A DNA stretch of 64,000 bases from Leucoraja ocellata (Eukaryota): contig JAWMAR010001182.1 in the NCBI GenBank assembly GCA_036785375.1, positions 248,001 through 312,000 on the forward strand, read 5' to 3'. The notes under the pieces were generated by a model that had not been told where the DNA came from, searched no databases, and saw nothing but the letters and a program-made list of their open reading frames with translations. Position numbers and translations under genes: made by a program. Position 1 is the first letter of the stretch, and each line of letters opens with the position of its first letter. Below are positions 1 through 64,000 of this stretch, piece by piece.

Positions 1-120
1 GATGCAGCAGCATCTATGGAGCGAAGGAAATAGGCAACGTTTCGGCCCGTAACGTTGCCTATTTCCTTCGCTCCATAGATGCTGCTGCATCCGCTGAGTT
101 TCTCCGGATTTTTGTGTACC
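1..120. mobile_element. Penelope-derived palindromic (hairpin) short element
   Basis: Near-perfect inverted repeat gatgcagcagcatctatggagcgaaggaaataggcaacgtt ... aacgttgcctatttccttcgctccatagatgctgctgcatc; the family recurs throughout the window. Confidence 0.7.
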
Positions 121-183
121 ACCGGGTTGGAGATTAATTGGCTTCGTTAAACATTGTAAATTGGTACGGGTATGGTATTTAGT

Positions 184-500
184 TAGAAACATAGAATCAT
201 AGAAAATAGGTGCAGGAGTAGGCCATTCGGCCCTTCGAGCCTGCACCGCCATTCAATATGATCATGGCTGATCATCCAACTCAGTATCTTGTTCCTGCCT
301 TCTCTCCATACCCCCTGATCCCTTTAGCCACAAGGGCCACATCTAACTCCCTCTTAAATATAGCCAATGAACTGGCCTCAACTACTACTCTGCGGCAGAG
401 TATTCCAGAGATTCACCACTCTCTGTGTGAAAAATGTTTTTCCTCATCTCGGTCCTAAAAGATTTCCCCCTTATCCTTAAACTATGACCCCTTGTTCTGT
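184..500 (-). mobile_element. CR1/HER1-type LINE 3' fragment
   Basis: (CATAGAAA)n tail and ORF2 C-terminus (WNSLP..VVEASSLAIFKRELD) on the minus strand. Confidence 0.9.
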
Positions 501-810
501 GCCGAGGTAAAGTGAAATTCATTTTCATATGCCGTTCAATACACGTATCAATATACATGAGCACTTAGATACATATCAGAGAACCATCTCAGATATAGTC
601 CAAGTGTAAACCAGTCGTACAAGCAGCGCCATTGTTCAGTCCTAAGTAGTTGTAATTGTCCCTGGTGTGCAAGATAGTGCTACAGTGTGGATGATCCTCG
701 GGTAATCGGTGTTCTTAAGGATCCATTTCCGCGTAGTATCTCTAAGGTCTAAAATCTAATGTCTAAAGCTATCTTTTATTGAGGCAGCCCTTTCTGTTTA
801 ATGACTAAGT

Positions 811-824
811 GCGCCCTCTAGCGA
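811..824 (-). promoter_or_regulatory. Putative CTCF-binding element downstream of V1 RSS
   Basis: Minus strand TCGCTAGAGGGCGC matches the CTCF core; 24 bp beyond the nonamer, the same spacing as at V4. Confidence 0.65.
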
Positions 825-848
825 TCGATTATGACAAACACCGAAGGT

Positions 849-887
849 GGATTTTGTTCGAGCCCGCGGCACATTTGCACCAGTGTG
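849..887 (-). promoter_or_regulatory. 23-bp-spacer recombination signal sequence of V1
   Basis: Minus strand CACACTG + 23 nt + ACAAAATCC abutting the V coding end. Confidence 0.9.
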
Positions 888-1191
888 TATCGCATAGCAC
901 ATATGTACAGGGCGGAATCGGAGAACACGCCGTCACGTATCACGAACTCGCCCGTCTTTGTAGTTGTATTGAATGTAGCAGATATCGATCTGTGATGCCC
1001 TTCTGCCCCTGTATACGTTATATCCTATAACCTGAATCAGGTACTGCGGAGAATGTCCAAGGCACTGCTTGTACCAGTAAACAAATGGGAGGGAATCGCT
1101 GGTTTTCAGCAGGCACTTGAGTGTTACATCCGTTCCCTCTGCAACGCGGTTTCTGCTTCGGTCTGTTCCACCGCATTTTGATGGCTCCAGT
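888..1191 (-). pseudogene. TCR alpha/delta-type V segment V1, V exon (frameshifted)
   Basis: After acceptor ttctcttAG the minus strand reads DWSHQNAVEQTEAET, then (shifted) VAEGTDVTLKCLLKTSDSLPFVYWYKQCLGHSPQYLIQ, then (shifted) SATFNTTTKTGEFVIRDGVFSDSALYICAMR. Ig-V Cys23, Trp41 and DSAxYxC motifs are present; a 23-RSS follows directly. At least 2 frameshifts. Confidence 0.88.
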
Positions 1192-1446
1192 CTAAGAGAA
1201 AATAGAAATTGTCAGAATCACCATGATTGAAGCGGCAGCTGCATTATCTTTACATCGGCAGAAATCAGGTGACAACATTCGTGGGAAGACAGGATTTTTA
1301 CTGGGTGAAAATCCTTACTGAGAAGAGACATGAGAACAAAGATCGGGAGGCGGTGCTCGCACATAATTGGCACGATTCTGTAAGTAAACAATCCTTGAAA
1401 CGCACGTCGGACCAAATATGCTAACTGTAGAACCAGCTAACTCAAC

Positions 1447-1493
1447 CAGCTCCGACCGGCTGCAGCCAGCTCGCAAAGATGAATGGAAGCAAT
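1447..1493 (-). pseudogene. Probable damaged leader exon of V1
   Basis: Minus strand ATTG CTT CCA TTC ATC TTT GCG AGC TGG CTG CAG CCG GTC GGA GCT G|GTTGAG, i.e. (M)LPFIFASWLQPVGA. An extra T lies in the start codon and in the donor; GC box and TGACTCA lie upstream. Confidence 0.45.
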
Positions 1494-1754
1494 GCTGCCA
1501 ATGCGAATGAACCAAACACGAAGTGGGCGGGGCGGTCACAACATGAAACGAATTGGAGAAGGGCCACGCTACTGAGCTGCGCGGGTCTATGACTCATAAT
1601 AATGACTGCCCGGCCTGGGACGTCGGGAGCCGCGGACCTCGGTGGGAAGCGGCAGAATCGGAGGTCCTAGCCGCTGAAGTAGGTCTCCCGTTCCGATGCC
1701 GGAGTTCCATCACCCCGGCGAGTTCCATCACCCCGTACGTTACAGGCTGATATC

Positions 1755-2010
1755 AGGCGCTGGCTGTGTGGAGTTTGCACATTTTACCTGTAACCACGTG
1801 GGTTTCCTTCGGTTTCTCCAGTTTCTTCCCACATCCCCAAAGACGTACTGGTTTGTAGGTCCATTGGTATCTGTAAATTGCTCAATGTGCGCTGGAGTGG
1901 ACACCAAAGTAGAAGGGCATGCAACCAGTGTGAACGTGCGTTCGGTGATCGGCATGGACTCGGTGGGCCGAAGTATCCCTTTCCTTGCTGTATCTTCAAA
2001 TCAATCAATC
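1755..2010 (+). mobile_element. V-SINE (HE1-like) fragment
   Basis: Central V-domain-like tgtggagtttgcacatt...gtgggtttcc...ttcttcccacatcccaaagacgt; similar copies at ~49810-50130 and ~53700-53830. Confidence 0.65.
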
Positions 2011-2847
2011 GCACTGAATCCGCAGTCTGGTTCGATCATTTATAGACATACGCTTAATGATACCGAAGAGCGAACGTGGCAATATCAATTGATGATATAT
2101 AAGTTATTGTTAACTGGTACGCGGAGCGCTGTCGTAAATGGTAATGATCAGCAATACAATGTGCGTTGATTAGGGCTAAGATCAGGTGAATAGATAAGGG
2201 ATATTGTTCAACAGTCACTCAACAGGATCCATTATAACGCGTAAATGGCATTTTTTTTAAACATTCGGGGTGAGAATACGGCCGTTATACGATGCTGCAA
2301 GTCACGATAATGCCTAACTTTCTATAATAGCTCACAATCAGGGCGTGCGAAGAACTCAGCGGGCCACAAAACAAGCGCGGAAGCAAAACATGTATTGCGG
2401 TAGAGTTATTTAGTCACAGAATGAAACAGCGAGGAAAGAGGCCCTTCGGGCCTTCTGCCCACAAAGACCAGCATGTCCCAACATGTCCCAGCTACACGAG
2501 TACCAACTGCCCGCATTTGGTTTATATCCCAATCCAAATCTGCCCTGTCCATATACCAGTCTAACTGTTTCTTAAACATTCGCATTGTCCCAGCCTCAAC
2601 TACCTCCTGTGACAATGGAACAGGTTCAAGGGTCTGTCTAGTAGAACTGAAAACGGAAAATTCGGCCGTTAAGTTATAAATCAGTTTTATTCGCAAGAGA
2701 GAGAAAAAAAAACCCGTCTTACAGCACAGCAGCGCACTCTCTCTCTATCTGCTTCCGTTTGCGGCGCTGATTGCAACCCAGTCCGTCGGTGAACCTTTAC
2801 GTCAAGAACTACCTTATAGCTTACCGGCGCCTGACTTTATACAGGCC

Positions 2848-3080
2848 TAGATCATAGACACATAGAAATATAGAAATAGGTGCAGGAGTAGGCCATTCGG
2901 CCCTTCGAGCCTGCACCGCCATTCAATATGATCATGGCTGATCATCCAACTCAGTATCCTGTACCTGCCCTTCTCTGCATACCCCCTGATCCCTTTAGCC
3001 ACAAGGGCCACATGTAACTCCCTCTTAAATGCAGCCAATGAACTGGCCTCAACTACCTTCTGTGGGCAGAGAATTCCAGA
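2848..3080 (-). mobile_element. CR1/HER1 LINE 3' fragment
   Basis: Same 3' UTR and tail as other copies. Confidence 0.9.
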
Positions 3081-3559
3081 GCGAACCAGACGTTGACATA
3101 ACCGCCGGTAGGTCCTGGCCGATAGCGCTGCTCCAAAATTTGAATTACAACCAATGATAGGGGACTACATCCGAGCAAGCTCCCCTTTGGAAACAAATCG
3201 CTATCAGCCGCAGACTGGCGCGCAAAGGTAGTACACACTGCTCTACAGACTTGGCGCGCCAAGGTAATACACACTGCGCTACAGACTTGGCGTGCAACGT
3301 TTTAAACAGAGCGCTGTCAGCTTAGCGCGCGAGTCTTTAACAAAACTCTGTTCCTAGATTCACCTAATCTGGGAAAGAGACTCTATGCATCTACCCGATC
3401 TATTCGTCTCATGGTTTGATACACCTCGAAAAGATCACCCTCGTCCTGCTGCACCCCAAGGAAATAGTTCCAGCCTACTCAACACGCCCCGATAAATTCC
3501 GATTAAAGTGCAATGGTCTCCTACTAAGCAGGTGGAGGTCATAACCGTAGTCGAGCTGA

Positions 3560-3840
3560 CAGAATTGTTCAGTTGCCTAATAACAGCTGGGATGAATCTG
3601 TCCCTGAATCTGGAGTATGCGTTTTCAAACTGCTGTAATTCGTGCGTGATCAAATTGTGGAGAAAGGGTAATTGACCGGGGTGAGATTGGTCCTTGATTG
3701 TGTCCTTGGTCCTTGCCGGCGCATCCCGAAGTGTAGATGGGGTCAATGGAAGAGAGGCAGATTTTAAATGATGGCCTGCTTGGTTAGAGCTGCTCGCAAA
3801 CCAGGCTGCGATGCACCTCGATAAGATGCTTTCAACGCGC
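3560..3840 (-). mobile_element. Rex1/Babar-like LINE fragment
   Basis: Translates ...YSRFRDRFIPAVIRQLN, a typical RT-ORF C-terminal motif (RF..SF.P.AIR.LN). Related pieces at ~20773-21090 (-), ~50510-50650 (+) and ~62700-62980 (+). Confidence 0.55.
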
Positions 3841-4090
3841 AGCCCTCTGGGTTATTTATCAATGTTTTCTTTCCACATAACATAATGCAAAATAACCAAT
3901 CCCTGAAAATCCCTTTTCAACCGCGTTCTGCCTAACCACTCCAACATGTTGTCAATCATTTTATCAGGCCTACGTCTATCCTTGGCAAAACCACACATCC
4001 GCCACGTTTTCTGTAAGTCTATAAATTGTGTTTCCGTCCCCTAAGTCTAACAAAGCCGGTCATTTCTGCATGGATCTCCGTATATCCGCA

Positions 4091-4222
4091 GTCTGAAGAA
4101 GGGTTTCGGCCCGAAAAGTCACCTATTTCCTTCGCTCCATAGATGCTGCTGCACCCGCTGAGTTTCTCCAGAATTTGTGTGTACCTTCATCTTCCAGCAT
4201 CTGCAGTTCCCTTCTTGAACAC
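4091..4222 (+). mobile_element. Penelope-derived short element with hammerhead-like motif
   Basis: gtCTGAAGAagggtttcggcccGAAAagtc followed by the family body. Confidence 0.65.
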
Positions 4223-4580
4223 AACAACTATTATGTCCCTTTGCCAAAATGTCATACACCCGGTTTCCAAATCTCAATTCCGAATCTCAATGTCTTCAGT
4301 TTGCTCCTCATGAAATATATGTTGTCAATCTCCTACGACGGTGTTCTATTTCGTAATCAGTTAAGAGACACGAACCTTAATCTCTTATCTCACAAGGGAC
4401 AATATTTCTACCTTGTCCGAAACGAGATTTCCATGACAAATGAGAGCCGTGTCACGTTTTTAATCATGCTGCTGGATTAAAGTCACACGTGCGTGAAACG
4501 ACTTAATGGTTTATTCAGAAAATGTCAATTAACAATTCTGATGATGCAAATTACCTACAGCCGTTGAGATTGGTGCCGGG

Positions 4581-4588
4581 TATAAATA
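4581..4588 (+). promoter_or_regulatory. TATA box of GPCR gene 1
   Basis: TATAAATA about 60 bp upstream of the ATG at 4646. Confidence 0.6.
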
Positions 4589-4645
4589 GAAGTACATCAT
4601 AAGTGTTCAGTAGTTATTGGTTATCAGCACGTCTTTCCAAAGAAA

Positions 4646-4715
4646 ATGCACGCGCCAGGAAATGCACCAATCTTTGCCGTTTACTACACTACTCTTGCGG
4701 CGTTTGGGTTGCCAG
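4646..4715 (+). CDS. GPR139-like GPCR gene 1, exon 1
   Basis: MHAPGNAPIFAVYYTTLAAFGLP + G|GTAAAT phase-1 donor; near-identical in structure to gene 2 exon 1. Confidence 0.88.
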
Positions 4716-5417
4716 GTAAATCTTCCCAGTAAACGCATAGCGGAAACCGAAGTTAAACCGTGTTACATCCAGTTCAGGTCCCTCGTTAGAACGGTTAGGA
4801 ACTGCAGATGCTGGTTTAAACCAAAGACTAGTACAAAAGGTTGGAGTATGTAAGCCGGTCAGGCAACATCTCTGGAGAAAGGGAATATGTGACTTTTCCG
4901 GTCGAGACCCTTCTTCACATTTTTAAAATAACAGTTTGTATTTGTTTTTGACAAAGCAGCTTCCATATGTTCCTTTTCCTGTATGAAGTTAAACTGAAGC
5001 CGGTCCACTTATTTACGTCCAGAATCCGATGAGGTCATTATAAACCAAACGGGATAATTCTCTCCGGCAAAGCCAACCTTTCCCCACATCGAAAGGAAAG
5101 TAACTTAATCGGTATCAGTATTTGAGTTTAGTGCATTGTCGCGTTTACCGAGATGCAGGGAAACATTTACTGGTATTGATATATTATAGGTATATGTATA
5201 TTATTGCCGTGTATGGAGATACAGTGGAATAATTTGTGATGCAATGATATGCAGGCAACTCATATCGTTCAAGTGTACAATAAATAGTTAGTGCTCAGGA
5301 AAACAAAATAACAGAGTGCAGAATATAGTGTTGCATAGACAGAGAAAGTGCAAATAGAAAAGTGTCAGGATGACAATGGAGAAAGTGTCAGGATGACAAT
5401 GGAGAACGCTTCAATGT

Positions 5418-5572
5418 TCGGGGCTGTTTGTAAGATCCCGGAGGTTGCAGGTAGTGGAAGCAGGTAGACTGACAAAAACCTCCGGAAACCTCCGGGAACC
5501 GCACGGAAACATTGGGTGGGGCGCAAAGTCTCCAGATGTTTCTGTTCAGGTTTCCTAAGTGGGACAGGGGCA
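5418..5572. mobile_element. Harbinger-like MITE, partial
   Basis: Ends ...cctaagtgggacaggggca, the same TIR as the complete copy at 39045-39264. Confidence 0.6.
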
Positions 5573-6094
5573 TAGGTTTTTATCTTGTGCCTCGATAGGT
5601 CATGGCAAATTTAGGCAACAATTCGGTAGGTCTATTATCACCAGAGAATGTTATTCATGTTTGTCATTGGTCACCTGAGTCAGGTACCACTGTTTGCTTT
5701 GGAATGTATGCATTTTCCTAATTTAATATTAATTACATGTTTTCTGCATTTCTTCCGTTCTAAACCATAAACATTTAAAACCAAATACTACTAAGTTAAG
5801 CTATGTGGCAACGTTTCCATTCGGTGTGGTCATTTTAACTGATAAACGGGTCAGGCAGTGTCTATGAAGGACGTGGAGGGGCGAACGTTTCCTGTCAGGA
5901 CTCTTCTTTCATCTGATTGTCGGCGGAAGAGGAAGCTGAAAAAGAGATGGGGGGGCAAAAAGCCTCGCGAGTATTATTTTTCAACCACAGCAAATTTCAC
6001 CAGGACCGCATTTCGTTTCTACGTTCCGATAAAAACTGGCGACGCGGCCGGAATTATGATGAATAACTCCATCGTATTTCTGTTTGTTTCACAG

Positions 6095-7001
6095 CCAATA
6101 TGGTGACGATCGTGATTCTCTCCCAGGGAAGATGCGGCCTTTCCAAATGCATTACTCGCTACCTGGTGTCCATGGCGTTGATGGATCTCCTGGTCATTCT
6201 CGCAGCCGTGATATTGACCCGGCTGCGGCCAATTTATTTCCCGCTTAGTTTCTTGGCAACAAATCCCGCCTGCAGTGTCGTTATTGCAGTCAGCTGGGCT
6301 TGCAAAGACACCTCCGTCTGGCTAACTGTCGCGTTCACCTTCGATCGGTTCATCGCCATTTGCTGCCAGCGACTGAAACACGGTTATTGTACGGAGAAAA
6401 CGGCGGCTGCAGTTATTGGAGTAATCTGCGCCCTTGTCTGTTTCAAAAACATACCGCTCTACTTTTGTTTATGAGCCCGTGTATATTATCGATAAGGTGC
6501 CCTGGTATTGCAGCATAAAATAAATCTATTATACTTCAACTTCCTGGCGAGTTTATGACTGGCTGCATCGTATATTAAACCCATGTCTCCCTTTCCTTCT
6601 GATTTTGTTCCTTAACGCTGTGACAGTGAGACACATCTTGGCGGCCAGTGGAGCCCGCAAGAGGCTCCGGGCCCAGAGCAATGGAGACAACCAGAGAGAT
6701 CCAGAGATGGAGAGCAGGAGGAAGTCCATCATTTTACTCTTCGCCATCTCGGGTAGTTTCCTGTTGCTTGCGCCTGACGTTCGTTGTCAACTTCCTGTTT
6801 GTGCAGTTTTCGAGCAACAACTATGCCAACAGTTCAAATTCCACTGACCCGAGCTTTATTCTTCAAGAAAGCGGATATATGCTAGAGCTTCTCAGTTCCT
6901 GCACCAATTCGTGCATTTATGCGGGGACGCAGACCAAATTCAGAGAGCAGTTGAAAAATGCGGTCACATACCCCTTCAACTTGATTAAGAAAATCAAGTA
7001 A
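6095..7001 (+). pseudogene. GPR139-like GPCR gene 1, exon 2 (two +1 frameshifts; pseudogene or assembly error)
   Basis: Acceptor tttcacAG|CC AAT ATG; (A)NMVTIVILSQGRCGLSKCITRYL...FTFDRF...PCLPF...SSCTNSCIY...KIK*. Single extra T at ~6463-6470 and ~6768-6770; no in-frame stops once corrected; AATAAA at ~7057. Confidence 0.88.
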
Positions 7002-7104
7002 GTGGCAAGAAAATCAATGTCCGCCCCTACATCACATGGTAATTGTAAACATAAAAAATAAAGAGTTTACTTCCTTGTAACCGTATGCAGGCTGTTCATT
7101 CATA

Positions 7105-7390
7105 TAAACATAGAAAATACGTGCAGTCGGCCATTCAGCCCTTCGAGTCTGCACCACCATTCAATATGATCATGGCTGATCATCCAACTCAGTATCCTCT
7201 ACCTGCATTCTCCCCATACCCCCTGATCCCTTTAGCCACAACTCCCTCTAAAATATAGCCAATGAACCTCAACTACCTACTGTGGCAGAGAATTCCTGAG
7301 ATTCAACACTCTCTGTGTGAAAAATATTTTTCTCATCTCGGTCCTAAAAGATTTCCCTCTTATCCTTAAACTGTGACCCCTTTTTCTGGA
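7105..7390 (-). mobile_element. CR1/HER1 LINE 3' fragment
   Basis: Same family tail and 3' UTR. Confidence 0.88.
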
Positions 7391-9384
7391 ATTCATATAT
7401 GATTGTCCGCTTTAGGTTAATGTGTGCTATCTGCAGTAAGCCTAATGATGATATAGCCTTGTGGCAATAATGCCGGGCGAAATAAGCGTTAGACACTGAC
7501 AGTACACAATTCCAAAATAGAGTCGTCCTCGATTTCAGATTTGTCTGTGTGTTATTTGAGTATTATTCGTAAGAAACCATCTGTTGTCCATTGATAAGTT
7601 CCCTGAATTGACAAGTTCACTGACTCAGGGGGAAACTAAAGTTCCGCCGAATTGCTCGCGCTTGAGTTGCGTATTAAGATAAACGTAGCAAGCCAGTAGG
7701 TTTCCCCGTTGGGAACTTTATTCGTCCAGGCTATGCTGGCATGGATCCGATGAACAGCATAGAGCCAACGCTGAACATTGACATCCGCGCCACCGCAAAG
7801 GCTCGCGTCAGGCAGAACCCCAGCATTAAATATAAGGCATTGACAATTTGGTTTGTAGAACGGGCTGGATGCATTCCATATCCTCTTCACCAGCGTGACT
7901 GGGTTATGCAGATTTATGCTCGGCGACACTAAAATGTTTAACAGCCTCTTTATAAAATAATGTCCAACGGTGTTGTGAAATAATGAACATCAAAGTAACT
8001 AATTTTCATCACGTCGCCCTGTTGACAAGTGTATGGTGTTAATACCGAAAATATTTGTAAATACGGTACACTGTCAGGACGTTGATAGAATCGTATATCC
8101 AAAAATAAAATGAACTCAGACTGAAACTCAATGATAAACGCGACCGAGACTCGAATCCTGGGCAGGTAGCGGTATCAATACAGGTGTCCTAACCTCCCCT
8201 GCCCCTCAATCCCCGTAGGCATGGAAAAAAGGACAGGAAACTGATTTGGTCCGAGGGACTTTAAAAACCTAAACAACCTCGAGGCGAAATGGGTAATAAG
8301 ACAATTAATTCCCGGCACAACGGTTAATTTTGTATTTAGCTGCGAAATTAGGTGCAAAACTAATTATATACTTTAATTTCAGGCCATCCAAGTAAGATGT
8401 ATCACATTTGTTTTCGAATGCTTCAGTCTATAATAACTGAAAATTTCAATCAGTTCTCTTAATTTTTAAGAAAGTCATTGGCTTTTATGTCAATTGACTG
8501 TCCTCGATCACAGATTCTGTGTTAAGTCAATGGAAAAGCAATAGGGAACAAGATGCGAATTTCCTAGTATGAAAGTGACCTCGACTTTTTTAATACTGGA
8601 GATATGAAAGTGGATTGGGTATCAAATTAAAGTTATTTTTAAGATTTATCTGATGGGATAAATTATAGGCTTGAGGTTTGAGAACTGAAAATGGTGTAAC
8701 ATCCTACAAATAGTCATTCGCCATCACTCAGTAAAATAGTCGTAATCCTCCTCTTTGTTTCTCTTTGTTTCCCCTCTGCACATAACTACATTGTAGGTGT
8801 AATTACGCCTAAGTCAGGATATTATAGCGATGTCTAACAATTTTAATATTTTAGTTTTTATTTGGCTGTATGTTTGTAGGTGGGATTTGATACGTTGTAG
8901 GAGTGTGTCTATTTCTAGAAGACACTAGAGCAGACTCATTGATTAGGTGTCAGTTGGGTCTCGGAAGGATGGTGAGAATACAGTTGTTTTACCACACACA
9001 CATGACATGCTCACGACACGTACAAGTGGATGAGACGACATATTTTTATAGGAAGAAATTTCATATGATTTATGTGACATGAATGGAACAGCGATTTAGA
9101 ACGGGAAGTGACGGATTATTTATTTGCTATGTACTACTTCAATAAAAGTCTAATTAATCAAGAAACAACGTTTGGAAGATTCGTTTTTACTATCTTAAGT
9201 GTGTCGTGAGTGCGTAAAGTATGCCTCCCAACCATTGCCGAGGAGTAATGGCTATCTAAGTTTGAGAATTTCGTAAAACTGCCATTATATGCATTATTGT
9301 CGATCTCATGTGTTTACTCTTGCACAATAATATCCCGCGAGTAGCATGGTTAAAACATTTCGTAGGCGCAAATGCATCAGCGCC

Positions 9385-9820
9385 ACACCAGCCGGTATAA
9401 TCCCTTCGGCCCAGTTAGCCCAAGTCGACAAAGATACCCCTTGTAAGTTAGTCGCATTTGCCTGTTTTCCCCCGTATCCTTTCCTGTGCATCCCATTGTC
9501 CAAATCCGGTTGAAATTTTGTAGTAGTTGCCTCCACAACCTCCTCCCCTGGTAGGTCGGCCCATAAACCCACCACAATCTGGGTGCAAAAATGCCGCTCA
9601 ACTTCCTATTAAATCTCACCCTAAAACTATCTCTCCTTGTTTTGATTCCCCTACCCCGTGAAGCTTTGTCGATTCTCCCTGTCCCTTCCACTCGTGATTT
9701 TGTACATCACTTTTGGATCAACACTCAGCCGCCTGCACTGCATCGTGTAAAGTCGCAGCCTGCCCTATCTCTCCCTGTAGCTCATGCCCTCGAGTCCTTG
9801 CAACATCCTCGTAAATCTAT
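9385..9820 (-). mobile_element. Old, diverged CR1-like LINE 3' fragment
   Basis: Degenerate GIKTRRDSFRV...LPGEEVVEA motifs. Confidence 0.6.
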
Positions 9821-10144
9821 TCCACTCTCTTTCCATTGGGACATATTCAAGCTGCTCTTTCCCCTGTACTACACTGGTAATATTCTCAAATCAAAAATAT
9901 ATTTTTTTCTCTGCAGAGATGCTGCATGTCCTGGTGAGGTACTCCGGAATTTTGTTTCTACCTTCGATTTAAACCAGCATCTGCAGTTCTTTCCTACACA
10001 TCAAATCATTTTAAATGCAGCCTGAATTTTACGGATGTTTGCAATGTTTTCCAAACGCTGCGCGGATAGATATTCAACAAAGCTATCTGACGTTTCTCCT
10101 GGGATCGTAGATCATGCTATTTACATTTCCGTTCCTTTTATTTG

Positions 10145-10220
10145 AATGATTGAATCGATCAATCGATCAATCGATCAATCGACCAATCAATCAATCAATC
10201 GATGATCGATCAATCAATCA
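10145..10220 (+). repeat. (ATCA/ATCG)n microsatellite
   Basis: Directly visible tetranucleotide array; a poly-C run follows at ~10328-10364. Confidence 0.9.
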
Positions 10221-10328
10221 ATATTTTGTTGTCACGGTGAGAAGGTATGCAATAGTCGCCACATAAAGAGACGCCGACAAAGTTACCCCACGCACACACA
10301 CACCCATACGCCGGGTCCTCCATTGTTC

Positions 10329-10365
<37 letters not shown>

Positions 10366-11533
10366 CTTCACGGCGGTCCTGCCACGCCGGGTCCTCCTTC
10401 GTCATCCCCCAAGCAGCATCGTCCACATTACGACGTGGTCCATCCTCGTACACAGGCCGGCGCCCTCATCGAACGTCGCACCGACCTCTCGACTGTTGCC
10501 ACCGGGTCTCCTACTGACGCCTCCGTGGCGCCGACCCAGGCCCCAGCCGCGGGATCCGTCGACCCAGGGACCGGCCGCGGGTTCTGACGACCCAGGCGGA
10601 GCAGGTCAGATTATTATTAAAATGAACGATTTCATCACTTACAATGTTATGTCAAACGTGTGGTTACATGTCTCCAGTCCCAGGCCCAGCCCTGTGGGCT
10701 ACCTCTCGACGTATGCTATGTTGTACACTTCCAGTGTAAGTTGCACGTTAAATTATGACTTGGAGGAAATTTATCAGGTTTAAATGCTGAGGTAAATGAC
10801 GGGTGTGTATCACTTTCTGCAGCAGCAGACGTTGACAGAGTGCATATTACACTGGGTAATGTCTCACACAATACATATTGCTCACGCACTCTACACAATC
10901 ATTTTTCCCGTTAGAAGGCGAATAACCACAGATTCATAAAATAACAAAATCAAACAGAAAATCAGATATAACCAGCAGGTCAATTTATGACTGTTACAAG
11001 CAGAGCATGAATTCCTTCAACGGTCTGGGCATTGAGTATAAAACAATTGCAAGTCATGTCTGAAGAAGGGTCTCGAAACGTCACCCATTCCTTCTCTCCA
11101 GAGTCGCTGCTTGTGCCGCTTGTTGTGTCTATGTTGGGGTATTGCGTGCAGTGCAGGCCGCCCCATTTCAGGAAAGAGAGGGAGGCTTAAGAGTGGGTGC
11201 AGGTGAGGTTTGCCAGAATGGACTAGAGGGTTTTAGCTACACGAGTAGATTGGACCAATTTGGATTGGCATCTCTTGAACGTCGGTGGCTCGGAGAGACC
11301 TGATAGGAGTAGAAAGAGCTGACAGTCAGAACCTTTTTCCCCGGGTGTAAATGTTAACGGCTATACAGCACAGCTTGAGGATGGGAGGGACAATATTTAT
11401 CAGAGATGGGGGGTTTTAATACAGAGGACGGTGGGTGCCTGGAACGCGCTGCCAATGGGCTGCTCGAGGCAAATCGGATAGTGACGTACAAGATGGTTGC
11501 CAATAGACACGTGGATATGCAAGGAAATGGATA

Positions 11534-12064
11534 TGGTTTCCAAATCTGAGGAAGGACATTCTTGCCATAGAGGGAGTGCAGAGAAGGTTCACCAGACTGA
11601 TTCCTGGGATTTCAGGACTTTCTTATGAAGAAAGACTGGACAGACTCGGCTTGTACTCGCTAGAATTTAGGAGATTGAGGGGGGATCTTATAGAAAGTTA
11701 CAAAATTCTTAAGGGATTGGACAGGCTAGATGCAGGAAGATTGTTCCCGATGTTGGGGAAGTCCAGGACAAGGGGTCACAGCTTAAGGATAGAGGGGAAA
11801 TCCTTTAGAACCGAGATGAGAAAAACATTTTTCACACAGAACGTGGTGAATCTCTGGAACTCTCTGCCACAGAAGGTAGTTTATCGGCTATATTTAAGAA
11901 GGAGTTAGATGTGGCCCTTGTGGCTAGAGGGATCAGGGGATGTGGAGAAAAGGCAGGTACGGGATACTGAGTTGGATGATCAGCCATGATCATATTGAAT
12001 GGCGGTGTAGGCTCGAACTACCGAATAGCATACTCCTGCACCTATTTTCTGTTTCTATGTTTCT
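11534..12064 (+). mobile_element. CR1/HER1 LINE 3' fragment
   Basis: QRRFTRLIPG..LSYEERLDRLGLYSLEFRRLRGDLIE... plus tail. Confidence 0.92.
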
Positions 12065-12352
12065 AGGAAAGTAGGGATATGAATCACACGGAGAGAGAGG
12101 CTATGACTTTAACTTGCAATCTGAATACCCTCGTAACAGCATGAACAGGAAAGAAACTTCGAATTGTATATACTTTTATTTCAGATGTTTAGACCCTGAG
12201 ATGTAAACTTGCATTGGTGTGCTCGCGAGGGCGGGGTACATAGCATACATCACCAGCTCACGTTAACAATAAGGACGGAAAATAGAATATAGCTCTCAAG
12301 CTCCGTTTCACTGACAATCCTCATTGTTGTTGTAGAGATAAATGTGTTCAGT

Positions 12353-13260
12353 CTATTTGAACCGTTTGCGAATTAGATAGAAAGGATACTTAACCACTTC
12401 CTGCAGCTGCTCTCTAAACTTAGTCTGTGTCCCCCCGTAAATGCACGAGTTGGTGCAAGAACTTAGTATCTCCAGCATGTATCCGCTTTCTTGGAGAATA
12501 AACCTGGGGTCGTTGGAATTGGAACGGGTTGCATAACCGCTGCTTGTAATTTGCACAAAGAGGAAGTTTGCGACGTAGGTCAATCGCAACAGCATAAAAC
12601 TGCCCGAGATCGCCATGAGTAGAATGATCGACTTCCGCCGACTCTCCATTTCCGGGTCACTTTGTTTTCCACCGTTGGTCTGGGCCCGGAGCCTCTTGCG
12701 GGCTGCGCTGGCAGCTAGAATGTGTCTGACCGTCACAACATTGAGCAACAGAATTAGTAGGAACGGGAGGCATGGGTTCAAAACGCGGTGTAGACAATCG
12801 TACACTATCCATGCAATTGAAGTGTAGTATGAATCTTTTATGGTGCAGAACCAGGGTATATTATCAATTATGTAGACTGGCTCATATATAAAATAAAATG
12901 GGGCGTTCTTCAAACAGCCTAACGCGCAGACCGTTGCAATAACACCCGCCGCGATTTTCTCAGTGCAATATATTAGTTTCAGTTTCTGACAGCAAATGGC
13001 GATGAACCGATCGAACGTGAAAGCGACCGTCAACCAGACGGAAGCGTCTTTTGAAATCCAGCTGAGGACAATAAGGACCTTGCAGGTCGGAATGGTAGAC
13101 AGGACTGTGTTCGGGAAATAAATAGCCCGAAGCCGGCTTAAGATCACGGCGGTGATGATGACCAGGAAGTCCATCACCGCCATGGATACCAGGTAGCGAG
13201 TGATACATTTGGAGAGGCCGCATCTTCCTTTGGATAGAATCGCAATCGTCACCAAATTCG
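12353..13260 (-). CDS. GPR139-like GPCR gene 2, exon 2 (intact 7TM)
   Basis: Acceptor ttctgcAG|CG AAT TTG; 300-aa open frame with SKGRCGLSKCITRYL, FTFDRF, TM5 PCLPF and TM7 SSCTNSCIY. Confidence 0.93.
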
Positions 13261-13294
13261 CTGCAGAACAGAGGGAGAGACCGGGATATTAATA

Positions 13295-13755
13295 TAACAT
13301 ATAAACATATAACATATAACGTATAACATATAACAATTACAGCACGGAAACAGGCCATCTCGGCCCTTCTAGTCCGTGCCGAACACTTATTTTGCCCTAG
13401 TCCCATCTACCTGCACTCAGACCATAACCCTCCATTCCTTTCCCGTCCATATACCTATCCAATTTATTTGTAAATTATTAAATCGAAACTGCCTCCACCA
13501 CTTCCACTGGAAGCTCATTCCTCACAGCTACCACGCTCCGAGTAAAGAAGTTCCCCTCATGTTACCCCTAAACTTCTATCCCTTATTTCTCAAGTCATGT
13601 CCTCTTGTTTGAATCTCCCCTACTCTCAATGGGAAAAGCTTATCCACGTCAACTCTGTCTATCCTTCTCATCATGTTAAATACCTCTATCAAGTCCCCCT
13701 TAGCCTCCTGCGCTCCAGAGAATAAAGACCTAACTTGTTCAATCTTTCTCTGTAA
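13295..13755 (-). mobile_element. Second CR1-like LINE family 3' fragment with (CATATAA)n tail
   Basis: Same sequence as the insert at ~53958-54305; encodes ...WNELPVEVVEAG... Confidence 0.75.
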
Positions 13756-15221
13756 GCTAATTAATAATTAGCTTCGCCGCTAGAAAATGCAACGAATTCT
13801 AATATTGCTGTCAGATCCTGTCTATTCGACCATTCAATCGTGGCTGATCTATCTTTACTGCTCAAACTCATTCACCTGCCTTCTCCCCATAACCCTTGAC
13901 ACACTTACTATTCCGGATTGTGTCCACTTCCGTCTTAAATTCGCCCCATTGACTTGAGCTGCACACAAACGACATAAAATAATTCCAATTTCGCGCGTAT
14001 AATCAACTAATTCTCTTCATGCGTGTGATACGAGGCCCATTTTCGCATATCGTGTAAGAATAATTTACATCAGCAGACAGTCCATGGAATGTAACCAGTT
14101 TACATGGAAACACATAATGAAGATAGATTTATTTCTTGTAAGAAACTACCACCAGTGATGGGGTGTCGCGGATAAATCTGACAGAGCTTCATCGTAACGA
14201 CTCCTTCGATGAAGGGCGCGGCGGTGGCCCAAGAGGTCTCGCAAACATGAACGTTGGCAAATGTTTCAAGACATTTTCTATCTCATGTTTCGTCGTCCAG
14301 TATATATCAGAGCTACAACGTGGAAAGAGCCCGTTCATCCCACCAATCACGCCAACCACCCGTTTACAATAGTTCAATGTTATCATACTTTACAATTCCA
14401 GCCAGTTTCTGAGTGGAAAATTGCAGCTTCTCAACTTCCACTTTCAAACACGACATCCTTTGCCAGTAGAAGTTCCCAAGGGGGAGGGGTGGGTTAATAT
14501 CGTTACTAAAGCGAGTTAACAAACCACTACAAAACCATTTGGTATACGGATAGGATTCATGGCCGAAATAAAGATCATGACTCTCTGCATTAAGGCACCG
14601 ATTTCAGAGTTCAGTTCGTGTAATTACGTCGCTATGCATAAGATAGGTACTGGGCTCGTGACAATTAAGCGCCTGAAAATGTATTGATTACAATAAGAAC
14701 TACAATTCAAAAAAAGTTGTGATGACCAACAAGTCGGAGAGCTTGGTGAAATAGAGATCCAATCTGCTCTGGATAAGAAATGTATCAATACGATGCCGCA
14801 TTTATAGTTTACATTAGACAGTCACAATATCTGTGATAGTTATCATATTTTAATCAAAGTACAAAATGAAAGAAATACACTAGACAACAAAAAGTGCTGG
14901 AGTAACACAGCGGGTCGGGCAATAATCTTTGGTGAGTAAGGGAGAACGTATCGGCGACATTTTGGGTCGGGGCCCATCTTCAGACCTTCCTCCTGTCCTG
15001 CCACTTGCAAGAACGTCATCCCTTGCTCTCGAATACCGCCGCATCTGCTTCCACGCCGAAGCATTTCACTTCAGATTATCCAGAATGTCCTTTATTCAGT
15101 AAACGTAGCTCCCCATGCTGTCGCGGGTGGATCGCTCACCCATGTGTCCTCTGTGCCCTTGTTCTGCTTATCGCATCCCTAACCCCACCCCACGAAGCTT
15201 ACTGGGAGAAGTCTCTTAACG

Positions 15222-15672
15222 TAGAAACATATAAAATATGTGCAGGAGTAGGCCACTCGGCCCTTCGAGCCTGCACCGCCATTCAATATGATCATGGCTG
15301 ATCATCCAACTCAGTATCCTGTACCTGCCTTCTCTCCATACCCCCTGAAACCTTTAGCCACAAGGGCGACATCTAACTCCCTCTTAAGTATAGCCAATTA
15401 ACTCGCTTTAACAGAGAATTCCACAGATTCACCACTCTGTGTAAAAAAAGGTTTTTCTCATCTCGGTCCTAAAAGAGTCCCCCCTATCCTTCAACTGTGA
15501 CCCCTCGTTCTGGACTTCCCAGTATCGGGAACAATCTTCCTGCATCTAGCTTGTCTAACCCCGTTAGAATTTTGCAAGTTTCTATAAGATCCCCCTCAAC
15601 CTTCTAAATTCTAGCGACTACAAGCCGAGTCTATCCAGTCTTTCTTCATATGAAAGTGCTGACATCCCAGGT
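15222..15672 (-). mobile_element. CR1/HER1 LINE 3' fragment
   Basis: Family tail plus ORF2 C-terminus. Confidence 0.9.
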
Positions 15673-15996
15673 CTCATGGTCGATACAAGGGTTCAGATAC
15701 GTTGCCCATTCATTACCTCCACAGATGCTGCCGCCTAGCTAAATCACTCCGGTACTTTATGTTTTGCTGCAAGATTCCAGTATTTACAGCCCCTTGTGCC
15801 GCCAAAGAAAATATAGAGGATAAAAGTAATTTAAAAATAAACATTAGACGTAAAAACGTTTGAATGTGACGCGACGTTGAACGAGAAGTGCGTGCCTTGC
15901 ACCAAACTGCGTGCATCAGAGAATATTTTTAAATCAGCCTTCAGAAACTGGTCAAGTAATATATAATGAAGTTAACATCACGACCTAAAATAGTAA

Positions 15997-16302
15997 AGGG
16001 CCTGTCCCACTCAACGAGGTAATTCAAGAGCTCTTAAAAAAATCAAACACGTTGTAAGTACGTAGAATGTACGTAGCGGGTACGGCTGAGGTCGGGACGT
16101 CTCTTAGCAGCTCGTAACGCTAACGGCAGGTACTCGGGGAACGCGGTAAGTCGGGAAGACATGTGAAGATTTTTCAACATGTTGAAAAATGTCCACGAGA
16201 GCCCCGAATACCTACGAGCGGCTGTTACCATAATTCTCCGAGTTCGAATCAGGTGAATCTCGGGAGAACTCTTGAATTACCTTGTAGTGTGGAACAGGCC
16301 CT
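15997..16302. mobile_element. Harbinger-like MITE
   Basis: Imperfect TIRs agggcctgtcccact...gaggtaattcaagag / ctcttgaattacct...agtgtggaacaggccct; AT-rich flanks. Confidence 0.65.
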
Positions 16303-16447
16303 AAAAATCGAAGGAATACACTTCGTCGTCGAAACATTCTGTAGGTAGCTGAAAATAAATCATGAAAAAATATATTGAACAATCAAAATACTCAGCAACG
16401 AACGGTTATACGTTTTTGTCCGCGTTTAGTCTATTTTCACTCTTCAC

Positions 16448-16517
16448 CTGGAACGCCGAAAGCAGCAAGGGCAGAATAATAAATGGCGAAGACAGGTCCA
16501 TTCCCAGGCGCGTGCAT
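16448..16517 (-). CDS. GPR139-like GPCR gene 2, exon 1
   Basis: MHAPGNGPVFAIYYSALAAFGVP + G|GTGAAG phase-1 donor, in frame with exon 2; TATA-like AATATAA at ~16580. Confidence 0.88.
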
Positions 16518-16753
16518 AATCCGTTCGAACGACGTCCTACTAAAATGCCGGTTGTGAAATTAATACTGCAGTACATCTCCTTATATTAGATCACGCCATT
16601 GAATCTAAAAATAGCTCAAACCATTAACATTGTTAGTTGCATTTCTCGGAGAAAAACAAATTAGCTCACAAACTTACATGCTTCAATGAATTGTTTAAGA
16701 AAGAACTGCAGATGCTGGAAAATCGAAGGCAGACAAAAATGCTGGAGAATCTC

Positions 16754-17421
16754 ATAGAAACATAGAAACATAGAAAATAGGTGCAGGAGTAGGCATTCGG
16801 CCCTTCGAGCCTGCACCGCCATTCGATATGATCGTGGCTAATCATCCGACTCAGTATCCCATCCCTGCCATCTCTCCATACCCCCTGATCCCTTTAGCCA
16901 CAAGGGCCACATCTAACTCCCTCTTAAATATAGACAATGAACTGGCCTCAACTACCTTCTGTGGCAGATAATTCCACAGAATCACCACTCTCTGTGTAAA
17001 AAAAATGATTTTCTCATCTCGGTCCTAAAATACTTCCCTCTTATCCTTAAACTGTGACCCCTAGTTCTGGACTTCCCCAACATCGGGAATAATCATTCTG
17101 CATCTAGCCTCCAACCGTCCAACCCCTTAAGAATTTTGTAAGTTTCTATAAGATCCCCCCTCAATCTTCTGAATTCTAGCGTGTACAAGCCGAGTCTATC
17201 CAGCCTTTCTTCATATGGAAGTCCTGCCATCCCAGGAATCAGTCGGGTGAACCTTTTCTGTACTCTCTCTATGGCAAGAATATCTTTCCTCACATTAGGA
17301 GAACAAAACTGTGCGCAATACTCCAGATGTGGTCTCACCAAGACCCTGTACAACTGCAGTAGAACCTCCCTGCTCGTATACTCAAATCCGTTTGCTATGA
17401 ATGCTAACATACCATTTGCTT
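16754..17421 (-). mobile_element. CR1/HER1 LINE 3' fragment nested in a Penelope-derived element (16695-16753 / 17422-17610)
   Basis: [23 protein letters not shown].. ORF; the flanks are the two halves of the hairpin element. Confidence 0.88.
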
Positions 17422-18052
17422 CTATCTGGTGAGGCAGCATCCATGGAGCAAAGGAATATTCGACGTTTCGGGTCGAGACCCTTCTTCTGAAGAATAAACC
17501 TTTCTCCTGAAGAAGACCTTTCTGAAGAAGGGTCTCGACCAGGAACGTCGCCTATTCCTTCGCTCCACAGATGCTGCCTTACCCGGCGAGTTTCTCCAGC
17601 ATTCTTGCTTCAATGCATTGATCATTTGAAGGCACTTAAAACGAGCACTACTTCAGACCTCTACTTCAAACCAAACTGTATCCTGTACGCTGTACATCTC
17701 TTCTGATATTGCAACACCAGCCACAGCACCAGGCTGGATCTCTGCCTATATCACAGCCGTTACTAAAATTGTATGTCTAGAATAAGTCCACATTAATGAA
17801 GGATACGCTGTATTTGCCGAATGCACGATTCATGTCTCTCTGACTGCTGCAATACCAAACAGAAAATATTTGCATTACACTTGCTGAACATTCCGGTTAA
17901 AAGTGAATCGGTGGATTTTTTTTTTTTACACGGAGTGGTAGGGCTCTGGAACGCACATAGAAACAGGGGAACATAGAATGTATGCGCAGAAAGAAGCTAT
18001 TTGGCCCTTTGACCAGCACCGCCATTCATAGTGATCATGGCTGATCACAGTT

Positions 18053-18268
18053 AATAATATAATAATCTTATTTATATAGCACATTTTTAGTCAACATGCA
18101 TTGCCCCCAAAGTGCTTCACATAATTACATTACATTTACACACAGGCAAAGTGGGTGAAGTGTCTTGCCCCAAGGACACAACGACAGTATGCACTCCAAG
18201 CGGATTCGAACCGGCTACATTCCGGTCGCCAGCCGAACACTTAGCCCATTGCGCCATCTGTCGTCCCA
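18053..18268 (-). mobile_element. tRNA-derived CORE-type SINE
   Basis: Minus strand A box TGGCGCAATGG, B box GGTTCGAATCC, CORE-like gtgtccttggggcaagacactt, (ATT)n tail. Confidence 0.8.
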
Positions 18269-19571
18269 CAGTTGAGGGTAGCGCTGGGGCAGATACAATA
18301 GTGGCATTGAAGAGCCTTTTAGATAGGCACCTGAACATGCATGGATTTGGACACGTGCAGGCGGAAGTGCTTAGTTTAACCTGTCATCTCTTTCAGCAAT
18401 AGATCAGGAACAGACACTGGTAAAAGACACAAGGAAGGCCTGGATTATTTTCCTATGAGTCTGCTCCCAGTGAAACACCCACCATTCCTTTTTTCAATTC
18501 CACGACAACACCACGTGACATCTGCATTTAAATTACACCAAAGGTAGACAAAAATGCTGGAGAAACTCAGCGCGTGGGGCAGCATCTATGGAGCGAAGGA
18601 AATAGGCAACGTTTTGGGACGATACCGTTTTTCATTTAATTTCTTCCTTCAAATTATATAATTCCCCATTATGCAGCGCCCAGCCTGAGTTCATATTCCA
18701 GTGGTCCCTGTCAGTCATTACCCAATCATCGGTCATAGTACACATGTCCTTCAACCTTTACCTGACATCTTGTTGGTATGTCACAACGGTCCATCTTATT
18801 TTAAAGGAAGTCTCCACAATTTTTAACTAACGTCAGGACGCCGTGGTCAGTCAAATTTCACGTTGCACGATGAGTCGGCCAATCATATTACATTGGTCAC
18901 TTCGAATCCAAAGCCGTGCTGGATGCACGTTAATTCTTATTTGTGAATTGCCCCCAATGTGTAGAGAGTGGGTGCTAAAATGGCATACATAACTGGTGTG
19001 AACGGTTGAACGATGCCCGGCGTGGACTCCGTGGGTTCATTCGAGGGGCCTTTTGCCATGCTTCATCTTTCAAGCGAGGCCATACGGTGCAAGGAGGTGG
19101 TGCTAAAATGGGATTACAGAACTAGTGTCAACGGGTGAACAATGCTCGGCGTGGACTCCGTGGCTCTTTCGAGGGGTATTTTGCCATGTTGTATCTTTGT
19201 TTAATAATCGCGAGTTCATCTGGCATTATCATTTCAAATCACACACTGGTCCATTCAAGCAATTTCAATCGTATAAAGATCAATAGGGGAAAATACATGT
19301 TTCTCGTATCTGTGATGGCTGTTGCGATCAGGTGCTCAGCCAGGAAATAGAAAGATAATCAGGGAGATCTGTGTATATTTATGTATATTTGGAGATCACC
19401 AATTATTTTTGGGTGGAAGACAATGTTTCCCCTGTTCAGTGGTTAATAGGCACATCTGCATTATCCCGCCGTTCACTTCGCATGATATGAAGCTTGAAGT
19501 TAAATTATTTCCCATTACAAAATATCGCGTCTGATTACGTATTCCAGTGGTCCCGTCGCCTCCCCCCTATC

Positions 19572-19862
19572 ATAGAAACATAAACATATCAAATAGGTGC
19601 AGGAGTAGGCCATTCGGCCCTTCGAGTCTGCACCGCCATTCAATATGATCATGGCTGATCATCCGACTCAGTATCCTATACCTGCCTTCCCTCCATACCC
19701 CCTGATCCCCTTAGCCACAAAGGCCACATCTAACTCCCTCTTAAATATAGCCAATGAACTGGCCTCAACTACCTTCTGTGCAGAGAATTCCAGAGATTCA
19801 CCACTCTCTGTGTGAAAAATGTTTATTCTCATCTCGGTCCTAAAAGGTTTCCGCCTAATCCT
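19572..19862 (-). mobile_element. CR1/HER1 LINE 3' fragment
   Basis: Family tail and UTR. Confidence 0.9.
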
Positions 19863-20490
19863 TTATTTTTTATTAGAAGTTAATACAGCACAAAACAGTA
19901 CAGTGGAACTAATTTTAGGTTCCAACTATGTAATACCGTAATCTATTCTATGTACAACCTCTAGTTTTATGTTATGAGAAGGAAGTAAGCAAGACAAGAA
20001 AAAGAAAACAATAGAAAGAGGAAAAAGTGGAATCAGCAATCTTTACGGTACCGCTGCATCACATGAATCCAAAAAGTCGATGAAAGGAGACCAACTCCTT
20101 AAGAATTGGTCATATTAATCTATTAGTCGGAGTCTCATTTCTTCAATGCGTGCTATGTCCATCATATTCCTAATCCACATTTTAACAGTTGGTATGGTTG
20201 TATTTCTCCAAAATTTAAGTATCAATTTTTTTCCAATTATTAACACATAATTAAAAAAAACATTTTGGTCTTTATTTAAATTGGTATCTTCACCTATTAT
20301 TCCAAATATAATCCATTCCGTTTTGGGTTCTATTCTTGACTTGAAAAGCTTTGTAAATATATCAAATATATCACTCCAAAATTTATTCAACTTTGTACAT
20401 CCTACAAATGAATGTGTTATATTAGCGTTTTGAAACAAACATTTATCGCATCTGGGAGAGAAGTTTGGATAAAATGTATTCAACCTCGAA
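19863..20490 (-). mobile_element. L1/Tx1-clade LINE 3' fragment
   Basis: PRCDKC...THSFVGCTKLNKFW (ORF2 C-terminal zinc-knuckle region), AATAAA and A-rich tail. Confidence 0.8.
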
Positions 20491-22410
20491 TATATATGAA
20501 TGCACGAAGTATAAGTAGTAAAGTGGATGAGTTTGAGAATCAGTTAGAGATTGGTAGATATGACATCATTGGGATTACAGATACATGGCTGCAGGGGGAT
20601 CGGGACTGGGAACTGAATATTTAGGGTTAGACGTCCGATAGGAAGACAGGCAGGTGGGAAGAGGAGGTGGGGCAGCTCTGTGGCTGAGAGATTCAATTCA
20701 GTCCCTTGCGAGGGGTGACATAGGGACTGACGATGGAGATTCGCTGTGGATAGAATTGAGGAATTGTGAAGGTAATTGTATTGTATTGTATTGTATATCT
20801 TTATTGTCATTTTCCTGAGTACTCACATACCCAGAGGAAACAAAAAAACGTTGCTCAACCAGTGTCCATTCAGTGTGCAGTAAAAATAAATAGAAATAAA
20901 AATACATATATCATGAACAAATAAACACTCTACTCTCTATTAAACATCAACAGGCGTTCCGATCGGCAGCGGCACGACAGTGGCTCTGCTGCAGTGTGTC
21001 CAGGTTGATGGTTGGTGCGCGATACTTTGGCAGGGAGCAAAGTCCGTTTATCAGTCTTATAGCCTGCGGGAAGAAGCTGAGGAGCATCCTCAGTAAGAAG
21101 TCACTAATGGGAATTATATACAGGCCCCCAAACAGTAGCATGGATATATGGTGCAATTTGCAACAGGAGTTAAAATTGGCATGTAACAAACGTAATGCCA
21201 CTGTGGTTATGGGAGAATTCAAAATGCGGGTAGAATGAGAAATCAGGTTGGTTCTGGACTCCAAGAAAGGGAGTTTGTAGACTGCCTCCGAGATGGATTC
21301 ATGGAGCAGCTTTTACTGGAGCCTACCGGAGAGAAGGCAATTCTGTATTTAGTATTGTCTAATGATCCATATTTAATAAGGGAACTCACGGTAAAGGAAC
21401 CGCTAGGAGGTAGGGATCATAATAGGATACATTTTAATCTGCAATTTGAGAGGGAGACTATGGAGGCATGGGAGAAGAGCTGGCCAATGTAGACTGGAAA
21501 AGGCTCCTAGCAGGAATGACGATAGAACAGCAACAGCAGGATTTCTGGTCATAATCCAGAGTATGCAGGATAATTTCATTCCAAAGAGAAATAAATATTC
21601 TAAGGGGAGTAAGAGGCAACCGTGGCTGACAAGGGAAATTAGGGATGAGAATAAAAGTAAAAGAAACGGCGTAAACCAGGAAAGCAGACTATTATCTAAA
21701 TGGTGGCCGATTAGGAAAAGGGGAGATGCAGCGAGAACTGGGTGTCATGGTACACCAGTCATTGAAAGTAGGCATGCAGGTGCGGCAGGCAGTGAAGAAA
21801 GCGAATGGTATGTTAGCTTTCATAGCAAAAGGATTTGAGTATAGGAGCAGGGAGGTTATACTGCAGTTGTACAGGGTCTTGGTGAGACCACACCTGGAGT
21901 ATTGCGTACAGTTTAGGTCTCCAAATCTGAGGCAGGGACATTATTGCCATAGAGGGAGTGCAGAGGGAAGGTTCACCCTGTTTCCTGGGATGTCAGGACT
22001 GTCTTATGAAGAAAGACTGGATAGACTTGGTTTATACTTTCTAGAATTTAGGAGACTGAGATCTTATAGAAACTAGGGGATCTTATAGAAACTTACAAAA
22101 TTCTTAAGGGGTTGGACAGGCTAGATGCAGGAATATTGTTTAAAACCGAGATGAGAAAAACTTTTTTCACACAGAGAGCGGTGAATCTCTGGAACTCTCT
22201 GCCACAGAGGGTAGTTGAGGCCAGTTCATTGGCTATATTTAAGAGGGAGTTAGATGTGGCCCTTGTGGCTAAAGGGATCAGGGGGGTATGGAGAGAAGGC
22301 AGGTACGGGATACTGAGTTGGATGATCAGCCATGATCATATTGAATGGCGGCACAGGCTCGAAGGCCGAATGGCCTACTCCTGCACCTATTTTCCATGTT
22401 TCTATGTTTC
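20490..22410 (+). mobile_element. Composite CR1 LINE: degenerate endonuclease region (20490-21660) joined to a younger 3' part (21677-22410); Rex1-like insert at 20773-21090
   Basis: NARSI...DIIGITDTW, GIIYRPPN, VVMGEFK (APE motifs), then the RT C-terminus and tail. Confidence 0.85.
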
Positions 22411-22462
22411 TAACATTGCAAAGAGTAGCGGGAAGCCAGAGAATTGGGAAATTTTCAAAGGA

Positions 22463-22632
22463 CATAGAAACATAGAAACATAGAAATTAGGTGCAGGAGT
22501 AGGCCATTCGGCCCTTCGAGCCTGCACCGCCATTTAATATGATCATGGCTGATCATCCAACTCAGTATCCCGTACCTGCCTCTTCTCCATACCCTCTGAT
22601 CCCCTTGGCCACAAGGGCCGCATCTAACTCCC
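22463..22632 (-). mobile_element. CR1/HER1 LINE 3' tail fragment
   Basis: Family tail. Confidence 0.85.
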
Positions 22633-22789
22633 TACAACAGAAGGTAACAGAGAGAGCAATGCGGGGTGAAAAGATGAAGTACATGGGTAAGCTATCCCTC
22701 TGAGCCAAACCAGACATTGATAGAGAAGGCGAGGACAGATGGCCGTGTAGATTGGACCATCATTGCCTGTGGCACAAATAATCTACCAG

Positions 22790-25175
22790 ATGAGTCAAAG
22801 CTGAGTGGCAGCGGGAACTGTGAGGAGGATGCTATGAGAATGCAGGATGACTTGGACAGGTCGGGTGAGTGGGAAGATGCATGGCAGATGCAGTTTGATG
22901 TGGATACATGTGAGGTTATCCACTTTTGTAGCAAAAACAGGAAGGCAGATTACTATGTAAATGACGTCAAGTTAGGAAAAAGGGAAGTACAACGGGATCC
23001 GGGGGTCCTTGTTCATCGGTTAATGAAAGTAAGCATGCAGGTACAGCAGGCAGTGAAGAAAGCGAATGGCAGGTTGGTGTATTGTGCGCAGATTTGGTCC
23101 CCTAATTTGAGTAAGGACATTCTTGCTATTGAGGGAGTGCAGCGTAGGGTTACAAGGTTAATTCCTGGGATGGCGGGACTGTCATATGCTGAGAGAATGG
23201 AGCGGCTGGTCTTGTATGCTCTGGAGTTTAGGAGGATGAGAGGATATCTTATTGAAACATATACGATTATTCAGAGTTTGGACACGCTAGAGGCAGGACA
23301 CATATTCCCGATGTTAGGGGAGTCCAGAACCACGGGCCACAGTTTAAGAATAAGGGGTATGAACTTTAGAACGGAGACGAAGAAACACTTTTTCTCACGG
23401 AGAGTTGTGAGTCTGTGGAATTTTCTGCCTCAGTGGTCAGTGGTGGCTGGATCTCTGGATATTTTCAAGAGAGAGCTAGAAAGGACTCTTAAAGATAGCG
23501 GAGTCAGGGGATATTGGAAGAAGGCAGGAAAGTGGTACTGTGTGGGGATGATCAGCCGTGATCGCATTGAATGGTGGTGCTGGTTGGAAGGGCCGAATGG
23601 CCTACTCCTGCACCTATTGTCTATTGTCTACTAGAGGACATATTATCTATGGAGAGAGAGGAACAAAGAGAAATTTGCATTAGGGGAGAAATAGTATTGG
23701 GTTGACTATTGGGAATGAAGGCTGATAAATCCCCAGGGCCTGATGGTCTGCATCCCAGGGTACTCAAGTAGGTGGCTCAAAAAATCGTGGACGCATTGAT
23801 GATCATTTCCCAATGTTCCATGGATTGAGGATCAATTGTTGTGGATTGGAGAGTTGCTAATGTTATCCCACTTTTCAAGATAGGAGAGAACACGGGGAAT
23901 TACAGACCAGTTAGCCTGACATCGGTGGTGGGGAAGCTGCTATAGGCAATTATTATAGAAGTAATAACGGCGCATTTGGATAGCAGTACAAGGATTAGTC
24001 CAAGTCAACATGGATTTATGAAAGGGAAATCCTGCTTGGCTAATCTTCTGGAATTTTTGAGGATGTGACAAGTAAAATGGATGAAGGAGAGCGAGTGGAT
24101 GTAGTGTGTCTGGTCTTTCAGAAAGCCTTTGATAAGGTCCCACAAAGGAGATTAGTGGGCAAAATTAGAATACGTAGTATTGGGGTAGGGTATTGACATG
24201 GATATAAAATTGGACTGCAGCAAGGCGCGGTGCTGGGGCCGCAACTATTGCAATATATATATATGAATGATTTAGATGATGGGATTAAAGGTAACACTAG
24301 CAAATTTGCAGGTGACGAAAAGCTGGGTGGCAGTGTGAACTGCAAAGAGGATGCTAGGAGGTTGCAGGGTGGCTTGGACAGGTTGAGTATGTGGGCAGGT
24401 GCAGCCTAATGTGAGGTTATCTACTTTGGCGGCAAGAACAAGGAGGCATATTATTATCTCAATGGTGTCAGATGGTGCCAGATTAGGAAAAAGAGAAGTG
24501 CAACGAGACCTGGATGTCCTTGTACATCAGTCACTCAAAGTAAACATGCTGGTGGACCAAGCAGTGCAGAAAACTAATGGCATGTTGGCCTTCCTTACGA
24601 GTGGAGTTTAGTACATGAGTAAATAGGTCACATCTGGGGTATTGTGTGTAGTTTTGATCTAATAATTCGAGGAAGGACATCCGTGCTATTGAGGCAGTGC
24701 AGCGTAGGTTCATGAGGTTAATTCCCGAGATGGCGGGACTGTCACAAGATGTAAGATCGAAAAGACTGGGCTTGTATTCACTGGAATGTAGAAGGACGAG
24801 AGGGGGTCTTATAGGGGCGTCTACAATTTCAAGAGGACTGGACAAGCTAGATGCAGGAAAACTGGTTCCAATATTGGGGGAGTTCGGAACCAGGGGCCAC
24901 AGTCTAAGAATAAAGGGGCGCCCATTTAAAACTGAGATGAGAAACATCTTTTTCACCCAGATTGTTGTGTATTTGTGGAATTTTCTGCCAAAGAGGAGGC
25001 CAATTCGCTGGATAAATTTATAAGAGCGTTAGATGGAGCTCTAGGGGCCAGCGGAATCAAGGGATATGGGGAGAAGGCAGGAACGGGGTACCGAATGTGG
25101 ATGATCAGCCATGATCACAATGAATGGCAGTGCTGGCTCGCAGGGCCAAATGGCCTCCTCCTGCACATATTTTCT
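22790..25175 (+). mobile_element. Two adjacent degenerate CR1 LINE RT fragments
   Basis: DESKLSG...MQFDVDTCEVIHF...; KSPGPDGLHPRVL, QHGFMKGKSCL, FQKAFDKVP motifs. Confidence 0.9.
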
Positions 25176-25333
25176 NNNNNNNNNNNNNNNNNNNNNNNNN
25201 NNNNNNNNNNNNNNNNNNNNNNNNNNNNNNNNNNNNNNNNNNNNNNNNNNNNNNNNNNNNNNNNNNNNNNNNNNNNNNNNNNNNNNNNNNNNNNNNNNNN
25301 NNNNNNNNNNNNNNNNNNNNNNNNNNNNNNNNN
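25176..25333. other. Assembly gap (158 N)
   Basis: Run of N. Confidence 1.
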
Positions 25334-25571
25334 ACTGGTACATGCGCTCACGCACACACGCACCCAGCCACACAAACCCAGACACACAAACGCGCACATA
25401 CGCACACACACACGTGGGCAGTTCTGTTAGGGAGTGCGTGGAGGTTTTGGAACGGTTACAGATGAGTCCATAAGGTCTTGAGGTCATACGTACAAGGGGC
25501 ATAATTCGTCCCATTCGGCAGAATTATACCATTCCGCCCACCAAGTCTGCTCCGCCATTCAATCATGGCAT

Positions 25572-26173
25572 CCTGCAGTTCTACTGCAGTTGTACAGGGG
25601 CTTGGTGAGACCACACCTGGAGCATTGCGTACAGTTTTGGTCTCCAAACCTGAGGAAGGACATTATTGCCATAGAGGGAGTGCAGAGAAGGTTCATCAAA
25701 CTGATTCCTGGGATGTCATGACTGTCTTATGAAGAAAGACTGGATAGAGTTGGTTTATACTCTCTAGAATTTATGAGATTGAGAGGGGATCTTATAGAAA
25801 CTTACACAATTATTAAGGGGTTGGACAGGCTAGATGCAGGAATATTGTTCCCGATGTTGGGGAAGTCCAGGACGAGGGGTCACAGCTTAAGGATAAGGAG
25901 GAAACCCCTTAAAACCGAGATGAGAAGAACTTATTTCACACAGAGAGTGGTGAATCTCTGGAACTCTCTGCCACAGAGGGTAGTCGAGGCCAGTTCATTG
26001 GCTATATTTAAGAGGGGATTAGATGTGGCCCTTGTGGCTAAGGGGATCAGAGGGTATGGAAAGAAGGCAGGTACGGGATACTGAGTTGGATGATCAGCCA
26101 TGATCATATTGAATGGCGGTGCAGGCTCGAAGGGCCGAATGGCCTACTCCTGCACCTAATTTCTATGTTTCTA
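25572..26173 (+). mobile_element. CR1/HER1 LINE 3' fragment
   Basis: ORF2 C-terminus plus tail. Confidence 0.9.
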
Positions 26174-26695
26174 TCTTCTGCCTTCTCCGCAATGTCATAA
26201 CCTCTGACGCCTCGACTAATTAAAAATCAGGCAGGAGAATGCGGTTTGGAGGGCGAGGTAGATCAGCCACGATCGATTGGCAGGGTCGATTTGATGGGCC
26301 GAATGGCCTAATTCTAGTCCTATCCGTATAACTTATGAACTTAAGAAGAGGTTGTAGGGAAATCTTCACGGAATAGAACTGGCGTCATTGCTACGAGATT
26401 CGACAAGGATCGCTAGGCCGAACAGACTCCCACCATATGATATGCGAGGAAGGCAGTATTTGAAGAAGTATATTATACGTGGAAGCACCGAAGTTATCGG
26501 AAAGAAAAACAAACACAAAATGCTGGAGTATCAGTCAGACAGGCACCATTTATGCAGAATATGGATAGGGGACATTTCATGTAGCGACATTTGTTCAGAC
26601 ATCAGTATACCGTGGAGACTTTTGAAGGGTATATTTGTGTTTTGGCTCCTACGGCTGAAGGCATGGTCTTTGGTAACAAAGTAAGGCAGGTATAT

Positions 26696-26912
26696 TAATA
26701 ATAATAATCTTATTTATATAGCACATTTTTAGTCAACTTCCATTGACCCCAAAGTGCTTCACATAATTACATTACATTTACACACAGGCAAAGGTGGGTG
26801 AAGTGTCTTGTCCCAAGGACACAACGACAGTATGCACTCTAAGCGGGATTCGAACCGGCTACCTTCCGGTCACCAGCCGAACACTTAGCCCATTGCGCCA
26901 TCTGACGTCCCG
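26696..26912 (-). mobile_element. tRNA-derived CORE-type SINE
   Basis: Near-identical to 18053-18268. Confidence 0.8.
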
Positions 26913-26959
26913 TATAGGTAACTGAAGGTACATATGGGGGGGGGGGGGGGGGGGGGAGG

Positions 26960-27520
26960 GGGGCTGAAGAATGGGAGGAGGCAGCCCGAGGGCTGAGGGA
27001 GGGGAGGAGACAGCCAGGGCTAACAACATTGGGAGAATTCAATGTTCGTGCCCCCAGAATGCAGACTCCCCAAGCGGAATATGAGGTGCTGTTCCCCCAA
27101 TTTGCGGTGTTGTTCGCTCTGGCCATGGAGGAGACCCAGGACAGAGAGGTCGGATGCGGAAGGGGAGAGGGGCTTGATGTGCTGAGCCACCGTGAGGTCA
27201 GGTTGGTTATTGGGTAGTCTGCACCCTGCGGGCATGAACATTGAATTCTCCCAATGTCGTTAGCCATTGCTGTCTCCTCCCTTTCCTCAGCCCTCGGACT
27301 GTCTCCTCCCATCCCTCAGCCCTCGGGTTCCTCCTCCTCATTTGTCCTATATTCTCCCCCCCCACCCCCCCCCCCCCCCCCCCCACCAGTCTGAAGAAGG
27401 GTTTCGGCCAGAAGCGTTGCCTGTTTCCTTCGCTCCATAGATGCTGCCGCACCCGCTGAGTTTCTCCAGCATTTTTGAGTACCTTCGATTTTGCAGCATC
27501 TGCAGTTCCTTCTTAAACAC
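26960..27520. mobile_element. Penelope-like element end with inverted pseudo-LTR
   Basis: Minus strand SPSASDLSVLGLLHGQSEQHRKLGEQHLIFRLGSLHSGGTNIEF resembles the GIY-YIG C-terminus. 26970-27060 is inverted at 27225-27315 and followed by the hairpin/HHR unit. Confidence 0.8.
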
Positions 27521-27779
27521 AGGTATAGTTATCAGTGGGCTTACATGGTAAATACATTGGCTGCCGTGCAGGGAACGGAAAATGCAGCACATCGATTCCA
27601 ACCCCTACCCAAGGGTCCATTGCACCACGCAGCTAATTCTGCATGGCCACAATTGAAGTAACCACCTATCCCCGCCCATCAAAAGAGAAATGAATGGATA
27701 TAAGCAAGTGACTTGCGAATTGTGTTACCAATCGTGGAGAGAATCCTTTGCATCTTGAGTTGCTTTTTTTAGATAAGAG

Positions 27780-28328
27780 TTTTGGTCTCCAAATCTGAGG
27801 AAGGACATTATTGCCATAGAGGGAGTGCAGAGAAGGTACACCAGACTGATTCCTGGGATGTCAGGACTGTCATGAAGAAAGACTGGATAGACTTGGTTTA
27901 TACTCTCTAGAATTTAGGAGATTGAGAGGGGATCTTATAGAAACGTACACACGTCTTAAGGGGTTGGACAGGCTAGATGCAGGAAGATTGCTCCCGATGT
28001 TGGGGAAGTCCAGGACAAGGGGTCACAGCTTAAGGATAAGGGGGACATTCTTTAAAACCGAAATGAGAAGAACTTTTTTTCACACAGAGAGTGGTGAATC
28101 TCTGGAACTCTCTGCCACAGAAGGTAGTCGAGGCCAGTTCATTGGCTATATTTAAGAGGGAGTTAGATGTGGCCCTTGAGGCTAAGGGGATCAGAGGGTA
28201 TGGAGAGAAGGCAGGTACGGGATACTGAGTTGGATGATCAGCCATGATCATATTGAATGGCGGTGCAGGTTCGAAGGGCCGAATGGCCTCTACTCCTGCA
28301 CCTAATTTATATGTGTCTATGTTTCTAT
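27780..28328 (+). mobile_element. CR1/HER1 LINE 3' fragment
   Basis: ORF2 C-terminus plus tail. Confidence 0.9.
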
Positions 28329-28453
28329 GAGTTATTACGTGAGCCAAAGATAGACACAAAAAGCTGGAGTAACTCAGCGGAACAGGCAGCATCTCTGGAG
28401 AGAAGGAACGGTTGACCTTTCGGGTCGAGACCCTTCTTCTGACATGCAACGAA

Positions 28454-29367
28454 TCACTGACAGACTTTAGCTCGGATGGGTTTCGTCGATTTTGTAATGA
28501 GAATGCATGGGAGTTTGAATGCCTGGAGCAGTTGTTTTCTGAACTTCCTCTGGGTTATGGTGTAAATAGCCGTGTTTGTGCAGGTGCTGAACAGCTGGAG
28601 TAGAATAGCAACTTTGTGGAGCAATGGGAAACTGTTACTCGACGATACGCGATGAGGTGATGGTATAATATGATTGTAAATAAAATCTGCGATTGTTGTC
28701 GCCCAGAGGAGGATAAAACTAGTAGTGATTGCAAGGAGTAAAATAATGGACTGCCTGCGGTTCGCTGTCTCCGGGTCCGCGCTGCTCAGTTCCCGGAGGT
28801 TCCTGCGGATCCAAATGGCCTGTAAAATGCATCTGATAGTGAGGGTGTTAAAGGAGAAAATCATACAGAACGGAATGCCTGGGGTTAACAATTGGTCGGC
28901 CACAGAAAACGCCACCCATCCGGTCAGAGTATAAACATGCGGCGAACGGAGGCAGCCTTGTTGACCAACGGAAGATGTTAAATACCCGATGTACGCGAAG
29001 GGCCATGGGATGTTCTTTACAGAGAAGAGCGCGGTCAATGTCCCTACAACCACCACCGCGGTTCTCCCGGTGCAGTACCTGGTTCTCATATTCAGGGTGG
29101 AAATGGCTACAAAGCGGTCAAACGTGAACGCCACGGTAAACCAGACGGAACAGTCTACAGCCACGGCCGCCATGAAGATAATGGACTTGCACACCGGAGT
29201 GTAGAACAAGAATGTGTGCCTCCAATAGATTCCGGCAACCAGCTCTAACAGCACCTTGCCTATGATCGTCGAGAGGTCCGCCGTAGCCATGGCCACCAGG
29301 TAACGGGTGATGCATTTGGAGAGGCCGCACTTTCCACGACACAGGATCACAATGGTAACCAGGTTCA
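28454..29367 (-). CDS. GPR139-like GPCR gene 3, exon 2 (intact 7TM)
   Basis: Acceptor ttctcccAG|TG AAC CTG; open frame (V)NLVTIVILCRGKCGLSKCITRYL...FTFDRF...LLWAT...STCTNTAIY. Confidence 0.93.
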
Positions 29368-29747
29368 CTGGGAGAAAAGAAAAAAAATAATGACGTTCAA
29401 TTGCATGATAAATTTATGACATAAAATGAGCTGTGGAAGTGTATTGTACAATTACACTGTTGCCTTTTTAGCCGTATCGGTGGCCCCCTGTCAATGGCCC
29501 CATTGGCTCGGCTATGCGCCTGATCCCACAGCCAAACATGCTTCATCTCAACAACTCGTTCACCGACGTCTCTGACGTGAGGAAGTACGGCATACCTGCT
29601 AAAGTTCTGATGCAGTTGTGCAATTCGTCGGCGAGAAATCACCCGGAGAACTACGGGGAGGATGCCATTAGCGTTGGAAAAAGTGCGAAGGTGATTTCCC
29701 AATATCTTACTGGAACTGCGGTCTTGAATGGTAGCGAGAGGTCGGTT

Positions 29748-30357
29748 AAGGAGCAGGGAGGTTCTACTGCAGTTGTACAGGGCCTTGGTGAGACCACACC
29801 TGGAGTATTGCGTACAGTTTATGGTCTCCTTATCTGAGGAAGGACATTCTTGCCATATAGGGAGTACAGAGAAGGTTCAGCTGACTGATTCCTGGGATGT
29901 CAGGACTTTCATATGAAGATAGACTGGATAGACTCGGCTTGTACTCGCTAGAATTTAGAAGATTGAGGAGGGATCTTATAGAAACGTACCACATTCTTAA
30001 GCGGTTGGACAGGCTAGATGCAGGAAGATTGGTCCCGATGTTGGGGAAGTCCAGAACAAGGGGTCACAGTATATGCGTAAGGGGGAAGGCTTTTAGTACC
30101 GAGATGAGAAAAACATTTTTCACACATAGAGCGGCGAATCTGTGGAAATCTCTGCCACAGAAGGTAGTTGGTAGTTGTGGGCAGTTCATTGGCTATATTT
30201 AGGAGGGAGTTAGATGCGGCCCTTGTGGCTAAATGAGAGAAGGCAGGCACAGGATACTGAGTTGGATGATCAGCCATGATCTTATTGAATGGCGGTGCAC
30301 TCTCGAAGGGCCAAATGGCCTACTCCTGCACCTATTTTCTCTTTCTATTTTTCTATG
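29748..30357 (+). mobile_element. CR1/HER1 LINE 3' fragment (intron of gene 3)
   Basis: ORF2 C-terminus plus tail. Confidence 0.9.
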
Positions 30358-31811
30358 TCAGAGAGTCTTGCCTTGGCACCCAGCACAGGCGACTATATGC
30401 GTGCCAGTCACAGAAGCAGATCTAGAAACATATATTACAATCGTTCTACACTCGTAAATCTCAATTCCTACAGTAACATGTCTTACTTTAACTATGATAT
30501 CTATACACTGTAAATGGATCGATTGTAATTCAATATCGTATTTCTGTTGACTGGTTAGTACGCAGCAACAATGCTTTCACTATATCTCAGTGCACGTGAC
30601 AATAAATTAAACTGGTTAACCCGATAAACCTGAATTGTATGCAACTTAGGATATAGAACACTACAGCAAAGGAACAGACTCTTCGTCCCACACAATACGT
30701 GGCGAACATAAACTAATCACAAATGCCCTCGCATGATCTATGAACCACGAATCAATACATATACATGTGCCTATCTAAAAGCTATTGAACCTCGACCATT
30801 ATAGCTACCCTTACCAGTCCCAGGTCCAACTACCCACGATGGAAAATCTTGCCCCTCTCGTTTTAAACTTTTTGAGCTCTAGTCTTTGACATTAAAATCC
30901 TGACGAAAACGTTCTGATCGTCTGGCTAGGAGGAGCAATTCCCTCGGAACTGCCACTTCTCAACTCAGTGAGACACAGCACAACAGGAATACGGCATTTG
31001 CCGGTCATTTGCCGGTGCATTCGCTGATCTGGCGGGATATAGCCGATCTTTTTCCCGTTACTGAAAAAAAACACATGGAAAGCTCAGGGAGATGATGCCA
31101 GCAATTGAACGTGGCGCGGCACATACATGCAAAGCATGCGCTCTGCCACTGAGCTAGAATCCCGATCTGAAGTTAGAGCTAATCTTTCAAAAGCTGGTAG
31201 CTCTTCTCGAGCAAGAAAAACAAGAACCAATTTTAAGGGTTTCGGCCCGAAACGTTGCCCATTTCCTTCGCTCCATAGATGCTGCTGCACCCGCTGAGTT
31301 TCCCCAGCATTTTTGTCTACCTATAATTACATTCATGTTCCTTATATCCGACCAAAGACCCGCATCACGCTGGCCACGCTCTCCTACCATCTGTAATAAA
31401 TTGCAGGAGTAATAAAACCGGTGCAATTCGCTTCAAGAATTGAAAGTCCATCAGGCTTTTGATCACTATATTTTTGAACTAGGATTTGTGTTTTTAGTTT
31501 ATTGAATATTCTCTGTATATTTTGCCAACAGGCATGTAATGCTGCTGCGAGTGAGAATTTCATTGTTCGCTTGTAGGTACATTTGACATGCAAACACTCA
31601 TGGAGCATTGACTCTTAAATCTTGACCTAAGACGAGACGGTAAACGAACATCTCCGTGGTTTTACTCCCACCAGGCACCAAGCAACAGGTTGAAGATTTG
31701 TTTTGCAGCATTTTTCATTGTCTTTAATATTTTCCCGTAACCGGCATGAAACATAAGAAACAACCTCGAACCGTATGTGAATTCGCGTCACACAAGCCAC
31801 CCCTGACCTAC

Positions 31812-31875
31812 CTGGTACTCCAATTGCAGCCAGAATTGGATAATAATAGAATTCCATGCGCCGTATCCGCCACAT
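31812..31875 (-). CDS. GPR139-like GPCR gene 3, exon 1
   Basis: MWRIRRMEFYYYPILAAIGVP + G|GTAGGT phase-1 donor; TATAAATA on the minus strand at ~31969-31976. Confidence 0.9.
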
Positions 31876-32659
31876 GTTTCAGATTTCCGTCTTCTTGGTC
31901 GTAACTGTGGTCTATCCTGTACGTAACTGGACGCGGGCAGATCATGAGCCAAGTGAAACACGCTGGTGTATTTATACTCTAAATAATACACAGTAGAATT
32001 AAATGGAAAATTAGACCACTTCCCCCGAGCATCGCGAATGAGTCTTGGCAAAAACAATATTTCGTTCCCCAGTGATGGTGAGCAATCAATGTAAGGTCCT
32101 CTGCACATTACGCGTACACCAGCTGAGCACTTTCTGCAACAAAATATGAAACAGTTACAATTTACATTATGGTGATATATAAGACCGCAGGTGCTGACAT
32201 TTGAGGAAAACACAAAATGGTTGTCAACCACTTTCGACCATTAGGGAGACTGACAAATACCTCCAGGAACCGCACGGAAACCTTGCGTGGGGCACAACGT
32301 ATCAGAGGGTTTTGGTCAGGTTTCCTAAGTGGGACAGGGGCACACGGGAAGGGTGGTGAGGGGAGGTATTGTTTTCTGCCACCGACCAGAGGTTTCCGCA
32401 GGGTCCGAGTGAAGTTAGCCACTTTTCACGTTACTTATTTAGTTTTCTGGATGTTGGTATTGAAACAACTCGCGTCGTTTGAAGCTTGCTTTGTTTCTCG
32501 GGTTCACCAGGATGCAGTGGCTGATAAGTACATCCGAGGTTTCTCAGGTTTCCTGTCAATGTGTGTATGAGCACCGGTCGGCGCTCTCCACATGGCGGCC
32601 ACATTGGGCCCTTGAACCCATGCGAGACCCAGAAAGGAGAGGAAAGGCTCACCGCAGGC

Positions 32660-32698
32660 AGTTTTTGCATTACGAAGAGACTGCTTTCGATCATTGTG
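32660..32698 (-). promoter_or_regulatory. 23-RSS of V2
   Basis: CACAATG + 23 nt + GCAAAAACT. Confidence 0.9.
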
Positions 32699-33010
32699 GA
32701 ACTCAGGGCGCAGTAATACACAGCTGAGTCTGTCAGCTGGAGACCCCAAATAGTTAAATGCACAATCGAAGTCGCAGTCTGGAGATCCGCAGAGAAACGG
32801 TTCTCTAATATGTCTCCCCGTTCTTCCTGTTGGTCCCAAGACTGTTTCAGCACGATCATCTCAGGATTCTCCGCCGCAATTTGGCGGTACCAATATAAAC
32901 AATAGGCGGAATGCTGTAGTATTGTAGGTACAGGTTAGTTTCACCAAATCATCTTTTCTCTGTCTCAGTGAAGACTGGCTCTGAGTGATCGGAATCCCCA
33001 GCGCCCTGCC
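32699..33010 (-). pseudogene. TCR alpha/delta-type V segment V2, V exon (two +1 indels; pseudogene or assembly error)
   Basis: GQGAGDS/ITQSQSSLRQRKDDLVKLTCTYNTTA/SAYCLYWYRQIAAENPEMIVLKQSWD...RFSADLQTATSIVHLTIWGLQLTDSAVYYCALS. Confidence 0.92.
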
Positions 33011-33182
33011 CTGTGAAATGGATTCCGGGTCAAAAAACGGCCGTTAGACGGTGGAAGGGAACAAATGGAACGTTTCGACAAACACACTTTTACACAACAT
33101 TGTATTAGAATGCATCAGTTGCGAAGGGCTACATGGAACAAAGAAACGGACACCACAGTAACAAGCCGGTCTGCCCACAATC

Positions 33183-33498
33183 TTCCAGAACAAGGGGTCA
33201 CAGTTTAAGGATAAGGGGGAAATCTTTGAGGACTGAGATGAGAAAAATATTTTTCACACAGCGAGTGGTGAATCTATGAATTTTCTGCCACAGATTGTAG
33301 TTGAGGCCAGTTCATTGGCTATATTTAAGAGGGAGTTAGATGTGGCCCTTGTGGCTAAAGGAATCAGGGGGTATGGAGAGAAGGCAGGTACAGGATACTG
33401 AGTTGGATGATCAGCCATGATCATATTGAATGGCGGTGCAGGCTCGAAGGGCCGAAAGGCCTACTCCTGCCACCTATTTTCTATGTTTATATGTTTCT
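33183..33498 (+). mobile_element. CR1/HER1 3' fragment in V2 intron
   Basis: Family tail; apparent TSD ACAATCT. Confidence 0.88.
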
Positions 33499-34138
33499 AC
33501 AATCTCTGTGCCAAACATGATGCCAAGATGAACTAAACGTATCTCCTCCTGCACATTGCCGATATCTCTCCTGATCGTGTATATCCTTGTGTTTATCTAA
33601 AAGCCTCTTAAAAGGCCACTGTCATATCGGTTCTATCACCATGTTCGGCAGCATGTCCCAGGCATTACCGCTCTCTCCGTAAATAACTCGCACGTTTCGT
33701 TCGATGTTTTGCCCATTTCACCTTTAAGTTAGGCCATCTACTCTCTAATATTTCCACCTTAAGAAACACAAAACCTTTCACTTTGCCGTCAGAATATTCA
33801 CTTTCACCGCAGTTCATGTACATCCACCAGGTCTCAGCCTCTAACAATCCACGGAAAACAAGCCAACTCTGCCCCGACTCTTCTGAAAGCTAGCACCCTC
33901 TAATGCAAGTAGTATTCTGGCAATGAAGCTGGCGACACTCTATCTTCGGTTTAAACCAGCATCTGCAGATCCTTCCTGGTAACCCTAGTATGCATCCTAT
34001 CCAAAATCTTCATGCTCTTCCTTAAATAAGACGGTGGGATCTGTAAGCAACGCTACACATGCGCCTAACCAATGTCCTTTAACGCTGCACCGCCATAGAT
34101 GTTTCTACACTGTGTCCATTTTCTACAATGTTTCCATG

Positions 34139-34649
34139 GGAAGGACATCCTTGTGATTGAGGCAGTGCAGCGTAGGTTCACGAGATTGATCCCTGGGATG
34201 GCGGGACTGTCATATGAGGAAGGATTGAAAAGACTAGGCTTGTATTCACTGGAGTTTAGAAGGGTGAGGGGGTTTCTTCTAGAAAATCATACAATTATAA
34301 AAGGACTGGACAAGCTAAATGCAGGAAAAATAGTCCCTATGTTGGGCGAGTCCAGAACCAGGGGCCGCAGTCTCAGAATAAAGGGGAGGCCATTTAAGAC
34401 TGAGGTGAGAAAAACAGAGAGTTGTGAATTTATGGAATTCCCTGCCACAGAGGGCAGTGGAGGCCAAGTCACTGGATGGATTTAAGAGAGAGTTAGATAG
34501 AGTTCTAGGGGCTAGTGGAATCAAGGGATACGGGAGAAGGCAGGCACGGGTTATTGATAGGGGACGATCAGCCATGATCACAATGAATGGCGGTGCTGGG
34601 TCGAAGGGCCGAATGACCTCCTCCTGCACCCAATTTCTATGTTTCTATG
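34139..34649 (+). mobile_element. CR1 LINE 3' fragment in V2 intron
   Basis: KDILVIEAVQRRFTRLIPGM... plus tail. Confidence 0.9.
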
Positions 34650-35016
34650 TTGCTATGGTTCACATCACACATTGGTTGTCATGGGGATTGGAGCCAGCAA
34701 AGTCTCGGTACACGACCATGGCAGACAGCAGATTGAAGTATCTGCTACGAATAAAACACAATGTCGCACATGTTAACCCTCCTGCCATAACTCATCTTCC
34801 AGACTGGAGTGCCCAGCAAGTACAGACTGCTGAAAACAGACTGCACTCGAGGCTTCCAGGGCGGTTAGGAGCCACATTCGCCAGGTCGATTGTGAACACT
34901 AATCCCTGACCCCTCGGAAATTTCACGAACATTGTGAATATTAAAGACAATCTCAAGAACACGTGGATAACAAAATTATCTTCCGTTCACGTCACGGTTG
35001 GCTTGAAGGTACTTAC

Positions 35017-35059
35017 CTAATAAGCATGAACTGAAGATGAAAGTAAGCAGCATGTCCAT
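35017..35059 (-). CDS. Leader exon of V2
   Basis: MDMLLTFIFSSCLL + G|GTAAGT, 43 bp, phase 1. Confidence 0.85.
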
Positions 35060-36464
35060 CTTTCCTTTAAGGGAGCAGACAGCTGGCTTGGCCGAAAGTT
35101 GCGTCCTGCACTGCTCTGATCGAATTGGAGCTGCGCTGATACAACTTCGACAGTAGGTTGACACGCCAGCGCCTCTACTTCCATAGAGGTTTTAAGAGAT
35201 CCTGCATTCACCGAATCTCCCACTAAATATCGACGCACTGCAGAAACTATCCTGACTGCTTACTCATATGGCATTTCTAACGCACAGAAACGCAATAAAC
35301 TACATAGGGATGGAATCAACACACTTCGTCTCAGGCAAGTAATTCCTTCTCCCCATCTACGTCGCCCCAACAGCCATCCGGGCGTGCCCATTTCTAGACT
35401 CTGAAACGCGACACTCCCCACGACCCTACCATTCGCCGGGGATGTCCTGCCGTGTTTGACTTCCCAAAATGCAACACCTCTCACTTATCATCATTAAAAT
35501 TCATCAACCATTGCTCTGCCTATTTGTTGAACTCCTTCTGCAGTTGTACAGGGCCCTAGTGAGACCACACCTGCAATATTATTGTGTGCTGTTCTGTTCC
35601 CCTAATTTGAGGAAGGACATTCGTGCCATTGAGGAAGCAGCGTAGGTTTGCAAGGTTATTTCCCGGGATGGCGGGACTGTTATATGCTGAGAGAATGGAG
35701 CAGCTGGGCTTGTACACTCTGCAGTTTCGAAGGATGAGTCCGCGGGAAGTGCGCACGTCAGTACGGCCTCAATGCGGCTGCGGGCCGGCGGGCAGTTGCC
35801 GCGCGGAATCTTTGTACAAGGTCAGTTTTTCGGAGCCCAGCGCGATGTCGGGACCAGCTCCGCACAACTCATACGGCTCCGGCGATCGAAGTGGGACCAG
35901 CCCCGCGTGGCCGTACGGCTCAAGCGACCACGTTAGGTCGCGCTTGCCGCATGGGGTCGCATGCACGTGGGACAGCCTTAAGTCGCCCACTCCGCATAGT
36001 CAGAAAACAACGAACAATCAGCGATGAGAGGGATTTCATGAAGCATTAATACTATGCAGTTCATGGCTGCCTCATTTTAAAGTAACGATGTATTTCATTC
36101 TGGCACAGGGCAGTGGAAGCTTGATTGATCTCACGTCTAATTTCATATAGAAGAACAATGATATAAACACCATCAGCATTGAATGAACTAGATCATTGAT
36201 GATCATCCGAATTCAGACCTCATTTCCTGCTTCTTCCACATACCCCTTGATCTCGTTTTGCACAAGAAATTCGACCAATTCCATCGTGAATATAGTGAAA
36301 GGCATTTTGTTCTCGTTTCAACTCAATCCGTCTGGCTCCTATCCAAGGAATGACCCTTAGAAAGTTCTCGATCAGAAACGTCACCCATTCCTTCTCTCAA
36401 GAGACGCTGCCTGTCCCGTTGAGTTATTGCAGCATTTTGTGTCTAGCTTCGGTTTAAACCAGCA

Positions 36465-36832
36465 TAGAAACATAGAAACATAGAAATTAGGTGCAGGAGT
36501 AGGCCATTCGACCCCTCCAGCCTGCACCGCCATTCAATATGATCATGGCTGATCATCCAACTCAGTATCCCGTGCCTGCCTTCTCTCCATACCCTCTGAT
36601 CCCCTTAGCCACAAGGGCCACATCTAACTCCCTCTTAAATATAGCCAATGAACTGGCCTCGACTACCCTCTGCGGCAGAGAGTTCCAGAGATTCACCACT
36701 CTCTGCGTGAAAAACGTTCTTCTCATCTCGGTTAAAATGATTTCCCCCTTATCCTTAAGCTGGGACCCCTTGTCGTGGACTTCCCCCACATCGGGAGCAA
36801 TCTTCCTGCATCTAGCCTGTCCAACCCCTTAA
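36465..36832 (-). mobile_element. CR1/HER1 3' fragment nested in a Penelope-derived element
   Basis: Family tail; AGCAT is repeated at both junctions. Confidence 0.88.
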
Positions 36833-37858
36833 GCATCTGCAGTTCTTTGCTGCACATTTTGTCCCCGACACAATCTGGGCTCGAGTCCAACGTTGCATTG
36901 CAAACGATATTTCCCCGCTTAACTGAACGGAAACACCTGCGGATTCTGTGCAGAGATTAACGAGCGACCTCCTGTGGCTGATCGGAGATAGTGACTGCTA
37001 ACCCAAGGCTCCAATACCTTGCAAGATGCTGATATCTTCTACTGGCAACGCGCGCAGCAATTGAATACTTACAGCTAGTTCCGATTTAAACTTTAATTGC
37101 TAAAGCGCAACAAACTGCTGGCGAAACATAGCGACTTGGTGGCATCTCTGGAGAACATGGATGGGTTATGCCTTAGCTCCAGCAGCAATATAGATTGCAT
37201 ATGATCATATGATACATGCACAACCCTGCCCCAGAATGCTATACATAGATATAAGAATTACGGAATATCAGCAGTTTGAATGCATCGGGTAATACGCGCA
37301 GAGATAGGTCCCAAGAAACTAAAGTTTAACAAGGTCACAAGAGATAGGAGCAGAATTAGGCCATTCGGTCCATCACGTTTACTTCGCCATTCAACCAGGA
37401 TATATCTCTCCCTCCTAACCCCATTCTCCTGCCGCGCAGGAAACGGTTGAACAAGATAAGAGCCACTTGTATTGGAAGCTAGATACTAGTATCGATATTT
37501 GTTCGGTTGACTGACAGGAGGCAGAGTGAAGAAAGGGGGAGTGGGGGAGGGAGGGAGGGGGGGGGGGGGCTATGTTAATGCCACTGACCAGAGATTTCCG
37601 CAGCGTCGGACTTGAATGAGCAATTTTACACTTTATATTTTATTGTCTAGATCATGGAATTGAAACAAATCGCGTCGTTTGAAGTTTGCTTAGTTTCTTT
37701 GGTTCACCAGGATGCGGTGGCTGACAAGTATATCCGAGGTTTCCTGCCTGTGTGTGTGTGTGGCTGCGCACCTATTGGCGCTCTGCACATGGCTGCCCCA
37801 ATTGAGCTCTTGAACCCCTGGGAAACACAGACAATGACAAGAAAGGCTCACCACAGGC

Positions 37859-37897
37859 GGTTATTGCACTGCGCAGAGACTGCTTCCAATCACTGTG
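37859..37897 (-). promoter_or_regulatory. 23-RSS of V3
   Basis: Perfect heptamer CACAGTG + 23 nt + GCAATAACC. Confidence 0.92.
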
Positions 37898-38206
37898 GAA
37901 CTCAGGGCGCAGTAATACACTGCAGAGTCTGTCAGCTGGAGGCCCCAGATAGTTAAATGGACAAATGAAGTCGCTGTCTGGAGATCCATGGAGAACCGTT
38001 TCTCTAATATGTCTCCCGATGTTTCCCGATGGTCCCAAGATCGTATCATCACGATAAACTCAGGATTTTCCTCGGCAATTTGTCGATACCAATATAACAA
38101 TACGTGGATGCTGCAGTATTGTAGGTGCAGGTTAGTTTCACCAATTCACCTTTTCCGTGTCTCAGTAAAGACTCGGTCTGAGTGATCGAATCCCCGGCGC
38201 CCTGTC
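37898..38206 (-). pseudogene. TCR alpha/delta-type V segment V3, V exon (single 1-bp deletion; possibly functional if an assembly error)
   Basis: QGAGDSITQTESLLRHGKGELVKLTCTYNTAASTYC/LYWYRQIAEENPEFIVMIRSWD...RFSMDLQTATSFVHLTIWGLQLTDSAVYYCALS; paralog of V2. Confidence 0.92.
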
Positions 38207-38357
38207 CTGTGAAATAGATTCCGTGTCAAGAGAACAATAGTGGCCGTTAGACGATGGTTTCGTTTGACCGCCGAACAAATGCAACGTTTCGACATTCGGA
38301 CAAAATACACGTTTACATAATGTTACTCCGTGTTTCAGAAAACATCAGCTGCGAAGG

Positions 38358-38655
38358 ATAAGGATAAGGGGGAAATATTTTAGGAGTGAGATGAGAAAAC
38401 CATTTTTCACACACAGAGAGTGGTCAGTCTGTGGAATTCTCTGCCACAGCAGGTAGTTGAGGCCACATTTCATTGGCTATTATTTAAGAGGGAGTTAGAT
38501 GTGGCCCTTGTGGCTAAGGGATCAGGGGTATGGAGAGAAGGCAGGCACGGGATACTGAGTTGGATGATGAGCCGTGATCATATTGAATGGCGGTGCAAGC
38601 TCGAAGGCCGAATGGCCTAATCCTGCACATTTTTTCTATGTTTCTATCTTTCTAT
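38358..38655 (+). mobile_element. CR1/HER1 3' fragment in V3 intron
   Basis: Family tail. Confidence 0.88.
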
Positions 38656-39044
38656 AACATGGAACAGAAATACGGGCAGAATCGGAACAAGACGTTCAGC
38701 CAACAATGTCTGCGCCGAACATGATGCAAAGCTCAACTAAGTGCATCTTCTGTAAATCACTCATATCTCTCCTTTCCGTGCATGTCCGTGTGTTTATCTC
38801 AAACCCTCTTAAAAGCCTCTGTCGTATCGCCTCTATCACCACCCCCGGCAGCATGTCCCATGTACTTACCGCTCTCCCCGTAAATAACCCGTACACATCG
38901 TTTGCGTTTTGCCCGCTTCACCTTAATGGAAGGGCATCTAGTATTTAATAATTCCACAGTGGGAAAGAAAAACCCGTTCTGAATGCCTACACTTTCCATA
39001 TCTCTCATAGGTTCCATATACTTTAATCAGATCGGAGCCCCTAA

Positions 39045-39264
39045 TGCCCCTGTCCCACTTAGGAACCCTGAACGGAAACCTCTGGAGACTTCGCGCCCCA
39101 CCAAAGGTTTCCGTGCGGTTCCCGGAGGTTTTTGTCAGTCTCCCTCCCTGCTTCCACTACCTGCAACCTCCGGCAACCACCTGCAACCTTCGGGAACCGC
39201 ACGGAAACCTTGGGTGGGGCGCAAAGTATCCGGAGGTTTCCGTTCCTAAGTGGGACAGGGGCCA
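39045..39264. mobile_element. Harbinger-like MITE (complete)
   Basis: TIRs TGCCCCTGTCCCACTTAGGAA / TTCCTAAGTGGGACAGGGGCCA with long internal inverted arms and TAA/TTA flanks. Absent from the paralogous V2 intron; a partial copy lies at ~32245-32342. Confidence 0.75.
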
Positions 39265-40035
39265 TTATAATCCATGTTAAACAAGCCAACTCTGCCCCAT
39301 CTGGCCTGAAAGTTAGCACCCTTTAATCCAAGTAGTATTCTGGGTATAGGGCTGGAGATACTAAATCTTCGGTTTAAACCAGCACCTTCAGTTCCTTCCA
39401 ACTAGTTTCTGGTAGTCCTAGCCTGCATCCTAACCAAAACCTCCACGCGTTTCCATCAATAAGACGATGGGAACTGTAGGCGACGCTACAAATGCGGCCA
39501 AACCAAGGTCTTTAAGCGCTGCATCGTGTTGTTGCAACAGTGGATTTTTCCACAATGGGTCCTATAGTGCACAGCACCCGTTGGCTGCGATAGCAATTGA
39601 ACCCAGCAAGGTCTAGCGAGACGGACATGGCAGACAGCAGATTGAATTATCTGCTAAGAAAAAAAAAACACCACCACAATGGCGCACATGTGAAATATCC
39701 TGCCCGAACTCATTTTCCAGATTGAAGTGTTCAGCAAGTACACACAACTCAGACTGCACTCGAGGAGTCCATGGATGTCACGAGCCCCAGTCTCCAGGCC
39801 GATTGTGACCACTACTCCCGGACTCTTCAGAAATCCCACGAACATTGAGAATATAGCCGACAAATGGCCGAATGGCCTATTCCTGCACACATTTTCTATG
39901 TTTCTAGGTTTCTATGTGTCTAAATCACAGATCTCGAAGGGCCGAAGGGCCTCCTCCTGCACCTATTTTCTATGTTTCTATGTCTATGTCAAAGTTGGCT
40001 TCAGTTAACCTCACTTTTGTCTTAAAGGTACTTAC

Positions 40036-40078
40036 GGAATAAACATGCACAAAATATGCAAGCAAGCAGCATTTCCAT
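40036..40078 (-). CDS. Leader exon of V3
   Basis: MEMLLACIFCACLF + C|GTAAGT, 43 bp, phase 1. Confidence 0.85.
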
Positions 40079-40567
40079 CTTTCTTTCAGGGAGCAAATAG
40101 TCGCCGTGACGGGAAGTTGGAGTCCGTGGCTCTGCAGTGCTCCCCACTGCACTGTTATTTGCCGGAAATCCTGCCCTGTTTGACTACGTATAAACGAATC
40201 ATCTCACTTATCTTCATCAAAATTCACAACCATTGCTCGGCCCACTTGTGGAACTGATCAAGATCCTCCGGTGGTTTTTGATTATCATCTTCGCTCTCTA
40301 CGACTCCACCTACCGTGGTGTCATCTTCAATGCATGCCTTCTACATTCTCATCCAAATCTTCGATATCAATGACAAACATCATTGGGCCCAGAACTGATG
40401 CTTGAGGCAGACAACTAGTCGCAGGCATCCAGTCCGAAAAAAAAATATCTTCCGCATCCTACTCTGCTTTCTCCCTTCAAGTTGATTTTCTCCCCATTTA
40501 ACAAATTCCACCTGATCTCGTGCTACCGTTCCAGGGCAGCCAACTACGCGGCACTTTATAACATGAC

Positions 40568-41127
40568 ATGGAGTATTGCGTACAGTTTTGGTCTCCAAAT
40601 CTGAGGAAGGACATTATTGCCATAGAGGGAGTGCAGAGAAGGTTCACCAGACTGATTCCTGGGATGTCAGGACTGTCTTATGAAGAAAGACTAGACAGAC
40701 TTGGTTTATACTCTCTAGAATTTAGGAGATTGAGAGGGGATCTTATAGAAACGTACACCATTCTTAAGGGGTTAGACAGGCTAGATGCAGGAAGAGTGTT
40801 CCCGATGTTGGGGAAGTCCAGGACAAGGGGTCACAGCTTAAGGATACGGGGGAAATCCTTTAAAACCGAGATGAGAAAGAACTTTTTCACACACAGAGTG
40901 GTGAATCTCAGGAACTCGCTGCCGCAGAGGGTAGTCGAGGCCACAGTTCATTGGCTATATTTAAGAGGGAGTTAGATGTGGCCCTTGTGGCTAAGGGGAT
41001 CAGATGGTATGGAGAGAAGGCAGGTACGGGATACTGAGTTGGATGATCAGCCATGATCATATTGAATGGCGGTGCAGGCTCGAAGGGCCGAATGGCCTAC
41101 TCCTGCACCTAATTTCTATGTTCTATG
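40568..41127 (+). mobile_element. CR1/HER1 LINE 3' fragment
   Basis: [28 protein letters not shown]... plus tail. Confidence 0.92.
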
Positions 41128-42097
41128 CCCTGCTGGACATAAAATGTCCACAACATTTCCCTCCTCAACTAGTGCATATGTCCTAGGATTTTCTTGAAGC
41201 CCTCATAAAGAGACGTACGTTATCCTCCCTCCATTGTGCCGGCGAAACACAGCGAACCAGGCAGCATCTTCATAGATGGATGAGGTTTCGGGTAAGGACC
41301 ATTCTTCAGACTGATTGTGGTGGTGGTGGGGCTGGGACTGAGGGAGAGAAGGCTGGAAGGAGCTTCACAATTCCCGGCTGTTTACTCCTTTTTGTGTCAG
41401 GGCTTTTGTCTTTTCAACTCTGGGATTGCTCCAACTAGTTGCCTATCAACGCCCCTTCTCTCCCGTGTCCCCTTAGATATGGCCAGCTTTGAGCTAACCC
41501 CCCTACCTTTCGACTGTTATCCTCTCTCCCCTCACCACAATCATTCTGATGAACTGCCCCGAACTGAAACTCCATCCATTGTTCTCCAGATATTCTACCT
41601 GACCCGTTGAGTTACTCCAGCATTCTGTGCATTTTTAAAAAATGTAATGCAGCATCTGCAGTTTCGTCAGTTTCCAACAATAATGTTATATTGTTATTCT
41701 GATAGTCAACGCCAACACCAACCGTAAGATGGTGAATTGGTGCGAAAATGGATACAGACTGAAGAGCGTACCATTCAGTATGTTCAAACGGTGATATATA
41801 TTCTGTTCCTGGGGCTCGGGGGGAAGGGGGGGGGGGGGGGGGGGGAGCCAGTGATACGTGGAAGAAGGGAGATAGGGGATTGAATTGGGGCAATCGGCCG
41901 TGGTCAAATAAAAATGCGGAATCAGCCTGTTCGTGCCGAAAGTCCCAGAATGCTCCGATTACCCGCGTTCTGGGGAAACTGATCCGAAAAACATTATTCA
42001 TACCTGAAGAGTCGAGAGGCCGAAGAAAGGTCTCGAGCCGAAACGTCACCCATTCCTTCTCCTCAGAGATGCTGCCTGCCCCGCCGAGTTATTCCAG

Positions 42098-42767
42098 CAT
42101 AGCTTTCATAGCAAAAGGATTCCAGCTAGCTTTCATAGCAAAAGGATTTCAGTATAGGAGCAGGGAGGTTCTACTGCAGTTGTACAGGGTCTTGGTGAGA
42201 CCACACCTGGAGTATTGCGTACAGTTTTGGTCTCCAATCTGAGGAAGGACATTATTGCCATAGAGGGAGTGCAGAGAAGGTTCACCAGACTGATTCCTGA
42301 GATGTCAGGACTGTCTTATGAAGAAAGACTGGATAGACTTGGTTTATACTCTCTAGAATTTAGGAGATTGAGAGGGGATCTTATAGAAACTTACAAAATC
42401 TTAAGGGGTTGGACAGGCTAGATGCAGGAAGATAGCTCCCGATGTTGGGGAAGTCCAGGACAAGGGGTCACAGTTTAAGGATAAGGAGGAAATCATTTAA
42501 AACCGAGATGAGAAGAATTTTTTCACACAGAGAGTGGTGAATCTCTGGAACTCGCTGCCGCAGAGGGTAGTCGAGGCCAGTTCATTGGCTCTATTTAAGA
42601 GGGAGTTAGATGTGGCCGTTGTGGCTAAGGGGATCAGAGGGTATGGAGAGAAGGCAGGTACGGGATACTGAGTTGGATGATCAGCCATGATCATATTGAA
42701 TGGCGGTGCAGGCTCGAAGGCCGAATGGCCTACTCCTGCACCTAATTTCTATGTTTCTATGTTTCTA
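42098..42767 (+). mobile_element. CR1/HER1 LINE 3' fragment nested in a Penelope-derived element
   Basis: ORF2 C-terminus plus tail; short duplication at its 5' junction. Confidence 0.9.
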
Positions 42768-43014
42768 TATTGTGTCCACCTTCGATTTAAATCAGCATGT
42801 GCAGTTCTTTCATGCACGTAATAGTAAAGCGGTTGTGCTATGTAACGCGTGTAGAGCTGCAAATCGAGAAATGGGCGGGGAAATGCGAGTGAGATGTTGT
42901 GAGACGGTTTGGGCAACACATCTGATGAAGGCTGTGCTGGTCCTGGAGAGAGAGGAGAAGAATGGGTGAGCATATAATCTGCGCTTAAAGGCACTCGCTG
43001 GAGTTTAGAGGAAT

Positions 43015-43490
43015 TGCCTCGGATCGACGCTCCAATCGCGGCCTGCAGACTTTAACATCAAGTGCTCGCCAGTCTCTGGAGAGACCGAGTCGGGAAGCTC
43101 CTTAAGCCGCTCGACGTTCGACCAAGCCCAGACCCGAGGTCAGATCGCCGGCGCGGGGTAACTGAGATTCCCCACCGATGCAGGAGCTGATCGGCCCGAC
43201 GAGGAAGGCCCACCTCCAGCTACGGGAATAAGATCTTCCGGTCAACGGAAGGTTAGAGGCCCCCGACCGCTGGAGGACAAAGAAGGGAAGAGATTGAACT
43301 TTTGGTTTTACCTTCATTACAGTGAGAAATGTGGAGGGGTCACTGTGATGGATGTTGATGTTAACATGTATTTTGTGTGTTCGGTTGCTTTTTATTTAAT
43401 TTGTATGAATGACTTGGCAAATGAAATTCCTCGTATGTTGCAAACAATACTTCGCCAATAAAGTATAATTGTATTGTATTGTATTGAATG
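43015..43490 (+). repeat. GC-rich interspersed repeat with (ATTGT)n-type tail, class unresolved
   Basis: Shares the block ccttccatcacagtgaggaatgtggagg..tcactgtg with ~48990-49420 and, more weakly, ~45650-46285. Confidence 0.55.
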
Positions 43491-43715
43491 GTGAAGTAGA
43501 TTTGATGGGGCCAAATGGCCTCATACGACTCGTATCACATGGTATTCTGATTTTATGGGTGCATAGAGTGGAAGTAATAACGTTATGTTAAAACAATAGC
43601 TTTTCATGGACGACCTATCAAATAGAAAAAATATAAAGCATTGCTTCTCAAGATCATCAGCTGCATTTAATGTAAGAAGGAGCCCAAACGAGAGCTATTA
43701 GTCAACAACACACAC

Positions 43716-44459
43716 AGAAACACAGAAACACAGACATTAGGTGCAGGAGTAGGCCATTCGAGCCTGCCCCGCCATTCATTATGATCATGGCTGATCATCC
43801 AACTCAGTATCCCGTACCTGCCTTCTCTCCATACCCCCTGATCCCCTTAGCCACAAGGGCCACATGTAACTCCCTCTTAAATATAGCCAATGAACTGGCC
43901 TCAACTACCCTCTGTGGCAGAGAGTTCCAGAGATTCACCACTCTCTGTGTGAAAAAAGTTCTTCTCATCTCGGTTTTAAAGAATTCCCCCCTTATCCTTA
44001 AGCTGTGACCCCTTGTCCTGGACTTCCCCAACATCGTGAACAATCTTCCTGCATCTAGCCTGTCCAACCCCTTAAGAATTTTGTAAGGTTCTATAAGATC
44101 CCCTCTCAATCTCCTAAATTCTAGAGAGTATACACCAAGTCTATCCAGTCTTTCTTCATAGGACAGTCCTGACATCCCAGGAATCAGTCTGGTGAACCTT
44201 CTCTGCACTCCCTTTATAGCAATAATGTCCTTCCTCAGATTTGGAGATCAAAACTGTACGCAATACTCCAGGTGTGGTCTCACCAAGACCCCGTACAACT
44301 GCAGTAGAACCTCCCTGCTCCTATACTCAAATCCTTTTGCAATGAAAGCTAACATACAATTCGCTTTCTTCACTGCCTGCTGCACCTGTATGCCTACCTT
44401 CAATGACTGTGTACCATGACACCCAGGTCTCGTTGCATCTCCGCCTTTCCCAATCGGCC
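43716..44459 (-). mobile_element. CR1/HER1 LINE 3' fragment
   Basis: ORF2 C-terminus plus tail. Confidence 0.92.
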
Positions 44460-44555
44460 ACACGCGACAGTAGTGTCGCTTGCGCAGAATCGTTGACGTT
44501 TGACCGCAGACACTGACTGCGTTGTCTCCCAAGTCTTTCAGACCGCGCCAGGAAT

Positions 44556-45230
44556 ATTGTGCGCCAATTTTCGTCTCCTAAGTTGAGGAAGGACAGTATT
44601 GCTATTGAGGGAATGCAACGTAGGTTAATTAGGTTAATTCCCGCGATGGCGGGACTGTCGTCTGATGAACGAATGGGTCGACTGGGCTTCTATTCGCGGG
44701 AATTTAGAAGGATGATAGCAGAACTAATAGAAACATATAAAATTATAGACAACAGACTACGGACAATAGGTGCAGGGGTAGGCCATTCGACCGTTCGAGC
44801 CAGCACCGCCATTCAATGTAATCATGGCTGATTATCCCCAATCAGTACCCCGTTCATGCCGTATTTCCCCTGACTTCGCTGTCTCTGTATCCAGAGAACA
44901 GGCCTCCATCGCCCTCTGAGGCAGAGAAATCCACAGACTCACAACTCTCTGTGAGAAAAAAGTGTTTCCTCCTCTCCGATCTAAATGGTTTATCCTTTAT
45001 TCTCAAACTGCGGCCCCTGGTTCTGGACTCCCCCAACATTGGGACATATTTCCAGGCTCTATTATGTCCAAACCCTTAATGTTTCAATAGGATTCCCTCT
45101 CATCATTCTGAACTCCAGAGTATACAAGCCCAGCCGCTCCATTTTCTCAGCATATGACATGACCACGTTGAACGGCGGTGCTGGCTCAAATGTTCGAATG
45201 GCCTAGTCCTGCGCCAGTTTTAGTATATTT
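44556..45230. mobile_element. CR1 fragments in both orientations
   Basis: Plus-strand piece 44556-44747 interrupted by a minus-strand piece ~44750-45155. Confidence 0.8.
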
Positions 45231-46330
45231 CTACCTCTACCTGTATGCACATGTTGCCGCTGTGGCGCAGCAGGGAGACGGTACGGTGCGCCACTCCGAA
45301 CAGCAGCAGTTCTTGAAGTTCTTGAGACACCTCATCATTGCATTAACCAAAGGCCGGACGAGAGCGCCAGATTCATGCACGGAGTTGGAAAACTACGTGG
45401 GGGTGGTAAAGTACCGGCTATTTCCCATGACTGTCGTGTGTCGTCGTGCTGGGATGTCCTTGTTTAATCCGTTGGCTGGAAAAACACAAGAAAATACTTT
45501 GATACTCTTTCTCCCCTCTTCCAATGGGGTTCGGTTATAAGATTGTCGTCTGTTTAGGACGGAGAACTTTTGATGAAGGTAACTTACATCGAGGTAGAGT
45601 TTGGTCGCAGTCAGAGATTGAAACTACAAAGTTACAATTTGAACCCCGGAACAAGTTGCTGTGTTGCGGGAGACCAGCAGGAACGACCCGGGGCTCCAGC
45701 TGCGGAGCTGCCGACTACTCACCGTCACGGGGCTGGCCGAGTCAGGAGCGGGTGGAGCGGTGGTGGAGCGCTGCTGCCACCAGACCTTCGGAGATTCGGA
45801 GGCTCCAACTGCGGGTCTGGCGGATGGCGGCACCGGGAGCCCGCGGGTCCCTGCTGGGAGACCGCTTTTCGGGGCTTCCGCAACGGCGACTTCTCCCGCC
45901 CGAGTTGCGGGGTTGAAGAGCACCTGAGCGGGGCCTTACAGCATCGTCCGCGCGGCCTGGAATGGCCGCGGGACTTTGCGAGCGGACGCCGGGGGGCTCT
46001 AACAACTAGACCCGATGTGCGACCTTGCATCACCCGGCGTGGCTTTAATGGCCGCGGGGACAATCGCCATCGCCAGCAGGGGGCTTTGACTTTGACTCTG
46101 ACTCTGACATCGGGGGGGGGGGGGGGGGGGGGGGGGGGAGAGTGCAGTGGAGAGATAAGTTTGTTTGCCTTCCATCGCAGCGATGTTGTGTCTCGGGTCT
46201 TTTTTGTTTTTGTAATGTATGGCTGCAGAAACGACATTTCGTTTGGACCTCAAGGGGTCCAAATGACAAATAAATTGTATTGTATTGTTGCTATTTCATT
46301 GTTTGCGTATTTTCGTGCCAGTTGTGGAGT

Positions 46331-46344
46331 GCGCCATCTGGCGG
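46331..46344 (-). promoter_or_regulatory. Putative CTCF-binding element downstream of V4 nonamer
   Basis: Minus strand CCGCCAGATGGCGC, a near-consensus CTCF core, 24 bp beyond nonamer ACAAAAACA (46369-46377). Confidence 0.7.
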
Positions 46345-46368
46345 CTCCGTGCACAATTGCATGCGGTG

Positions 46369-47335
46369 TGTTTTTGTGCGTGTCCGCCATGTTTCTTCGG
46401 CAACGTGGCGGAGTCGGTAATCTCGCACGCGCGGATGATTAACCTAATAAGGTTTTTGCAGCCTTATTGTACGTGGAAGAGAATCGGACTGTGAGACCCC
46501 ATTTCTCTTTAGTATCCTTGCCGTAATCCGAAACAGGATCACTTGCTGCCGCCCACGTCGCTGTCTGTACCAATAAACATTCAGGATTGGCCCTGCCGTT
46601 CTAAAGGAGCATTCTAGCGCGATGGCATCTTCATAGCAAAAGGATTTGAGGATTTGAGTATAGGAGCATGGAGGTTCTACTGCAGTTGTACAGGGTCTTG
46701 GTGAGACCACACCTGGAGTATTGAGTACAGTTTTGGTCTCCAAATCTGAGGAAGGACATTATTGTCATAGAGGGAGTGCAGAGAAGGTTCACCAGACTGA
46801 TTCATGGGATGTCATGACTGTCTTATGAAGAAAGACTGGATAGACTTGGTTTATACTCTCTATAATTTAGGAGATTGAGAGGGGATCTTATAGAAACTTA
46901 CACAATTCTTAAGGGGTTGGACAGGCTAGATGCAGGAAGATTGTTTCCGGTGTTGGGGAAGTCCAGGACAAGGGGTCACAGCTTAAGGATAAGGGGAAAT
47001 CCTTTAAAACCGAGATGAGAATAACTTTTTTCACACAGAGAGTGGTGAATCTCTGGAACTCTCTGCCACAGAGGGTAGTCGAGGCCAGTTCATTGGATAT
47101 ATTTAAGAGGGAGTTAGATGTGGCCCTTGTGGCTAAGGGGATCAGAGGGTATGGAGAGAAGGCAGGTACAGGATACCGAGTTGGATGATCAGCCATGATC
47201 ATATTGAATGGCAATGCAGGCTCGAAGGGCCGAATGGCCTACTCCTGCACCTAATTTCTATGTTTCTATGTTCTATGTTAACTGCGAACGTCATTTCAGA
47301 GACCGACTGTGCCACCGAGTCCTGGATGCTCCAGT
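46369..47335 (-). pseudogene. TCR V segment V4 pseudogene (V1 family), split by a CR1 insertion and lacking YxC and the heptamer
   Basis: Acceptor ctgttAG|AC TGG; DWSIQDSVAQSVSEMTFAV [CR1 46632-47278] EDAIALECSFRTAGPILNVYWYRQ...RFSSTYNKAAK...LIIRACEITDSAT, then a deletion up to a residual nonamer. Confidence 0.85.
46632..47278 (+). mobile_element. CR1/HER1 LINE 3' fragment inserted in the V4 exon
   Basis: ORF2 C-terminus plus tail; removing it restores FAV-EDAIALEC in frame. Confidence 0.92.
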
Positions 47336-47502
47336 CTAACAGTAAACCATATGTCAGTTAAACATGTGTAGGAAGGAAGTGTAGATGCTGATTTAAACCG
47401 AAGATAGACACAACATCTGGATTAACTTAGCGGGACATGCAGCATCTCTGGAGATAAGGAATGGGTGACGTTCCGGGTCGAGATCCTTCTTATGAGTCTC
47501 GA

Positions 47503-48173
47503 AATATATATATTAATGATTTGGACGAGGGAATTGAATGCAACATCTGCATTTTTGAGGATGACACGAAGCTGGGGGCAGTGTTAGCTGTGCGGCGGAT
47601 GCTAGGAGGCTGCAAGGTGACTTGGATAGGCTGGGTGATTGGGCAAATGCATGGCAGATGCAGTATAACGTTGGTGCCAAGAACAGGAACTATTCTATCC
47701 AGTTAATAGACTATTATCAGAATGATGGCCGATTAGGAAAAGGGGAGATGCAACGAGACCTGGGTGTCATGGCACACCAGTCATTGAAAGTCGGCATGCA
47801 GGTGCAGCAGGCAGTGAAGAAAGCGAATGGTATGTTAGCATTCATAGCAAAAGCATTTGAGTCCAGAACAAGGGGTCACAGTTTAAGGATAAGGGGAAGT
47901 CTTTTAGGATCGAGATGAGAAAAAAAACACACAGAGAGCGGTGAATCTGTGGAATTCTCTGCTACAGAAAATAGTTGAGGCCAGTTCATTGTCTATATTT
48001 AAGAGGTAGTTGGATTGGACCCTTGTGGCTAAAGGGATCAGGGGGCATGGAGAGAAGGCAGGTACAAGGTACTGAGTTGGTTGATCAGCCATGATCATAT
48101 TGAATGGCGGTGCAGGCTCGACGGGCCGAATGGCCTACTCCTGCAACAATTTTCGATGTTTCTATGTTTCTAT
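47503..48173 (+). mobile_element. CR1 LINE fragment (internally deleted) in V4 intron
   Basis: IYINDLDEGI..DDTKLG.. then jumps to SRTRGHSL.. and the tail. Confidence 0.88.
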
Positions 48174-48321
48174 GAAACGCCACACATTCCTTCTCTCCAG
48201 TAGCCCGTTTGTGTCCATATCAGTTACATAATTTCTTCAATCAACTCAATCACCCCTTTTTCCAATTTAATATGTGTGGTAACAAGATCCAATAAATAAT
48301 TTTGGAGACGGAAATACTAAC

Positions 48322-48367
48322 CGAGCAGCGATGTAACGACGAAGAACGGAGCGATGAATATCCGCAT
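48322..48367 (-). CDS. Leader exon of V4
   Basis: MRIFIAPFFVVTSLL + G|GTTAGT, 46 bp, phase 1. Confidence 0.75.
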
Positions 48368-48681
48368 GATGTTTCCGAGTCCACAGACCAGGAAACCCAC
48401 AGCCGGAGCACAAATGTTGGCGCTTCACCCCCCCCCCCCGGTCCCCGATGAATGGTCCAAATACGAGCAGCCACCCGCCGTAACAGCCCTTCGGGGTCAC
48501 AGGTCTGACAAAGCATTCAGACCTAGAGGATGTGATCTCGATGGTACAGCCACAACTGTTGACACTGAGCGGAATACGGGCTGTGTGAACGTGCGCAGCG
48601 CTGTTCTGCTGCGACCGGAGTTTGTCAAATGAAATAACGTGAGTGCATTGCGCTTGCTCACCGCGACGCGCCATTTTAAAA

Positions 48682-48908
48682 TTTTTTTTTTTTTATTTAC
48701 AACAAAATGTATTCAATTATTAAAAATAATATTTACACTACAATAAACAATCCAGAACCCACCACCATAATACAATACAAACATGTATCCGTAATAAACT
48801 ACTATACAACTATGATACAATCCTTATTGAGGATACATTCAACACCCTGCGGAGCCCAGCGGTCCCGGAACTCCCTCAGGGTGCCCGTAGACAGGGCGTA
48901 TTCCCATT
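48682..48908 (-). mobile_element. Tx1/L1-clade LINE 3' end with poly-A
   Basis: EYALSTGTLREFRDRWAPQGVEC... ORF end, AATAAA and A-tail on the minus strand. Confidence 0.6.
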
Positions 48909-50659
48909 CTAATCCCACCGCGGGGCACGGACTTACCATCGGAGCGGATCCCATGCCTGGTATCGCTCCCACCGCGTCCACCGTGGACTTACCAACAAGG
49001 GATCGAAGTCTCGGGAGAGGCAGGTCGGGAGTTCTAACGCCGCAGAAGGTTCGTCCAGCCCCGAGGCGAGGTTCGATCGCCCGGCGCGGGGGAGGTGACC
49101 CCCCCACCCCCCCCCCCCCCCCCCCCCACCCCCCACCCCGATGCACGAGCTGAACGCCTCGCCGCCGGCTACGGGAGTTAAGACCGTCCCGTCAAAGGGG
49201 GCTCGAGACCCCCAACCAATGAAGAACAAAGGAAGACGCGAACTTTATTTCGCCTTCCATCACAGTGAGGAATGTGGAGGAGTCACTGTGGTGGACGTTC
49301 ATGTTAATTATGTTTTTGAACCTGTTGTTTTTAATTGTATGACTGACCTGGCCATTGAAAGTCCTCGTATGTTGCAAAACATACTTGGCGGGTAAAATCT
49401 GATTCTGATTCTGATTCGGAATTCTACTGTTGTAGGTTACTCTCTTCCAACGGTCTCATCCTGGCCACCGTTCTACTCTGCAGGAAGGAACTGCAAATGC
49501 TGGTTTACACCGAAGGTAGACACAAAATTTCGGAACAGGCAGCATCTTTGGAGAGAAGGAATGGGTAACGTTTCGTGTCGCCACCACCTCTTCCGTCTGG
49601 CCTGTTTAAAGCGTCACCTATTCCTTCTCTCCGGAGAAGCTGCATGCCCCGCTCAGATACTCCAGCATTTCGTGTTCATTTCCGATCTGCTGGGTTCATT
49701 CGATTTTTACAAATAGAACAATCCCACTATCACCCAGATTCGTTCCCAAACACACCTACCTCATCGGCTACATGCTTCTCCTAGCGCATTGCCACAGGGA
49801 TGATGGCATACTGGCGCATCTGCAAGAGCTGCTCTCTCATAGCACCGGATACCCGGGTTCGCAGCTGACATCGGGAGCTGCCTCTGAAGAGTTTGCACTT
49901 TCTCCCTGTGATCATGTGGGTTTCTCCGGGTGCTCCGGTATATTCCCACTTGCCAAAGATGTGCCGATTTGTATGTTATTCGTCCTCTGCAATTTGCAGC
50001 CAGCGTGCAGAGAGTGGATGAGTGAGTTCGGCTATAAATGTACTGTGGATGGGTGATAGAGGGGCATTGGAGATTCAGTGGGCCGAAGGGGCTCTTTCCA
50101 TGCTGCATCTCTAAACTAAACTAAACTAAACAACCCTTTCACGCATTCCCTCCCTCCATTGTTCCTCCTTGACAACATCCCTGCCTCACCTGTTTGAAGT
50201 AATCACCTTCCTTTCTTCTTAGGTTCCATCATCCAAGTCCTTTGATCTTTCCATTTATCACTCCCAATCCCTGGCGCAATCTCTACAATTCATTCCCTAA
50301 GTGGCCTCGATAGTATATGCCAAGGAACCCCGATTTAAAATTATACTCCGATCGCATGCGTTCTTGTCCGAAATCTACCTCTCACGCCGTTTTGCTGGCT
50401 AGCTCCATTCTACCAACCTCCTTTCTATTGCCTCCATCTACTTAAAGCTCGCGCGGCCTCGCCAGGGCTCGCAGCGTGATCAATGACGAGTTGCGCCGTG
50501 ACGACTCAATCTTCTCCCATTCCATCTGGAAAATGGAATAGAATTGTGAAAACGCACACCTCCAGATTCAGGGACAGTTTCTCCCCAGCTGTGATCAGGC
50601 AAAGTGATCGTCCTACCACAACCAGGGGGCAGTGCTGAACTACTATGTACTTCTTTAGT

Positions 50660-64000: not shown

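Follow-up and report, generated by a model that had tools for sequence, protein, structure and literature searches.

Does a V segment of a cartilaginous-fish T-cell receptor (TCR) carry, behind its recombination signal sequence (RSS), a CTCF site of the kind that accompanies mammalian immunoglobulin VH genes? No control on V choice is better understood than CTCF sites linked to the RSS. In the literature consulted they are described for mammalian IgH, namely for mouse and human, with site density given for chimpanzee and rabbit in addition (PMC6746451). A first-pass annotation of the window, i.e. of the whole 64-kb stretch of skate DNA analysed here, had placed a CTCF motif exactly 24 bp past the RSS nonamer of the first V segment (V1) and had read the arrangement as a mouse-like V-RSS-CBE (CTCF-binding element) layout. 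A literature search, made mostly without subscription papers or preprint supplements, returned no report of CTCF sites next to an RSS for any cartilaginous fish or teleost, and the accessible parts of PMC7696796 and PMC13433984 contained no fish CTCF data. Regarding the machinery, skate TAD borders were reported to carry oriented CTCF motifs, which were taken as loop extrusion (PMC10115646), and CTCF-bounded loop extrusion has been described in early vertebrates (bioRxiv 10.64898/2026.10.19.759930).

The 23-RSS of V1 is located on the minus strand at 849..887, with the heptamer CACACTG at 887-881, a 23-nt spacer at 880-858 and the nonamer ACAAAATCC at 857-849. Heptamer and nonamer have one mismatch each. 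The nonamer is followed by a gap of 24 nt (825..848, minus strand) and then by the candidate CTCF core TCGCTAGAGGGCGC at 824-811 (minus strand; 19-mer 827-809), which was matched by both the matrix and the consensus. The core lies on the sense strand of V1, and its first position is a T. For scoring we used a CTCF position weight matrix with MA0139.1-like counts; the bit scores and site p values given below rest on these counts. With this matrix the V1 site reached 13.7 bits (p = 6.5e-6) and rank 4 in the window, which held 5 CTCF-type sites at p < 1e-5 vs 1.3 expected. The odds of finding a V1-grade site at most 60 nt behind one given nonamer on the same strand were about 4e-4. With respect to the published CTCF consensus CCASYAGRKGGCRS the V1 core has 2 mismatches. 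At this level the 64-kb window contained 9 matches vs 11.05 expected, and the V1 consensus match alone is no excess over chance.

The gap of exactly 24 nt is particular to the sequence studied. An extra G behind 848 was present in all 4 aligned sequencing runs, which come from 3 other organisms, such that the V1 gap amounts to 25 nt in those three organisms. The offset originally claimed on the V strand was thus correct for the sequence at hand and shifted by one base in its relatives. Among the differences listed for run X8 there was no substitution in 809-827, which at a divergence of about 3% carries no weight. Two small runs from two studies with unrecorded library type, X16 and X19, gave single-copy contigs only at 736-958 and 822-982, respectively, and the aligned part of X19 stops within the CTCF motif. 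A reading of these contigs around RSS and motif as CTCF binding was dropped, since the runs had been chosen by this stretch and absent cover proves nothing. In runs X8 and X12 we also saw a V1-family paralogue that is about 80% alike (852-982) and whose alignment stops at the nonamer.

To which receptor does V1 belong? Its exon (888..1191, minus strand) is frameshifted and was classed as TCR-alpha-like from Pfam V-set, structure-bank matches and relatives. The V1 pieces match Pfam V-set, and their best structure-bank matches are mostly TCR alpha chains, the second piece matching only at E > 0.06. The closest named proteins are from Heterodontus, Chiloscyllium and Scyliorhinus, one of them being named TCR alpha chain-like; protein searches with single V pieces as query gave no matches. 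A candidate leader exon at 1319..1364 (minus strand), with an ATG at 1364 and a GT donor at 1318, was found by sequence reading only. V1 combines a V-set exon, a candidate split leader, a 23-RSS and nearest likeness to TCR alpha V, and in a tree of 36 rows it groups apart from the VH rows. By these relations the V attached to the putative site is TCR-alpha-like and not an immunoglobulin VH. The structure-bank matches and the name of the clade member bear out the earlier assignment of V1 to the TCR V genes of a cartilaginous fish.

In the sequence studied the V1 exon has 4 in-frame stops. Part of the V1 stretch was found in 20 of the 21 runs listed, none of which contained half of its words. 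Four single-base indels in the V1 exon, relative to the sequence studied, are common to X8 and X12. When the listed differences are applied, the V1 frame is open over 100 codons with 0 stops in both runs, whereby the X12 frame was built with about half of its 51 substitutions, namely those listed. Of the indels in the V1 region 3 of 5 lie in base runs, and these indels may be local sequence errors.

A second copy of the site was found in the window behind V4, a pseudogene of the V1 clade (46408..47335, minus strand) that is frameshifted and split by a LINE-type repeat at about 46633-47278. The RSS of V4 (46369..46407, minus strand) consists of a heptamer at 46407, a 23-nt spacer and a nonamer at 46377-46369. 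The heptamer is damaged (2 mismatches), and the end of the V including the YxC codons is missing. The putative CTCF core CCGCCAGATGGCGC at 46344-46331 (minus strand) starts 24 nt past the nonamer in the same orientation as at V1. It has 1 mismatch to the published consensus and, with 15.7 bits (p = 2.1e-6), rank 3 in the window. V1 and V4 agree at 11 of 14 core positions and at 7 of 9 nonamer positions vs 4 of 24 positions in the gap. In the sequence 3' of the core they agree at 9 of the next 20 nt and at 15 of the next 40 nt, and a comparison of the 100-nt flanks of the V1 and V4 sites with the rest of the window gave no match for either. These identities indicate that the putative core is kept while the gap sequence diverged, the gap length being fixed.

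The two remaining V segments of the window served as internal controls. V2, a member of a second V family with a 23-RSS (32660..33010, minus strand), has its heptamer at 32698, and its paralogue V3 (37859..38210, minus strand) at 37897. Both are parts of a tandem duplication (32377-34941 and 37579-39854) with copies that are about 76-79% alike. Within 300 nt downstream we found no strong CTCF site for V2 (best p = 2.0e-4) or for V3 (best p = 1.6e-4). Behind both there were weak matches with gaps of 61 (forward) and about 140 (reverse); at p about 2e-4 they fell short of the threshold and were discarded. Nor was there a strong CTCF site in the 900 nt upstream of any of the four V heptamers (best p = 2.3e-4). 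The site is carried by 2 of the 4 V segments in the window, and these are the 2 of 2 V1-clade members. The expectation of a motif behind the V RSSs therefore held for V1 and V4 and failed for the second V family.

All four V segments lie on the minus strand and all are frameshifted. Scanning the 64-kb window for J, D and C elements revealed no J-like motif, no convincing 12-RSS and neither a D nor a C. Many LINE pieces are located between the V segments, and interleaved with them are rhodopsin-family GPCR frames at 12353-13288 (minus), 28454-29413 (minus), 63053-63997 (plus) and 6067-6474 (plus), which may be GPR139-like by their look. Three are intact single-exon frames of 311-319 codons that match Pfam 7tm_1, and one is a short, similar frame. 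The three stop-free frames weaken a general assembly error as the cause of the V frameshifts. With all four Vs frameshifted and the GPCR neighbours open, the species may have here an orphan V region or one in decay. The other high-scoring CTCF sites of the window (50616, 46070, 36980, 29290, 18267 and 26911) are preceded by neither a V nor an RSS and were set aside; two lie within a repeat and some within GPCR genes. One CTCF-type match at 46070-46088 (plus strand, p = 2.0e-6), about 280 nt past the V4 nonamer, has the opposite orientation and may belong to a repeat. The window also contains an assembly gap, seen as an N run of 158 bases at 25176-25333.

How far the arrangement extends beyond this skate was addressed with database proteins. 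In the 36-row tree V1, V4 and 8 database V domains form one clade with a support of 97/95, and V2 and V3 are placed elsewhere. In some gene predictions the reading frame continues beyond the V, such that RSS and flank are translated. In these read-through tails the CTCF motif was tried at every offset, each score being a mean over synonymous codons. From 160 proteins 36 tails were long enough, 5 from the V1 clade and 31 from other V families. The 5 clade tails had been picked by eye first and were later backed by the tree; the clade proteins P0007, P0032 and P0108, being without a usable tail, were left out. The tail scores refer to translations and not to DNA, assume unspliced read-through and come from clade members that are related by descent.

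An offset of 24 or 25 was the best of 27-61 in P0037, P0092 (Chiloscyllium), P0149 (Heterodontus) and P0152. In P0015, the closest protein to V1, the core is degenerate with at least 3 mismatches, and the 24-25 offset ranked 2nd with the matrix and 3rd with the published consensus. The summed score of the clade tails was reached in 0 of 5000 shuffles. The same result (0 of 5000) was obtained for P0149 and P0152 alone, which stand outside the search-query alignment. Replacing the matrix by the published consensus (PMC6746451) gave 4 of 5 tails and 0 of 3000 shuffles. In the 31 non-clade tails a gap of 24-25 ranked first in 4, and at this gap none of the 31 exceeded 2.7 bits. Fits of at least 5 bits were found on the forward strand in 4 of the 5 clade tails and on the reverse strand in 0 of 5. 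For P0037 and P0149 the nonamer was set one base later (24-nt spacer); with a 23-nt spacer their gaps are 26 and 25. These two tails suggest, as far as translations tell, a nonamer one base later than usual. The first-pass annotation had named the absence of the motif at this offset from other V genes of the family as evidence against its claim. What we found is the motif in the DNA of V4 and in 4 of 5 clade tails.

CTCF sites can be bipartite, and we scored the upstream module (zinc finger 9-11) with a simple consensus from PMC12885311, in the tails via translations only. V4 has a possible upstream module at 46353..46362 (minus strand), which fits at 6 of 10 positions with a 5-nt linker, and for V1 the fit was at best 4 of 10. 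In 4 of 5 clade tails the best linker was 6, which was reached in 2 of 5000 shuffles. Most clade members fit a predicted upstream module that begins 5-6 nt past the nonamer, such that the full CTCF footprint would sit directly beside the nonamer and leave it free. Compared to the bipartite sites of PMC12885311, V4 and 4 of 5 clade tails show a possible fit, and V1 itself does not fit.

For bony fish we searched metagenome contigs for V ends that carry a 23-RSS, which provided 122 loci. Of the matches, 29 come from V genes of fish hosts; judged by eye, 18 of these are VH-like and 11 TCR-alpha-like, and the set is partly redundant. One teleost VH-like locus (L042) has a sense-strand core 23 nt past the nonamer (p = 5.3e-7), and two others (L015 and L041) have weaker sense-strand cores at 35 and 34 nt (p = 4.5e-5 and 1.3e-4, respectively). 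A CTCF core behind the RSS was found in 0 of the 11 TCR-alpha-like fish genes of the scan, and a best site at 15-30 nt with p < 1e-4 in 0 of the 93 other matches. In the 31 non-clade tails fits of at least 7 bits were seen in 5 on the forward strand vs 1 on the reverse strand, with 0.9 obtained by shuffling (P = 0.002). The five are teleost TCR-alpha-like models (P0058, P0089, P0082, P0134 and P0064) with core gaps of 33, 33, 29, 37 and 49; the organisms are Danionella, two notothenioids, Alosa and Hippoglossus. As gene models they may be spliced and are a lead only. The teleost data lean to an old origin of the arrangement, with varying gaps.

From the position, strand and clade-wide recurrence of the motif we consider it rather probable that it represents a conserved RSS-linked CTCF element in the V cassette of one elasmobranch TCR-alpha-like V clade, which would bind CTCF, pause extrusion and hold the RSS near RAG. 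In analogy with the proximal VH genes of mouse, CTCF would bind the V1-clade site in thymocytes. The bound CTCF would then pause cohesin loop extrusion from the J-side recombination centre, which the site is assumed to face, and the pause would park the V RSS at the RAG complex and raise the chance of joining. Since rearrangement removes the site together with the signal end, it would act only before joining. Two observations count against a simple role in V usage: the stronger DNA site belongs to V4, which is incapable of productive rearrangement, and the protein nearest to V1, P0015, has a decayed core. Further points against the main reading are that V1 is frameshifted here, has no clear upstream module and begins its core with a T. 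In mouse, mutation of the VH81X site cuts VH81X use (review PMC6439775).

A true CTCF site could also do its work without pausing a RAG scan, namely as a loop anchor or as a local opener that positions nucleosomes by the RSS and thereby aids diffusion capture. All sequence evidence would fit this reading equally well, and a predicted footprint that abuts the nonamer speaks for it. The mouse Tcrb V-linked CTCF site is reported to act via loops and diffusion and not by scanning alone; loops start from it, and joining occurs whichever way the RSS points (PMC10772921). Inversion of the VH81X site likewise lowers use only modestly (review PMC6439775). Against it stands that every scored clade member has the site in one orientation, and mouse Tcra/d joining is described as orientation-restricted (PMC10772921). 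We regard this reading as rather unlikely. It is improbable, in our estimate, that a conserved site is present but has another job, be it the insulation of V cassettes from GPCR genes and repeats or the binding of another zinc-finger factor. In its favour are the three intact 7TM frames and the many LINE pieces between the V segments; sites with an upstream module are typical of insulators (PMC12885311), and it is a pseudogene, V4, that keeps the best site. Yet insulation does not need a base-exact distance to the nonamer, and the gap is 24-25 across sharks and this skate. That both CTCF modules fit at the known linker speaks for CTCF, and V2 and V3 lie among the same neighbours without a site.

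A chance match, or a neutral leftover that was copied with the V duplications, would agree with the missing excess in the window at 2 mismatches (9 vs 11), with V1 and V4 being paralogues whose 3' bases are somewhat alike (9/20 and 15/40), and with both genes being broken here. Against this, the gap is at chance identity and the core is not; moreover, the same offset is best in distant sharks, with the second module in register. The tail tests have largely refuted this reading already, and we think it very improbable.

Taking the motif as an RSS-linked CTCF element of the V1 clade, a family-wide site of this kind in a cartilaginous-fish TCR clade would mean that the design reaches another receptor and the oldest V(D)J lineage. 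Because in mouse the CTCF sites of TCR alpha/delta are reported to lie upstream of the promoters, such a site in a TCR-alpha-like clade would be a new form of the mammalian Igh RSS-CBE design. Public genomes of sharks and rays, together with open-chromatin and repertoire data, now allow a test of the age of loop-extrusion control of V choice, for which genes of the V2/V3 type provide built-in negatives. The results suggest that the part played by chromosome looping in the choice of immune gene segments is very old. A more tentative idea, possible though in our view not probable, is that V exon, 23-RSS and CTCF site form a cassette of ancestral jawed vertebrates, older than the separation of bony from cartilaginous fish and perhaps even than that of VH and TCR alpha/delta V. 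This cassette would have been kept here, in some teleost VH genes (L042, gap 23) and teleost TCR-alpha-like genes (gaps 29-49) and in the mammalian VH clans II/III, whereas mouse Tcra, with its sites upstream of promoters, would have lost it. If this is true, CTCF-paced loop extrusion would have shaped V choice since V(D)J recombination began.

Finally we compare the V1-clade site with the known systems. The RSS-CBEs of mouse and human VH genes share with it that the core follows the nonamer of a 23-RSS on its 3' side, at a short and constant distance and in sense orientation, that presence goes by V family and that the site is lost on rearrangement. A site within about 70-100 bp 3' of the V RSS was found here for V1 and V4 (24 nt). 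In mouse the RSS-linked sites are reported 17-19 bp past the nonamer, counted to a 14-mer whose first base precedes the core by 2 nt, and in human at 19 or 48 bp (PMC6746451). The gap to the first core base is thus 24-25 nt here vs about 19-21 nt in mouse, such that of the proposed mouse-like layout the orientation stood while the spacing turned out 3-6 nt longer. The length of the mouse gap is kept and its sequence is not; between V1 and V4, gap and core contrast in the way reported for mouse (PMC6746451). In human some 90% of the clan 2/3 VH genes are reported with CTCF, other loci being left open (PMC4914699). Non-functional mouse 7183/Q52 genes are typically without the site, whereas the pseudogene V4 has it. 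For VH RSS-CBEs binding and function were shown in mouse, while the clade site is a predicted one.

The TCR loci of mouse offer a different comparison. Tcra/d is the same kind of locus, but its CTCF sites are described as intergenic or as lying upstream of V promoters (PMC5859386, Table 2) and not at the RSS, unlike the putative ones of the V1 clade. Of the 144 bound sites in the Tcra/Tcrd V region, 129 are directed at the J-C end (PMC5859386), and joining in mouse Igh and Tcra/d, almost all of it convergent for Tcra/d, is as under scanning (PMC10772921). In Tcrb 2 of 18 bound sites are near an RSS (PMC5859386); these V-linked sites are exceptions and not a family trait, and diffusion-based joining is also used (PMC5859386, PMC10772921). 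Taken together, the predicted clade site resembles a mammalian VH RSS-CBE in core, position, constancy of the gap and orientation, but by V type and gap length it does not belong to that group.

Follow-up and report, generated by a model that had tools for sequence, protein, structure and literature searches.

A CTCF-type core motif lies 24 bp beyond the nonamer of two V segments, V1 and V4, in the 64-kb window of skate DNA that was analysed (the whole stretch of 64,000 nucleotides). In both genes the motif has the orientation of V transcription, and the linker between nonamer and motif is conserved in length while its sequence has diverged. Probably, the motif is an element of the CTCF type associated with the recombination signal sequence (RSS), as predicted from its sequence, which V1 and V4 inherited from a common ancestor, the V4 copy being a relic of a gene that died recently. 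The interest lies in the design that V1 and V4 share, which brings a new lineage and a new receptor to a known kind of element. The retention of the site by a pseudogene is most likely unremarkable, V4 being a recently dead gene whose flanking signals have not yet been lost.

The RSS-coupled motif at V1 and V4

The window contains four V segments with 23-RSSs, all on the minus strand: V1, V2, V3 and V4. At V4 (RSS 46369-46407) the CTCF-type core CCGCCAGATGGCGC (46331-46344, minus strand) points in the direction of V transcription and shows one mismatch to the CTCF core IUPAC consensus CCASYAGRKGGCRS, which was taken from PMC6746451. Scored with a JASPAR-type CTCF weight matrix, it reaches 15.7 bits, rank 3 in the 64-kb window, and its 200-nt context has no second copy within the window. 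A linker of 24 bp (46345-46368, minus strand), shared with V1 in length and not in sequence, connects it to the nonamer ACAAAAACA (46369-46377, minus strand), which agrees at 8 of 9 positions with the consensus nonamer. The 23-bp spacer (46378-46400, minus strand) is intact according to an RSS scan and the alignment with V1. It is followed in register by the heptamer-like CACGTTG (46401-46407, minus strand), situated at the junction of a 24-nt deletion. This heptamer keeps its CAC, matches the consensus at 5/7 positions and V1's CACACTG likewise at 5/7, and lies exactly 23 bp from the nonamer; thus, an RSS-like signal persists at V4. The sequence-only reading had correctly described the motif, the nonamer, the 24-bp gap and the orientation shared with V1, all of which were confirmed by coordinates and strands, but had regarded the heptamer as lost.

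Eight nucleotides before the V4 core lies a candidate partial upstream (ZF9-11) CTCF motif, ATGCAATTGT (46353-46362, minus strand). The match to CTGCAGTTCC is weak (6/10, with the spacing of the IL3 insulator probe; P ~0.02 for a single position, three spacings having been tried), and an upstream ZF9-11 motif is absent at V1. The upstream motif and the IL3-insulator spacing are described in PMC12885311, the assignment of CTCF fingers to motifs in PMC10484683. The three other motifs of at least 12 bits in the window lie at 46070-46088 (plus strand, 15.8 bits, convergent to the V4 motif and ~240 bp downstream of it), 50616-50634 (plus strand, 15.9 bits) and 36962-36980 (minus strand, 13.0 bits), none of them with a second copy within the window. 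The contexts of the first two are similar to repeats common in skates.

V1 is a TCR alpha/delta-type V gene (888-1364, minus strand; leader 1319-1364, exon 888-1191) with a 23-RSS at 849-887, comprising the heptamer CACACTG (881-887) and the nonamer ACAAAATCC (849-857). On the same strand, 24 bp beyond the nonamer (linker 825-848), lies the CTCF-type core TCGCTAGAGGGCGC (811-824), which has two mismatches to the core consensus and scores 13.7 bits (rank 4). V1 matches the Pfam V-set model with E=2.2e-6 and is 70% identical in amino acids to its intact relative P0137; as assembled, it contains three frameshifts, possibly assembly errors, and is not a clean live comparator. V2 (32660-33010, minus strand, including its 23-RSS at 32660-32698) and its recent duplicate V3 (37859-38206, minus strand, 23-RSS at 37859-37897) lack any strong CTCF site out to 300 bp (the best scores being 6.3 and 7.0 bits, respectively), V2 serving as internal negative control. 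V1, V2 and V3 pass the Pfam V-set cut-off; the V4 fragment, with E=0.011, falls below it. The V2/V3 pair (32400-38350) is a recent tandem duplicate (79% identity over ~790 nt, 77% in amino acids) with an independent LINE fragment immediately upstream of each copy, and a clear leader exon was found for neither.

As judged from their sequences, V1 and V4 are of the TCR alpha/delta type and represent two distinct V families, V2 and V3 constituting a third. The assignment to this type follows from P0151, an intact V1 relative: its best single-domain PDB matches include TCR alpha/delta chains, antibody chains also ranking high. Besides this P0151-based affinity, a leader exon, a V-set exon with Cys23 and Trp41, and a 23-RSS were found. 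V1 and V4 share 36% of their amino acids (dN 0.47, dS 1.36, dN/dS ~0.34 over 74 aligned codons, with 46 first, 48 second and 36 third positions identical). Relatives came only from a full HMMER scan with the V1/V4 profile, which returned 271 matches, 150 of them listed; searching for homologues by word index had been fruitless both for V3 (2 candidates) and for the profile (15 candidates). Among the matches listed, the V1 family comprises six intact proteins, 46-70% identical to V1 and 33-41% to V4 in amino acids, and the 150 of 271 include no close intact relative of V4. In a tree V4 fell outside the V1 family, though this placement is weakly supported (88/92). Of the residues invariant in the V1 family V4 keeps 12/22, V1 22/24, and V2 and V3 15/25. 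Because V2 and V3 keep 15/25, the value for V4 fits family divergence, and is read as such here; it could also be older decay.

The rarity of the arrangement results from position and identity combined and not from alignment score alone. The window as a whole shows no enrichment of matches to the CTCF consensus (9 against 11.05 expected), and the score of a bare local alignment of the V1 and V4 flanks is unremarkable, being equalled by 114 of 1949 random window segments. Among 29 nonamer-like sites in the window, however, only those of V1 and V4 have a site of at least 8 bits within 5-60 nt, and both of these strong sites lie at offset 24. The V1/V4 alignment is gap-free from the heptamer through the motif, with identities of 5/7 in the heptamer, 10/23 in the spacer, 7/9 in the nonamer, 4/24 in the linker, 14/17 in the motif plus 3 nt and 11/30 in the next 30 nt. 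Two of the three differences between the motifs fall on degenerate consensus positions (Y5, K9). Compared with the linker plus the next 30 nt (15/54), the motif is significantly better conserved (Fisher p=1.2e-4). A gap-free flank background of 54/224, whose distal part may be misaligned, gives a binomial P of 7e-7; with background identity set to 0.45, P rises to 0.002, or 0.19 allowing 100 positions. The case is limited to two DNA examples, V1 and V4.

The sequence-only reading had proposed that motif and spacing were under selection, and had named the comparison of motif and flanks among paralogues and orthologues as a way to check this. In the V1/V4 pair the motif is indeed the more conserved (14/17 versus 15/54), and this across a split of dS ~1.36. 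Since the two genes belong to different families (36% amino acid identity), we conclude that motif and spacing were under selection. The strong divergence that had been noted around the motif is equally evident, with only 4/24 linker positions identical and a coding identity of 59% in nucleotides over the 74 aligned codons.

Protein relatives may add weak support for a core at offset 23-25. Three of the six V1-family proteins have tails that continue across the RSS to beyond the nonamer, and these tails were scored over synonymous codons against stop-free random window frames, of which 380, 132 and 33 of 5000 reach the respective scores. All three are CTCF-compatible at offset 23-25 (p=0.076, 0.027 and 0.007; combined 0.001), with the caveats that peptides leave the DNA unfixed, that the tails were first spotted by eye, that the proteins are related and that the nonamer placement in P0151 presumes a 24-nt spacer. 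The best CTCF-compatible offset is exactly 24 in P0231 and 15 in P0137.

A repeat origin of the motif was considered and rejected, the V1 and V4 contexts having no second copy in the window, a result with which a repeat family that is rare in this window would still be compatible. Two AGATGGCGC matches at 18251 and 26895 represent one repeat (95% identical over 118 nt) that is unrelated to the V motifs. A further 14/17 match (TCGT.TTTGG..CATTC) is located upstream of the V1 and V4 leaders at differing distances (~1505-1521 and ~48450-48466, minus strand), possibly a shared promoter element or chance.

Lesions and age of V4

The V4 leader exon (MRIFIAPFFVVTSLL; 48320-48367, minus strand) retains its ATG and GT donor. 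The V exon is interrupted: its 5' part (WSIQDSVAQ...; 47281-47337, minus strand) has an intact splice acceptor AG, its 3' part (Cys23, Trp41, FR3 to DSA; 46408-46632, minus strand) contains two small frameshifts, and between them a young, 5'-truncated LINE fragment (46633-47280, plus strand) sits antisense in FR1. The LINE and the loss of YxC had both been recognized in the sequence-only reading, and the latter could be traced to the 24-nt deletion relative to V1, which took out YxCAxx. V4 has neither Cys104 (YxC) nor an open frame, and the deletion and the LINE together make it a pseudogene. ATG, leader, GT, AG, Cys23, Trp41, spacer and nonamer are nevertheless kept, and the in-frame blocks contain no nonsense codon in 106 codons.

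From its sequence, the death of V4 looks recent. The inserted LINE is 96% identical to a copy at 51170-51792, adjoining which a frame matches RVT_1. It carries 11 private substitutions in 562 sites, i.e. 2.0% divergence from the majority base of the window copies, and no private indels in 606 covered sites; twelve other LINE copies in the window show 1.1-5.7% divergence. The CpG observed/expected ratio is 0.21 in the V4 LINE insert, compared with ~1 in those V exons, flanks and promoters that were examined.

Neutral decay was simulated forward from V4's present sequence, so the results are approximate, with a flat prior on d from 0.02 to 0.4 and 10 substitutions per indel (341:34); survival was defined as a motif of at least 12 bits plus the spacing. 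The neutral divergence of V4 was estimated at a mean d of 0.04-0.07 with a 95% upper bound of 0.08-0.15. Under these conditions motif and spacing survive with a probability of 0.48-0.66 (0.47-0.66 in a stricter run with a CpG factor), falling to 0.08 at d=0.25. The probability of having no stop and keeping ATG, Cys, Trp, GT and AG is 0.10 at d=0.10 and 0.017 at d=0.20. V4 is unlikely to be an old decayed copy of the V1 family, which requires d ~0.25, where the intact hallmarks have P=0.007.

As assembled, V1 has three frameshifts, V2 two, V3 one and V4 two; they were handled both as real and as consensus errors. Across the V1-V4 exons and 6440-6790 ten small coding indels were counted, mostly in base runs, and the in-frame blocks examined around them contain no nonsense codons. 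These small coding indels are probable consensus errors, which would give live genes the appearance of dead ones. Despite two +1 run expansions, a GPCR gene at 6070-6998 is 96-97% identical to the intact P0003 of Amblyraja, and between V2 and V3, in spite of their frameshifts, 13 of 64 codons differ synonymously and 12 non-synonymously. On the contrary side, the three other GPCR genes are free of frameshifts, and the LINE copies show 34 indels in 9218 sites. Another copy inside the window exists for 46% of its length, and an N gap is located near 25180-25330. Interspersed among the TCR V segments, on both strands, are four rhodopsin-family 7TM genes that resemble GPR139 and belong to a large expansion in elasmobranchs (6070-6998, plus; 12353-13288, minus; 28454-29413, minus; 63053-63997, plus), with upstream exons near 4646-4711 (plus) and 16452-16517 (minus). 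The best named matches of the gene at 12353-13288 are 'probable GPR139' of Amblyraja and Leucoraja (75-76%).

Alternative explanations for the retained site

It is unlikely that the conserved 17-mer binds a different factor, such as YY1, or has persisted by chance since a common ancestor. AGATGGCG does resemble the YY1 core, CTCF-like matches are no commoner in the window than in shuffles, and the alignment score is matched by those 114 of 1949 random segments, with n=2. However, in V1 AGAGGGCG breaks the YY1-type ATGG core and fits the CTCF K position, no stretch 3' of the nonamer is better conserved than the 17-mer, which is also the one that scores as CTCF in V1 and V4 alike, and its orientation and fixed spacing agree with the known VH class. 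The sequence-only reading went further and suggested that the pseudogene may persist as an architectural element of the locus, which would mean that the CTCF site is still selected as a loop anchor or insulator after V4's death. We judge this to be quite unlikely, although the V4 site outscores that of V1 (15.7 versus 13.7 bits), is accompanied by the partial upstream motif (6/10), a type linked to insulators, and faces the convergent 15.8-bit motif ~240 bp downstream (46070-46088). A site kept beside a dead V is, moreover, atypical, because mouse non-functional VH genes typically lack one (PMC6746451, PMC7930373). Set against this are the neutral survival of 0.48-0.66, still 0.08 even at d=0.25, and the other now-useless signals of V4, which are as intact as the motif; besides, a 14-bp site under selection would not require a V exon. 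According to PMC7930373, repair of a mouse VH pseudogene site turned that gene into the most rearranged VH, so a live site may be costly next to a dead V whose RSS can still be used. As far as the sequence goes, nothing in the data examined points to selection after V4's death, and the architectural proposal is not borne out.

It appears very unlikely that the death of V4 is confined to this haplotype (a polymorphic LINE or deletion) or results from mis-assembly, with functional alleles keeping the unit under ordinary selection. Single-base indels in the window resemble consensus errors (GPCR 6070-6998 versus P0003; V2 versus V3), but V4 has suffered two large lesions independently of each other, one being the LINE and the other the 24-nt deletion, and the 2% private substitutions of the LINE are too many for a fresh insertion, while private indels are absent from its 606 covered sites. 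Very unlikely, too, is an origin of the 24-nt deletion as a germline RAG cut-and-reseal scar. The RAG cut site falls within the deletion or directly at its edge (46401-46408), a placement expected in ~7% of cases by chance. A germline scar is conceivable because RAG-like germline joining is described for shark Ig genes (PMC2193156, in passages that do not mention open-and-shut joints) and because RSS-associated CTCF sites remain bound in non-lymphoid mouse cells. Slippage between the CAC of the Ala-Thr codons and the CAC of the heptamer explains the V4 junction at least as simply. V4, with CAC, 23 bp and nonamer in register, could still act as a recombination decoy.

Proposed role and comparison with known systems

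We favor an inherited RSS-associated CTCF element, the most likely function of which, by analogy, would be to raise RAG access to the RSS of its own V. Extrapolating from mouse Igh, CTCF bound 3' of the nonamer would stall cohesin loop extrusion and/or open the RSS, and RAG at a distant D/J recombination centre would then meet this RSS more often. Such a gain would have held motif and spacing under selection while V4 encoded a working receptor chain. Selection on the motif is fully accounted for by the long time that V4 was a working gene (dN/dS ~0.34): the split is old and coding constraint covers most of it, and a conserved motif is therefore expected if it served working genes. V4 would then have died recently, through the 24-nt YxC deletion and the insertion of the young LINE, and its motif would still be present because too little time has passed since. 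The V4 site may still bind CTCF, and the residual CAC-23-nonamer may draw unproductive rearrangements. With respect to the skate machinery, oriented CTCF motifs at TAD borders and the presence of cohesin genes are documented in PMC10115646.

More tentatively, and with considerable doubt, the RSS-coupled CTCF site might be an ancestral device of jawed vertebrates, already fixed at the TCR alpha/delta V genes of cartilaginous fish and kept by mammals mainly at IgH; on this same reading, stalling of loop extrusion at the RSS for V usage would predate the split of sharks and bony vertebrates. Such an arrangement at two divergent TCR V families in a cartilaginous fish would place CTCF-guided V choice at the base of jawed vertebrates, or else point to convergence. 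In the literature consulted, RSS-adjacent CTCF sites are described for mouse and human IgH, and the abundance of CTCF sites also for rabbit and chimpanzee. A search of a literature collection with few subscription journals listed no report of CTCF at RSSs in sharks or skates.

Among cartilaginous fish, the TCR alpha/delta V families of the nurse shark resemble the skate genes in having a leader plus V exon, a 23-RSS and several divergent families (PMC5931798); when that study was made, the germline locus of the nurse shark was not yet complete. The RSS scan identified no D, J or C segments in the window. Mouse Tcra/Tcrd and Tcrb belong to the same receptor class, and most of their CTCF sites face J-C (129 of 144 in Tcra/d; PMC5859386); in contrast to the skate sites, those of Tcra/d lie mostly upstream of V promoters or between genes (Table 2 therein), and Tcrb has only 2 CTCF sites near an RSS.

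The closest counterparts are CTCF sites that accompany the RSSs of Igh VH genes in mouse and human (Ciccone et al. 2019, PMC6746451), and active 'A-state' VH genes of clans II/III are linked to such sites by Bolland et al. 2016 (PMC4914699). Mutation of the site of VH81X lowers its use, and repair of a pseudogene's site makes that gene dominant, effects that PMC7930373 explains by a stall in the RAG scanning which loop extrusion drives. The same source provides a parallel to V4 in mouse VH7183.1pg.1 (VH5-1), a V pseudogene with an RSS-adjacent CTCF site; there the site is the damaged part, whereas V4 has an undamaged site and a disrupted coding exon. Like the VH class, the skate sites place a CTCF core 3' of the nonamer in the orientation of V transcription, conserve the length of the linker and not its sequence (24 bp, 4/24 identical, n=2), and occur in some V families while missing in others. 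Unlike that class, they belong to TCR alpha/delta-type genes and not to IgH; their 24 bp to the generic core corresponds to 22 in the register of PMC6746451, where mouse has 17-19 and human 19 or 48; and they deviate from the sub-consensus by 6 mismatches for mVH and 4 for hVH (counted by hand; the limit is 2). In addition, the V4 site, a predicted one, is retained beside a pseudogene. VH sites are typically found at functional genes and absent from non-functional ones; of the two skate genes with a site, V4 is dead, and V1 may be live if its frameshifts are errors. By analogy, the skate sites would work like the VH RSS-associated class while standing outside its strict definition.
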